DNA from: an uncultured Verrucomicrobiae bacterium
Lineage (GTDB): Bacteria > Verrucomicrobiota > Verrucomicrobiia > Opitutales > Opitutaceae
Direction of reading: 5' to 3'
Length of the DNA: 64,000 nucleotides
Assembly (NCBI GenBank): GCA_963800005.1
Contig: CAWCZH010000006.1
Location: 1,690,226-1,754,225, forward strand
How positions within the stretch are numbered: the stretch's first letter is position 1; each line of letters opens with the position of its first letter. Below are positions 1 to 64,000 of the stretch, in pieces. The notes below the pieces were generated by a model, which saw only the letters and a list, made by a program, of their open reading frames with translations, made no database searches and was not told where the DNA came from. The translations under genes were made by a program, and so were the position numbers.

Positions 1-18
1 CGGCGGTCGACGCGCTGG

Positions 19-1062
19 TCACGCCAGCTCATCGCGCCGCACGGTCCGGCCGCTTTCGATCGCGAGAACGAGCATCTGGCAGAGCGCCATGACCTCCAGG
101 TTTTGGCGCGCGCTGATCCCGGGCTCGATCCCGTCAACTATATAGCGGTGAAAATCCGCGAGCACGCCGAGTTCCCCGGCCGGCCCCTCAATGGGCACGG
201 CCTGCACGGGGGCCACTCCGAAGTTTTTGGTCGGACGTACGTTGAACTCGATGGTATCCTGCGTCGCGAACAGCGCGCCGCGTTCGCCCTGCAGGCGGAT
301 CCGCAGCTCTGCGCGCGCCGCATCGTGGGTATGTCCATAGACAACGGCGACGCCGCCGAAACGCAGGATCGCCGCAGTGTTGTTCGGATGTTTATAGGCG
401 GACCAGGGCGCGGACGTCCCGATTCCGGTGACCGACTCCGGCCGGCCGAACCAAGAAATCATATTGTCGAAATGGTGACAGCTCATGTCCCAGATCGACG
501 CAAACGGGTAGGAGAGCGTCCGCGGCTCGGGCCGCACCCGGTGCTCTATATAGTCCGCCCAGTAGACCGCGCCAACGTAATCGGCCGCCGCGGGATCCGT
601 CAGCGCTTTATATATTGTGCGCTCCAACGGCCGGTAACGGTAATTCTGCGCGACGCACACCCGGCTGCCGGTCCGTTGGACCTCGGAGACGAGACCGGTG
701 GCGGACGCCCAATCTGGCGCCATGCCTTTTTCCGTCAGCACCGCCAGTCCCGCAGCGATCGCGGCGCGGGTGTAGGGTACGTGCGTCACGGTGGGCGTGC
801 AGATAATCAGCGCGTCCGCCGCCACGCTCCGAATCATCGCATCCAAATCGCTAAAGCAAGCCGTCGCCGGCACTCCTGTGAGCGCTCGGGCCGCCGCGAG
901 ACTTTCCGCCTGCGTGTCGCACAGACCCACCGGCTGGAAGCCCACCTCGGGTCGGCATAGCTGGACGGGCCACAAACCGCGGCCACCGACACCCACGTGC
1001 AACGTTCGAAGAACTTTTCCCATTCGGGATCCGAGTGGAACCCACTTGCGCGGCGGCGTCAA
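19..1062 (-). CDS. Gfo/Idh/MocA family NAD(P)-dependent oxidoreductase
   Basis: 347-aa ORF with an N-terminal Rossmann dinucleotide-binding signature (LHVGVGGRG...) and overall Gfo/Idh/MocA-like layout. The true start may be the internal MGKVL about 13 codons downstream. Confidence 0.8.
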   Translation of the reverse strand: MTPPRKWVPLGSRMGKVLRTLHVGVGGRGLWPVQLCRPEVGFQPVGLCDTQAESLAAARALTGVPATACFSDLDAMIRSVAADALIICTPTVTHVPYTRAAIAAGLAVLTEKGMAPDWASATGLVSEVQRTGSRVCVAQNYRYRPLERTIYKALTDPAAADYVGAVYWADYIEHRVRPEPRTLSYPFASIWDMSCHHFDNMISWFGRPESVTGIGTSAPWSAYKHPNNTAAILRFGGVAVVYGHTHDAARAELRIRLQGERGALFATQDTIEFNVRPTKNFGVAPVQAVPIEGPAGELGVLADFHRYIVDGIEPGISARQNLEVMALCQMLVLAIESGRTVRRDELA

Positions 1063-1089
1063 ACCACGGCGCGTTCGCCTCTCTTCGGT

Positions 1090-1347
1090 CTAGCGGTGTC
1101 CGCCGAGTAATCTCGCCGGCAAAAATAACACCGCCTTGAGAAACGCCAGCAATGCTTCGGCGACCACGCCAACGATACGAAACGGGATCGAAAGCAACCA
1201 GAGGAGCGGCCAGAGCACGACAGCCAGCAGCGCCAGCGGCCAGCATAGCACCAACAGAAGCGTCCAACACAGCAAGGCGATCAGGGTTCTCATGGCAGCG
1301 ACGAATTTTGGGGAGGATTCTTCACGCTCAGAGAACCCCGCACACAA
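1090..1347 (-). CDS. Small hydrophobic membrane protein (hypothetical)
   Basis: 85-aa ORF made of two strongly hydrophobic L/W-rich helices (MRTLIALLCWTLLLVLCWPLALLAVVLWPLLWLL). No family recognised. Confidence 0.35.
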   Translation of the reverse strand: MCAGFSEREESSPKFVAAMRTLIALLCWTLLLVLCWPLALLAVVLWPLLWLLSIPFRIVGVVAEALLAFLKAVLFLPARLLGGHR

Positions 1348-1643
1348 AGAAAAGTTGCGTCGGTCCAGCCGAGCTTCCTTCGACTTGCTCGCCGTCCGTC
1401 TAACGGGCCGACGCTCTCACCAACAGACGCGAAAAATCGATCTATATTTGGATATACAGTGCCGATGATCGCTTCGAACCCGGACTGATGCCCGTGTATA
1501 CGGCCAAGTATATAGGTTAACACGCACGGCCGACTGAGCCCCGCGCGGCAATCGTACGGCTCCGGCGTGATCCAGCAGCCGTGGCCGCCCCCGATTTTCA
1601 GCGCAGGCTCGCCGTTCCAACCAGTTCCCTTCATCAAAGTCCG

Positions 1644-3092
1644 ATGCGCCGCCTCATCATTCCGCCGCTGACCCAGCTTCCGAATTTCGCCGGTGTTCTC
1701 CTCGCCGCTTGCATCGTGGCCTCAGCTCCGGCCGCGCCCGCCGACGCCGATCGCGGGGCGGCGATTCTCGCGGTCACCCCGCGCACCGATCTCCCGCCAG
1801 AGGCCGACGACCCGATGCGGCCGGCACACCTGCGAATGCTGAAATCGAAAGTGTGGGTCGACGACGCCGGGATCGACGACGTCGGCAATATATATAACCA
1901 GTACCGGCGCTCCTCGCTCGGCACGTGGAGCAATTACGACGAGTCGAAGGCCGACCCTTTTCCACTGCTGCCGGACCCCCTCGTGCTGAAGAACGGCTCG
2001 CGCGTGACCGACGCGGCGACGTGGTGGAGTCAGCGTCGTCCGGAGATCCTCGCGGATTTCTATACCGAGATATATGGTCACATTCCGGCCGAAACGCCGC
2101 GGATCACCTGGGAAGTGACGTCAAAGACCGACGACGGCACGGTGAAAACGCAGACCATCATCGGGCACATCGACAACGCCTCGTATCCCGCCGCCACGCC
2201 GGAGATCTATATGAAACTCTCGCTGCCCTCTCACGCCGCGGGCCCCGTCCCGGTCATCGTGAACGTGTCCGGCGCCGGGGCGACCGCGCCCACGCCGCGC
2301 CCGGCCGGATCGGCGGCGACGCCGAGCCGCGCGCCCGCCGGACCGAGCCCGCTCGAGCAGGTGCTCCAGCGCGGATGGGGCTACGCTGTATATAGCACGG
2401 GAGCCGTCCAGGCCGACAACGGCGGGGGTCTCACCGCGGGTATCATCGGGCTCGTCAACCACGGCGAGCCGCGTCGAGATCCCGCCGAGTGGGGCGTGCT
2501 CTCGGCCTGGACGTGGGGGCTCAGTCGCGCGATTGATTATTTTGCCACGGATCCAGAGGTCGATCCGAAGCGACTCGGAATCGAGGGCCACTCGCGTTGG
2601 GGCAAGACCGCCCTCTGGGCCGCCGCGCAGGATGAGCGGTGGGCGATTGTATATGCGAGCTGCTCAGGTGAGGGCGGCGCGAAGCTCTTCCGGCGAAACT
2701 TCGGCGAAACCACGGATAATATAGCCAATTCCCACTGGATGGCGGAGAACTTCAAAAAGTATGCGGGACACTGGAACAATCTCCCCGTCGATTCGCACGA
2801 GCTCATCGCCCTCATTGCCCCTCGACCCGTGTTTGTCACGGGCGCCACGCAGGACCCGTGGTCGGACCCGCACGGCGAGTTCCTCGCGGTCGTCGCCGCC
2901 GGCCCCGTTTACCGGCTCCTCGGGAAAAAGGACGTCGGCGTGCCGGAAATGCCCGCCCCGAACGTCGCCCGCGTCGACGGCGATCTCGCGTTCCGCGAAC
3001 ATATCGGCGCGCATACCGACGTGCCCGACTGGCCGGTTTTCCTCGACTATGCGTCGCGCTGTTTCGCGAAGCCCCTGCCGGCGCTGCGTTGA
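1644..3092 (+). CDS. Secreted alpha/beta-hydrolase, glucuronoyl-esterase (CE15)-like
   Basis: The ORF 1581..3092 has an internal start MRRLIIPPL followed by a signal-peptide-like segment. The C-terminal half carries GHSRWGKTALWAAAQDE, resembling the CE15 G-C-S-R-x-G nucleophile motif with H in place of C, and has an alpha/beta hydrolase layout. Confidence 0.55.
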   Translation: MRRLIIPPLTQLPNFAGVLLAACIVASAPAAPADADRGAAILAVTPRTDLPPEADDPMRPAHLRMLKSKVWVDDAGIDDVGNIYNQYRRSSLGTWSNYDESKADPFPLLPDPLVLKNGSRVTDAATWWSQRRPEILADFYTEIYGHIPAETPRITWEVTSKTDDGTVKTQTIIGHIDNASYPAATPEIYMKLSLPSHAAGPVPVIVNVSGAGATAPTPRPAGSAATPSRAPAGPSPLEQVLQRGWGYAVYSTGAVQADNGGGLTAGIIGLVNHGEPRRDPAEWGVLSAWTWGLSRAIDYFATDPEVDPKRLGIEGHSRWGKTALWAAAQDERWAIVYASCSGEGGAKLFRRNFGETTDNIANSHWMAENFKKYAGHWNNLPVDSHELIALIAPRPVFVTGATQDPWSDPHGEFLAVVAAGPVYRLLGKKDVGVPEMPAPNVARVDGDLAFREHIGAHTDVPDWPVFLDYASRCFAKPLPALR

Positions 3093-3197
3093 AATGTCCC
3101 ATGAGGGGCGTCGCGTGCTCGCCAGCTATATAGCACTATATAGACTACGGTGCGCATCCCGTCTCGATTCTCGGTGCCGCGGAACTGCTGCCGATAT

Positions 3198-3863
3198 ATG
3201 AAATGGGCCCCGGTGCGCCTCGCGCTCGCGCTGCTCGCGGGCGCCGCTGGCCTGGCGAGTCGCGGCGGAGGCTTCGAGCTGCTGGTGAATAAGTCTCCCA
3301 TTACGATCGAGCACGTCACGCTCGACCCGGCGCATCCCACCCTGGGCGCGCCTGCACTCGTGCCGCCGGAGGCGGGGGTGTGCCGGAGCGAGTTTCACTG
3401 CGAGAGTTCCGTAAAACTCGAATCCGGCCCCCCGCGCGCTGGGACGCAGCAGCCGGGAGCTATATATATCCGATCAGCCACGGTGAACCTGCGGCTGGCG
3501 ATCACGATTTGGATGCCCATGGACGCGACGCCGAAAATTGTCGCCCATGAGGAGGGCCACCGGGCCATCGCGGAGTTTTATTATCGTGCGGGAGAATCGA
3601 TCCTCCGCGGCGCGGCAGACGACCTGGCGCGGGGTGAGCCGAAGCTTCTATCGACGGAGTCGAACGCGAGCATGCCGGCGTTCGTTCACCTCTGGCACGG
3701 CGCGCTGCTTGAACGCTATCTCGCGGGAACATCTCGCCGCTGCGAGATGGCGCAGGCACGCTACGATGCGATCACCGCGCACGGCACGAACGCCATCCCA
3801 GAGGAAAAAGCCATGGCTCAGGCGATCGCCGAGGAGCAGATGGTCTGGTCGAAGCGGAAATAG
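3198..3863 (+). CDS. Hypothetical secreted protein with HExxH motif (possible small zinc metallopeptidase)
   Basis: Start MKWAPVRLALALLAGAAGLA looks like a signal peptide. An internal VAHEEGHRAI sequence contains an HExxH motif. No family recognised by eye. Confidence 0.45.
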   Translation: MKWAPVRLALALLAGAAGLASRGGGFELLVNKSPITIEHVTLDPAHPTLGAPALVPPEAGVCRSEFHCESSVKLESGPPRAGTQQPGAIYIRSATVNLRLAITIWMPMDATPKIVAHEEGHRAIAEFYYRAGESILRGAADDLARGEPKLLSTESNASMPAFVHLWHGALLERYLAGTSRRCEMAQARYDAITAHGTNAIPEEKAMAQAIAEEQMVWSKRK

Positions 3864-4090
3864 CGACGCCATATACGAGGGACCGAGGCTGGGCTGCTCT
3901 TCGAAACGTCGGCGCCCTGTCGCGGCCCGCCTGGCCCGGGTCGGCCGACGAAGCGCGCTTCGCCCGAAGCCGTCACGCCGGCGACTCGTCGGGGCGTCAT
4001 ATGCATGTATGCATATATGATAACGGCGGGCGAAGCAGTATATATAGCCATGCGCGAGGCGGAGAACCCCTCGCGACCCGCCGCCGGGCG

Positions 4091-5587
4091 TCACGCCTCG
4101 GGCTCGATGAGGCTGGATTCACGCAGGTCGAGTTCGCGCTCCAGCCTCCGATAGTTTTCCGTCGAGAGGTTGCCGTGCTGGAAAACTCGCGCGAGTTCGG
4201 CGCGCTCTCGTTTAAGCGACTCGCGCGTAAACGGCGCCGCGGCTTTTGAATCCATTTCGCCCACGGTTCCGGCCCGCCGGATTCGTTCGCGGGTCCGCGC
4301 GAGTTCTGCAGCGTGACGTTCCGTTTCGCGCCGGTAATCGTCCGACATCCCGAGCAGCGACAGCACCCAGGGCAGGCTGAGTCCCTGCACGATCAAGGTC
4401 GCGAGCACGACGGAGAACGTGAGAAAAACAATGAGTTGTTTCTGCTCGCTTGTGATCCCGTTGCTGCCCGTGGGAATGATCAGCGCCGCCGCGATCGAGA
4501 TCGCGCCCCGCATGCCGCTCCACGCAACGAGGAACGGTTGCTGCCACGGTGGATAGGGATCGTCCTGGCGTACGCTTCGGAGCAGCAGCCGCGGTAGATA
4601 GGCCGCCGGATATACCCAGAGAAACCTCCCCGCGACGACGGTCAGCGTGACAACGATCCCCGCGCGCGCGAGGAACCCCGGCGAGAAGTGCGAGAGCGAC
4701 CGAATCATCGGGAGTGTATTAAACCCGGCCCACAAAAAAAGCAGGCTCTCCAGGAGCAGTGCGAGCACCCGCCAGACGGACGAGCCCAGGATGCGCGACT
4801 CGGGACGCGTGTCGCGCGAGCGGTTTTGCCCAATATAGAATCCGAGCACCGCGGTGGCGAGCACGCCCGAGCCGCCCGCCGCGGCCGCGGGTATATACGC
4901 GAGAAACGGACTGATGAGTGACACCAGCACCTCGAGCTCGGCATCTTGCAACCGCCTGCGAATCGCGGTGAGTATATAGCCGAGCAGGGCGCCATAGAGC
5001 GACTCCCCGATCACCACAGCCGCGAATGAGCCGACTGACCGCCACGCGGAGAACGTATGCGTCGCCGCGGCGATGATCGCGAACTTCAGCAGCGTCAGCG
5101 CCATCGCATCATTGAACAGGCCCTCGCCCGATAGCACCGTGACGATGCGCCGCGGGATCGGCAGCTCCGGCGCGACTGAGACGAGCGCTATATCATCCGG
5201 CGGTGCGAGTGCGGCCCCGATGATGACGCCGAGCACCCAAGGCAGCCCGAGCAACTTCTGGCAGCACCAAGCGACGACGAACGTGATAAAAACTACGTGG
5301 CCGACCGACAGAAGCACGATCGGCCGCAGATTTCTGCGCAGGTCGCGCCAGTGCACGGAAATCGACGTTTGATATACGAGCAGCGGAAGAAATAGGAACA
5401 GCACGATGCCTGGCGTGATCTGCAGGCGCGGCACGCCGGGAATCCAGCCGAGGCCAACGCCGACCAGCACGAGCGCGAGTGGCAGCGGGATGCCGCGCCG
5501 GCGCACGAGCAGAGCCACGGGAACGATCGTCGAAATCAGCGCGACGATCAGCACGAGCTGCGTGACCATATTACCCTCCGGTGGCAC
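4091..5587 (-). CDS. nhaP: Na+/H+ antiporter, CPA1 (NhaP-type)
   Basis: 498 aa with a multi-pass hydrophobic N-terminal domain typical of Na+/H+ exchangers and a charged cytoplasmic C-terminal tail. Confidence 0.85.
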   Translation of the reverse strand: MPPEGNMVTQLVLIVALISTIVPVALLVRRRGIPLPLALVLVGVGLGWIPGVPRLQITPGIVLFLFLPLLVYQTSISVHWRDLRRNLRPIVLLSVGHVVFITFVVAWCCQKLLGLPWVLGVIIGAALAPPDDIALVSVAPELPIPRRIVTVLSGEGLFNDAMALTLLKFAIIAAATHTFSAWRSVGSFAAVVIGESLYGALLGYILTAIRRRLQDAELEVLVSLISPFLAYIPAAAAGGSGVLATAVLGFYIGQNRSRDTRPESRILGSSVWRVLALLLESLLFLWAGFNTLPMIRSLSHFSPGFLARAGIVVTLTVVAGRFLWVYPAAYLPRLLLRSVRQDDPYPPWQQPFLVAWSGMRGAISIAAALIIPTGSNGITSEQKQLIVFLTFSVVLATLIVQGLSLPWVLSLLGMSDDYRRETERHAAELARTRERIRRAGTVGEMDSKAAAPFTRESLKRERAELARVFQHGNLSTENYRRLERELDLRESSLIEPEA

Positions 5588-5646
5588 CGCCCAACGGACC
5601 GCAAGATTGGCAGCGGGTTACCACCGCCGAACCGCTATATGAAATA

Positions 5647-6561
5647 TCAACGCGCGCGCCCCGCGACCGCCGCGGTTGCCGGTGCGGGCAGCTGCAACAA
5701 CCGTCGCGCCTCGAACCCCTGGTGACGTTTGAAGGCGCGGCTGAAATCGTTCGCGTGTTTATATCCCAGGGCGAACGCCACGGACTTTACCGAAGCGGCG
5801 TCGCGCTGGAGCTGCTCGGCGGCGCTTCGCATCCGCCAGTCCAGCAGATAATCGCGCGGACTTTTTCCCGCGTGCGTCTGGAATAAACGTTTCAACGAGG
5901 CCGCCGAGACCTGAAGATATTCGCCTGCACGCTCGACGGGCTTTTCATCCGCGAGGTGGTTGCGCAAATATTCGACCGCGAGTTTGAAACGGATTTCCCC
6001 ATCCGCGGCATGGCTGTGTTCACGCGCGTCGAGCAGGCAGAGATCGAGTGCGATGCGGGCGGCGCGCAACTCGAGCATGCTTCGCTCGCTCGCCACTGCG
6101 ACTGCGCGATGACACTCCGCGTTGAGCGCGGTGAGGCGGCGCAACTGAGCCGGACCGAGGTGCAGCCGCAAATAGGCTCCTGAAGCCGGTTGCAGGGCCG
6201 AGTGCGTCGGCGGTGCACGCCAGATCCAAGTTAAAATCCGGCACCGCTTGCGGGGCTCGTCCGCGTGCCCGACGGCGCAATCGGGATGCGCGACGAAGAC
6301 GAACCCGGGTCGCGCGCGAATTTTCTGGCCGCCGATAATAACGATGGGCGTGCCTTCGAGCGTCACAAAATAATGCCAGCCTTCATGCACGGAAGGCTCG
6401 ATCGGCGCGGTGCCGTACCACCGTGAACCCCACGAAAGATAACTCAGCTCGAACCCCAGCTCAGAGCCGGAGTGCTGCGCGGGCAGCCAGTGCGGCCGGC
6501 CTGCGGGGGCGAGGTGCAGCTTCCGTTTCGCCCCTAAATCGCCCATTTTAGCAAGTAGCAT
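5647..6561 (-). CDS. AraC family transcriptional regulator (cupin N-domain + HTH)
   Basis: The C-terminus carries the AraC-type HTH signature (...VAFALGYKHANDFSRAFKRHQG...). The N-terminal region has a cupin-like effector domain. It is transcribed divergently from the CoA-transferase operon. Confidence 0.85.
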   Translation of the reverse strand: MLLAKMGDLGAKRKLHLAPAGRPHWLPAQHSGSELGFELSYLSWGSRWYGTAPIEPSVHEGWHYFVTLEGTPIVIIGGQKIRARPGFVFVAHPDCAVGHADEPRKRCRILTWIWRAPPTHSALQPASGAYLRLHLGPAQLRRLTALNAECHRAVAVASERSMLELRAARIALDLCLLDAREHSHAADGEIRFKLAVEYLRNHLADEKPVERAGEYLQVSAASLKRLFQTHAGKSPRDYLLDWRMRSAAEQLQRDAASVKSVAFALGYKHANDFSRAFKRHQGFEARRLLQLPAPATAAVAGRAR

Positions 6562-6766
6562 AATCGCTCACTTTGAGGGAATGCTAGTCGTTGCCAGTTT
6601 TCAACCCGTTTCTCGGAGTGCATATCGTCAGGAGCTTTCCCATGAGTCTCCCTATGCCCCAGTTCATTCTCGTTACCGAGGCTATTATAAATGGTTCATA
6701 TAGTCTGGCCAGTATATACACGTCCGGAACGTCCACAGGTGTGATTGCTCGCGACTGCGCCAGCCG

Positions 6767-8308
6767 ATGAAACCAATCGCCACACGTCAGAAGGTGATCT
6801 CGGCGGACGAGGCGGCGAACCTGGTCCCGGACCGCGCCGCGGTCGCGATCCATGGCTCCGGTGGCGGCATCGGTGAGCCGACCGCCGTCCTCCGCGCGAT
6901 TCGCGCGCGCTTCGAGCGCGAGCAGGCGCCGGCGGGCCTCACGCTTATACACTCGACGGGCTTGGGTGATCGCAACCAGACCGGCACGGATCTGCTCGCG
7001 CTCCCGGGCCTCGTGGCGGTGGATATAGCGGGCCACCTCGGGATGGCGCCGGTGCTCGGCCGGATGATTCGCGAGAACCAGGTCGCCTGCTATAATCTTC
7101 CGCAGGGCGTGATCTCGCATCTGTTTCGCGCGACTGCCGCACGCCAGCCGGGCGTTTTCACAAAGACCGGCCTGCATACGTTTGTGGATCCCCGCCTCGA
7201 GGGCGGACGCTTCAACCGGCTCGCGGATCGCGAGCTCGTGAAGCTGCGCGAAGTCGACGGCGAGGAGTGGTTGTTCTATCCGCGACTGTCGATCGATGTC
7301 GCGATCATCCGCGGCACCACGGCGGATACGAAAGGCAATATATCGTCCGAGGACGAGGCTGCGACCGTGGACGCCATCTCGATTGCTCAGGCGGCGAAGG
7401 CGTGCGGCGGCATTGTGATCGCGCAGGTCAAGCGTCTGGCCGAGCCGGGCGCGCTCGATCCGCGACTCGTCGGGGTGCCCGGAGTTTCCGTCGACTATAT
7501 AGTGGTCGAGCCCGCGCAGAAGCAGACCTGCCGGGCGGAATATGACGGCTCGCTCACGGGGGCGGCACGGATCTCGTTCGACAGCCTGCCGAAGTTGGCG
7601 GCGGGGGAACGCCGCGTCGTCGCGCGCCGCGCGGCCGCGGAGCTTTTTCCGGGCGCCGCGATCAACGTTGGTTTTGGCATGCCGGACGGCATCGCGCCAG
7701 TGGCTGCGGAGCTCGGATTGCTCGAGGCGTTGACGTTCACCATCGAGCAGGGGCTCGTCGGCGGTTTGCCCGCGGGCGGGATCACGTTTGGTGTCAGCCA
7801 CAATCCGGAAGCGCGCATCCTGCAGTCGTCGCAATTTGATTATTACGACAGCGGTGCGCTCGACCTCGCATTCCTCGGGCTCGCGCAGGTCGATGCGCAG
7901 GGCAATGTGAACGTGAGCAAGTGTGGCGAGCTCTATGCCGGGTGCGGTGGCTTTATTAATATATCGCAGAACGCGCGGAAGGTCGTTTTTTGCGGGACGT
8001 TCACCGCGAAGGGGACGCGGCTGAACATCGGCGGCGGGCGCCTCGCGATTGCGCAGGAGGGGACGGTGCGGAAATTTGTGCGACAGGTGGAGCAGGTCAC
8101 CTATAGCGGCGCGTATGCGCGGCGGCGCGGCCAGCCGGCATTGTATATAACGGAGCGCGCCGTTTTCAGCCTCGAGGCCGATGGTCTCGTGCTTCGCGAA
8201 ATCGCCCCGGGTGTGGACCTCCAGCGCGATATATTAAGCCAGATGGAATTTGCGCCGCTCGTGGCGCCGGATCTGCGGACCATGGATGCCGCCCTGTTCG
8301 ACGCATGA
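6767..8308 (+). CDS. Acyl-CoA:acetate/propionate CoA-transferase (family I, Pct/YdiF-like)
   Basis: 513 aa with the glycine-rich fused alpha/beta subunit architecture of propionate/acetate CoA-transferases (…AIHGSGGGIGEP…, …GFGMPDGIA…). Confidence 0.75.
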   Translation: MKPIATRQKVISADEAANLVPDRAAVAIHGSGGGIGEPTAVLRAIRARFEREQAPAGLTLIHSTGLGDRNQTGTDLLALPGLVAVDIAGHLGMAPVLGRMIRENQVACYNLPQGVISHLFRATAARQPGVFTKTGLHTFVDPRLEGGRFNRLADRELVKLREVDGEEWLFYPRLSIDVAIIRGTTADTKGNISSEDEAATVDAISIAQAAKACGGIVIAQVKRLAEPGALDPRLVGVPGVSVDYIVVEPAQKQTCRAEYDGSLTGAARISFDSLPKLAAGERRVVARRAAAELFPGAAINVGFGMPDGIAPVAAELGLLEALTFTIEQGLVGGLPAGGITFGVSHNPEARILQSSQFDYYDSGALDLAFLGLAQVDAQGNVNVSKCGELYAGCGGFINISQNARKVVFCGTFTAKGTRLNIGGGRLAIAQEGTVRKFVRQVEQVTYSGAYARRRGQPALYITERAVFSLEADGLVLREIAPGVDLQRDILSQMEFAPLVAPDLRTMDAALFDA

Positions 8309-9069
8309 GCACGACGCTTGACCTCAGGGTACGCGACGAAGTGGCGACGTTCACGCTGGTGCCGGACGAGGGACGGCCGACTACGCTCGACCACGCGGTC
8401 CTCGGCCAGTTTGACGCCAGCCTCGATGCGCTCGAGGCCGGGAGTGGGGTGCGCGTGCTCTATATACGGAGTGCCAGCCCGAAATATTTTTGCGTCGGGG
8501 CCAACCTCGAGGTGCTCCGTTCCGTCTCCGCGGCGACGATTGGCCACTGGCTCGAGCACGGACAGCGGGTTTTCGACCGCATCGAGGCGCTGCCGATTCC
8601 CACCGTGGCGCGAGTCGAAGGCTACGCGTTGGGCGGCGGTCTCGAACTGGCGCTGGCCTGCGATCTGATTTTCGCCAGCGAGGCCGCCCAGTTCGGCCAG
8701 ACCGAAGCGAAGCTGGGATTTATTCCGGGCTGGGGCGGATCGTGGCGGCTGCCGCGTCGAATCGGTGCAGCGCGGGCGAGAATGCTGTTCTATACAGGCC
8801 GAATGATTCCGGCGCGCGCGGGGGAAGCCTCGGGATTGGCTGATTTCGTTGGCAGCGCCGAGGCGCTCGAGCAGGAATGCACCAACGTCGCGTCGGCGAT
8901 CCGGGGTGTGAGTGCAGTCGCGCTGGCGGAATATAAAACGCTGCTCGCATCCTCGAGCGGCCGCACGCCGGCGGACGCCGGCCGCGCAGAAATTCTGGCG
9001 TCGGGAAAATGCGTCGCCGCACCCGACACCGCCGAACGACTCCGGGCTTTCTTCGCGCGCAAGAAATGA
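8305..9069 (+). CDS. Enoyl-CoA hydratase/isomerase (crotonase family)
   Basis: Crotonase-fold motifs are present (FCVGANL, GYALGGGLELALACDLIFASE, GFIPGWGG). The gene overlaps the upstream CoA-transferase by 4 bp (ATGA), so the two are very likely co-transcribed. Confidence 0.85.
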   Translation: MSTTLDLRVRDEVATFTLVPDEGRPTTLDHAVLGQFDASLDALEAGSGVRVLYIRSASPKYFCVGANLEVLRSVSAATIGHWLEHGQRVFDRIEALPIPTVARVEGYALGGGLELALACDLIFASEAAQFGQTEAKLGFIPGWGGSWRLPRRIGAARARMLFYTGRMIPARAGEASGLADFVGSAEALEQECTNVASAIRGVSAVALAEYKTLLASSSGRTPADAGRAEILASGKCVAAPDTAERLRAFFARKK

Positions 9070-9401
9070 CCGTGGGCTCGCTTCGACCGGGGGACGCGAT
9101 CGCGAGCACGAACACGATCACGATGCAAACGCCGCTATATCGTAAAGTATATAGCGTTCATCAGACACGGGGCGAACGCGCGGGCAACGTCCGGCGCGCG
9201 GCCGCGTCACTCCGGCCACCAGTCGCAGAACGCTGTGGTGCAGTCCGGGCGGCGATTTGCTACAGTGTATACCGACCACGGTATATAGCGATAGCTGACG
9301 GCCCGTATGGTCGCCGCGTTTATCTAAAGGATGGTAATGACCGGCGCTTTGCCGCGTTGGCTTACGGCCGCGTCTCGCGGCTACTCGTCGACACCGTCTT
9401 C

Positions 9402-10085
9402 TCACCAGGCGATGGGCTCGCCTTTATAGTCGAGAAAGCTGCCGCTGTCTTGAGGCGTCAGCCGGGTGATCACCCGGATCAGCCCGGCGGCGGAATCGTG
9501 GGCGGATGTCGGAGCTTGGGCTCCGCCCATGTCGGTCTTCACCCAGCCCGGGCTCAGCGCGACGACGATGATATTGTCGCTGCGCAGCTCGGCGGCGACG
9601 GTGCGCATCGCCATGTTGAGAGCGGCCTTCGACATCCGGTACGCGAGGGAGCCGCCGTCGGATTCGGCAATCGAGCCCAGCCGCGAACTGATGCTCGCGA
9701 CCTTCGCTCCCGTGGCCTGCCGCAGCCGCGGAAGCAGCGCCTGCGTCACCCGCAGAGCGCCGAGCGCGTTGACGTTGAGGATGGTTTCAAACTCGGCCAG
9801 CTTCGCCGTTTCGAAGGTCGGGCGGCCGAGGCTGATCCCGGCGTTGTTGATTAATATATCGGCCGGCGCGTCGATGGCCGCGGCGAATGCCTGCGCGCTC
9901 GCGAGGGACGCGACATCGCACGGGAGCACGTGCAACCGGCCCGCGGATTCGCGTTCCAACTGGGCGAGCTCACCGGTCGCAGGCTCGGTCCGAACGCCCG
10001 CGAACACGTGGTCACCGCGCCCTATATATTGTCGGGCCAGCTCGAGTCCGATGCCGCGATTTGCCCCGGTGATGACGACGTTCAT
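9402..10085 (-). CDS. Short-chain dehydrogenase/reductase (SDR)
   Basis: N-terminal TGANRGIG cofactor-binding motif and typical SDR length (227 aa). Confidence 0.85.
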   Translation of the reverse strand: MNVVITGANRGIGLELARQYIGRGDHVFAGVRTEPATGELAQLERESAGRLHVLPCDVASLASAQAFAAAIDAPADILINNAGISLGRPTFETAKLAEFETILNVNALGALRVTQALLPRLRQATGAKVASISSRLGSIAESDGGSLAYRMSKAALNMAMRTVAAELRSDNIIVVALSPGWVKTDMGGAQAPTSAHDSAAGLIRVITRLTPQDSGSFLDYKGEPIAW

Positions 10086-10276
10086 GCGAAAACGGGCACC
10101 GCCCGCGGCGGGAAGGCAAGTCGCGACGGACAGATTACGCCAGTTTGTAGCGACTCTCCGGTGATGACGCGGCGCGGAAAATGAGCCGCCTCACAGTTAC
10201 GTATACTATACCTGTGTATATATATGAATGTGTACATTCCGGCGAATAGCGTATTCGGCTTGGATATCCGGCGGTT

Positions 10277-10645
10277 TTGCAGTTGGTAATTGGCGTGGTT
10301 GCCATCCCGCCCACGGTCCAAGACATCGCTCTCTGGCGCGAACGATGCGCGAAGATGCGTCGGGTCGCACGGGCCATCGGGAACGGCGATGTCGAAGTGC
10401 TCTCCGGGGCGCAGCAGATGACGCTCTATCGCGACTGGCTGCAGGTCACCACGGATCCGGATTTTGGAATTTTCGCGCGGATCGCGGAGGACGTTCGCCA
10501 GCTCTCGACCTGGGAGCCGGGTGCATCGCCTGGTGGGGCGGCGCAGCCTGCGAACACGGAGGCGTTGGGCACGCTCGCTCGATTTTACGCGCAACAGGCG
10601 CGCGTGGCCGCGGAGTCGATTGCACAAAGATATTGCGGATCATGA
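10277..10645 (+). CDS. Hypothetical protein (weak call)
   Basis: 122-aa ORF in a 600-bp otherwise non-coding gap. Its composition is less Arg/Pro-biased than the surrounding shadow ORFs. No recognisable domain. Confidence 0.25.
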   Translation: MQLVIGVVAIPPTVQDIALWRERCAKMRRVARAIGNGDVEVLSGAQQMTLYRDWLQVTTDPDFGIFARIAEDVRQLSTWEPGASPGGAAQPANTEALGTLARFYAQQARVAAESIAQRYCGS

Positions 10646-10702
10646 TCTGCGACAGAGGCCAATAATCTTTTCCCCTCGATTGCTGGCGCGCGGTGCCCTT
10701 GT

Positions 10703-11545
10703 TTGTCGGCGATGAATGATCCCCTGACGCGCCCGTGGTCTCGCCGGAATTTTATCAAGGCGGGCGCGGCCTCGGCGCTCGTCGCTGGCGCGCAGCCGGC
10801 GCTGCGGGCTGCCGAAGTGGTGAGCGACGCGACCCGCCCGGTGCGGAAGGTTTTCGCCGTGAGCTACCGCTGCCTCGGTGGCGCGGATCGAAAGTTCCTG
10901 CTGATGCATCACCTGCTCGAAAACGTGATCGGGAAACCGAACCCGCGTATTTGCTATATGCCGGCGGCGAGCGGCGATAAGCCGGCGCAAATCGCGTTCT
11001 GGTACGAGACGATGCTGAAGTTCAAATGCCAGCCGCGACATCAGCGAGTATATATCAACACACCCGATTATCCGGATTGGGAGAGCGAGATTCTCGCAGC
11101 GGATGCCGTGTTCATCGGCGGTGGCAACACGCTGAATATGATGGCGGTGTTTCGCGCGCAGGGCATCGACCGCGTTCTGCGGACCGCTTGGGAACGAGGC
11201 GTGGTCATGTCCGGCGAAAGCGCTGGGGCCAATTGCTGGTTCGAGACGTGTGACACCGACTCGCGACCCGGCCGGCTGTCGGCGACGGACGGCCTCGGGT
11301 TCCTGCGCGGATCGATGGTGCCGCATCTCGACGTCCCCGGCCGCGAGGACAGCCTGCGGGAACTCGAGAAGAGCGGCGCGCTCGGCGATGGATATGCGGG
11401 CGACGAGGGCGTGGCGTTCAGCTTTGAAAACGACCGACTCGTGCGCGTTGTGAAAAACCGTCCGGAAGCGCGTGCTTTTCAGATGGAGCGCAACGGTGGC
11501 GCCGTCCGCCTCACGCCACTGCCAGCGCAGCTGCTGGGCGCGTAG
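10703..11545 (+). CDS. Peptidase S51 (dipeptidase E/cyanophycinase-like) with Tat signal
   Basis: The N-terminus RRNFIKAGAASALVAGA is a twin-arginine signal. S51 motifs follow (…FIGGGNT… and GESAGANCW). Confidence 0.7.
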   Translation: MSAMNDPLTRPWSRRNFIKAGAASALVAGAQPALRAAEVVSDATRPVRKVFAVSYRCLGGADRKFLLMHHLLENVIGKPNPRICYMPAASGDKPAQIAFWYETMLKFKCQPRHQRVYINTPDYPDWESEILAADAVFIGGGNTLNMMAVFRAQGIDRVLRTAWERGVVMSGESAGANCWFETCDTDSRPGRLSATDGLGFLRGSMVPHLDVPGREDSLRELEKSGALGDGYAGDEGVAFSFENDRLVRVVKNRPEARAFQMERNGGAVRLTPLPAQLLGA

Positions 11546-11799
11546 CCACGCGAGCTGAGCGCCGGACATATATATACTATATGTAGGATCGCCGGCGCGG
11601 TCGGCCCGTTCTCGTCCGCAGCGGCCGGCGCTGATGCTGCCGCATGCGCTTCACGGGTGGGCGCTATATCGGCAGGTCCCGCCCGGTCATAGGATCGTCC
11701 TGGACGGCAGCTATATATCGCATCGGCGTTGCGTTATATGTCTCCGACGTATATAGTATATGGCGCCAACCGCTGCGCTGGTCGCCTGCGTACTATCTT

Positions 11800-12504
11800 T
11801 CAGCTCGGTGGCGGAATCCGGGCAGGTGGCGTGCCGAACGGCGGCTGTGGACGACTGATTTCGAAGGCTTCGAGCAGTTCGGGGAACTCGGCCCGGATGG
11901 GCGAGCTCGTGAGAAACTCGAGAGCGGCGCGCTTTTGCCCGCGGGCACGCAGGCTCGCATAGACATGCAACTCGAATTGCAGCCGAAGGATGCGGGCGGC
12001 GTCGCGGAGGTGAAAGGCATCGAGCAGCACGAGGAGCGATTCGACCGTGGAGTAACGCGCGGGGTCGGCCTGCGCGCGCAACCAGTAGCGGCTCTCGGCC
12101 TGCGGTGGCAGGCTGATGATGCGGCCCCAGCCTCGCACTTCCTGCGCCATCGATGAGGCCTCGCGCCAGGAGCCGTCGAGGAGTGCCACCTGCACGCTCG
12201 ACGCCGGCACTTCAAAAGTCGCCGGCTCGCCTTGAGGATGAAGCAGCCATAATTCGCGTCCGGGTTCTTGCACGTCCGCAGCAGTCAGCCCGCGTTCGCG
12301 TCGCCAGAGGTGCGTTCTCGAATCCGGCAGCACGCGTTGAATCAGCCCGCCCGTGCTGCTCGGGCGAAACCGCTCGCGATGATGCATCAATATATCAATC
12401 GCGAGCGGGCAAGTCGCCGTGCGCTGGGCGGGGCACACGCACCAGCGCGGGGGCATCCGGCATTCCGGGCAGCGCAACGAGGATTGCCGGATTACGCTCC
12501 GCAT
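11800..12504 (-). CDS. DTW domain protein (tRNA-uridine aminocarboxypropyltransferase-like)
   Basis: N-terminal Cys cluster CPECRMPPRWCVCP and a DGSW(RE) motif equivalent to the DTW signature. Confidence 0.7.
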   Translation of the reverse strand: MRSVIRQSSLRCPECRMPPRWCVCPAQRTATCPLAIDILMHHRERFRPSSTGGLIQRVLPDSRTHLWRRERGLTAADVQEPGRELWLLHPQGEPATFEVPASSVQVALLDGSWREASSMAQEVRGWGRIISLPPQAESRYWLRAQADPARYSTVESLLVLLDAFHLRDAARILRLQFELHVYASLRARGQKRAALEFLTSSPIRAEFPELLEAFEISRPQPPFGTPPARIPPPS

Positions 12505-12685
12505 GCTCAGGCCGGCTCGTAACTAGGAGCCGCCACCGGACCGCCGGCGAAGCGCCGCGGTGCCGGCCGGTTCATCGGCCGCGACAGCGCAGGCCAGAAA
12601 GTATATATGTTGAACAATATAGCCCGGCCACGCGCCCGCGCTGACCGCGGAAGGAGAGTTCCCGGGAACGCGGCGGTAAATATAT

Positions 12686-13408
12686 TCAGTTCCGGCTGCG
12701 GCTGTTCAGGAGCAGGCGGAGGATTTCCAGGTAGAGCCACACGAGGCCAACGACCAGGCCGAACGCGAGGCGCCAGGATTGCTCCTCGCTGACACCACTT
12801 TCCACGGCGCTTTCGACCTGCGCGAAATCAATGACGAAGCTCAGCGAGGCGACGATGATGATGACGACGCTGAACCCGAGACTCAGGTTGGAGTTGCCGT
12901 GAAGCAGGCCGAAGGGGTGGCCGAAGAATCCCGCGACGAGATCCGCGAGATATACAATCATGATGCCGAGCATCACGCCGCAGATGGTCTTCACGAACGC
13001 GGGCGTCGCGCGCAGGATCTGCAATCTATATAGCGCGAGCACCGCGAAAAAGCAGCCGAACGTGCCGCTCACCGCCTGCCAAGCGATGCCCGGGTAACGC
13101 TGGGCCGCGAAATAGCTGACGCAGCCAAGCGCGATGCCTTCGCAGATCGCGTAGCCAGAGATCAGCAGCGGGTTCGCCGAACGCGTGAATATAATAATCA
13201 TCGCGAGCACGAACCCGGCGAGCGTTCCGATCATCGCGAGTCCAGGCGAGAACTGCTCCATTTGGAGCCCCCGCCACGTGACGCCAAAAGCGATGGTGGC
13301 AAAGGCGACCAGCATGGCGGTGCGGTTGACGACGCCTCCGATCGTCACAGTGCCGCGGGAGGTCGGCGTTTCGATGGAGCGGGTGAGGGCAGGATTGGGC
13401 GAGAACAT
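12686..13408 (-). CDS. Bax inhibitor-1/YccA family membrane protein
   Basis: About 241 aa from MFSPNPAL, with seven hydrophobic helices and the characteristic BI-1 layout. The longer ORF listed upstream (to 13630) is a likely over-extension. Confidence 0.8.
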   Translation of the reverse strand: MFSPNPALTRSIETPTSRGTVTIGGVVNRTAMLVAFATIAFGVTWRGLQMEQFSPGLAMIGTLAGFVLAMIIIFTRSANPLLISGYAICEGIALGCVSYFAAQRYPGIAWQAVSGTFGCFFAVLALYRLQILRATPAFVKTICGVMLGIMIVYLADLVAGFFGHPFGLLHGNSNLSLGFSVVIIIVASLSFVIDFAQVESAVESGVSEEQSWRLAFGLVVGLVWLYLEILRLLLNSRSRN

Positions 13409-13840
13409 GGTGAAAATGGGCAATATACTTTGGACCGAGAAAGAGGTGACGGCCGGAGACCTCCGGCGGAGGGACGGGTTCGTCGCATTGCAAGCATACA
13501 CGTCGGCGTGAAGATGCAAACCTCGTCGCAGCGGCGCCGGCTCGCGCGACGACAGCGTTCTGTCCCGGACGCGTTGCGCGTGCGGCGGTTGAATCGCGGA
13601 AATGCCTCGCCTGTTGCGCCTGCCAGCCAACGAGCCCCTGCCCGCGGAGCCAGCGAATCGCTCGCGAGATTCTCGGTGCGCGATCCGCGGTCGCGCGAGG
13701 TGATTAGCGCTATATAGGGACAGCGCAGGTTATACAACTTGCCGTATATACCGTTTGCGGGTCCGCGACGCGGCACCACGGCCCGAACATATAACGGTCT
13801 CGAACCACTAGCCTGGCGACGGGCACTCCACCGGGCGCAC

Positions 13841-16800
13841 CTAATGCGCTGGTTGCGGCTCGGGTCCGGGCCCGCCGGCGGGCGCGGGGGCAGGCGGCTT
13901 TTTCTCGTCGTTCTCGTGAAGCTCTTCCTCGAGCTCGCGATCGAGATCGACCGGCGCTTTCTGCCTGAGCCAGGAATACATTACAGGGACGAAGATCACG
14001 GTCGCAATCGTGGCGACGAGCAACCCGCCAATCACGGCGCGGCCGAGCGGCGCGTTCTGCTCGCCACCCTCTCCAAGCCCGAGCGCCATCGGCGCCATGC
14101 CGATGATCATGGCCAGCGCCGTCATGATCACCGGACGCAGCCGCACGTGTCCCGCGGAAAGCGCCGCAGCCCGTGCATCCTTGCCGTCGCGACGCTCATC
14201 GTTCGCAAAGGTCACGAGCAGGATCGAGTTGGAGGTCGCGACGCCCACGCTCATGATTGCGCCCATCAGCGCCGGCACGCTGATCGTCGTTCGTGTAAGA
14301 AACAGCGCCCAGACGATTCCGCAGAGGGCGCCCGGCAGCGCCATGATGATGACGAACGGGTCCATCCACGATTGGAAGTTCACGGCCATGAGAGCATATA
14401 CCAGCACGATCGCGAAAATCAGTCCCAGGCCGAGACCGAGAAATGAAGTGCTCATGCTCTTCGACTGCCCGCGCACCGTGATGAAACTTCCGCGCGTCAA
14501 CTGCTTTTCATATTTGGGGACCAGCTTGTTGACGGCCGATGCCACCGAGCCCAGGTCCTTGCGATCGACGTTCGCATATACATCGAAAACCGGTTGAATG
14601 TCATAGTGGCTGACGACCGCTTGAGTCGTCGCGCGATTCACGTGCGCCACGTTGCCGAGAACTTCGTCGACGCCCTGGCCGGGCGACGTCATTCCGATCG
14701 GGATGCGACTGACATCGTCGAGTGAGTCGACATGATATTGCGGAGCCTGGGTAGCGACGAGGTATTGCACGCCGTTTTTCGGATCTATCCAATAATTCGT
14801 CGCCGCTTGTCCCGAGCCGCTGAGGGTAATGAGCAGGTTGCTTGCGATTGCGCTCTGCGTGAGACCGAGTTGCGCGGCGCGGATCCGGTCAACGTTTACC
14901 TTAAACGACGGCGAGTTTAATATTTGGTGCACATGCACGTCCACGGCGCCGGGGATCTTCGCGATTTCCGCGGCGATCTGCTGGGCGAGTTCATAATTCT
15001 TTTCCGGGGCGCGACCGGCGACCTGGAGGTCGATCGGAGCCGGGAGCCCGAAGTTCAGGATCTGGCTGACGATATCCGCGGATTGCGTGAAGAATGTACA
15101 TTCCGGCATCTCGCGATTCAGCCGCTCGCGCAACTGGCGCACATAGCCCCACGTCGAGTGGTGCTTTTTCTGGTTCAGTTGAACCAGGATCTCGCCATCA
15201 GCGGCGCTGATCGTCGCGGTGTCGCTATAAGCCAGGTTGATGCCACTGGTGGGCAGGCCTATATTATCTATAACGGTGTCGAGCTCCGCGGCCGGCACGA
15301 CCTCGTGGATGATATTTTCGACGCGAGTGAAATAGCGCTCCGTCTCCTCGACGCGCGTCCCTGCCGGAGTGCGCACGTGCAAGCGGAACTGGCCGGCATC
15401 GACGAGCGGGAAGAAATCTTCACCGAGGAATGGCACGAGACACGCGGTGATCGCGACGAGCACGCCCATGCCGAGCAGCACCCAGCCGCGGTGATCAAGG
15501 CACCAGTCGAGATGGGCGCGGTGCCATTCGCGCAGTTTCTCGAAGTATTTATTAAACTTCACATGGACGCGCCAGATCCAGTCACTGTCCGGCGGTGCCT
15601 CGCCCTTGCCCTCGTCGTGACGCACCGGCTGGCCGCGCAATAGGAAATGCACGAACGTCGGCACCACCGTTCGCGAAAGGAAATAGGAAGCGAGCATCGC
15701 AAAGATCACGGCGAGGGCCAGCGGGTAGAACAGGAACTTCGCCGTGCCCTGTAGGAAGAATATAGGCACGAACACAATACAGATACAGAGTGTGGAAACG
15801 AAGGCCGGCACCGCGATCTGTTGCGCGCCGTCGAGAATCGCCTTCACCAATGGCTTTTTCTCCCCACCCGTCAGGTTGCGCGTTATATTCTCCACCTCGA
15901 CCGTCGCGTCATCGACGAGAATGCCCACCGCGAGCGCGAGCCCGCCCAGCGTCATCGCGTTGATGGTCTGCTGCGCGGCGTAGAGGCAGATGATCGAAAA
16001 GAAAATCGAGAGTGGAATCGAGACGGCGACGACCACGGTGTTTCGCCAAGTGCCGAGAAACAGCAGGATCATCAGCGCGGTGAGCGTCGCCGCGATCAGT
16101 GCCTCGCGGATCACGCCATTCAGCGAAGCACGAACATACACGCTCTGGTCGAAGCGCGGCTCGAGGTCGAGGGCCGGCGGGACGCTCGTCTTGATACGAG
16201 GCAGGGCGGCGCGCACGCGCTGGATGATGTCAAGCGTTGAGGCACGCCCGCTCTTCAATATACTCAGCAACGCGCCTCGCCGGCCGTCCTGCCGCACGAT
16301 GCTCGTCTGCGGCGCATAACCGTCGCGCACGTGGGCGACGTCCCCGATCCGCACGGTCGCGCCGTTGATCACGCGGATGGGGAGTTCATTGAACTCCTCG
16401 ACCGCGTCCGGGCTGCTGTTGAGCAGGAAATTATATTCGCGCGATCCGATCTTCGCCGTGCCGGTGGGCAGCGTGAGGTTTTGCGCGTTGATCGCGTTGC
16501 TGACGTCGGAGGGCGTGAGCCCTTTGGACTCGAGTGCGTGTAGGTCGATGTCGACCATGATCTGCCGCGATTTGCCGCCGCTCGGGAGCGGGATCGACGC
16601 GCCCTGCACGGTGGCGAGCTGCACGCGCACGAAGTTGCTGCCCAGATCATATAACGTTTGCTCGGGTAATGTTTTGCTCGCGAGCCCGAGCTGCAGGACG
16701 GGCACATTTGACGCGCTGAAACGGATCACGAGCGGCGGCGTGGTCCCGGGCGGCATCGAGCGGATGACTGTCTGGTTCGAGGCGGTGACCTGGGCGATCG

Positions 16801-17113
16801 CAGATTCTATATTGGCGTTTTCCTGCAGAAAGACCTTGATCACGCCGATGCCCGGGTAGGACTGCGACTCGATGTGCTCGATGTCGTTCACGGTCGTGGT
16901 CATGACGCGTTCGCTGATGGTGACCATGCGTCGTTCCATTTCCTCGGGGGCGAGGCCGGTATAGGTCCAGACGACGCAGACGACCGGTATATCAACCGAG
17001 GGGAAGATGTCCTTGGCCATCCGCAGGTAGGCCAGCACCCCGAGGCAGAGGATGAGGGCGGCCATCACGGTGAAGGTGTAGGGACGACGAAGGGCGAGGC
17101 GAACAATCCACAT
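13841..17113 (-). CDS. RND efflux transporter permease (HAE1/AcrB-like)
   Basis: 1090 aa with an N-terminus (MWIVRLALRRPYTFTVMAALI...) and twelve-TM / two-large-loop architecture diagnostic of AcrB/CzcA family pumps. Confidence 0.95.
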   Translation of the reverse strand: MWIVRLALRRPYTFTVMAALILCLGVLAYLRMAKDIFPSVDIPVVCVVWTYTGLAPEEMERRMVTISERVMTTTVNDIEHIESQSYPGIGVIKVFLQENANIESAIAQVTASNQTVIRSMPPGTTPPLVIRFSASNVPVLQLGLASKTLPEQTLYDLGSNFVRVQLATVQGASIPLPSGGKSRQIMVDIDLHALESKGLTPSDVSNAINAQNLTLPTGTAKIGSREYNFLLNSSPDAVEEFNELPIRVINGATVRIGDVAHVRDGYAPQTSIVRQDGRRGALLSILKSGRASTLDIIQRVRAALPRIKTSVPPALDLEPRFDQSVYVRASLNGVIREALIAATLTALMILLFLGTWRNTVVVAVSIPLSIFFSIICLYAAQQTINAMTLGGLALAVGILVDDATVEVENITRNLTGGEKKPLVKAILDGAQQIAVPAFVSTLCICIVFVPIFFLQGTAKFLFYPLALAVIFAMLASYFLSRTVVPTFVHFLLRGQPVRHDEGKGEAPPDSDWIWRVHVKFNKYFEKLREWHRAHLDWCLDHRGWVLLGMGVLVAITACLVPFLGEDFFPLVDAGQFRLHVRTPAGTRVEETERYFTRVENIIHEVVPAAELDTVIDNIGLPTSGINLAYSDTATISAADGEILVQLNQKKHHSTWGYVRQLRERLNREMPECTFFTQSADIVSQILNFGLPAPIDLQVAGRAPEKNYELAQQIAAEIAKIPGAVDVHVHQILNSPSFKVNVDRIRAAQLGLTQSAIASNLLITLSGSGQAATNYWIDPKNGVQYLVATQAPQYHVDSLDDVSRIPIGMTSPGQGVDEVLGNVAHVNRATTQAVVSHYDIQPVFDVYANVDRKDLGSVASAVNKLVPKYEKQLTRGSFITVRGQSKSMSTSFLGLGLGLIFAIVLVYALMAVNFQSWMDPFVIIMALPGALCGIVWALFLTRTTISVPALMGAIMSVGVATSNSILLVTFANDERRDGKDARAAALSAGHVRLRPVIMTALAMIIGMAPMALGLGEGGEQNAPLGRAVIGGLLVATIATVIFVPVMYSWLRQKAPVDLDRELEEELHENDEKKPPAPAPAGGPGPEPQPAH

Positions 17114-17200
17114 GGCTCGAGAGATCCGGGAAGCGGGTTCTGGTTACGTATATAGCGAGTATATAAAGACGTGAAATATATAGCGTTTCGCGTCGACGGA

Positions 17201-18607
17201 TCACCAACCGCCGCCGACGGCCTTGATCAGGAGGGCGGTGGCGACGAGGCGCTGGGCGCGGACCTGGGTGGCGAGCAGTTGGTTTTGCAGAAGCGAGCGC
17301 TGCGCATCGATGACCTCGAGGTAACTCACGATCCCGCTACGGTACCGGGTGGTGGCGAGATCGAGCAGGCGTTGGGAGCCTTGGACCGCGCGGTCGATGC
17401 CGCCGACCTGTTGGCCGAGGAAGCGAAGATCGGACAACCCGCTCTCGACTTCTTGAAACGCGACGAGGACCTGCTCGCGATAATTCGCGAGCGCCTCGTC
17501 GTAGTTGGCGCGAGCGATTTCATAATTCGCGCGCAGCAAGCCACCGCGAAATATCGGCACGTCGACCATGGTGCCGAGTCCCCATTCGCGACTGCTCCAT
17601 TGCAGCAGCTTGGAAAGGTCCGCGCTGTTCAACCCGGCGAATCCGGTCAAACTGATCGAGGGGAAAAACGCGGCCTTGGCGGCGCCGACTTGCGCGTTCA
17701 CGGAGGCGAGCGTGCGCTCGGCGGCAGCGACATCCGGGCGGCGTTCGAGCAACTCGCTCGGGAGGCCGACGGGCACAGGTGGCGGCTCGAGGTCGAGCGG
17801 TTTTATATATATAGCGAAGTTCTCCGGCGTCTGGCCCACGAGGACGGCGAGCGCGTGAATTTGGTCGGCGAGGTTCTGGCTCACGGCCGCCTCCGAGTTG
17901 CGCACGGTCTCGAGCTGGACCTCCGCTTCATATACGTCGACGTCGCTATTCACTCCGCCGGCGCGCAGCTTGCGCACGAGATCGAGCGCGTCCTGCAGCA
18001 GCGCCACGTTCTGTTCATATTGCACTTCCTGAAGTCGGAGGGAGCGCAGCGTGAAATAGTTCTGCGCGACGGCGGACTGCAGCGTGAGCAGAACGTTTTG
18101 ATATAGGTCGCCCTGCGCTTGGGCGGCGGCGCGGGCGCTTTCCAAGGCCCGGCGAGCGCGGCCGAAGAGGTCGAGTTCATAGCTGAGTTGCAGCGGAAGA
18201 TCGAACGTGTTGGCTGTATAGGGAACGCGGGGCGCACCGGGCGCGGTGGAGCGGTTGGCGGAATAGTGTTCGCGATTCCCGGTGCCATTGATCGAGAGAT
18301 TGGGCAGAAGGGCGGCCCGGCTGACGTCCGCGAGGGCGAGCGCGGCATCGAAGCGGGCGAGGGCGGCGCGCAAAGTGGGGCTCGCTTGCGCAGCGCGCTG
18401 CTCGAGATCATCCAGCACGGGGTCGCCGAATACCTTCCACCACTCGGGCTTGGGCAAGGCGTCGTGCGGGTCGGCCAGCTTCCACGGCGCGGCCTCGGTA
18501 TATACTCGAGGCACGTCCATGGCAGGTCGGTGATAATCCGGCCCGACGGTGCATCCGGCGACAAACAGCGCCGGCAGCCACGCGAAACGACAGAGCTTCA
18601 TCGGCAC
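17201..18607 (-). CDS. Efflux outer-membrane factor lipoprotein (NodT/TolC family)
   Basis: Lipoprotein signal (…LFVAGCTVGPDY…) and tandem TolC-like repeats. Its gene order with the RND pump points to the same role. Confidence 0.9.
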   Translation of the reverse strand: MPMKLCRFAWLPALFVAGCTVGPDYHRPAMDVPRVYTEAAPWKLADPHDALPKPEWWKVFGDPVLDDLEQRAAQASPTLRAALARFDAALALADVSRAALLPNLSINGTGNREHYSANRSTAPGAPRVPYTANTFDLPLQLSYELDLFGRARRALESARAAAQAQGDLYQNVLLTLQSAVAQNYFTLRSLRLQEVQYEQNVALLQDALDLVRKLRAGGVNSDVDVYEAEVQLETVRNSEAAVSQNLADQIHALAVLVGQTPENFAIYIKPLDLEPPPVPVGLPSELLERRPDVAAAERTLASVNAQVGAAKAAFFPSISLTGFAGLNSADLSKLLQWSSREWGLGTMVDVPIFRGGLLRANYEIARANYDEALANYREQVLVAFQEVESGLSDLRFLGQQVGGIDRAVQGSQRLLDLATTRYRSGIVSYLEVIDAQRSLLQNQLLATQVRAQRLVATALLIKAVGGGW

Positions 18608-18620
18608 CTTCGCGCCACGC

Positions 18621-19850
18621 TCAGTGGCCGCCCTGCTTTCCTTGCGCCGGTTTCTTGTTCTGCTCGCCCGACTGCTTTTGTTGTTTTTCCTGCTCCTGCT
18701 TTTCCTGTTGCTCCTCGATTTTTTCGTCGCGCGGCTGGACGAGCAACCCGTCGGTCAGCGCGTCGTTTGGGTTCGCGACGATCCGGGTGCCGGCTTTCAG
18801 GCCCTCGAGGATTTCCATTTGCGTGCCGAAATCGCGGCCGATGCGCACACGCGCAAGGCGTATATGATTCGCGTCATCGATAGTCGCCACGATCGCGCCT
18901 TCGCTGCGGATCATCGTCGCGATCGACGGCACGATGATGGCCGGCTGGTCGGGCACCAGGGAGAAGTGCACCTCGCAGAACATGCCCGGAAACAGCTCGT
19001 TGTGGGGATTGGGAATCTCTATATCAACGAGGAGGGTGCGCGAGGTCGGGTCGACCGCGCCGGCGAACCGGACCACGTGCCCGGAGAAGGGGCGATTTTG
19101 AAATTCCGGCACGGTGACCTGCACCTCCAGGCCGGACTGGATCGACCGGATATACGTTTGCGGGACATTTGCGTAGACGCGGAGGGGATCGACTTGGGAG
19201 ACATGATATATCTCTGCGCCGGTTCCGGAATTGATGAGCGTGCCGATTTGCGCGTTTCGGGCGGAAATGACGCCGTCGTAGGGGGCCGTGACCTTCTGAT
19301 ATTCCTGGAGTTTCACGAACCGCTCGACGTTGGCCTCGGCTGCCTTGGTGTCGGCCTGGCGTGCCTCGTAGTCCGCCTCCTTCGTGTCGACGTCCTGTTG
19401 CGGGACGGCGTGTTGTTCCCCGAGCGCGTGCCAGCGTTGAGCGCTGATCTGGGCGAGCTTCAGGTTGGCCTCGGTTTGAGCGAGTGCGGCGCGGGCCTGG
19501 TTGAGTTCCTGGTCCAGATCCGGGGTTTCGATACTGGCGAGTACGTCGCCGGCTCGGACATGATCGCCTATATCAAAGAACCATTTGCGAATAAATCCCG
19601 TGGTCCGGGCGTATATAGGCGTGTCCTGATACGCGAGCAGCGCGGCGGGGAGCGTCAGCTGCGTCGGGGCGTTCCCGAGTTGCGCGACAACGAAGTTAAC
19701 GACGGGCGCCGTGGGGCCCTGTTGCGCCGCGGCCTTCGACTTATGGTGCGAGTGGACAAGCAGAAGTATCGCGCCCGCAACGACGACGGCGACAGCGGCC
19801 AAGATGAGGAGGCGCGAGCGCTTCATCACGAGAGGCCGCCATTGCGCCAC
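18621..19850 (-). CDS. RND efflux membrane fusion protein (periplasmic adaptor, HlyD-like)
   Basis: N-terminal TM anchor, a coiled-coil hairpin region, and beta-barrel/lipoyl-like segments. There is a low-complexity QEKQ tail. It is the first gene of the MFP-OMF-RND operon. Confidence 0.9.
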   Translation of the reverse strand: MAQWRPLVMKRSRLLILAAVAVVVAGAILLLVHSHHKSKAAAQQGPTAPVVNFVVAQLGNAPTQLTLPAALLAYQDTPIYARTTGFIRKWFFDIGDHVRAGDVLASIETPDLDQELNQARAALAQTEANLKLAQISAQRWHALGEQHAVPQQDVDTKEADYEARQADTKAAEANVERFVKLQEYQKVTAPYDGVISARNAQIGTLINSGTGAEIYHVSQVDPLRVYANVPQTYIRSIQSGLEVQVTVPEFQNRPFSGHVVRFAGAVDPTSRTLLVDIEIPNPHNELFPGMFCEVHFSLVPDQPAIIVPSIATMIRSEGAIVATIDDANHIRLARVRIGRDFGTQMEILEGLKAGTRIVANPNDALTDGLLVQPRDEKIEEQQEKQEQEKQQKQSGEQNKKPAQGKQGGH

Positions 19851-20379
19851 AGCTTTCGAACTGCCGGCCGACGGGGCCGGCCCACGAAGATATATACTTT
19901 GACCATGGGTTAATCACTGCGTCGAGTTTCCGGCATCCAGCGGTGGCACCAGGAACATGGATAGAGCTGACCGGGGGGATTTCACCGTGTTCCGCCGGCC
20001 GCGAGCGGAGTCCCGGCGGCGACCCGCCGCTGGGGAGATCGGACACTGCCATCACCCGCCGCCACGCTTTTTATATAAAACGGCCGGGATTTTTATATAT
20101 TAAAATCCGACCGGCTGCCGTCGTTGTATATTAAAACCTGGTCGGAATTATAATATATAAAACGAGCCCACGACTCGATGGTCGTTGCGTAACGCGCTGT
20201 CTGGCAGTCGTAAAAAGCTAAGCGTCCTCCCGGGTTTGACATCAGGGAAACGCTGAAAAGCGCCCATTTATACAATAATGCGTTTGTTAAGCTTCTATAA
20301 CCCGTGGGCTACGTATTAATGCTTATCGGTCACCTTTAACCCCGGGCGCTCGCCAGGTCCGGGACAATACAAAAATAAT
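19851..20379. promoter_or_regulatory. Divergent AT-rich control region between efflux operon and PEP-CTERM gene with four phased TATA(T)AAAAC direct repeats
   Basis: The repeats sit at ~20064, ~20096, ~20128 and ~20155, spaced about 31 bp apart. Each is followed by a CCGG-containing segment. An imperfect hairpin is present at ggccgggatttt…aaaatccgaccgg. Confidence 0.4.
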
Positions 20380-21258
20380 ATGATATATCACAACCGCATC
20401 GCACACGTTCTCCGACTCGGCGTCGGAGTTCTCGCCGGGCTGGCCGCGCTCGCCGGCCCGGCTCAAATCCGAACGCTCGATACCTTCAACAGCAGCCAGC
20501 TGGCGCGGGACGACGACGGCTCGACCGGCTTGGTGAACATCGGCTTCACCGTGAATTTTTTTGGTACGGATTACAATCAGCTGTATGTGAACAACAACGG
20601 CAACGTGACGTTCGCCAGTCCGCTCTCGACGTATACTCCATTCGACTTGGTGGCTTCAACGAACAACCCGATCATCGCCCCGTTCTTTGGTGACGTCGAT
20701 ACGCGTGCGCCCGATTCCGGCATCACGACTTATGGGACCGGAACGCTCGAGGGTAAGTCCGTCTTTGCCGTCGATTGGATAGGGGTTGGAGTTTTCTCCG
20801 AGCTCCCAATCTATAATTCGTTTCAGCTGCTCCTGATTTCTCTTGGTGGCGGCGATTTCGACTTCGAGTTCAACTATAGCATGATCAACTGGGAAACTGG
20901 CCAAGCCAGCGGCGGGAACAGTCTCGGTCTGGGCGGAGACTCGGCGCACGTCGGCTATAATAACGGCGCAGCGATGCCCACGAGCTTCGAGCTGGTAGGC
21001 TCCGGCGTTAATGGAGCCTTCCTAAATACCAACACGACGACTGGCCTCATCTATAATTCCCTCGGGACGCCATTCGACGGCGCGACGACGGCCGGCCGTT
21101 ATGATTTCGCTGCCATCAACGGCACGGTGATCACGGCGCCCCCATCGCCGACCCCGGTTTTGACGGCCGTGCCAGAGCCGTCGACGTACGGCATCATCGG
21201 CAGCATCGCCCTCGCCGGCATGGCCGGGTGGCGCCGCCGTCGCTTCGCGCGGGTCTAA
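20380..21258 (+). CDS. PEP-CTERM sorting-domain protein (exosortase substrate)
   Basis: The C-terminus is VPEPSTYGIIGSIALAGMAGWRRRRF, i.e. PEP motif + TM helix + Arg cluster. There is an N-terminal signal. The central domain is rich in N/G/T/S, typical of secreted PEP-CTERM proteins. Confidence 0.8.
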   Translation: MIYHNRIAHVLRLGVGVLAGLAALAGPAQIRTLDTFNSSQLARDDDGSTGLVNIGFTVNFFGTDYNQLYVNNNGNVTFASPLSTYTPFDLVASTNNPIIAPFFGDVDTRAPDSGITTYGTGTLEGKSVFAVDWIGVGVFSELPIYNSFQLLLISLGGGDFDFEFNYSMINWETGQASGGNSLGLGGDSAHVGYNNGAAMPTSFELVGSGVNGAFLNTNTTTGLIYNSLGTPFDGATTAGRYDFAAINGTVITAPPSPTPVLTAVPEPSTYGIIGSIALAGMAGWRRRRFARV

Positions 21259-21282
21259 GTCACGGCATTGGGCGCTGGCGCC

Positions 21283-21322
21283 CCATGCAGCCGGGGCGCC
21301 ACTTCGGCGCCCCTTTTTTTTC
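21283..21322 (+). terminator. Rho-independent terminator after PEP-CTERM gene
   Basis: Stem-loop GGGGCGCC-acttcg-GGCGCCCC followed by a T9 run. Confidence 0.6.
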
Positions 21323-21358
21323 TTTTCGATTCCGTGCGCCGGTGTTCCGCTCCGCCGT

Positions 21359-21814
21359 ATGAAGGTACTTCACGCGCTCGGTGGACTCGTGTTGCTCCTC
21401 GGTTGCGCCGGCCTGTTCGGAGCGACGAGCGACATTTCGGAACGAGCGATCGCCGCCGTTATCGCTGCGGACAACGCACGCGGTGCGGCTTTGCTTGCCG
21501 CGGATACAGCTGCGTTAGGGCGGCTGCTCGCGGACGACCTCCGTTATACACACAGCACCGGAAAAATCGAGACGAAGGCCATCCACCTCGCCACGATCAC
21601 CAACGGTCTGCGCTACGAAAAATTCGTGACGTCCGACCTGCAGGGCCAGCTGATCGCGCCGGGTGTCGTCGTGCTCACGGGTAAAATGGACCAGCGGAAG
21701 AACACGAATGGGAAAATTTCAGCAGGGATCCTGATGTTCCATGCTGTCTGGCGGGACGACGCGGGCGGGTGGCGCCTGGTAAGCATGCAAACCGCCGTGA
21801 TCCCGCCGAGCTGA
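21359..21814 (+). CDS. NTF2-like / SnoaL-like (DUF4440-type) small secreted protein
   Basis: 151 aa with a signal peptide. Size and hydrophobic pattern fit the NTF2 fold. Confidence 0.6.
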   Translation: MKVLHALGGLVLLLGCAGLFGATSDISERAIAAVIAADNARGAALLAADTAALGRLLADDLRYTHSTGKIETKAIHLATITNGLRYEKFVTSDLQGQLIAPGVVVLTGKMDQRKNTNGKISAGILMFHAVWRDDAGGWRLVSMQTAVIPPS

Positions 21815-22031
21815 ACGGCATTGCGGGACTGGCCACGGCCAGGTGGGCGTCGGCCGGCCTATATACTTTGATCAACGGTATATACCGGAGCCGCGGCCGG
21901 TGGGCACCGGCTGCTCGCATTGCCGCCGCATCGCCTAACGCAACGCAGCTATATACGTGGTATATACCACCTGTCCGGCCGCGCCTGCGATCGCGGCGCG
22001 TGCGTCGCCAACGGCGCCGGGTCTGGCGAAC

Positions 22032-23330
22032 CTAGTCCCCGCCGGAACCGGAACCGCCGCCCGGGACGGCCTTGTCCAGCTTGGCGATGACAGTGGCTTT
22101 GCTGAGATAGCCTGGGTCAATCTCCAAGCCCATCCCTGGTCCTTTGGGCACTTGGATTTTGCCGTTGGTGATCTTGAAATCGGGCGAGTACCACGTCGGC
22201 GGCTTCGGTGTCGCGCGCCACGGATATTCCATGAGTGGCCCGGCGTTCGCCGTGCACGACGCGAACTGTAATATATTGACCGAGGTCGCGCCAGTCTGGG
22301 TATTGTGCGGGACGATTTTGCGTCCGAGTTCTTCGGCGATGCGCGCCACGCGTTTGGCGCGGATCAGCCCGCCGTTATAATTCATGTCCGGCTGCACAAT
22401 TTGCATCACGCCGTTCTTCAGCATCCAATCGAACTGCCATAAGCTGAATTGTTGTTCTCCGAACGCGATCGGGATGCGAAGCGTCCGCGCCACGGCCTGC
22501 GTCTCCGACCATTCCTCGAATGGGCACGGCTCCTCGTAGAATGTATAGTTGAGGCTCTCGAGCAGACGGCCGATGCGGATGCCGTTCTCCACGTCGTATG
22601 AGCCGTTCGCGTCGGCCATGAGGCTGACCTTGTCGCCAAGCTTTTCGCGCGCGAGCGTGAGCAGTTTTTCGGTGCGGCCGGGGTAGGTGTCGACATTCCG
22701 ACTCATGCGGCCGCCCATATGAAATTTGACGGCGAGCGTACCTGTCTCCTCGACGCCGCGCACATAGACATCGACTTCTTCCTCGGCGGAGAGGACGCGC
22801 TCGGAGCCGGACAGGTAGATCGGAATCTCGCTGTGGATGACGCCGCCGAGGAGGGCACCGACCGGCTTGTTCGCGATTTTTCCGAGCAGGTCGAGAACGC
22901 TCTGCTCGACATAGGCGATGCAGCACCAGAGCGGAATGCTCGCGAGTTTATAGTTCTGGCGGTAGACGTAATCGACGAGCGACTCGAGGTCTCGTGCATC
23001 TTTGCCGACGAAATGCGGCGCGACGAGATGCTGAAACAACGGGATAAAATCTTCGACCTGCTTGGTCCCGGTGATGCCCTCGGCGCCGTCTGTCGAGCGC
23101 GTGCGCACGAAAAAGTTGGAGCCGTTGCGGAGCATTTCGACCGAGGCAATTTTCACCGGCGTCGAGAGTTGGCCGGGGAGGTCGAACATCGGGGTTTCAT
23201 ATTCCCTCAGCACCGGCACGACGTGCTCCGGGACGGCTGCGAGATCGGCCGCGTCGAGGGAACGGGGAAGCGACGCCGCCAAGGCCGCGGTGCCGGTATA
23301 TTTAATCCAATCTCGTCTTGATATATTCAT
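22032..23330 (-). CDS. Enolase-superfamily enzyme (mandelate racemase/muconate-lactonizing-like dehydratase) with Tat signal
   Basis: N-terminus MNISRRDWIKYTGTAALAASL is a Tat motif. An MR/MLE-like capping domain plus TIM barrel follows, with the KxK…D…E…D metal-ligand spacing pattern. Confidence 0.75.
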   Translation of the reverse strand: MNISRRDWIKYTGTAALAASLPRSLDAADLAAVPEHVVPVLREYETPMFDLPGQLSTPVKIASVEMLRNGSNFFVRTRSTDGAEGITGTKQVEDFIPLFQHLVAPHFVGKDARDLESLVDYVYRQNYKLASIPLWCCIAYVEQSVLDLLGKIANKPVGALLGGVIHSEIPIYLSGSERVLSAEEEVDVYVRGVEETGTLAVKFHMGGRMSRNVDTYPGRTEKLLTLAREKLGDKVSLMADANGSYDVENGIRIGRLLESLNYTFYEEPCPFEEWSETQAVARTLRIPIAFGEQQFSLWQFDWMLKNGVMQIVQPDMNYNGGLIRAKRVARIAEELGRKIVPHNTQTGATSVNILQFASCTANAGPLMEYPWRATPKPPTWYSPDFKITNGKIQVPKGPGMGLEIDPGYLSKATVIAKLDKAVPGGGSGSGGD

Positions 23331-23377
23331 GGGGTTTGGTGCCGGGTCGCGTTGGCGAGGGATATATATATAAATTA

Positions 23378-24285
23378 CTAACTCGGAGAGTGGCCGGTGG
23401 GGGCCGGCGGCAGCGTTTGGATATAGGACCAGAGCGCCTTCAGTTCGAGGTCATTCATCTTCCCGAGTTCGCGCGGCATCACCGGACTAAGGGCCCGTCC
23501 AGACGGCTCTGTCCCCGCTCGCAGTGCCTGGATGAAATTCGCCTCGCTCCAGCCGGCCACGGCCGTGCCGGTGCCGCGCGTCAGATTGGCGGCGGCCGGC
23601 CAGTCCGGCGGACCTTCGGTGATCTTGCCGCCCGAGAGATGCGGATTGTGGCAACCCGTGCACGTCGAGGCGAGATAGCGTCCGTATTCGGGCGTCAACG
23701 CCGGCATGATGGTCGCCGCGGGCCGGATCGTGTGGTCGATGACGTCCGCGGAGAGCCGCAGTTTGCCCAACGTGAGCAACGCGCGGGAGACGGGCCCGGG
23801 CGCGACGGGCTCGGACGGGCGATCGACGGCGGCGACCGATTGTATATATCCCAAAAGGTTGCCGAGGTCCTCGTCGCTGAGTTCCACGTAGTCTTTCGAG
23901 GGCATGATGAGGAGCGGGTGGCCATCGCGCGCGACGCCGTGACGCACGGCCCGCACCCAATCGGAATTGCTATAGCCAATCACGCGACTGCCGCTTCCGG
24001 TGGTGAGATTGGGTCCGTAGATCCGGCCCATCGCAGGGTCGTCGGTGACCTTCGCGCCGGCGAGGTCCTCGCCGTGGCAGCTCACGCAGCCGCGGATTTC
24101 GGCAATGTGACGTCCGCGCAGGCGGGCGTCGGCGGTCGTGGCAACCGCCACGCCCGGCACGGTGAGATCATATTGCCGGTGGAGCTTGCGGGAGCTGACG
24201 ATATATACTGTCGACGCGAGGACGACGACAAGGAGGGCGAGCACGCCAACGATCCGGAACAACCAGCGGAGAAGTTTGCGCATGC
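23378..24285 (-). CDS. Diheme c-type cytochrome, membrane-anchored
   Basis: Start MRKLLRW followed by a TM helix. Two CxxCH haem-binding motifs are present (CVSCH, CTGCH). The long Arg-rich 5' extension of the listed ORF (to 25204) looks like non-coding shadow. Confidence 0.75.
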
Positions 24286-24649
24286 ACCTCCCTAGCTGAG
24301 TTATCCGGCGACGGTGAAGTACATTTTGAACTTTCCGGGCGCGGTGGTCGGATTTCGCGCGGGGAACAGGTGGATGCGTCGGCCCCGAGCCGCGGTGTAT
24401 AGTATATATAGGACTATATTCGCGTTCAGCGGCGCGGCCCGCTTCGGGAGGGGACGTCGGGACCGAGGTCTCGGTGGGAAGGGCGTGCCTCCGGATGGGG
24501 TGGGTGGCTTCCCGGCTAAGAAAGGGGCGCTGCCAGCGATCCGCCTCGACGCGCGACGTTCGTGGGAAATAGGATCGCGGGATGTCAGCGCGTGCAGCTC
24601 CATCGACGAGAGTGACGCGGCGGCGCGGCTGAACCGGAGCGGGGCGACC

Positions 24650-25132
24650 ATGGCTGGACAGAGGGAAGACTATATGATGCGGATCGCCGCGATGATGGCG
24701 GAGATGCTCCGGCGGATCAGCGGGTTGCGCGAGGCGGGGAGTTCGGAGCAGGCGCTGGCTTTGATCATTGTCGCGCAGGAGAAGCTGTTCCAGCGTCCGG
24801 TCGCGGCGTTTGCGGCGCTGGACATGGCGGAGCAGTTGCGGTTGCTCGCGCTGGATGAACCTGCCGAGCAAGGCCGCGCGAAGCAGCTGGCGTATGCGGC
24901 GACGCTGCGGGAGGCCGGGTTGATCTATGAAGCGCGGAGTCGCGCGGATGCGGCGGTGAGCGCGTTTCAGCTCGCGCTCTATATCCTGTTGTTCGTGGCG
25001 GCGGACGACCCGGCGCGGCAGGCGGACTTGCGTCCACAAATTCGCGCGCTGCTCGCCGCCGTTCCGCCCGAGCAGCTGTTCGCGCCAACGCTCGAGCTGC
25101 TGAAACGCTTTCCGGTCGCGGGGGGTGGCTGA
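24650..25132 (+). CDS. Hypothetical alpha-helical protein
   Basis: About 160 aa from MAGQREDYMM. Leu/Ala-rich helical composition unlike the Arg-rich antisense frames. No recognised domain. Confidence 0.4.
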   Translation: MAGQREDYMMRIAAMMAEMLRRISGLREAGSSEQALALIIVAQEKLFQRPVAAFAALDMAEQLRLLALDEPAEQGRAKQLAYAATLREAGLIYEARSRADAAVSAFQLALYILLFVAADDPARQADLRPQIRALLAAVPPEQLFAPTLELLKRFPVAGGG

Positions 25133-25364
25133 CCGCTGGATTCGCGCGCGGAGAAGCAGGCGCGGCGCGCGCGGGGGCGATCGAGATGCTGCCACCGGAC
25201 GCAAGCCGGAGCGACGATCGAGATAATATATTGGTATATATACACGCGATTCCCGCGGGGTGGCGGGACGGTGGAGCCACAGACGGATGCACGGGCGCGG
25301 TCACGGGTGGTTCGAAACCGGCACTCGACTTGCTTCCCCGCGTGGACCACCTCTGTCCATCCCC

Positions 25365-26705
25365 ATGATTAAAGCCTGCTTCCAATTGTCCTGCGCCTTG
25401 GCGGCCGTCGCGTTCGCCCCCGGTGCTTCCGGCGCGACGACGGGCGTGCCCCTGGACGGCCAGACGATCCTGACTCACCGACAGCAAAATGATATAGTGA
25501 CGGCCCGCCTGCGCGAGCGTTTTGATGTTCTCCTGCCCGGTCTGATGGAGCGCAACGGCATCGATATGTGGATTATCCCGACGCGCGAGAACAACGCGGA
25601 CCCGGTATTCCCCTCGGTCTCGCCGCTCACGTATTTCTCTTCGCGGCGCCGCACGATCCTCGTGTTCTTCAATCCGGGCGGCGGCCGGCCAGTGGAGCGC
25701 TACTCGATCGGCCGTTTCGATTACGACCGGCTATATACTCAGGTGCCGACGGACAACGACCTCCAATATGAAGGGCTGCGAAAACTCGTGGAGGAGAAAA
25801 AGCCGAAGGTGATCGGCATCGACGAATCGGATTTCTGGAATCACGCGGATGGCATCACGGCGAACGAGAAGCGTCGGCTCACGGAAGCGCTCGGCAGCGA
25901 GTACGCCGGTCGCATGAAATCCGCCGAGATGCTGGCGGTGGGCTGGCTGGAGGCGAAGACGCCGGCGCAGCTGGCGGATTATCGTCATGTGATGAAAGTC
26001 GCGCACCGCGTGATCCAAGAAGCGTTTTCGAATCGGGTGATCACGCCGGGCAAGACGACCTCGGAGGACGTGGTCTGGTGGATGCGCCAGCGCGTCGCGG
26101 AGTTCGGGCTCGGCAGCTGGTTCCATCCCTCCGTCACGATCTGGCGAAAAGGCGATTCTGTCGTGACGATGAAGGGTGGCGTGATCCAGCCGGGTGACAT
26201 GCTGCACACGGATTTCGGGGTTATATATCTCGGCCTCTCGACGGACACGCAGCACCTCGCGTATGTTTTGAAACCGGGCGAGACGGAGGCGCCGCAGGGT
26301 TTGCGGGACGGCTTGAAGCAGGCGAACCGTTTGCAGGAACTGACGTTGGAAAACGCGCGGATCGGCCGCAGCGGCAACCAGGCGCTGCATGACGCGCTGG
26401 CGCAGGCAAAGAGCGAGGGAATCACGCCACAGATATATTGTCACGCGATTGGATATTACGGCCACGGCTCGGGTCCGCCGATCGGCATGGCCGACAACCA
26501 GGAGTCGGTGCCCGTGCGCGGCGACTATACATTTCACCCGAACACGTGGGAATCGATCGAGCTGAACGTGACGCATCCCGTGCCCGAATGGGGTGGCCAG
26601 GCCGTTCGCTTTTCCGAGGAGGAGGACGCCGCGCTCGGCGAGTCGGGGAAGTGGGAGTGGATCGACGGCCAGCAGACCAAATTCTACCTGATTCAGCCGT
26701 CATAG
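25365..26705 (+). CDS. M24 family metallopeptidase (Xaa-Pro aminopeptidase/creatinase-like), secreted
   Basis: A signal peptide from MIKACFQL, an N-terminal creatinase-like domain, and a pita-bread C-domain with His/Asp/Glu metal-ligand pattern (…HAIGYYGHGSGP…). Confidence 0.75.
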   Translation: MIKACFQLSCALAAVAFAPGASGATTGVPLDGQTILTHRQQNDIVTARLRERFDVLLPGLMERNGIDMWIIPTRENNADPVFPSVSPLTYFSSRRRTILVFFNPGGGRPVERYSIGRFDYDRLYTQVPTDNDLQYEGLRKLVEEKKPKVIGIDESDFWNHADGITANEKRRLTEALGSEYAGRMKSAEMLAVGWLEAKTPAQLADYRHVMKVAHRVIQEAFSNRVITPGKTTSEDVVWWMRQRVAEFGLGSWFHPSVTIWRKGDSVVTMKGGVIQPGDMLHTDFGVIYLGLSTDTQHLAYVLKPGETEAPQGLRDGLKQANRLQELTLENARIGRSGNQALHDALAQAKSEGITPQIYCHAIGYYGHGSGPPIGMADNQESVPVRGDYTFHPNTWESIELNVTHPVPEWGGQAVRFSEEEDAALGESGKWEWIDGQQTKFYLIQPS

Positions 26706-26862
26706 CCGTCCGCCGGGCCCCGCCAACGGGCCTGGAAGTCAGAGATATATAGCGTGGAGTATATTCGAGCCATATACATATACCCACATGTATATATGGG
26801 TTTGTGTATAGATCTATTTCGCGCCTGCCGCTGAAGACGTGGCCGGCTGCGCGGCGCGGGGG

Positions 26863-27771
26863 TCAGTGCGTCCGCAGGAATTGCACGATGCGCTGGAGCG
26901 CGGGGCGCATGACCTCGGGGCGTCCATATTCGACGAGCATGAAGGCGTGCGCGACGCCGGGAATTGTTACCAGGTCGACGGATGCGCCGACCTGCTTGGC
27001 GCGCGCGGCGAAGGCCTCGGCCTGCGTCACTGGCACGGAAGTATCATCGCGTCCGTGTAACACGAGAATCGGGGGCGCCGCAGCGGTGAGATGAAAGGTG
27101 GGGGAGAATTTCCACGCCGGATCGTCCGAGGGCGTGGAGCTGGACGGCTTGGATCCCTGCAGTCCGGGCTGGTTGCGGGCCCAGCTCAGGGTGGTGAGGT
27201 CGAGGACGGGATTGATGAGCACGAGCGCATGCGCGTGCCAGCGCGGTTCGTCGGGTGGCAGCACGCCGAGAGCGCACGCGAGTTGTCCACCGGCGGATTC
27301 GCCCAACACGTTGACATGCGTGGGATCCCATCCGCGGCTTTTCGCTTCGGCCTGGATCCACGCAAACGCCGCGCGCGCGTCGAGCTCGGCTTCGGCGATG
27401 GTGACGCCGGGCTGGCTGGTGAGCCGGTAGGAAACGTTGACGCAGGCGAAGCCCGAAGCCGCGAGGTAGCGCGCGTGCGGAGCGAGGGTGCTCGCGGAAC
27501 TTCCACTCCAGCCACCACCATGCAACAGCATGACGACCGGAACCGCCGCAGCCCGGGCGGTGGCGGAAGTTGCCGGACTATATAGCGCAACCTGTACTCC
27601 TGGCGCTGCCGGCGGCGGCAGCGCGACCGACGCGGGCGCGGGTGTCTCGTGCGTAAACGCCTCCCAGGCAGCGACGTCATCGGACGAGGCGGCTCCGAGC
27701 CGGCCGAGGGTTGCGAGAGCAAGGGCAAATCCGATTCGGGCGGGCGTGCGGGTCAGCTCGGGAATTTTCAT
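26863..27771 (-). CDS. Secreted alpha/beta-hydrolase esterase (HGGG / GESAGG motifs)
   Basis: Signal peptide, HGGGW oxyanion motif and GESAGG nucleophile elbow, typical of hormone-sensitive-lipase-like esterases. Confidence 0.8.
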   Translation of the reverse strand: MKIPELTRTPARIGFALALATLGRLGAASSDDVAAWEAFTHETPAPASVALPPPAAPGVQVALYSPATSATARAAAVPVVMLLHGGGWSGSSASTLAPHARYLAASGFACVNVSYRLTSQPGVTIAEAELDARAAFAWIQAEAKSRGWDPTHVNVLGESAGGQLACALGVLPPDEPRWHAHALVLINPVLDLTTLSWARNQPGLQGSKPSSSTPSDDPAWKFSPTFHLTAAAPPILVLHGRDDTSVPVTQAEAFAARAKQVGASVDLVTIPGVAHAFMLVEYGRPEVMRPALQRIVQFLRTH

Positions 27772-28176
27772 GAGGCGCCGGCCACGCCGGCAGTGCCGTG
27801 GATGGGGCGCGGGAAAGGCGGGGCAAGCCTATTCTTCTCTTTATATAACATGTATATAGCACCGACTCGCAGCGAGAGGAGCTTCCGTTTAACGATGCCC
27901 ACCGTTTCCGACCCCGCGGCTCGGCGAGCCTCCACCCGGCCCGCGGGTTTCATTCGAGCGACAATATTATAATGGAATGATAAAGCCCGCGGGTCGTGCT
28001 GGCGCCCGTTTCGCATGTATATACAGGTCGAACCGTTTAGCACTGGCGCTCGTTTCATCGATGTGTCGGCGCGGGATGGCGGTATGACCGGCCGCGCACC
28101 GCGATCCCGCAACTGGCTGCGCAACCCGGTGTCGGATGGGCGGCTTGACTTGCGTTTTTATATTAAACCGCGACTT

Positions 28177-28836
28177 GTGAAGATCCTCGTCATCGGCGCA
28201 ACCGGGGCCACGGGAAAAGAGATTCTTGCCCAAGCGGCAAGTCGGGGAGAAAGCGTGACCGGCTTGGTCCGAAGCGCGAAGGCCTCGTTCGGCCCGGCGA
28301 TTTCCAGGCTGGTCGGCGATGTTCTCGATCGCGGCAGTTTGGAGCGGGCGCTGATCGGACAGGATGCCGTGATTTGCGCGCTGGGTTCCGCGTTGAGCGG
28401 TCCGTTCAAGGATGTCACGTTGCTGTCGCGAGGGACGCAAAACCTAATCGACGCGATGGAGGCCCACGGCGTGAAGCGGCTCGTCTGCATCACGGGAATT
28501 GGCGCGGGCGACAGCATGGGGCATGGGCCGTGGTATTATAATTCGCTGCTTCAGCCCCTGCTCTTGCGGGGAGTATATAGGGACAAGACCAGGCAGGAGA
28601 CGGTTGTGCGCGCGAGCCGGCTGGACTGGACAGTGGTGCGTCCGGGCCTGTTGAACAACGGCCCTGGGCGGGGCGTCGAGGCGGTGCGCGCGTTTACGAA
28701 TCTCGCGGGAGTCCGGGTCAGTGCGATCAGCCGGACGGACGTCGCCGCGTTTTGCCTCGGAGAGCTGGGCGAGGGCCGTTATCGCGGACAAGCCCCGGTC
28801 ATCGCGTATCGGAACGAGGACGCGGCGGTGGCCTGA
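28177..28836 (+). CDS. NAD(P)H-binding NmrA/atypical-SDR family protein
   Basis: KILVIGATGATG Rossmann motif. The start codon is uncertain (GTG at about 28177 or an upstream ATG at 28084). Confidence 0.65.
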   Translation: MKILVIGATGATGKEILAQAASRGESVTGLVRSAKASFGPAISRLVGDVLDRGSLERALIGQDAVICALGSALSGPFKDVTLLSRGTQNLIDAMEAHGVKRLVCITGIGAGDSMGHGPWYYNSLLQPLLLRGVYRDKTRQETVVRASRLDWTVVRPGLLNNGPGRGVEAVRAFTNLAGVRVSAISRTDVAAFCLGELGEGRYRGQAPVIAYRNEDAAVA

Positions 28837-28863
28837 TCGAGCGTCGCAGGAAACGCGGCGGCA

Positions 28864-29322
28864 GTGTGGGCCGATGTATATTGGTTGCCGGGCCGGCTCG
28901 ACCAAGCCACTCTCGGATGGATGAAAGCGCTCGCGCTCCGCCCAGCGAAGGCGCTAACGCCCGAAAAGCAGCTCACCGCGTTCATCGAGAAATTCGTCTC
29001 GGCGACGCGCCGCTTAATCCGGCTGGTACGGCAGGAGCTTCGTCGGCGCCTTCCCGGATATAATGAATTGGTATATGATAATTTTAATTTCTTTGTCATC
29101 GGCTATAGCCCGACCGAGCGGCCCTCCGATTGTGTGCTCTCGCTGACCGCTGCGGCGAATGGCGTGGCGCTCTGTTTTATTCAAGGCGCGAGCCTCGCGG
29201 ACCCGCACGGGATCCTGCTCGGCTCCGGAAAGCAGACGCGGTTTCTGCGGATCGACTCCGTGGGCGTGCTGACGCTGCCGGAAGTGGGGGGCGTTGATCG
29301 CGGCGGCCGTCGACCGCGGTAA
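28864..29322 (+). CDS. Hypothetical protein (DUF1801-like)
   Basis: 152-aa ORF with plausible coding composition. Only weak family resemblance. Confidence 0.35.
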   Translation: MWADVYWLPGRLDQATLGWMKALALRPAKALTPEKQLTAFIEKFVSATRRLIRLVRQELRRRLPGYNELVYDNFNFFVIGYSPTERPSDCVLSLTAAANGVALCFIQGASLADPHGILLGSGKQTRFLRIDSVGVLTLPEVGGVDRGGRRPR

Positions 29323-29605
29323 GCCGCTCGCCAAGCCGGCGAACGACGCAGCCCTGACTATCCGCTCGGTCTCCGCGCGCCAGCGACCCCGCCGGCCGCC
29401 GTCCGCGAGCGGCTGAGTATATAGCGGCGGAATTCGGCCGGCCTCTATATTATTTGCCGTCGTGTATATTCATGCGCGCCGGACCCCCGGCGTTAGTTCG
29501 GGAGCGTCTTCGACGAAAGGATTTTTCTTCACGTGCGGCGAAGTCGGGGAAACAAAGTTTCGAACTCTGTTTCTCCAGGGAAATAGTTTATACCGTATTT
29601 TCCCC

Positions 29606-30799
29606 ATGAGACGTTTTCTTATCCCGCTGCTTTTCCTCGCTGGGTTATGGTCGCTTCGCGCCGAGACGTCGGTGTCACCAGCGGCCACCGTGGACCCGGT
29701 AACCAGCCTGCAGAATTCGCGGCTCCAGTTCGAGCGGACGCTGCGCGGCAACGTCGCGTTCCTCGGTGGATCAATCACCGAGATGGAAGGATACCGCCCG
29801 CGGGTTTGTGCGGCTTTGCGGGCGCGGTTTCCGGACACGGTGTTCACGTTCACGAACGCGGGGATCTCGTCCACCTGCTCGAACACGGGCGCGTTCCGAC
29901 TCGATCACGACGTGCTTTCGCGCGGGCCGGTCGACCTGCTCGTTGTGGAGTTTGCGGTCAACGATGACCAGGACGGCGGGTTCTCGCGCACGCAGTGCAT
30001 CCGCGGGCTCGAGGGCGTGGTCCGGCACGCGCTGCAGGCGAATCCATATACGGATGTCCTGGTGGTCTACTTTGTGAATCAGGCGCACCTGCAGGCGTAC
30101 CAAGCAGGCAAAACACCGCTCGCGATTTCCGCTCACGCCGCCGTGGCTGATTATTATCGGTTGCCGACGATCAACGTCGCCGAGGCGCTGGCGGCGGCGA
30201 TCGGGCGCGGGGAGATGACATGGCAGAAATATGGAGGTGTGCATCCCGGGCCGGCCGGCGCTGATTTCTGTGCGCAGTTGTTCAGCCAGCTGTTCCAACG
30301 CGCCTGGAATGGACCGGTGGCGAGCGACGCGCGCGTGGCGCCGCATGCGGTGCCAGAGCGTCCGCTCGATCCTTATAGCTACAGCCGCGGCGAGTATATA
30401 GCACCCGACCGCGCCCGCGTCGGCAGCGGGTGGGTGCTGGGCGTGCCGGACTGGGGGAAGCTCGCGGGCTCGAAGCGCGAGCGGTTCACGTCGGTGCCGA
30501 TGCTCTCGGCCGACACGCCCGGCGCGGCATTGACGCTGAAGTTTTCCGGGTCGGCGGTGGGAGCGTATATAGTGTCCGGCCCCGATGCCGGAGTGGTGGA
30601 GGCGAGCATCGACGGCGGTCCGGCGCGGCGGATTGTCCTGAAGACGCCGCACAGTGGCGGGCTGCATTATCCGTGGACGGTGATGTTCGCGGACGAGCTG
30701 CCGCCGACGGATCATATATTAGACCTGAGAATCGCGGACGAGCCCGGCAGCGGAGGCCACGCGATGAGGATCATGCAGTTCGCGGTGAATCCGCGGTAG
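29606..30799 (+). CDS. Secreted SGNH/GDSL-family hydrolase with C-terminal beta domain
   Basis: Signal peptide MRRFLIPLLFLAGLWSLRA. Block I FLGGSIT (GDS-like Ser) and a downstream DxxH-type region. Probably a carbohydrate esterase. Confidence 0.7.
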   Translation: MRRFLIPLLFLAGLWSLRAETSVSPAATVDPVTSLQNSRLQFERTLRGNVAFLGGSITEMEGYRPRVCAALRARFPDTVFTFTNAGISSTCSNTGAFRLDHDVLSRGPVDLLVVEFAVNDDQDGGFSRTQCIRGLEGVVRHALQANPYTDVLVVYFVNQAHLQAYQAGKTPLAISAHAAVADYYRLPTINVAEALAAAIGRGEMTWQKYGGVHPGPAGADFCAQLFSQLFQRAWNGPVASDARVAPHAVPERPLDPYSYSRGEYIAPDRARVGSGWVLGVPDWGKLAGSKRERFTSVPMLSADTPGAALTLKFSGSAVGAYIVSGPDAGVVEASIDGGPARRIVLKTPHSGGLHYPWTVMFADELPPTDHILDLRIADEPGSGGHAMRIMQFAVNPR

Positions 30800-30838
30800 C
30801 GGCCGGCCGTGTGAGGTGGTCGAAGCTTTTTCTTATCA

Positions 30839-30958
30839 TGGATTTCATCAAACCGGCCCGGATTGCGCCGAACACCAGGCATCAGCAGCCGGACCATGCT
30901 GCTATATACTGCTGTTCCGGGGATCGGATATTCCGTGCCGGATTGATGAAATCCGTGG
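30839..30958. repeat. Roughly 120-bp element bounded by 19-bp inverted repeats (atggatttcatcaaaccgg … ccggattgatgaaatccgt)
   Basis: The arms at 30839-30857 and 30938-30958 are reverse complements with 17 of 19 positions matching. The element lies between the convergent SGNH and flotillin genes. Confidence 0.4.
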
Positions 30959-31102
30959 TTAAAAAACAGCGCGATCACCGTAGCAGCGCCGACCGCCGAT
31001 GCCGTGTACCCGGTGCCTCCTTCATATAGCGGTCGCTATATAGGAAGTCATATATAAAAAAGCCCACCCGTTTCCGGGTGGGCTGGCTCAGGGGGACGGC
31101 GG

Positions 31103-32923
31103 TTACCGCGGGATCGCCACGGGGGCGAAGGCTTTCACTTCCTTCTGGATCAGCCCGGCGACGAGCATCTCTATAATGGTCGAACCGGATCCATTCCCAT
31201 TCCCGCCCGCCATGATATCTGGAACGAGCTTCTGCCCGCTTGCGGCTAAGGCGCGGGCGACTTCCACGCGCACGTAGTTCTCGGCATCGGTGGCGGCCAC
31301 CTTTTGCTTGATGACCTCCGCCTCGGCCAAGCCTACGAGCTTTGTCTTCTCAGCCTCGGCGCCACCGACGACTTTTAATACATTGGCATCAGCGTTCGCG
31401 AGGGTCGTCCGCGAGCGGGCCTGGCCTTCGGCTTGCTTGATCGACGCCTGGGCAGCGAAGTCCGCGATCGCGACGCTGCGTTCGGAGTCGACGACCTTTG
31501 CTTGGGTGTCGGCGAGGGCGCGGGCTTGCTGCAGCTCCTTGCGCACGCCCTCGGCTTTGCGCTGCGTTTCAAACGTCACCTCTTCCTGCTCCGCGATTTT
31601 GCGGTCGGTCAGCGTCTTCATCAATTCCGCCGGCGGCACGATATCGCCGATGAGCGTGTCCACCGCGCCGACATTATATTGCGCGAGCGCGGAGCCGATT
31701 TTCGCCTTCGCATCGGCCTGGCGCTCTTCGCGTTTTTTCAGGAACTCGATCACGTCCGAACCTTGCGCTGCGTTGCGGAAGTAATTTCCGATCGTGGGCT
31801 CGAGCACCTGGGTGACGAGATTCTCCATACTGCCGAAGCGCGCGATGACCTTGGGCGCGTCGTTGCGCGGTATATGAATGATCTGGCTCACATCCAGGTT
31901 GAAGCGAAAGCCGTCCGACGAACGCACCGTGATGGTCGAGAGTTTTTCGTCGAGCCGGTGCGCCTCCGATTTTCCCGTCGCCCAGTTGAGCACGACGTTG
32001 GCGGTGGGGACGTTCGCGACGCTATGGGTGCGGGGATTGATGGGATACCGGCCGGGGTCAAGTGGTTCGACCCACACGCCCTTCTTGCCCTTCTCGACGA
32101 GGTTGCCGTGGCGAAATGACTCGCCGGTGATGTCTTTTCCTTCCGGCCCGATATATGAAATGACGACGCCGGCGTGCGCGATCGGGACAACTGTCATGTC
32201 GACGGTCTCGATCGTGGCGAAGAGCGGGTTGACGAAGTAGCAGCCGGAGAGCAGCACCTGCTCCTGCAGGCCTTTATATCCACCTGCGGCAATGAACGCC
32301 TCGCCGTTCTGAAACATATTGTGATTCTCGACGCGGGTGCCGGCGATCTCGCCCGTGGGCAGGCCTTGGCCGTCCTTGGTGGTGACGATGCCAATGCGGT
32401 TGTCCTGGATTTCGAGGACGTCGACCATCGTCACCGAGAACAGCTCGGTGTTGATGCGGTAGGTCCCGGGCGGGATGATGGCGATCTGCGGGCCGCGTTG
32501 TCCGCCGTTCTTCAGAAACGCGCGGGCGTTCTGGAAGGAGTCGCATTCGACGGCGCGCGAGAGGACGCGGCCGTGGGAGAGAGGGATGCCGTCGCGGGCC
32601 TCGACGATGCCGATTTTTCCCTCTTCGACGTCGATGAACGGAACGAGGCTGATAGTATATTGCCACGGGTAGAGCCAGCTGTGCATGCCGGGCGCGAGTG
32701 TGTCGGCCTGGATGCCGGCTTCACCCTCGAGTGCGATGATGGCGCCGTCGGGCAGGGTGCGCCTGGTGCCGACGAGTACATAGCGTTTCGTGACGATGCC
32801 GACGCGGTTGTTCGGGATGAGGACGATGCCGAGGAGGCGCAGGACGAGCTTGTAGCAAACGAGCAGGAGCACGAGCGCGCCGAGCCACCATAGCCCCATG
32901 ACCGCTGACGATGAGAGATTCAT
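31103..32923 (-). CDS. Flotillin-like SPFH/band-7 protein
   Basis: N-terminal TM segment, an SPFH domain, and a long Ala/Glu/Lys/Gln-rich coiled-coil tail (…AEQEEVTFETQRKAEGVRKELQQARALAD…). Confidence 0.85.
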   Translation of the reverse strand: MNLSSSAVMGLWWLGALVLLLVCYKLVLRLLGIVLIPNNRVGIVTKRYVLVGTRRTLPDGAIIALEGEAGIQADTLAPGMHSWLYPWQYTISLVPFIDVEEGKIGIVEARDGIPLSHGRVLSRAVECDSFQNARAFLKNGGQRGPQIAIIPPGTYRINTELFSVTMVDVLEIQDNRIGIVTTKDGQGLPTGEIAGTRVENHNMFQNGEAFIAAGGYKGLQEQVLLSGCYFVNPLFATIETVDMTVVPIAHAGVVISYIGPEGKDITGESFRHGNLVEKGKKGVWVEPLDPGRYPINPRTHSVANVPTANVVLNWATGKSEAHRLDEKLSTITVRSSDGFRFNLDVSQIIHIPRNDAPKVIARFGSMENLVTQVLEPTIGNYFRNAAQGSDVIEFLKKREERQADAKAKIGSALAQYNVGAVDTLIGDIVPPAELMKTLTDRKIAEQEEVTFETQRKAEGVRKELQQARALADTQAKVVDSERSVAIADFAAQASIKQAEGQARSRTTLANADANVLKVVGGAEAEKTKLVGLAEAEVIKQKVAATDAENYVRVEVARALAASGQKLVPDIMAGGNGNGSGSTIIEMLVAGLIQKEVKAFAPVAIPR

Positions 32924-33080
32924 AAATCACCCTGGTTGAAGCAGTCCGGCGAGACTGCCGGATTGACCGACAATGGACCGTCGCGGCTGCGTTGCAACTT
33001 TATAGTGTACGTTTAATACACATCAGAGATACGTATAAAAATAGTGTTGCAAAAATGTTCGACAAGGGATTGCTCGGGGC

Positions 33081-33359
33081 ATGGCGAAAACACCGGCGGT
33101 GCCGACGGAGCGGGAGTATATTGCGGCCCGACTGCACCCGGTGATCCAGGCTCTGCGCGATGATCGGGTGTTGCGGGAGGAGTTTTTGCTCTTCGCGCGG
33201 GAGCGCGGCGGCAACATGGCGCTCACGCTCGAGCGGTTGAAGACCGTGTGGTGGCCGAGCCGGAAATCGATGTATCCCGGATTCTTTGTGCTCGTCGTCT
33301 ACGAGTTCGGCGCGGAGCACGGATTGCTGGCCGCACCGGTCCGGCGGCGGCGCACCTAG
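33081..33359 (+). CDS. Hypothetical small protein
   Basis: 92-aa ORF divergent from the flotillin gene. No recognised domain. Confidence 0.3.
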   Translation: MAKTPAVPTEREYIAARLHPVIQALRDDRVLREEFLLFARERGGNMALTLERLKTVWWPSRKSMYPGFFVLVVYEFGAEHGLLAAPVRRRRT

Positions 33360-33437
33360 AAGCGAGCCGCGGAGCGGTGGGCGATCGCTATATAGCCTGG
33401 ATATAACCCGGCTGGCGGACGTTGCTAGACGCGCGGG

Positions 33438-33480
33438 GCGATCGGCAAAGAAAAAGGGGCAGGCCGCGTGGCCTGCCCCG
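33438..33480 (-). terminator. Rho-independent terminator downstream of the M14 gene
   Basis: Minus-strand stem GGGGCAGGCC-acgc-GGCCTGCCCC (10-bp perfect stem) followed by TTTTTCTTT. Confidence 0.55.
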
Positions 33481-33507
33481 GAATGGGAAACGCTATATAT
33501 CCCGGAG

Positions 33508-36398
33508 CTATAGCGTTGTCGGCGTGGCGGACCCGTAGTAAAGCCCGTTGAAGAACAGCTTGAACGTGCCGTGCGTTGTGGCGCGGAAGGTCGCCTCGAG
33601 GCCGAGGAGGACGAGCTTGCCGCGGCCGATGCTCGCCTCGGCGGCGATGCTGCCCTGGTCGAGGTACTGCTGGCCGAGCGCCCAGCCGCTATATAGAGGC
33701 GTCTTGCTGTCGAACCACGCGAGCCGGTTGACCTTCACCGGCGAGTTCGTGATCGGCGCGAAGACCGGGCTGCTGTCGAAGAAGATATATCCTTCCGAGG
33801 GCATGCCGTAGGCGACGGGATTCTGGTTGTCGAACTTCGCGCGCAGGATCGAGCCGGGCACGTAGAACTTGTCGCTCGGCAGCGGCTTCACCGTGCCGTC
33901 GGGAGCGGTTTCCACGAGGTGATTCTTGACCGGCAGGCCCATCTCCTGGCCCACCACCGCGGAAGAACCGAGCGCCAGGATCGTGCCGCCTTCATCGACG
34001 AACGTCTTCAGCGGCGGGACCGTCTTCGCCTCGCTGACGCCGCCGAGCATCGAGCGGTATTCCTCGGGGATCGACGTGGCCTGCGGGCTGTAGCTGGCAC
34101 CACCCGACCCGGCGAAGCCAACGCCGTAGTTGGTCGTCATCACGCGTTGCACCCGGGCGGCGTCGGACGAGCGCGCACCCGCGGCGAACGACTGACTGGG
34201 GAACACGAGGACATCGAAGCTGGTCTTCAGGTTGCCCGCGTCGAGAACTTGCGGATATATCATCTCGAAGGGGAATTCATATTGCTCGAAGATCCAGCGC
34301 ACCCAGCCCGACGGCATCAGGCCGCCGTAAAGATCGAGCAGGCCGATGCGCACGGGCTTGAGCTTATACGCTTCGCCGGTGGGCTTCTGCGTCACGCCGT
34401 ACGCGGCAACGCCCAATTCCTTGGCGGCTTTTTCGAGGATCGGCTGGGCCGCGGGAGATGCCGGGATCCAGAGCGACCCGGTGCCGAGCCCGATGCCACC
34501 GACCGTCTGCTCGTCCTTGAGCCAATATACATCGGCGCCCGCCTTGAGCAGGCGGTTGGTGAGAATGATCGAATCGTTTTCCTTGTGGCTAACGAGGTAG
34601 CCGACGGGATTCGCCGGGCCTTGCACACTGGCCACGGGCGGTGCCTCGAGATCCGAGGTGACCTTGGCGAACGGCCCGTCGAAGCCATCGAGGATCGAGT
34701 CGTAGGTCACGCCCATCTGCTTCGCGAGCGTCCAGCCCGCGATATCATACGGCGGGATCGGCGGGCCGCCGGGATACGCGAAATCGTTCGGGTGATCCTG
34801 TGGTTGGAACATATCCATCACGAACGGCCGAAACGCCTGCGCGGCCTTCACTATATATGAACCGGCGGGGTAGGATTTGCCGGCGACGGTGAACGCCGCG
34901 GTGGCCTTGTGGATGGTGATGCCGTTCTTCATGAGCGCGTTGATGAATTTCACCGCGGTCGGAAAATCGGGCTGGTCGGCCGGAATGATATAGCCGCGCG
35001 GATCGCGCTCGGCCGGATCCTGGAGCACGCTCTCGTAGAAGCGCGTGGGCACGACGGCGGCGCTCAGTCCGCCGGCGTTCATGACGCCGCTGACGGTGAG
35101 ATCGCGGCGCAGGCCCGGGACCTCGGGTTCGGCGGCGTTGACCAGCGCGTTGATGCGCTTCGGGGAAATCGTCCAGTTGTCATGACTGCCGCGTTCGATC
35201 GAATTCTTGCCCATGCGATATATATTCAGCAGCAGGAGCTCGCGATTGCGGGAAGCGTAATCCATGACCGCGCGATTCATCTCGATCGAGTAGTCGACCG
35301 ACTGGCGGTAATGCCAGGTCTGCGGCTTGATCGGCATCGGCCAGTCGCCCTGCGGCAATTGTTTATTGGGCGCGAGGCCGATCGCCATCGGGTTGGGTCC
35401 GCCGATGATTTCGGTCAGGATGCCGATCTGATTGTGGAAATACGGGGTCGGTGCGGCCGCCGCCGTTCCACCACGTCGAATAATTGGCGGCGGAGCGCAT
35501 CGCGGAGCCGGCCATGCCGTGCGAGATGAGACGCTCGTGAATCGCCATCGCCGACGCGGTCGATGCCGATCGGGATCAGCGGATCGAGGTTATAGTTGAA
35601 CGGATCGCGGAATGGCGGAATGAACACCACCTGGCCCTCGGGGCCCGGTCTGGTGGTGATTATACATGATCTGCGGGAACCACTCCCGGTAGAGGATGCG
35701 GTTGATATTAATCGTCTCCGGCATGCTTGCCATGAAGAAGTCGCGGTTGTTGTCATGGCCTATATACTTTTGATACATCCGCGGCACGCCGACGAACGAG
35801 CGGTTGGTCTCGTCGGGCTCGCGCATATACCAATTCGCGATGAGCTCGACGCCGTCGGGGTTCGCATTGGCCGCGAGCAGCACGACGTCGTCGCAGGAAA
35901 CGCATCGTCTCCGGGTCGGTGCGGCTGATCATCTGGTACACCCATTCGCTGAGCGACTGGGAATGTTCGCTCTCCGAGGAGTGCATGCCGCCGTCGATCC
36001 ACACGACGGCCTTGCCTTCGGCGGCGAGGGCCTGAGCCTGATTTTCGTCCACGCCCTCGGCCAGCGCGAGTTTCTTGCGCGATTTCGCGCAGGCGGTCGA
36101 GCTTCGCGAGGTTGGCCGGCGAGCTGATGATCGCCATATATTGAGGACGTCCCTCGGCGGAGTTGCCGATGCTCACGAGCTTCATGCGGTCGGACTCGGT
36201 CGCCCATTTTTTCCACATCGCCGTGATCTGAGTATAGTTGGCCATGTGGTAATCGGCTCCGATATCGAAGCCGATGATGGCCTTGGGGGGCGTGATCTTG
36301 GGCGGCGTGGGAGCCGCGTTCGCCCAGAAGGGCAGGGTGAGTGCGAACAAGCCGGCCACGAGCCGGAGCGAGGATCGTCGAATCATATAGTGTGCCAT
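33508..36398 (-). pseudogene. M14 family zinc carboxypeptidase, disrupted by multiple frameshifts
   Basis: The N-terminal signal and M14 start (MIRRSSLRLVAGLFALTLPFWANA…NYTQITAMW…) are in one frame. The next M14 blocks (…VVWIDGGMHSSESEHSQ…, …NPDGVELIANWYM…YQKYIGHDNNRDF…, …FNYNLDPLIPIG…) fall in three other minus-strand frames between about 35.4 and 36.1 kb. The long 626-aa C-terminal frame (33508..35388) is intact. Confidence 0.7.
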
Positions 36399-36945
36399 GG
36401 AAAGAAACGTCGGGAAACGCCGGTGTCGGCAGGGAGAGCGGGAAGCTCCGATCGGAAGGAGACTCCCGGAATCGGGATAATGTCCATCTAGCATTTTGCC
36501 GGCCGTGGCCCAGTGCACAAGCCGGGCGCCGGTCATCAGAAGTCCCGCTAACGACGCGCGCCCGCAGGGCTAACGTCAGCCCTCCCAGCGTGTCGCAGTT
36601 CGTCGGCCCGGCGCAAGGCGGCGTTCCATTGATGCCGCCGGGCTGCCCCGGGCCATTCGCTGATATATATCTCTGTGTCCTCCACAAACCTCATATATAC
36701 ATATAGTGAATATGTAGGTATATGCGACCCACCACGCGGCCCGCCCATGCGGCGGGCTGAGGGCGATCGCGGGGCTGCTGCCGCGTGACGTTGCGTAGGG
36801 CACCGATCGGCGGGGGGCGGGGTCGGCAGCGGCGGTCGCGATCTTCGTGCAAGCTCGCGCTCGCCTTTCCCAAAAAAAGAGCCTAACGAATTCTTGGACC
36901 CTGCGTCTTTGCTGGCTCCTTTTTGCTCCGCCCGTTCCACCTCCT

Positions 36946-37509
36946 ATGAAGCTTTCAGCTGTCCTCGTCCTGACTCTTTCCCTTGCGCTGAGCCCGGCGC
37001 TCCTGCCCGCCGCGCCGGCGTCGGCCACGCCGCCTGCCGCCGCGAAGGTGGATGAGTACGCGGGCGCGCAACGCTATATACAAGTTTACGAGTGCAATGG
37101 TGATAATTGCCGGCGCATCACGCTCGCTGATGCGCAACTCGTGATCGAGATCCCGGACTCGGCTGCGCCGGAAAGCGGGGATGCGTTTGCGACTGGGAAA
37201 AAGCAGGTGATCAAGCTCGATCCGGCGGTCGCGAATGCGGCTTGGGAGAAGATCATGAAACTCGACGTGCTCAAGTGGCGCGGGGGTTATGATGCGCGGG
37301 ATCTCGGGCAGGAGGACTCGGGCGGCACCGAGTGGTCGATGGAAGCCCGCATCGGCAAGGACAAGCGCCGGAGTCGCGGCGTGAACGCATTTCCCGGACT
37401 CTCGCCCCTCGGCATCCCGCAGCTCGGCGGCGGCGGCAACGTGCCGGATTCCGAGAGTGCCTATAGCGAGCTGATGGACATCTTCAAGGCGCTGTCGCAC
37501 GGCAAGTAA
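36946..37509 (+). CDS. Hypothetical secreted protein
   Basis: Signal peptide from MKLSAVLVLTLSLALSPALLPAAPA. About 187 aa. No recognised domain. Confidence 0.45.
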   Translation: MKLSAVLVLTLSLALSPALLPAAPASATPPAAAKVDEYAGAQRYIQVYECNGDNCRRITLADAQLVIEIPDSAAPESGDAFATGKKQVIKLDPAVANAAWEKIMKLDVLKWRGGYDARDLGQEDSGGTEWSMEARIGKDKRRSRGVNAFPGLSPLGIPQLGGGGNVPDSESAYSELMDIFKALSHGK

Positions 37510-37604
37510 TCGGCGAGGCGGCTTGCGGCCGTGCAGCAATTATATAGGTATGCATATACATATATGTACGGTCGGGGAGTGGCGGTGCGTGAGACTTCAG
37601 TGAT

Positions 37605-37650
37605 CGGGGCGTTTTTTGTCGCGGAATTCGTCAAACCGGCACGGATTTCA
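37605..37650. repeat. Second copy of a ~45-bp intergenic element (…tttttgtcgcggaattcgtcaaaccggcacggatttcactcgg…)
   Basis: It matches 30826-30870 at about 80% identity. Both copies share the core TCAAACCGGCMCGGATT and would encode (D/E)F(I/V)KPARI(A/S) if translated. Confidence 0.35.
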
Positions 37651-37828
37651 CTCGGACTCAGGCGACTTATATAGTTGCCTTAGGATTGAGTAATCCATGT
37701 TGGATTGGTCTAATCCCTGTCAAAAGAAACGGTGCGATCACCCCGGATCGACCATATCCCCCCTGAAAGCTGGGAGGGGCCATGGCGGAACGCTTGCGCG
37801 ATGGCCGCGCGTGTTTGACGATGCGCGC

Positions 37829-38788
37829 ATGAAAATCGCCGGCCAGTTTCCCGAGGAGATGAGTGCTGACGGCGCGTTCGAGCGACAGGAGGACGCGTTT
37901 CGAAATTTCGTCTCCGCTGACGGATCCACTCCGTTCCCGGCGGAGGCGGATCGCTATCATCTGTATGTTTCGCTGGCGTGCCCGTGGGCGCATCGCACCG
38001 TGATCGCGCGCCAGCTGTTTGGACTCGACGGTGTGATCGGGCTGACCGTCCTCGATCCCGTGCGCGACGAGCGCGGCTGGGCGTTTCGCGATGGCGACGG
38101 ATTTTCCCGTGATCCGGTGAATGGCTTCCAATTTCTCGCCGAGGCGTACGAGGCGTCGCAGCCGGGATACCGGGGGCGTTTTACGGTGCCGGTGTTGTGG
38201 GACCGAAAGACGCGGCGGATCGTCAATAATTCCGAAGATGATATCTGCCGCATGTTCGATGGCGCGTTCGCGGCGTTGCGCGCCGGGGCGGGCAGGACCG
38301 CGAGCTGGTTTCCGCCGGCGATCGCGGTCGAGCAGCGGGAGGTATCGGCTGCGATCTATACACAGGTGAACAATGGTGTATATGAATCCGGCTTCGCGAC
38401 GCGCCAGCCGGTATATGAACGCGCCTGCCGCGAGGTCTTTGCGGGGCTGGACCGGTGGGAGGCGCGGCTGACGTCGCAGCGTTTTCTTTTTGGCCGCGAG
38501 CCGGTCGAGTCGGACTGGAGATTGTTCTGCACGCTCGTGCGCTTCGATGCGGTTTACTATAGCCACTTCAAGTGCAACCTCCGCCGCATCGTCGACTACC
38601 CGGCGCTGCACGGATACCTTTGCGATCTCTATAACCAGCCCGGCGTCGCCGCCACGGTGCGGCTGGACCACATCAAGAATCATTACTATATAACTCACGA
38701 CGATATCAATCCGACGCGCATCGTGCCGGTGGGCCCGATCCTGAGCTTCGCCCGCGATCCCCGGCGGGAGCAGCTCACTGGCAGCTGA
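37829..38788 (+). CDS. yqjG: Glutathionyl-hydroquinone reductase (Xi-class GST, YqjG/ECM4-like)
   Basis: The hallmark DRYHLYVSLACPWAHRT (Cys-Pro-Trp-Ala) active-site motif is present. The N-terminal region matches the E. coli YqjG N-terminus as recalled from memory. Confidence 0.85.
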   Translation: MKIAGQFPEEMSADGAFERQEDAFRNFVSADGSTPFPAEADRYHLYVSLACPWAHRTVIARQLFGLDGVIGLTVLDPVRDERGWAFRDGDGFSRDPVNGFQFLAEAYEASQPGYRGRFTVPVLWDRKTRRIVNNSEDDICRMFDGAFAALRAGAGRTASWFPPAIAVEQREVSAAIYTQVNNGVYESGFATRQPVYERACREVFAGLDRWEARLTSQRFLFGREPVESDWRLFCTLVRFDAVYYSHFKCNLRRIVDYPALHGYLCDLYNQPGVAATVRLDHIKNHYYITHDDINPTRIVPVGPILSFARDPRREQLTGS

Positions 38789-38940
38789 TGGCTAACGGAG
38801 GCGCCGCGCGGATTGTATATAGTGCGGGCGTGGCGCCCTCGCGGCAAGCCGAGCTCGAGGTGGAAGACAGTATCTTGGGCCGCCTAGGCGGCGCAGCTGC
38901 GGCCGATGCCGCCGGGTTCCGTGGCCCCGGGGCGGCCGCG

Positions 38941-39795
38941 TCAGGACGCGGTAGGGGCCGTGTCGGGCGAGAGGATCGCGTCCGCTTCGAGGGAGGCCTG
39001 CATGATAATCGCGTCGAGGTCAGTGGAGCTGAGTCCCAGCAACTCGAGGGCTTCGCGGCGGAACCGCACGGCGTAAGCCCCACGGCCGTAGCCGTGCCCG
39101 AGCGTGTGCGCGACGATGTCGCCGAGGTGAACGCAGGCCGTCATGCGCACCGAGCTCTCCGCGCGGGCCGGGTCGTGGTGGTGCCAGACGGCGGCGACGA
39201 GATGCTCGGGGAAATTCCAGCGGGCGAGCAGGCGGCCGCCGATCTCCGCGTGTTCCACTCCGAGCGCGTCCTTCTCGGCCTCGACGAAGGACTGCACGGT
39301 ATTCTCGGGATCGTTGACCAGGTCGCTATATACTCCCTCGACCGACGTGCTGAGAATGAGTTTGCCGAGATCATGGAGGAGCGCGGCTGTGAAGACCGCA
39401 GACTCATCCTCACCGGCCTTGCGCGCGATGATTTGCGCGGCGACCGCGGTGACAGCGCTGTGTTTCCAGAGATCGCCCTGGGCGATGCCGTAGCCGGCCT
39501 GCGCGGCGCCGAGCGTGCGCTCGCCAACGACTCGCGCGACCACTCTATATACACCACCGAGGCCGATGCGGACCACGGCTTCCTGCAGATGTTGGGCAGG
39601 CGCGGCGAATCCATAATGCGCGCTGTTGCAGCGGCGCAAAACCTGGGCGGTGAGCGACGGGTCGAAGGTGATCAGCCGCACGATATCCGCGGCGTCCGTC
39701 TCATCCTGCGCGAGCATATGAAGTAATTCCGGGAGCATGCGCGGCGCTGGCGGCAGCGCGGTGACGCGATCAATGAAGGAGTCCAGTTTTTGCAT
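38941..39795 (-). CDS. HDOD domain signalling protein
   Basis: Typical HDOD N-terminal helices and the LLHDLGKLIL HD-like motif. Confidence 0.8.
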   Translation of the reverse strand: MQKLDSFIDRVTALPPAPRMLPELLHMLAQDETDAADIVRLITFDPSLTAQVLRRCNSAHYGFAAPAQHLQEAVVRIGLGGVYRVVARVVGERTLGAAQAGYGIAQGDLWKHSAVTAVAAQIIARKAGEDESAVFTAALLHDLGKLILSTSVEGVYSDLVNDPENTVQSFVEAEKDALGVEHAEIGGRLLARWNFPEHLVAAVWHHHDPARAESSVRMTACVHLGDIVAHTLGHGYGRGAYAVRFRREALELLGLSSTDLDAIIMQASLEADAILSPDTAPTAS

Positions 39796-39797
39796 GA

Positions 39798-40331
39798 TCA
39801 GCTGGCGGAGTAAAGGGTGGCCGGCTCCGGTTTCGCGCTGGTCCTGACGCGCACTTCTCCGGAAGCGAGGCTGAGTGCGAGGCGTCGGCTGACCATGCCG
39901 CCCACGTCCTGCGCGGCGACCTCGAGCCCGTGTTCCCGCAGCAGCGCAACGGCAGCTTCCTGGTTGCGTTTCGCTATATTAAATACCCCGGACTGATCCA
40001 TCATGTGCGCGCCGCCGGCGAGGCAGACGATCAGCCGGCTTTTCTCGGCTTTCAGCGCGAGCGCCGCCTCGAGCAGCGCGGGGATGCCGGTGTTCGCGAA
40101 CATCGCGGGACGTTGCAGCGCCTTGGCCGCGCTGATGGACGAATCCGGCAGCATGAAATGGAGGATGCCGCCGACGCGGGTCACGGGGTCATATATAGTG
40201 AGTCCGATGGAGGAGCCCAACGTCGACGTGGTAAGAAGCGCGCCGGGTTTGTCGGACGCAGAAAAATCAGCGACGCTCACCACGAAATGATATTCGGCGC
40301 GGGCGGGTAGCGGAGGATTGGAAACGGCCAT
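39798..40331 (-). CDS. cheD: Chemoreceptor glutamine deamidase CheD
   Basis: 177 aa with CheD-family conserved blocks (…GGILHFMLPDS…, …LAGGAHMM…). It ends 3 bp before the HDOD gene starts, so the two are likely co-transcribed. Confidence 0.8.
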   Translation of the reverse strand: MAVSNPPLPARAEYHFVVSVADFSASDKPGALLTTSTLGSSIGLTIYDPVTRVGGILHFMLPDSSISAAKALQRPAMFANTGIPALLEAALALKAEKSRLIVCLAGGAHMMDQSGVFNIAKRNQEAAVALLREHGLEVAAQDVGGMVSRRLALSLASGEVRVRTSAKPEPATLYSAS

Positions 40332-40946
40332 GAACGGTCGTGAAGAAGGTCAGTGGTTGGAGGGAATCCGGTTGGTTGCGCAGCGCTCAGGCTGCGGAAC
40401 TTCCAGGTTGGGCAACAGAACGCCGGGCGTGCCGCCCAGACGATCCCCGTTGCGAAAATGGATATACTGGAAAAGTCACAGTCGTGGCCGACCACGCCGG
40501 AGGGGTGGGGCCTGTTGATTCTATCGGTAACTCCGGCGCGCAGTTAAACGCGGAGTTTGGGCGTTTTCAGGCGGCCCGTCATAGATGCTTCGCACCAACT
40601 AGTTGCGTTCGACCGCCGGGTCCTCGACCTCCGCCTCGCGTCCCAATATACGAGGCTATATAGCGCCATCGCGACTGCGGACGACGTCGATTGTATAAAG
40701 CCGTGGCACCCGAAGCGGCTCAATCTTGACAACTTCTTCAAAAGTTCGCGGCTGCGCGGACGAGGCGAGGACGCAGAAAACGCCGGGGCCCGGGGTGCCG
40801 GCGAGGATAATTCCGCCGACACCGCGGCGCGCAACGCGAGCTGCCGCGATGCGCGTGCTGCTGTATATATCTGAAGTTCCGCCGTATACCGCGGGCGCCT
40901 GGCCCGAAGTATATAGCGGCGCTTCCCGACGGCGAGCGCGGCCCGC

Positions 40947-49968: not shown

Positions 49969-51352
49969 CGTGAATCGCGCTCTTGCTCACGGCGAGACCG
50001 GCCTCCTTGACCGCCTCGCTCATGGTGGGATGCGCATGAATGGTGCGGCCGAGGTCCTCGGCGCTGCCGCCATACTCCATATGCGTAACGACCTCGCTGA
50101 TCAGCTCGCCCGCGCCGTGGCCGAGAATCTGCGCTCCGAGAATCCGGTCCGTCGTGGCGTCCGCGATGATTTTAACATAGCCGTCCATCGTGTCATTGGC
50201 GATGGCGCGGCCGTTGGCGGCGAAGTTGAACTTGCCGATTTTCACGGCGCGGCCGGCGGCCTTGGCGGCATCCTCGCCGAGGCCGACGCTGGCGACCTCC
50301 GGCTCGGTATATACAATGGCCGGAACGAGTTCCCAGTTCACGTGGCCCGCTTTGCCGACGATCCACTCCGCGACGGCGATGCCATCCTCTTCGGCTTTAT
50401 GCGCGAGCATCGGGCCCGCGACGACGTCACCGATGGCCCAGATTCCGGGTACGTTGGTGCGCAGGTGGTCGTCGACCTTGACGCGTTTCCGTTCGTCGAG
50501 CGCGACGCCGGCGCGGTCGAGTCCGAGACCGTCGTAGAAGCAGCGGCGGCCGACGGCGACGAGGACCTTCTCGGCGGGGAATTCGAGTTTCTGGCCCTCG
50601 CGCTCGGCGGTGAGTTTTCCGTTAGCGAAGCCGGTGACCTTGGCGCCCGTTTCGATTTTCAGGCCCTGCTTGACGAGCAGGCGCGTGAACGCGCGAACAA
50701 TGTCGTCATCATAGAGCGCTACGATCTTGGGGAGAAATTCCACGACGGTGACGTCGCTGCCGAGGCGCGACCAGACGGAGCCGAGTTCGAGGCCGATCGC
50801 GCCGCCGCCGACGACCACGAGTTTTTTGGGCACTTCGGAAAACGCGATGGCCTCGTCGCTGGAGACGATGGTGCGGCCGTCGAACTTCATAAAGGGCAGC
50901 TCGACGGGTACGGAGCCGGTGGCGATGACGATGTTCTTCGCGGTGGAGGTGATCGTTTCGGCGGCGGTCTTAATCTCGACCGTGTTGCTGCTGCTGAACG
51001 CGGCGGTGCCGCTATATACTGTGATCTGCCGGGCCTTCGCGAGTTGGGCGACGCCACCGACGAGCTTGGTGACGACGTCGTCCTTGCGTTTCAGGAGGGT
51101 GGGCAGGTCGACGGCAACGGATCCGATTTTGATCCCGTGGGCGGCCGCGTGTTTTTGGGCGAACAGCAGTTGTTCGCTCGAGTGCAGGAGGGCTTTGCTA
51201 GGGATGCAGCCGACGTTGAGGCACGTGCCACCGAGCGTGGCGCGTTTCTCGACGAGCGCGACCTTAAGCCCGAGTTGGGCGGCGCGAAACGCGCAGACAT
51301 AGCCGCCGGGGCCGGCGCCGATAACGATAAGGTCGAAGGTCGTGGTGGGCAT
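49961..51352 (-). CDS. lpdA: Dihydrolipoyl dehydrogenase (E3)
   Basis: FAD motif IVIGAGPGGY. The redox disulfide region GGTCLNVGCIPSK is present. 463 aa. Confidence 0.95.
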   Translation of the reverse strand: MPTTTFDLIVIGAGPGGYVCAFRAAQLGLKVALVEKRATLGGTCLNVGCIPSKALLHSSEQLLFAQKHAAAHGIKIGSVAVDLPTLLKRKDDVVTKLVGGVAQLAKARQITVYSGTAAFSSSNTVEIKTAAETITSTAKNIVIATGSVPVELPFMKFDGRTIVSSDEAIAFSEVPKKLVVVGGGAIGLELGSVWSRLGSDVTVVEFLPKIVALYDDDIVRAFTRLLVKQGLKIETGAKVTGFANGKLTAEREGQKLEFPAEKVLVAVGRRCFYDGLGLDRAGVALDERKRVKVDDHLRTNVPGIWAIGDVVAGPMLAHKAEEDGIAVAEWIVGKAGHVNWELVPAIVYTEPEVASVGLGEDAAKAAGRAVKIGKFNFAANGRAIANDTMDGYVKIIADATTDRILGAQILGHGAGELISEVVTHMEYGGSAEDLGRTIHAHPTMSEAVKEAGLAVSKSAIHAI

Positions 51353-51498
51353 GGGAAGGGAACCGGTCTATATACTATATAATATAACGCAGAGGGGCGG
51401 GAACGGCGCGGCTCGTGGGCATTGGCCGCGGGTGGGTCGGCGGCGCCAGCCCGGGACGAGCCCGGACCGGCGCCGCGCGTATCCAGAAAACGGATACG

Positions 51499-52737
51499 TC
51501 AGACGCCCAGGACGAGGCGGGTGGGATCCTCGATCGCCTGCTTGACCTTCACGAGGAAGGTTACGGCCTGTTTGCCGTCGACCAGGCGATGGTCGTAGCT
51601 GAGGGCGAGGTACATCATCGGGCGGATGACGACTTGGCCGTTCACGGCGACGGGGCGATCGTTGATGGAATGCATGCCGAGAATCGCGCTCTGCGGCGGA
51701 TTTATAATCGGGGTGGAGAGCAGCGAGCCGAACGTGCCGCCGTTGGTGATCGTGAACACGCCGCCTTCGAGATCGGCGAGGGTGATTTTGCCATCGCGCG
51801 CGCGGGTGGCGGCGTCGGCGATTTTTTTCTCAATCGCGGCCATCGGGAGCGCATCACAGTCGCGGATGACCGGGACCATCAGGCCCTTCTCGGTGGAGAC
51901 CGCCACGCCGAGATCAAAATAGTTATTTTCTATAATCGTATCACCATCGAGCTGGGCGTTCAGTGCGGGAACTTCCTTGAGCGCGTAAACGACCGCCTTC
52001 GCAAAGAACGACATGAAGCCGAGCTTGATGCCGTTCTTCTTCACAAACTCATCCTGGAATTTCGCCCGAAGGCCCATTACGCCCGACATATCGACCTCGT
52101 TGAAGGTCGTGAGCATGGCAGCTTCGTGTTGAGCGGACACTAACCTCTGGGCGATTTTCTGGCGCAGCGGCGACATCTTGCGACGTACCTGGCGAGCGCT
52201 GCTGGAGGCAGCCGGGGCCGGGGCGGCGGGTTTCGTGGTGGGGGCGGGTGCCGGGGTGGCTGCCTTGGCTTCCGTCGGCGCTGGCGCAGCGGCGGCCGCA
52301 GCGGGCGTGGCGGTGAGCATGTCACCTTTCGTGACGCGTCCGCCCTTGCCCGAGCCGGCCACCGTCGTGGGATCGATGCCGGTTTCGCCGGCGAGGCGGC
52401 GCACGGCTGGAGATTGCGCGTCGGCTTTGGCGCCGGCAGGAGCGGAGGGTGCGGTGGCGCCGGGTTCGGGCGTACCGGCGGGCGCAGACGCGAGGGCGGC
52501 GGCGTCCGAGTCGATTGTGGCGACAACCTCGCCGATTTTCACCTCGGCGCCAACGGCGGCTTTCAGAGTGATCTTGCCTGCGGCTTCGGCGGTGCCTTCC
52601 GAGGTGATCTTGTCGGTCTCGAGTTCAAACAGCGGCTGGTCCTTTTTGACGACATCGCCGTCCTTGACGTGCCATTTGGCGAGAACGCCGGAATTGATCG
52701 ATTCGCCCATCGGCGGAATTTTGACTTCGAGAGGCAT
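51499..52737 (-). CDS. sucB: Dihydrolipoamide succinyltransferase (E2 of 2-oxoglutarate dehydrogenase)
   Basis: Lipoyl domain (…ELETDKIT…), an Ala/Pro-rich linker, an E3-binding region, and a catalytic domain with the DHRxxDG motif ([10 protein letters not shown]). Confidence 0.9.
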
Positions 52738-52773
52738 GGCGCGGGGAGTTTGTATATAGAAAGGACGGCAGGA

Positions 52774-55524
52774 TCAGAGTGTAAACGCGGCTTGGAGAAA
52801 CGCGGCGAGTTCCATCCGGTGGAGGGAGAGGGCGCCGACGGCCGGCGAGGCAGCAGCGTCGCGGCCGGCGTAAACCGGTGCAAAGCCAAAAACCTCCGAG
52901 AGATGCGGGGCGATAAACGACCACGCTCCCATGTTCTGGGGTTCTTCCTGGCACCAGAGCACGCGGGCGCCTTTATATTGCGTGGCGAGTTCGCCCAGGC
53001 GCTGGCGGTGCAGCGGGTAGAGTTGCTCGATGCGGACGATCGCGGTGTCGGTGACCTTGTTTTTGTCCCGATATTCGCAGAGGTCGTAATATACTTTTCC
53101 GCTGCAGAAGATCAGGCGCTGCGTGCGGGCCGGGCGGGCCGCGTCATCGATAATCTCCTGGAAGCCGCCCGTGGTGAGTTCGTCCATGCGCGAGGTCGCC
53201 GCCGGATTGCGCAGCAGCGACTTGGGCGACATGACGAAGAGCGGTTTACGGAACGAGCGCTTCATCTGCCGTCGCAGCGCGTGGAAGAAGTTCGCCGGGG
53301 TCGTGATATTGGCGACCTGTATATTATCCTCGGCGCAGGACTGCAGATAACGCTCGAGGCGGGCCGACGAATGCTCGGGGCCCTGTCCTTCGTAGCCGTG
53401 CGGGAGCAGCAGCACGATGCCGCTGGTACGCTGCCATTTCGATTCGCCGCTGACAATGAACTGGTCGATGACGACTTGCGCGCCGTTCGCGAAGTCGCCG
53501 AACTGCGCCTCCCAGATGCAAAGCATCTGGGGATAATCGAGGGAGTAGCCGTAGTCGAAGCCGAGGACGGCCACTTCGGAGAGAAGCGAGTTATATACAC
53601 AGAACCGCGCCTGTTTCTCGTCGAGGTTGAGCAGCGGAACATATTTCGCGCGCGTGTCGGAATCATATAGCACCGCGTGGCGATGGCTGAAGGTGCCGCG
53701 CTCGGAATCCTGTCCGCTGAGGCGGACGGGCGTGCCCTCGATGAGGAGCGTGCCGTAGGCGAGGGCCTCGGCGAATCCCCAGTCGACCGGTCCACCCTCC
53801 TTGTGGGCTTGGACGCGCGCCTCGATGAAGCGCTTGATCTTCGGGTTGAGTTTGAAATCGGCGGGGATGCGGGTCAGGCCCGCGATGACGCGGTCGAGCA
53901 CCGCGGGCTCGACGCCGGTGGGCACCGGGGCGTGTTCATATATCGGCTGGAACTCGGCGGTCGAACCCTTGAACCGATCCTCCGGCCGCTCCTGCGCGCG
54001 CTTGGCAGATTTCTTCGCCTCGTTCTCCTTGGCGCGGGTGAGGTTGGCTTCGAGTGCGGCGAGATATTCCGCCTTGATCGCCTCGCCCTCGGCGGCGGTG
54101 AGCGTGTTTTCGCCGACGAATTTTTCGGTGAGAATCGCGGAGACCTGCGCGTGCGCGGCGATCTTTTTATATAGTGTCGGCTGGGTGAAAGCGGGCTCGT
54201 CGCTCTCGTTGTGCCCGTGCTTCCGATAGCAATACATATCGATTACTATATCGCGCTGGAATTTTTCGCGGAACTCGAGCGAGAGCTGCGCGACGAGGCA
54301 CACTGCCTCGGCGTCATCGCCATTCACATGAAACACCGGCGCCTCGATCATCTTCGCGACGTCCGTGCAGTAACGCGTCGAACGCGCATCCTTGGGATCG
54401 GTCGTGAAACCGATCTGATTGTTGATGACGAAATGGACGGTGCCACCCGTGCGATAGCCGGGGAGCTGCGAAAAATTCAGCGTCTCCGCGACCACGCCCT
54501 GGCCCGCGAACGCGGCGTCGCCATGCACGAGAAACGGCAGCACGCGACGGCGTTCGGTGTCGCCGCGGATCCGCTGGCGCGCCCGGGCTTTGCCCTCGAC
54601 GACGGGATTGACGATCTCGAGGTGGGACGGGTTCGCGGCGAGGCGGACCTCGACCTTTTTTCCTGAAGTGGTCTCGAGCGCGGCTTCGTACCCGAGATGA
54701 TATTTCACATCGCCGTCGCCGGCGACGGCATCGGGCACATAATTTTCGGAGAACTGCTCGAAGAGAAGTTCGAACGGTTTCCGCATGATCGACGTAAGTA
54801 CATTGAGCCGGCCGCGGTGGGCCATGCCGATGACGAGTTCCTCGACGCCGACGTCCGGGCTGTGCTGTATAATCGAGTCGAGCGCGGCGATAAACGTTTC
54901 ACCGCCCTCGAGGGAGAAACGTTTTTGTCCGACGTATTTTGTATGAAGAAATTTCTCGAAGAGCTCGGCTTTATGAACGCGTCGGAGGATGCGGATTTTT
55001 TGCTCCTTCGAAAAATTCGGCTGGTTGTCGGTGGATTCCATGCGGGACTGCAGCCAGTCGCGCGCATCGAGATCCTGCATGTGGAGGTACTCGACGCCAA
55101 TGTGGCCGCAGTAGGTGCGCTCGAGTGAAGATAATATATCCGAGAGCCGCATTTGGCCGCCGTTCTTGAAATGGCCGATGTCGAACGATTCCTGGAGGTC
55201 GGATTCTGACAGTCCGAAAGCCTCAGGCGCGAGCCGCGGGTTGCGCGGCGGCGCTTCGCCAAGTGGGTCGAGGTGAGCCTGAAGGTGACCATGGGCGCGG
55301 TAGGCGTTGATCAGGCGGTGGACCTGCGCCTGCTTTTGGCTATCGAGGATCGCGGGGCCGCTGCTGGCCACGGCGGCGACGGATACGCCGTTGTTGCCGA
55401 GGGTGAAGCCTTGGAAGAAGGCGCGCCAGGTGGGATCGACGGAGTCGGGATTGTCGAGCCACGAGCGATGCATGGCTTCGATCACATCCGAGTTGGCTCG
55501 GGTGGGCAGCGTGAGAGCGTTCAT
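52774..55524 (-). CDS. sucA: 2-oxoglutarate dehydrogenase E1 component
   Basis: 916 aa with ThDP-dependent E1o architecture and extensive conserved E1o blocks. It sits directly upstream of sucB and lpdA on the same strand. Confidence 0.95.
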   Translation of the reverse strand: MNALTLPTRANSDVIEAMHRSWLDNPDSVDPTWRAFFQGFTLGNNGVSVAAVASSGPAILDSQKQAQVHRLINAYRAHGHLQAHLDPLGEAPPRNPRLAPEAFGLSESDLQESFDIGHFKNGGQMRLSDILSSLERTYCGHIGVEYLHMQDLDARDWLQSRMESTDNQPNFSKEQKIRILRRVHKAELFEKFLHTKYVGQKRFSLEGGETFIAALDSIIQHSPDVGVEELVIGMAHRGRLNVLTSIMRKPFELLFEQFSENYVPDAVAGDGDVKYHLGYEAALETTSGKKVEVRLAANPSHLEIVNPVVEGKARARQRIRGDTERRRVLPFLVHGDAAFAGQGVVAETLNFSQLPGYRTGGTVHFVINNQIGFTTDPKDARSTRYCTDVAKMIEAPVFHVNGDDAEAVCLVAQLSLEFREKFQRDIVIDMYCYRKHGHNESDEPAFTQPTLYKKIAAHAQVSAILTEKFVGENTLTAAEGEAIKAEYLAALEANLTRAKENEAKKSAKRAQERPEDRFKGSTAEFQPIYEHAPVPTGVEPAVLDRVIAGLTRIPADFKLNPKIKRFIEARVQAHKEGGPVDWGFAEALAYGTLLIEGTPVRLSGQDSERGTFSHRHAVLYDSDTRAKYVPLLNLDEKQARFCVYNSLLSEVAVLGFDYGYSLDYPQMLCIWEAQFGDFANGAQVVIDQFIVSGESKWQRTSGIVLLLPHGYEGQGPEHSSARLERYLQSCAEDNIQVANITTPANFFHALRRQMKRSFRKPLFVMSPKSLLRNPAATSRMDELTTGGFQEIIDDAARPARTQRLIFCSGKVYYDLCEYRDKNKVTDTAIVRIEQLYPLHRQRLGELATQYKGARVLWCQEEPQNMGAWSFIAPHLSEVFGFAPVYAGRDAAASPAVGALSLHRMELAAFLQAAFTL

Positions 55525-55734
55525 AAATATTAACGGGGGAGAGGTCGATCCCGGGCCACGGCCAGGCTGGGTGGTTTTTTACCACGGAGTGGATTGGGCC
55601 GTGCGGGTTTCATGGGGAAGGGGTAAACTTCAGCACGTGAAGCGGGCTGAGACAAGTCTGCCGGGGGCCGTTTCGGGAGATTGCAATGCGGCTAAAGGTG
55701 GGTAACAGCCACATTAGCACGCTCACATTCTACC

Positions 55735-55989
55735 ATGGAAACTGCGATCAAGACTTCATTGACGGCGCTGTTAGCCGGTATCCGGAATTCGGACGGCGCG
55801 GTCATCGAGGCCGAAATGGGTCGGCTCGAAGGGTATTTAGCGGAAGGACGAAAGGAGTTGCACCCGCAGCTCGTCCACTTTTTGGAGCGGCGAAGTTATG
55901 CCAAAGCGTTGATGTTCCTCGGCGGAGAGCAGGATATACCCGTAGGAATTTGCGGTGGCCGGGCCGGGTCGGCGCCGCGGGCTTCTTGA
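55735..55989 (+). CDS. Hypothetical small protein (possibly co-transcribed with yciH)
   Basis: 84-aa ORF ending 4 bp before the SUI1 gene. No recognised family. Confidence 0.3.
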   Translation: METAIKTSLTALLAGIRNSDGAVIEAEMGRLEGYLAEGRKELHPQLVHFLERRSYAKALMFLGGEQDIPVGICGGRAGSAPRAS

Positions 55990-55992
55990 GTT

Positions 55993-56394
55993 ATGGCCGG
56001 AGAAAAGCTCCCAACCGAGGGCGGGCAGGAGTTGCGGCAAAACCCCTTCGCCCAACTCAGCGGGGCGGGATTGCCCGTGGGTAGCACGTCGGCGAGTCCC
56101 GTCGCGGGCGCACCGAAGCCGGGAACGTCGCGAGCGGTCCCGAACTCAAATCGCGGACGCGTAGATATAACGCGTGAAACGGGAGGCCGCGGGGGTAAGA
56201 CCGTGACGGTGGTCACTGGGTTCACCGGCATCGGACTGCCCGAGAAGGAGCAGCTCGCAAAAAAAATGCGGGCCGCCGCCGGGTGTGGTGGGACGGTCAA
56301 GGAAGGCCGCATCGAAATTCAAGGCGATCAACGCGAGATCGTCGCCGGAATTCTGCGCGAGGCCGGATTCCGGCCGGTGTTTGCAGGAGGCTGA
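55993..56394 (+). CDS. yciH: Translation initiation factor SUI1/YciH family
   Basis: C-terminal SUI1 fold blocks (…KTVTVVTGF…, …GCGGTVKEGRIEIQGDQRE…). Confidence 0.75.
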   Translation: MAGEKLPTEGGQELRQNPFAQLSGAGLPVGSTSASPVAGAPKPGTSRAVPNSNRGRVDITRETGGRGGKTVTVVTGFTGIGLPEKEQLAKKMRAAAGCGGTVKEGRIEIQGDQREIVAGILREAGFRPVFAGG

Positions 56395-56620
56395 GTGAAC
56401 GCTCCCGTGCTGGAGCGATATATACATTTATATACTTCCGGCAGTTGCCGGACGGCGCGTGCTCCAGCGGACGCCCGACCGGCAAGGAAACGCGCCGCTT
56501 GACGGCGCGCGAATCCCGTGTGGGCGGGTCGGACCGTGGCTTCAGCGCTATATCGCGTTGAATATATCGTATATACTGCGCGATTTATCCGCTGGCCACT
56601 GTCCGCGGTTTCGCGGCGGC

Positions 56621-57511
56621 TCAGGCGGCCAGGCCGGCGGCGAGGGTGAGCGCGGCTTTGGCGCGGTTCAGTATATAGAGATGGTAGCCGGGTGCGCCTT
56701 GGGCGAGGAGCTCGCGAATCTGCATCAACGCCCAGTCTAGTCCGATCGTTTCAACGACGTCCGTTACCTCGGCCGCTGCCTCGAGGCGTCGAATGAGTTT
56801 CGCGGGGAGCGTAGCGCCGCACATCGCGGTGAACCGCTGGATCTGCTTGAGCGAGAGCACAGGCATCAGGCCAGGCACGATCGGTACGGTGATGCCGGCG
56901 GAGCGGCAGCGATCCACGAACCGAAAGTATACATCGTTGGAGAAAAAAAGCTGGGTCGTGATGAAGCTGGCCCCGGCGTCGACCTTCCGTTTCAGGTTCG
57001 TGAGATCGTCGGAGGCGCTCGACGCTTCCGGATGTTTTTCCGGGTAGCCGCCGACGCCGAGGCATAGATCGGCGTGCTCCTGCTTTAACAACTGCACGAG
57101 ATCGCTGCCGTAGCGGAGGCCGTCCGGGTACGGCGTGAATGTCGTCTCACCCTTCGGCGGGTCGCCGCGCAGCGACATGATATTGCGAAAGCCGCCGGTA
57201 TATATCTGCGTCGCGATCGCGCTCAGTTCTGCCCGCGTGTGACCGACACACGTGAGGTGCGGCATCACAATCCACGCGAACTCGGTGCGGAGCATTTCGC
57301 AGACCTGCGCGGTGCGCTGGCGGGTCGAGCCGCCGGCCCCGTAGGTCACGGAAACGAAATCAGGGCGAATTTTCTGCAATGCCTCCGCGGTTGCCCGGAG
57401 TGACGCCACGCCGGTGTCGTCCTTGGGTGGAAAAAATTCGAGTGAGCGAACGAGAGCCTGAGTTCGGAAAAGATCCGAGATCGGGCGATCAGGCGCGGGA
57501 GACGGCGACAT
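56621..57511 (-). CDS. metF: 5,10-methylenetetrahydrofolate reductase
   Basis: …LEFFPPK… and …VSVTYGAGGSTR… FAD/folate-binding blocks. About 296 aa from MSPSPAP. Confidence 0.85.
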   Translation of the reverse strand: MSPSPAPDRPISDLFRTQALVRSLEFFPPKDDTGVASLRATAEALQKIRPDFVSVTYGAGGSTRQRTAQVCEMLRTEFAWIVMPHLTCVGHTRAELSAIATQIYTGGFRNIMSLRGDPPKGETTFTPYPDGLRYGSDLVQLLKQEHADLCLGVGGYPEKHPEASSASDDLTNLKRKVDAGASFITTQLFFSNDVYFRFVDRCRSAGITVPIVPGLMPVLSLKQIQRFTAMCGATLPAKLIRRLEAAAEVTDVVETIGLDWALMQIRELLAQGAPGYHLYILNRAKAALTLAAGLAA

Positions 57512-57678
57512 ACATATCAACGCATAGGGAATTGTTGATATGTGCAAGCGCGGATAATTTGAGGCGCCCGCACGGGATCATATCCGGGAAAGTATATAGT
57601 TCAGCTTCACTCCCCGTTTTTGCGTTTCAACGCTTAGCAAATGTCGCCGTGCGTGGCCACACCCGCCCGTCGGTTGGC

Positions 57679-58896
57679 TTATTTCGTCGAAGGGGTCGCG
57701 CCCGCGGGGGCAGCTTCGGACGGGGCAGGCTTCGCGGCGCTGGCGGCCGGAGTTGTGCCGGGCGCCGATGTGGGAGCGGGAAGGGGCTCAAAGAGATCTT
57801 CGGATTTCTGCGGTAACGCCGTGAACGTATATTCAGGAATCTGATACGCCCGTTTCGTCATGATCTGGTTGATCGGAGCCGCTTGGTCGCTCGAGTGGAT
57901 TGAAACGAAAACCGGGCCCGCCGGAACGGTCTCGAATTCCGGCGTGAGAGGATTTACGGTCGGTGCGCCGGGCGGCTTTTCCGCTTCGGCTTTCGAGGAG
58001 CTCTCGGCGATTGTCGCGCTCGAGCCGAGCGCGGCGGGACCTGAAGTCCCGGGTGCAGGCGGCTTCAACTTTTTCTCTTCGGGACGGCGCCCCAGCGAGA
58101 CTATATAACTTTTGTTGTCAAAGGTCCCGAGCGTGAATGTCCGTTCCGCGCTTTTCGCCGCGACGGCGTCGGGCGCTGCGGGGTCGGTCGCCTCGGAAAA
58201 GCGCAGGCCACCCAACGATGTGAGCAGGGTGTTCACTTTGTCGCTGGCGAGGCGCTGGCCGGCAGGGACCGGCGTAGCGGTCCAAGGGGCATCTTTGCTG
58301 GCCCGCGAAACCGTCACGTTACCGCCCGGTAGCGGTATCACGATTTTGGATACATCGTCGGGCTTGAGATTGAGGAGCTGGGTGTCGGCCCAGTTTTTCG
58401 GGTCGGGATCGAGAAATATATTAAGCGCGGCGAGATACGCCTTGGTTTCATTCCCGTAGCGAATAAACCGGCCGCCGGTTTCCGGCGATTTCCCGAGGGC
58501 GACGGACCAAAGGGGTTTATTGGCGGAGTCGCGCAGCTCGATGGAGCTGCCCTTGAATTCCAGGCGGGCGAGGCGCTCGGGATTGCTGGTCACGACGCGC
58601 GTGATTTTGGCCTCGCTCAAATCGCCGGTGAGGCGGGCGAGTTTTTGAAAATCCGCGGGCAAGTCGAAGAAGTTGGTCACCTGCCATGCGCCTGACGGGT
58701 TGCGCGTGAGCTCGACGGATTTACCGTCGTCATTTAATATAACTTTCGCGGCCGGACCGATGAGTGAGGCGTCGAGCACCGGGTGCCCAACGCGCGCGTC
58801 AGCGGCAGCCGGCGCGCTCGGGCGCCGAGCGATATATACAACGACCGACAGCGCCAGGAGAACGGCGACGGTGACGACAAGGGTCTTCAGTTTCAT
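57679..58896 (-). CDS. DUF4340-domain protein (partner of GldG-type ABC exporter)
   Basis: N-terminal TM anchor from MKLKTLVV, a periplasmic domain, and a Pro/Ala/Ser-rich C-terminal tail. Its start overlaps the end of the gldG-like gene by 4 bp. Confidence 0.7.
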   Translation of the reverse strand: MKLKTLVVTVAVLLALSVVVYIARRPSAPAAADARVGHPVLDASLIGPAAKVILNDDGKSVELTRNPSGAWQVTNFFDLPADFQKLARLTGDLSEAKITRVVTSNPERLARLEFKGSSIELRDSANKPLWSVALGKSPETGGRFIRYGNETKAYLAALNIFLDPDPKNWADTQLLNLKPDDVSKIVIPLPGGNVTVSRASKDAPWTATPVPAGQRLASDKVNTLLTSLGGLRFSEATDPAAPDAVAAKSAERTFTLGTFDNKSYIVSLGRRPEEKKLKPPAPGTSGPAALGSSATIAESSSKAEAEKPPGAPTVNPLTPEFETVPAGPVFVSIHSSDQAAPINQIMTKRAYQIPEYTFTALPQKSEDLFEPLPAPTSAPGTTPAASAAKPAPSEAAPAGATPSTK

Positions 58897-60821
58897 GACG
58901 CGGCGGAAGCGGCGGCCGGGGTGCGGTCCTGCCGGCGCGCCCGGAAGAACCACCAGGCGAACAAGAGGACGAGCAGCGGTGAGGTGACGAGATTGATCAG
59001 CAGCAGTCGGTTCTCGAGGGCGTCGATGCCCTCGCGCAGCGATCGGCGGATCGCGCGGCGCTCGCTGCGGATCTGGGCGGATTGCTTTTGGAAGTCCTCG
59101 ATGGCCTTCGTCATCTCCGGGGTTGCGACGAGGCGGTTGCCCTCGGTTCGCTTGCCTTGGAGTTCGCTGAGCTTCGCCTGGACACTTTGAAGTTCGGTTT
59201 CGAGCGTCGCCAGTTTCTGTTCATAGCGCTCGCTCGCTGAAGCCTCCATTTTTCGCACGACCGTGAATTCTCTCTGCGACGAACCCTTGCCGCGGATCGA
59301 AATCAGGTCCTGCGAGCCGGCCAGGAAATCCAGAGAGTTGGACGCGAAGGCCAGATTGTCGTTGATCGGCTCGGCTGCGCTTTGGCCGAGAAAATTATAT
59401 TTCCGCACACTATAATCATCAAAGAGCCAATCCGTGTCGGCGACGATCAGGAGGGTCGACGTTCCACTCGACTCATGCAACGAGGGCGACGCAGCGGGCT
59501 TTGGCGCGGGCGTCGGCGTCGGAGATTTCGCATCGGCGTCCGCAGGTTTCTCGTCGGCTGGGACGCCGCCCGGGAAAGAGCTCGGGAATTTTCCGGTGAT
59601 CAGCGCGGCGACGGTGTGCTTGCCCGAGGGGGTGATTTGGCGCGTGACTTCATCAGGTTGGGCGAACTGGAGGGCGGACGATAATATATCGCCCGAGCGC
59701 GCGGAGGATTCGATCAGTGGCGTGAACACCTGTTTGCTGCCCGGCTTGAGCGCGAGACTGCCGGCTTCGATGAAGACAGCGCTCGAAAGCTGTGCGGTCG
59801 GCAGCGCCTTCGGGTTGAACGCATCCTGCGCGAACTTGATCCAAATCGGATAACGCGCGGGGCCGGCTTGCGTCGACACTTGCGCCGCGTTGTCGAGGTC
59901 GCCGAGAACTTTCGAGGAATCATATAGGATTCCCCAGCCGTGAAGCAGGGCTGGCAGGTCGCTGCTGACGTTCGGCTGTGGCCCGCCGAACATGGCCTGC
60001 TGGCCGCCTTGGCGCTTAAAGTATTGGGAGGAGGGATCGACGCAAAGGAACACGGGCTTGCCGCCGAGGAGAAATTGATCGATCGCATACTGCAGTTTCG
60101 GCGAGAGATTTTCCGGATGGACGATCGCCAGTACACTCAGATTGGGCGGCAGTTCGGTGGCGGAGGCTTCGACGGGGACGATTTCATATGTCTGGGCCCA
60201 TTCCTCCGCGACGAACTGTCCTGGCTGCGACTGGCGTGCCATGGGCATCATGGGATTTTCCGGTGGGCCGCCCTGCAGTGGCAGGCTCGTGATCAGGCCC
60301 AGCTTCGGCTTCGTCAACTCCTGCACTGTATATAGCAGTTTCGACAAATCATATTCGAGGAACGGCTCGCGTTGCGGGGTGAACGCGTCGACGACCTTCT
60401 GCTGGTCGGCTTGGACGGCGACGAGGCCGAAGTAAAATGGATCGGCGCCGGAGGTGATCGACTGGCCGGTCAGGCCGGCGGCAGTCGCACGCTCCTCTTC
60501 GGGCGTGTCGGGCTGCGGATTCGTGACCGTCAGCGTGATCTTCCCGTGCGCGGCGCGCACATATTGTCGCAGCATTTCCTGCACGCGGGCGGCGTAATTC
60601 TTATAGGTAATCGGCAGGCTCGGGGCGTCCTTCGAGAAAAAGAGTTCGAGCGCGATCGGCTCCTCGATCTTCGAGAGCATCGCCTTGGTGCCGGGCGAGA
60701 GGGAGTATATAGAGTCCGCCGAGAGGTCGAGCCGCGCGGGGATCGCCGACGCGAGATAGTTGATCAGTACGAGTCCCACCAGCAGCAGGACAATGGCGAG
60801 AAATTTGCTTCCGGGTTTCAT
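58893..60821 (-). CDS. GldG-like ABC-2 transporter auxiliary component
   Basis: 642 aa with an N-terminal TM, a large periplasmic domain, and a C-terminal TM (…LLINLVTSPLLVLLFAWWFF…). The architecture matches the 'ABC-type uncharacterized transport system' family. Confidence 0.8.
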   Translation of the reverse strand: MKPGSKFLAIVLLLVGLVLINYLASAIPARLDLSADSIYSLSPGTKAMLSKIEEPIALELFFSKDAPSLPITYKNYAARVQEMLRQYVRAAHGKITLTVTNPQPDTPEEERATAAGLTGQSITSGADPFYFGLVAVQADQQKVVDAFTPQREPFLEYDLSKLLYTVQELTKPKLGLITSLPLQGGPPENPMMPMARQSQPGQFVAEEWAQTYEIVPVEASATELPPNLSVLAIVHPENLSPKLQYAIDQFLLGGKPVFLCVDPSSQYFKRQGGQQAMFGGPQPNVSSDLPALLHGWGILYDSSKVLGDLDNAAQVSTQAGPARYPIWIKFAQDAFNPKALPTAQLSSAVFIEAGSLALKPGSKQVFTPLIESSARSGDILSSALQFAQPDEVTRQITPSGKHTVAALITGKFPSSFPGGVPADEKPADADAKSPTPTPAPKPAASPSLHESSGTSTLLIVADTDWLFDDYSVRKYNFLGQSAAEPINDNLAFASNSLDFLAGSQDLISIRGKGSSQREFTVVRKMEASASERYEQKLATLETELQSVQAKLSELQGKRTEGNRLVATPEMTKAIEDFQKQSAQIRSERRAIRRSLREGIDALENRLLLINLVTSPLLVLLFAWWFFRARRQDRTPAAASAAS

Positions 60822-60833
60822 GGGGGCTCGGCG

Positions 60834-64000: not shown

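Follow-up and report, generated by a model that had tools for sequence, protein, structure and literature searches.

Small palindromic repeats are frequent in the intergenic DNA of bacteria. The Correia elements of Neisseria and the ERIC/IRU elements of enterobacteria are imperfect intergenic palindromes of ~100-160 bp, which are often co-transcribed with a neighbouring gene and whose RNA hairpin influences processing or stability. Correia elements can also supply promoters, duplicate a TA target and occur in hundreds of copies. Prokaryotic MITEs are defined by a length of 50-800 bp and by terminal inverted repeats of at least 10-15 bp (PMC11602168), while REPINs are inverted REP doublets mobilised by RAYT transposases (PMC3116915). 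Verrucomicrobia are unmentioned in the main text of the 2024 MITE census (PMC11602168), and a limited full-text literature search found nothing relevant on MITEs in Opitutaceae or Opitutus.

The window considered here is the whole 64-kb stretch of DNA that was analysed, which comes from an uncultured member of the Opitutaceae (Verrucomicrobiota). A sequence-only reading had flagged within it a 45-bp match between two intergenic sites. The match forms one arm of a palindromic, MITE-like repeat of ~150 bp, which lies in intergenic DNA in two copies 6.8 kb apart. With about even probability, the pair descends from a non-autonomous, MITE-like palindromic repeat restricted to the lineage, of which both copies are old and diverged. 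The two copies, their parts and the neighbouring genes are as follows.

29462-30799, + strand: GDSL-esterase gene, with its stop codon 15 nt before the start of copy 1
30815-30979, + strand: copy 1 of the palindromic repeat, 165 bp, RNA fold of -87.8 kcal/mol (z = -7.3)
30815-30862, + strand: left terminal inverted repeat of copy 1, GGTGGTCGAAGCTTTTTCTTATCATGGATTTCATCAAACCGGCCCGGA, which contains the core of the 45-mer
30863-30931, + strand: central core of copy 1, 69 nt, with TATATA at 30903; alone without significant self-complementarity (z = -0.85)
30932-30979, - strand: right terminal inverted repeat of copy 1, reading GGTGATCGCGCTGTTTTTTAACCACGGATTTCATCAATCCGGCACGGA on the - strand
31103-32923, - strand: SPFH/Band-7 gene, convergent with the GDSL-esterase gene, copy 1 lying between the two
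36847-37509, + strand: gene encoding 220 aa, with its stop 89 nt before the start of copy 2
37599-37742, + strand: copy 2 of the palindromic repeat, 144 bp, oriented as copy 1, RNA fold of -61.1 kcal/mol (z = -3.9)
37599-37650, + strand: left arm of copy 2, AGTGATCGGGGCGTTTTTTGTCGCGGAATTCGTCAAACCGGCACGGATTTCA
37683-37742, - strand: right arm of copy 2, the most decayed of the four, with the small palindromes GGATTGAGTAATCC and GGATTGGTCTAATCC and the - strand tip GGTGATCGCACCGTTTCTTTT
37829, likely start: gene for a YqjG-type glutathione S-transferase (GST), copy 2 ending 86 nt upstream

Both copies are built on the same plan. They share their outer tips (GGTGATCG...TTTTTT on one side and AAAAAA...CGATCACC on the other) and a subterminal core, GGAWTTCRTCAAWCCGGCMCGGA, around a poorly conserved centre. 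The layout is the same in all four arms, with the tip GGTGATCG followed by ~5 variable bases, a T-run and the core. In copy 1, the 48-nt arms (30815-30862 and 30932-30979) are 75% complementary and form the longest inverted repeat in the entire 64-kb window. The inverted 19-mer reported earlier, with 17 of 19 positions matching, is confirmed and is part of this larger structure. The inverted repeat of copy 2, which has the same tips as that of copy 1, had been overlooked. Its tips, GTGATCGGGGCGTTTTTT at 37600-37617 and AAGAAACGGTGCGATCAC at 37724-37741, cover 18 nt at 78% complementarity, and beyond them the arms also align further inward. Relative to copy 1, ~21 nt of the centre are missing in copy 2. 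The terminal inverted repeats measure ~50 nt in both full-length copies, which have no coding capacity.

The similarity of the two sites lies far above that of shuffled controls, a check that the sequence-only reading had itself named. Aligned locally, the two intergenic gaps reach at best a score of 41, as compared with 17.9 +/- 2.3 for 500 shuffles (maximum 30), and BLASTN between the copies within the window gives E = 6e-5 to 2e-4. The 45-bp match (30826-30870 and 37605-37650) is thus real, but its identity, put earlier at about 80%, is 31/45, or 69%. At its heart, a 17-mer, TCAAACCGGCMCGGATT, occurs exactly at 30848-30864 and 37631-37647 and in inverted form, with 2 mismatches, at 30930-30946. 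With up to 3 mismatches allowed, it has 5 matches in the window against 0.42 expected, a count that none of 100 shuffles reached. A 25-nt core (GGATTTCATCAAACCGGCCCGGATT in one copy, GGAATTCGTCAAACCGGCACGGATT in the other) agrees at 22 of 25 positions. Over their full length, the copies are identical in 109 of 141 aligned columns (77%), with a score of 91 in the same orientation against 68 in reverse. The four arms match an HMM built from them at E = 1e-15 to 1e-17, while the rest of the 64 kb never falls below E = 0.6. Pairwise identities among the arms range from 64 to 71%, with no excess within one element or between the left arms.

The claim that both copies occupy gene-free gaps holds in that the element is intergenic; the public GST call, P0121 (363 aa), nevertheless starts at an ATG at 37697, in the right arm of copy 2. 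Since the GST homologues, of 314-315 aa, span the whole 319-aa reading from the ATG at 37829, the first 44 residues of P0121 (37697-37828) are probably spurious. The consequence for annotation is that a GST call starting inside copy 2 would add 44 residues that do not belong to the protein. The best-named homologues of the Band-7 and GST proteins belong to Nibricoccus, Lacunisphaera, 'Candidatus Didemnitutus' and Oleiharenicola. Across copy 1, the window is identical to a 7.2-kb contig (L005) of an independent Logan assembly (ERR11523676).

Six genes of mixed orientation separate the two copies. The 29 window proteins scanned, which include those encoded between the copies, gave no match to a transposase, integrase or defence family, and the window is free of tRNA genes. 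An island bounded by two att-like repeats was considered and rejected, as the genes in between contain no integrase, transposase or defence family; the Band-7 gene located there, a conserved Opitutaceae gene, also counts against such an island. Direct reading of both copies revealed no integron attC core sites (RYYYAAC ... GTTRRRY). An integron array is further opposed by the 6.8 kb between the copies, by the six mixed-orientation genes that fill them and by the lack of an integrase family in the proteins scanned there.

The neighbourhood was compared with that of relatives through five sets of orthologue contigs, with identities of 89% and 78% for Band-7, 75-76% for GST and 65-68% for GDSL. 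The element was not found next to the Band-7, GST and GDSL orthologues in these Opitutaceae relatives, in which gene order is not kept. Because gene order differs at the orthologous genes, the relatives offer no clean empty site. In the relative whose Band-7 is 89% identical (contig L004), a XerC/D-type tyrosine recombinase gene at 113-1066 lies beyond a small divergent gene. At the matching position in the window (33508-35388), there is instead a 626-aa protein without Pfam, NCBIfam or PADLOC match. The Band-7 neighbourhood has therefore been recently rearranged.

The pair could also have arisen without any mobility of the element. An ancestral intergenic palindrome would have been copied once, for instance in a segmental duplication whose other traces have been lost, and both copies would have drifted since. 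Such an origin is in line with the sight of two copies only, 6.8 kb apart and in direct orientation, with the lack of target-site duplications and of a parent IS, and with the lack of copies in the public collections searched. However, the flanks of the two loci show no similarity beyond the element ends, and the homology stops sharply at the GGTGATCG tips, on both sides and in both copies, which fits a discrete unit better. Local duplication is considered unlikely.

Within the 64-kb window, neither nhmmer with the four-arm HMM nor BLASTN at word size 7 detected a third copy. An intergenic gap of 345 bp at 46836-47180 contains three weak partial matches to the core, of 22 nt (86%), 13 nt (100%, GGCGCAATCCGGG) and 17 nt (88%); the arm HMM gives E = 1.4 there, and the gap may hold a heavily decayed third copy or a chance resemblance. 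Outside the window, a degenerate 23-mer version of the core matched twice by chance in 185,579 GTDB species-representative genomes and once in JGI metagenomes. All three matches are without the repeat architecture and lie in coding DNA. A 19-mer version had no match in viral contigs, and BLASTN found no copies in plasmids. Pattern scans of this type are weak for diverged arms, as at ~75% identity 19 fixed positions match less than 1% of the time.

When set beside the definition of prokaryotic MITEs, the two copies agree with it in several respects. Their lengths of 165 and 144 bp lie within 50-800 bp, they have no transposase gene and no common ORF, and their terminal inverted repeats, with 48-nt arms in copy 1 and 18-nt tips plus inner arms in copy 2, exceed 10-15 bp. 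As for the multiple copies expected of a MITE, two are seen within 64 kb and no third. Target-site duplications of 2-10 bp are not visible in the flanks of either copy, which were read directly as tgtga/GGTGG...CACC/gtagc and cttca/GTGAT...CACC/ccgga (slashes at the element ends); they could have decayed away, the arms being only ~70% identical. Of the 29 window proteins scanned, none points to an autonomous IS whose ends would match. The MITE-like hairpin, or small dispersed palindromic repeat, is the best-fitting of the options that had been put forward from the sequence, its dispersal being shown only for two copies in 64 kb.

A rival reading of the same architecture is a cis-acting structured RNA. 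The hairpin, placed in the 3' UTR of the preceding gene or in the GST 5' leader, would have a function, be it that of a stabiliser, of an RNase III site or of an attenuator, and this function would explain why it has been kept at two loci. Both copies are indeed predicted to fold far more strongly than shuffles, copy 1 at -87.8 kcal/mol (z = -7.3) and copy 2 at -61.1 kcal/mol (z = -3.9); self-complementarity extends to the centre of copy 2 (z = -3.4), and both copies lie in the same orientation just 3' of a + strand gene. The strength of the fold is, however, not telling of function because palindromic DNA folds well on either strand, and a shared orientation of two copies is expected by chance in 50% of cases. 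The centre of copy 1 is unstructured, and it follows from its lack of self-complementarity that the layout is that of a MITE (terminal inverted repeats and a core) rather than that of a structure kept up to the apex. No Rfam 15 family matches anywhere in the window at gathering thresholds, and with E relaxed up to 10 there is only noise far below threshold, mostly on the neighbouring terminator. Furthermore, the element is absent beside the orthologues in relatives.

Covariation, proposed earlier as a check of a structured RNA, points in the same direction. Across the arms of the two copies, 28 positions are paired and invariant, 6 have changed on one side and a single one is compensatory, while in 26 columns pairing is lacking in one copy or more, or both copies have a mismatch, so that many pairs are broken in one copy or the other. 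One A.A mismatch is kept in both copies, CAAACC in the left arms standing against CAATCC in the right arms. Together with the lone compensatory pair, this conserved mismatch suggests descent from one asymmetric master copy and not selection on pairing, a comparison to which two copies lend little power. The evidence decides neither for nor against the sRNA or structured RNA raised at first; a cis-acting RNA maintained for its function appears improbable, and a MITE-like element remains the preferred reading.

Two further functions can be examined from the motifs carried by the arms. A transcription terminator module common to two gene ends, one of the possibilities first raised, finds some support in two mini-sites of hairpin plus T-run, one at each tip of copy 1 (+ strand, 30804-30822; - strand, 30981-30966), but the same terminator scan found none in copy 2. 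An intrinsic terminator would need the opposite order from that of the long hairpin, whose T-run stands 5' of the stem and whose A-run stands 3' of it, whichever strand is read. Transcription of Band-7 moreover has a canonical intrinsic terminator of its own at 31084-31055 (- strand), 75 nt from copy 1 and outside the element, in which a 10-bp stem (AGCCCACCCG/CGGGTGGGCT) is followed by TTTTTT running directly into TATATA. A terminator module is thus extremely improbable.

The second function is that of protein-binding DNA, in which the arms would carry operator-like palindromes, GGATT-N4/5-AATCC, symmetric, for a dimeric regulator or a nucleoid protein. Perfect GGATT-N5-AATCC is confined in the window to the two elements (30940 and 37702), and perfect GGATT-N4-AATCC occurs at 37683 in copy 2, though also at 46314 inside a gene. 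With up to 1 mismatch, the motif is found 6 times against the 1.5 expected, a count barely above shuffles, 2 of 100 attaining it, and neither left arm has the small palindrome in perfect form. No promoter is expected where copy 1 lies, between convergent genes, and the ~50 nt conserved per arm, tips and T-runs included, far exceed an operator. Binding of this kind is very improbable as the reason for the repeat. A LexA box (GAACA...TGTTC) in the centre of copy 1 was rejected, its arrangement and spacing being wrong.

Coding readings of the element do not hold. The peptide F(I/V)KPARI(A/S), announced for both copies, can be read in each of them, but no ORF is common to both; in copy 2, a stop closes its frame at 24 codons, and upstream of the core the two copies are put out of frame by an indel. 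A peptide-coding role was rejected for want of a frame or ORF common to both copies. An 88-aa ORF across copy 1 has no Pfam match and no sibling ORFs among 1.84 billion proteins, in which it gave only chance matches to tectonin-like repeat proteins. The suggestion that the pair is a remnant of duplicated gene ends is likewise unsupported: the element is palindromic, has no conserved frame and matched no protein family.

The history of the pair as a MITE-like element may be sketched as follows. The arms would once have been bound by a transposase whose gene lies elsewhere in the genome or has since been lost, and this enzyme would have put the element into two intergenic sites, 6.8 kb from each other. 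Later decay would have brought the arms to their present likeness of 64-71%, removed ~21 nt from the centre of copy 2 and erased any target-site duplications. As a side effect, each copy, located just 3' of a + strand gene, would place a long hairpin in the 3' UTR of read-through transcripts. Correia and ERIC hairpins of such a kind affect mRNA stability or RNase III processing. The central TATATA of copy 2 falls in a sigma-70-like match, TTCACT-17-TATAGT, that faces the GST gene.

The hexamer TATATA, found at the centre of both copies, turned out to be a phenomenon of the window at large. It was rejected as an element-specific feature, as 34 of the 42 intergenic gaps contain it; both copies have one because most gaps do. 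In this 63% GC window, TATATA occurs at 144 sites against 1.85 expected from dinucleotide shuffles. It is 68-fold over first-order expectation, while TATA alone is 8-fold over it. Examples are found at 3127/3137, 17149/17160, 21950/21961, 30903, 31037, 37541, 37668, 45405-45416 and 49947/49954. Among maximal alternating A/T runs, there are 148 of length 4, 111 of length 5 and 105 of length 6, then 34 of length 7 and 7 of length 8; 76 runs are exactly TATATA and 29 exactly ATATAT. The drop in run length after 6 and the excess of TATATA over ATATAT indicate that the hexamer is the favoured word and that repeat slippage is not the cause. The bases flanking TATATA form no extended palindrome.

The density of TATATA is 6.6 per kb in non-coding DNA against 1.3 per kb in genes, and is highest between convergent genes (9.5 per kb) and lowest between divergent ones (4.3 per kb). 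Inside genes, the word is found in all three frames. Of 39 Tyr-Ile pairs, 25 are encoded by TATATA, though ATA makes up only 13% of Ile codons, and TAT accounts for 64% of Tyr codons despite G or C at ~77% of third codon positions. Two TATATA sites, both in GDSL-orthologue loci (L008 and L009), were all that ~55 kb from Opitutaceae relatives contained, and the density of TATA is 0-1.2 per kb in the relatives sampled against 7.5 per kb in the window. When the Band-7 gene is compared with its 89% identical orthologue, most TATA/ATAT sites of the window appear as TACA/ACAT in the relative. The excess is not an artefact, as the independent Logan contig carries the same sites.

Several other repeats of the window touch on this pattern. 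Eight pairs of TATATA sites have a spacing of 10-11 bp. Two intergenic 30-mers, at 44358-44387 and 48313-48342, are 83% identical and contain the paired boxes GTATATA-N3-GTATATAGCGGCG; the + strand genes at 44539 and 48534 follow them at a distance of ~150-190 nt, and 7-8 more TATATA pairs at 10-11 bp spacing are found in other gaps. Paired TATATA boxes of this sort are a possible protein-binding arrangement. Short AT-rich tracts of strictly alternating purines and pyrimidines, such as TATATAGGTATGCATATACATATATGTAC, occur in intergenic DNA at 37541-37570 and also at ~4000-4046, 10205-10240 and 26780-26815, and may be related to the TATATA phenomenon. Of another nature are seven tandem copies of a 168-nt unit, 61-75% identical, at 40957-42117 inside a 948-aa gene (40947-43793, - strand). 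These are coding repeats, as the host gene encodes a pro-kumamolisin/subtilase protein with FG-GAP repeats.

By analogy, the TATATA pattern resembles HIP1 (GCGATCGC), the highly iterated palindrome of cyanobacteria (PMC4390886, PMC5861425), or DNA uptake sequences; no published description of a TATATA equivalent of HIP1 was found in the literature searched. This hyper-abundance is a more striking and more valuable lead than the repeat pair. By itself, the pair is of little weight, being old and of low copy number as far as seen. Were the family to prove abundant in the lineage, it could be used as a marker of these uncultured Opitutaceae and would provide a MITE-like case in a phylum in which no such element was found described. 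A bolder interpretation would see here the first sighting of a Verrucomicrobia-specific long-hairpin repeat family maintained by selection, either as a REPIN-like, vertically inherited replicator or as a structured 3'-UTR RNA, both copies being ordinary members of a large genome-wide population. This appears quite improbable.

The likeness to Correia and ERIC elements, reviewed in PMC3184786, and to REPINs is one of architecture and position only. As in Correia and ERIC elements, an imperfect palindrome lies in intergenic DNA, and copy 2 carries the sigma-70-like match at its central TATATA. The phylum is different and no sequence similarity is expected. Correia elements duplicate TA and number in the hundreds, against two copies without visible target-site duplication in this window.

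REPINs are comparable in construction. As in the present element, two inverted arms with a small internal palindrome (here GGATT-N5-AATCC) form a longer hairpin, which is extragenic and without target-site duplications (PMC3116915). The arms measure ~50 nt here against ~20-25 nt in REPINs, and the internal palindrome is imperfect in two of the four arms. No RAYT gene was present in the proteins scanned, and two elements were found in 64 kb. Membership in the REP/BIME type, suggested at the outset, is unsupported on similar grounds: units of that type are GC-rich palindromes of 20-40 nt, very numerous and with a RAYT gene between REPs, whereas the arms here measure ~50 nt, no RAYT/Y1-transposase family was found in the proteins scanned, and the 64 kb contain two elements.

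Bacterial MITEs (PMC11602168; reviews PMC10969869, PMC3184786) provide a further close comparison. The present repeat departs from them in showing no visible target-site duplication, no known autonomous IS that matches it and two copies, which are moreover 77% alike, whereas active MITE families are usually far more uniform. In all other respects compared, the two agree: the copies are 144-165 bp long, noncoding and intergenic, they are bounded by terminal inverted repeats of ~50 bp, they fold into a long hairpin, and their central sequence differs from one copy to the other.

Follow-up and report, generated by a model that had tools for sequence, protein, structure and literature searches.

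Five single-base frameshifts interrupt a gene for an M14 family metallopeptidase on the minus strand of the window (the whole 64-kb stretch of DNA analyzed), and we consider it very probable, judging from the assembled sequence, that they represent a local consensus or assembly error and not mutations carried by the organism. The position, direction and context of the shifts, together with the intact state of the other genes in the window, point to a technical cause as the most likely one. The underlying gene would thus be an intact gene for a secreted M14 metallopeptidase of about 961 amino acids (aa). An artifact is favored because the insertions run in one direction, occur in patches, share one context, cross gene boundaries, come without substitutions, and leave the other ~60 kb of the window spared. 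The gene and its features, all on the minus strand, are as follows.

33508..36398, minus strand: M14 family metallopeptidase gene as assembled, 2,891 nt, i.e., 962 codons plus 5 extra bases
36315..36398, minus strand: predicted Sec signal peptide MAHYMIRRSSLRLVAGLFALTLPFWANA, followed by A after the cleavage bar (by inspection)
36071..36078, minus strand: J1, extra base in GCGCAAGAAACTC, frame 2->1
35893..35894, minus strand: J2, extra base in CTG-C-GAC, frame 1->0
35640..35648, minus strand: J3, extra base in ACCGGGCCCCGAG, frame 0->2; repair regains NHHQTGPEGQVVF
35548..35553, minus strand: J4, extra base in GTCGGCGATGGCG, frame 2->1; repair regains IDRVG(M/V)AIHERL
35443..35451, minus strand: J5, extra base in CGCACCGACCCCG, frame 1->0; repair regains WWNGGGRT(T/A)PYFHNQ
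33508..35388, minus strand: 626-aa open reading frame (ORF) from the ORF listing, covering the C-terminal two-thirds of the gene without disruption
33446..33479, minus strand: intrinsic-terminator-like hairpin and T-run, 3′ of the M14 stop codon

As assembled, the gene falls into six frame segments that occupy the three minus-strand frames, as revealed by both the ORF listing and frameshift-aware alignment, with the codon start (modulo 3) running 2->1->0->2->1->0 along its length. An earlier note on this DNA had described at least four frameshifts, spread over four minus-strand frames within about 1 kb. The ORFs, the minus-strand sequence and the alignment to three orthologues agree with the first statement and raise the count to five; the number of frames has to be corrected, as one strand has only three; and, with regard to extent, the clustering stands, while the actual span is tighter (629 bp). 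Specifically, we used frameshift-aware protein-to-DNA dynamic programming with three intact orthologues from Opitutae and Bryobacterales metagenome-assembled genome (MAG) loci (L001, L003, and L008), and all three alignments demanded the same five frameshifts, each corresponding to one extra DNA base, at about 36074, 35893, 35640–35648, 35549, and 35446–35449. Alignment with intact orthologues, which the earlier note had proposed as a means of placing each indel, thus located five sites. The identical six segments emerged independently from a frame plot of codon usage for which the long ORFs of the window served as training set. The remaining 2.26 kb of the gene is free of shifts, and the probability of five uniformly placed points falling within 629 of 2,886 bp is ~0.009 (range of five uniform points).

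To within a few bases, the insertion sites were placed by enumerating every single-base deletion at each site and scoring how well each peptide so obtained fits the alignment of homologues. The best repairs at J1 read ..REIAQKLAL.. or ..REIAKKLAL.. (deletion of C36077 or G36078), and the conserved RFLDD at J2 is regained only by deleting G35894 or C35893. Extension of a homopolymer could account for four of the five M14 sites, where 47% would be expected by chance; for J2, the same enumeration rules out a homopolymer error.

Removal of one base per site produces a 961-aa protein that has a lone terminal stop and is colinear with uninterrupted homologues of about 950 aa, to which it is at most 74% identical. 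The closest of these are P0001 (74%), P0002 from an Opitutaceae bacterium (72%) and P0003 from Oleiharenicola lentus (70%), with these identities holding across 96–99% of the length, and full-length homologues of about 930–1,000 aa number in the thousands. The Pfam profile PF00246 (Peptidase_M14) matches the repaired protein with 78.4 bits (gathering cut-off, 21.6; E = 9e-22), a match that spans only profile positions 3–133 of 286. Searches of the NCBIfam models and of the PDB sequences with the M14 protein returned no match. The repaired protein contains H139-S-S-E142, H248 (within NHHQ) and E328 (within LTEIIG), all of which are invariant in 59 homologues and are spread over different frame segments of the assembled gene. 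By analogy with carboxypeptidase A, we take the HxxE motif and the downstream His to be the zinc ligands and the Glu to be catalytic; on this analogy, the repaired protein carries the residues that define a Peptidase M14, namely, HxxE, a downstream His and a Glu. A single continuous ORF, also characteristic of Peptidase M14, is replaced in the assembled gene by six segments, which is probably an artifact.

The repaired protein shares its architecture with the M14 metallopeptidases (~950 aa) of Opitutaceae, Bryobacteraceae and other bacteria, which consist of a signal peptide, an N-terminal PF00246 domain and a C-terminal extension of ~600 aa, and it retains the HxxE, NxHQ and LTE blocks that are invariant in these relatives. 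Compared with known M14 metallopeptidases, the window gene as assembled differs in carrying five one-base insertions; the O. lentus gene, for instance, is an uninterrupted 959-aa ORF, without synteny to the window locus. This M14 type is common in Opitutaceae and Acidobacteriota, and the window gene belongs, as an ordinary member, to a widespread family. These relationships place the window in an Opitutaceae-like verrucomicrobium. Among 5.8 billion proteins, no conspecific intact copy was found (best match, 74% identical), and a search of genome contigs for the M14 locus recovered only relatives of ≤62% identity.

The flanks of the disrupted part are as the earlier note had described them. The N-terminus appears Sec-like by inspection, and the N-termini of the orthologues are comparably hydrophobic. 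The 626-aa C-terminal frame is present at 33508..35388 in the ORF listing, and the downstream terminator (33479..33446) comprises a 10-bp stem, GGGGCAGGCC/GGCCTGCCCC, with the loop ACGC, followed by TTTTTCTTT. A separate public protein of 626 aa (P0017) is 100% identical to the C-terminal ORF; it is located on a 1,867,477-bp NCBI/ENA contig that also encodes two intact paralogues (P0035 and P0039).

A second patch of the same kind, which the earlier note did not include, lies 28 kb from the first. It runs from the 3′ part of a leuA-like gene through an intergenic spacer into the 5′ part of rlmN, both of them housekeeping genes.

63390..63980, minus strand: second patch, with five (probably six) one-extra-base shifts, extending up to the window end
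63685..64000, minus strand: leuA-like (2-isopropylmalate synthase) gene, 3′ end, with two or three shifts
62486..63604, minus strand: rlmN, encoding a dual-specificity RNA methyltransferase, with its first ~70 codons split by three shifts

The frame plot and the three minus-strand frames place the shifts at ~63978(?), ~63884, ~63778, ~63568, ~63456 and ~63398; five of them are certain, and the sixth, at ~63978, is probable. Reading through rlmN, the frame changes 1->0->2->1 across its three shifts, and the repaired RlmN scores 364 bits against the equivalog model TIGR00048 (cut-off, 290; profile positions 12–349 of 355) and aligns to the RlmN structure 6fz6 with no gap across the three junctions. 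The leuA-like frames run (0->)2->1->0, and the fragment, once repaired, matches the C-terminal end of NF002991 (positions 467–550 of 550, i.e., the last 84) as well as Mycobacterium tuberculosis LeuA (1sr9/3fig). The two patches are alike in length (~0.6 kb) and in lesion density (about one per 100–125 bp). Since the second patch continues from one gene across a spacer into the next, it tracks the DNA and not a gene. The shifts are thus of a single error type and cluster by DNA position across gene boundaries, in two ~0.6-kb patches, as is expected of local errors. The second patch is the main discriminating evidence for an artifact over decay.

Analysis of the sequence around the extra bases revealed that C on the minus strand is a possible reading for all 11 of them and that, at 9 of the 11 sites, this extra C stands directly 5′ of GA, which on the plus strand corresponds to an extra G after TC. 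The nine CGA sites are CTG-C-GAC, CCC-C-GAG, GG-C-GATG, AC-C-GACC, CTG-C-GAG, GG-C-GACC, TC-C-GACG, GGG-C-GAG and GA-C-GATG. For an insertion placed at random in the M14 gene, a reading as the C or G within a CGA is open in only 8.7% of cases, giving p ~3e-4 for four of five sites and ~4e-7 for 8 of 11; these values are no more than indicative, as we recognized the pattern post hoc and two of the second-patch sites are ambiguous in their placement. With regard to direction, the probability that 10 shifts all have the same sign is ~0.002 (sign test).

Outside the two patches, the Pfam domain matches of about 40 other genes of the window are essentially complete, with no switching of frame; examples include AcrB (positions 1–1019 of 1021), sucA, sucB and lpd. 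With no other disrupted gene in the 64 kb, nothing suggests that the genome is decaying more generally. Three adjacent same-strand ORF pairs that could be suspected of further frameshifts (57.7–60.8, 38.9–40.3 and 28.0–29.3 kb) turned out to be distinct genes, their domains complete. The GC content of the patches is unremarkable (0.62 and 0.67), and a search of the window for further copies of either patch, repeated or paralogous, which might have explained mis-polishing, found none.

A separate compositional feature of the window is the hexamer TATATA, which occurs 144 times, compared with 1.85 predicted by dinucleotide shuffles, and exceeds the expectation from base composition about 55-fold. 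Its sites are both intergenic (n = 82) and coding (n = 62), and all three codon phases are represented. Codon choice yields to the motif: of 33 Tyr-Ile pairs, 21 are written TATATA, even though only a minority of Ile codons are ATA, and synonymous-codon shuffles of the coding regions yielded 4.4 ± 2.1 occurrences versus 56 observed. Four of the sites lie within the M14 gene, where they encode conserved residues. The hexamer is essentially absent from related Opitutae loci and from O. lentus. This excess resembles the cyanobacterial HIP1 phenomenon (PMC5861425, PMC4390886), and our literature search found no relevant report of TATATA hyper-abundance. We found no link between the TATATA excess and the frameshift patches, and the former seems the more interesting of the two findings.

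If the frameshifts are technical in origin, the contig would contain ~0.6-kb stretches holding approximately one spurious base per 100–125 bp, always as insertions, while the rest of the window appears essentially free of indels. Such stretches may have arisen in several ways: (i) a stretch may have been missed by polishing; (ii) very few long reads, or reads of a single orientation, may have allowed a strand-specific systematic base-calling error to persist; (iii) a gap-fill segment may have been introduced; or (iv) in a strain-variable tract, the alleles of two co-assembled strains may both have entered the consensus. At 1.87 Mb, the contig is as long as those that long-read metagenome assemblies typically yield, and it fits such an origin. 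Frameshifts induced by indels are a recognized problem of these assemblies (PMC9262707), and the proovframe preprint (10.1101/2021.08.23.457338) also treats indel frameshift errors in long-read assemblies. Like the errors described for long-read assemblies, those observed here are single-base indels that interrupt conserved genes on a metagenome-type contig of Mb scale; unlike the usual ones, they form ~0.6-kb patches and consist of insertions only, and they are neither dispersed nor tied to homopolymers. This profile counts to some degree against an artifact: we can name no platform for which an insertion-only error profile is the textbook one, and nanopore consensus sequences more commonly err by deletion within homopolymers.

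The fourth route deserves separate consideration, as it would make the artifact a collapsed strain polymorphism, with both alleles of a synonymous third-position single-nucleotide polymorphism (SNP) kept side by side. This would account for the insertion-only profile, the unchanged amino acids and the patchiness (a strain-variable tract), and every site in both patches can indeed be parsed as a wobble base doubled by a synonymous base (in the M14 gene, CA[A/G], CT[G/C], GG[G/C], GG[C/G] and AC[C/G]), the sole non-synonymous parse being the conservative Asp/Glu at K4. However, the test is weak because 60% of random insertions parse likewise, so that, under lenient scoring, 5 of 5 sites correspond to p = 0.076 and 10 of 10 to p = 0.006. 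Moreover, nearly all of the doublets would be G/C transversions, whereas transitions abound among real SNPs, and an extra C before GA describes the sites more tightly. We therefore regard this variant of the artifact as rather unlikely.

Less likely still, and in our view improbable, is a genuine and very recent pseudogene, in which the M14 gene (and, separately, rlmN and leuA) would have acquired real clustered insertions, e.g., by localized error-prone repair, and the M14 gene would no longer yield one protein. The frameshifts do stand in the public assembly, where P0017 represents a truncated 626-aa product, and the intact paralogues on the same contig (P0035 and P0039) could make one copy dispensable. 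In bacteria, substitutions far outnumber indels, and neutral decay adds several substitutions per indel, so drift long enough for five indels should have left many replacements in the patch. These are not seen. We aligned the repaired protein with 59 homologues, defining conserved columns as those with ≥95% conservation and the patch as residues 108–321, and found that the patch retains 68 of 69 conserved columns, the lone difference being a conservative I for M; the rest of the gene shows no different rate (3 of 172 conserved columns differ downstream of the patch). The patch is also the region of the protein closest to its nearest homologues (79–82%), and no in-frame stop other than the terminal one remains after repair. 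Accordingly, the M14 gene exhibits none of the marks of neutral decay, i.e., an excess of substitutions at conserved positions, stops, or a mixture of insertions and deletions. Further points against a pseudogene are that all 10–11 shifts are like insertions in one context, that the second patch strikes rlmN and the leuA-like gene and crosses the spacer, and that the other genes of the 64 kb are undisturbed. In addition, we know of no mutational process that would place five insertions in 0.6 kb without other changes nearby. Of the first two alternatives offered in the earlier note, the recently inactivated gene thus loses ground, given the lack of a substitution excess in the patch, the uniform shifts and the second patch, and the sequencing or assembly error gains it, since the shifts share direction and context and an equivalent patch affects rlmN and the leuA-like gene.

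Programmed recoding, in which the extra bases would be real and either skipped by five serial +1 shifts or removed from the transcript to give a full-length peptidase, is exceedingly improbable: the M14 shifts are all of the +1 type, each regaining colinear conserved protein, but the 59 aligned homologues and the orthologues in L001–L004, L008, L012 and L079 are single ORFs of about 930–1,000 aa, so the shifts are not conserved, and the five sites have no common slippery P-site codon (CAA, CTG, CCC, GGC and ACC). The earlier note had already called programmed frameshifting unlikely with so many shifts. Re-pairing in the +1 frame is possible only at J3 (CCC-C), and there is no stop codon at any site. 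The inefficiencies would also multiply over five serial shifts, and the events are limited to two 0.6-kb patches, one of which includes a non-coding spacer. We give equally little credence to a context-specific removal or skipping of the extra C before GA (by transcript deletion or +1 decoding), through which the M14 peptidase, RlmN and LeuA would all still be made; the CGA trinucleotide is common to 9 of the 11 sites and forms an in-frame codon at the shift in J2, J3, K0 and K3, but it straddles two codons in five sites. As in prfB-type programmed frameshifting, a +1 shift is needed to read a conserved protein, but prfB has one such site, whereas the M14 gene has five, without a shared slippery or stop context and without conservation in orthologues, and an equivalent cluster is found in neighboring unrelated genes.

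Nothing in the data calls for a novel mechanism of mutation or recoding, although one would be needed to explain five to six clustered insertions of the same type at each of two loci, were they real. If they are an artifact, contig stretches with about 1% insertion errors fragment genes, and the truncated 626-aa P0017 is already in public protein collections. The recurring signature of these stretches, in which a G is gained after TC (plus strand) over ~0.6 kb, could be of use in tracing a specific failure of an assembler or polisher. For the organism itself, an artifact would mean that pseudogene or gene-loss calls made for this genome, including those for rlmN and leuA, would be wrong.

The palindromic hexamer TATATA occurs at 144 sites across the whole window, compared with ~2 expected in a sequence of 63% GC. 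Specifically, (TA)n runs with n of at least 3 numbered 126 separate tracts with a median spacing of 382 bp, and TATATA was placed both between genes (82 sites) and within them (62 sites), where every codon phase was represented. Examples are listed below, together with the sites in the broken gene for a secreted M14 metallopeptidase.

TATATA examples in the window
3127-3142, TATATA
17149-17182, TATATA
45405-45416, TATATA
63620-63627, TATATA
33690, 34852, 35219 and 35761, TATATA within the M14 gene

Codon choice in the window is biased toward creating TATATA: 21 of 33 Tyr-Ile pairs were written as TATATA, and within coding regions the motif had 56 occurrences against 4.4 ± 2.1 after synonymous-codon shuffles. 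A base-calling substitution artefact was considered as a source of TATATA and ruled out, since the residues encoded at the sites in the M14 gene are conserved. The over-representation is similar to that of cyanobacterial HIP1 (GCGATCGC). TATATA was essentially absent from the related Opitutae loci examined and from Oleiharenicola lentus, and our literature search on TATATA over-abundance found no relevant report.

The neighboring genes, of which those at 49961-55524 and 57679-62314 are intact, are listed below with the sites carrying an extra base.

Genes and frameshift sites in the window
13841-19850, AcrB/OEP/HlyD efflux operon
49961-55524 and 57679-62314, minus strand, context genes, among them a sucA-sucB-lpd cluster for 2-oxoglutarate dehydrogenase and an operon encoding an ABC-2 transporter together with ABC_transp_aux and DUF4340 proteins
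63390-64000, minus strand, second patch, with five to six frameshifts of one extra base each, breaking the rlmN 5′ end and the leuA-like 3′ end
36077, 35893, 35640, 35550 and 35450, extra bases in the M14 gene
~63978, 63884, 63778, 63568, 63456 and 63398, extra bases in the second patch

The second patch reaches the window edge and may extend past it. In both patches, all spurious bases (11 of 11) can be read as a minus-strand C (plus-strand G), and at 9 of the 11 sites this C lies directly 5′ of GA, i.e., TC followed by the extra G on the plus strand. The pattern looks like a context-specific error signature, which might point to the base-caller or polisher responsible. The C-terminal ORF of the broken M14 gene is present in public protein collections as a stand-alone 626-aa protein (P0017), which carries no Pfam domain and represents a case of an assembly-error fragment spreading into protein databases.
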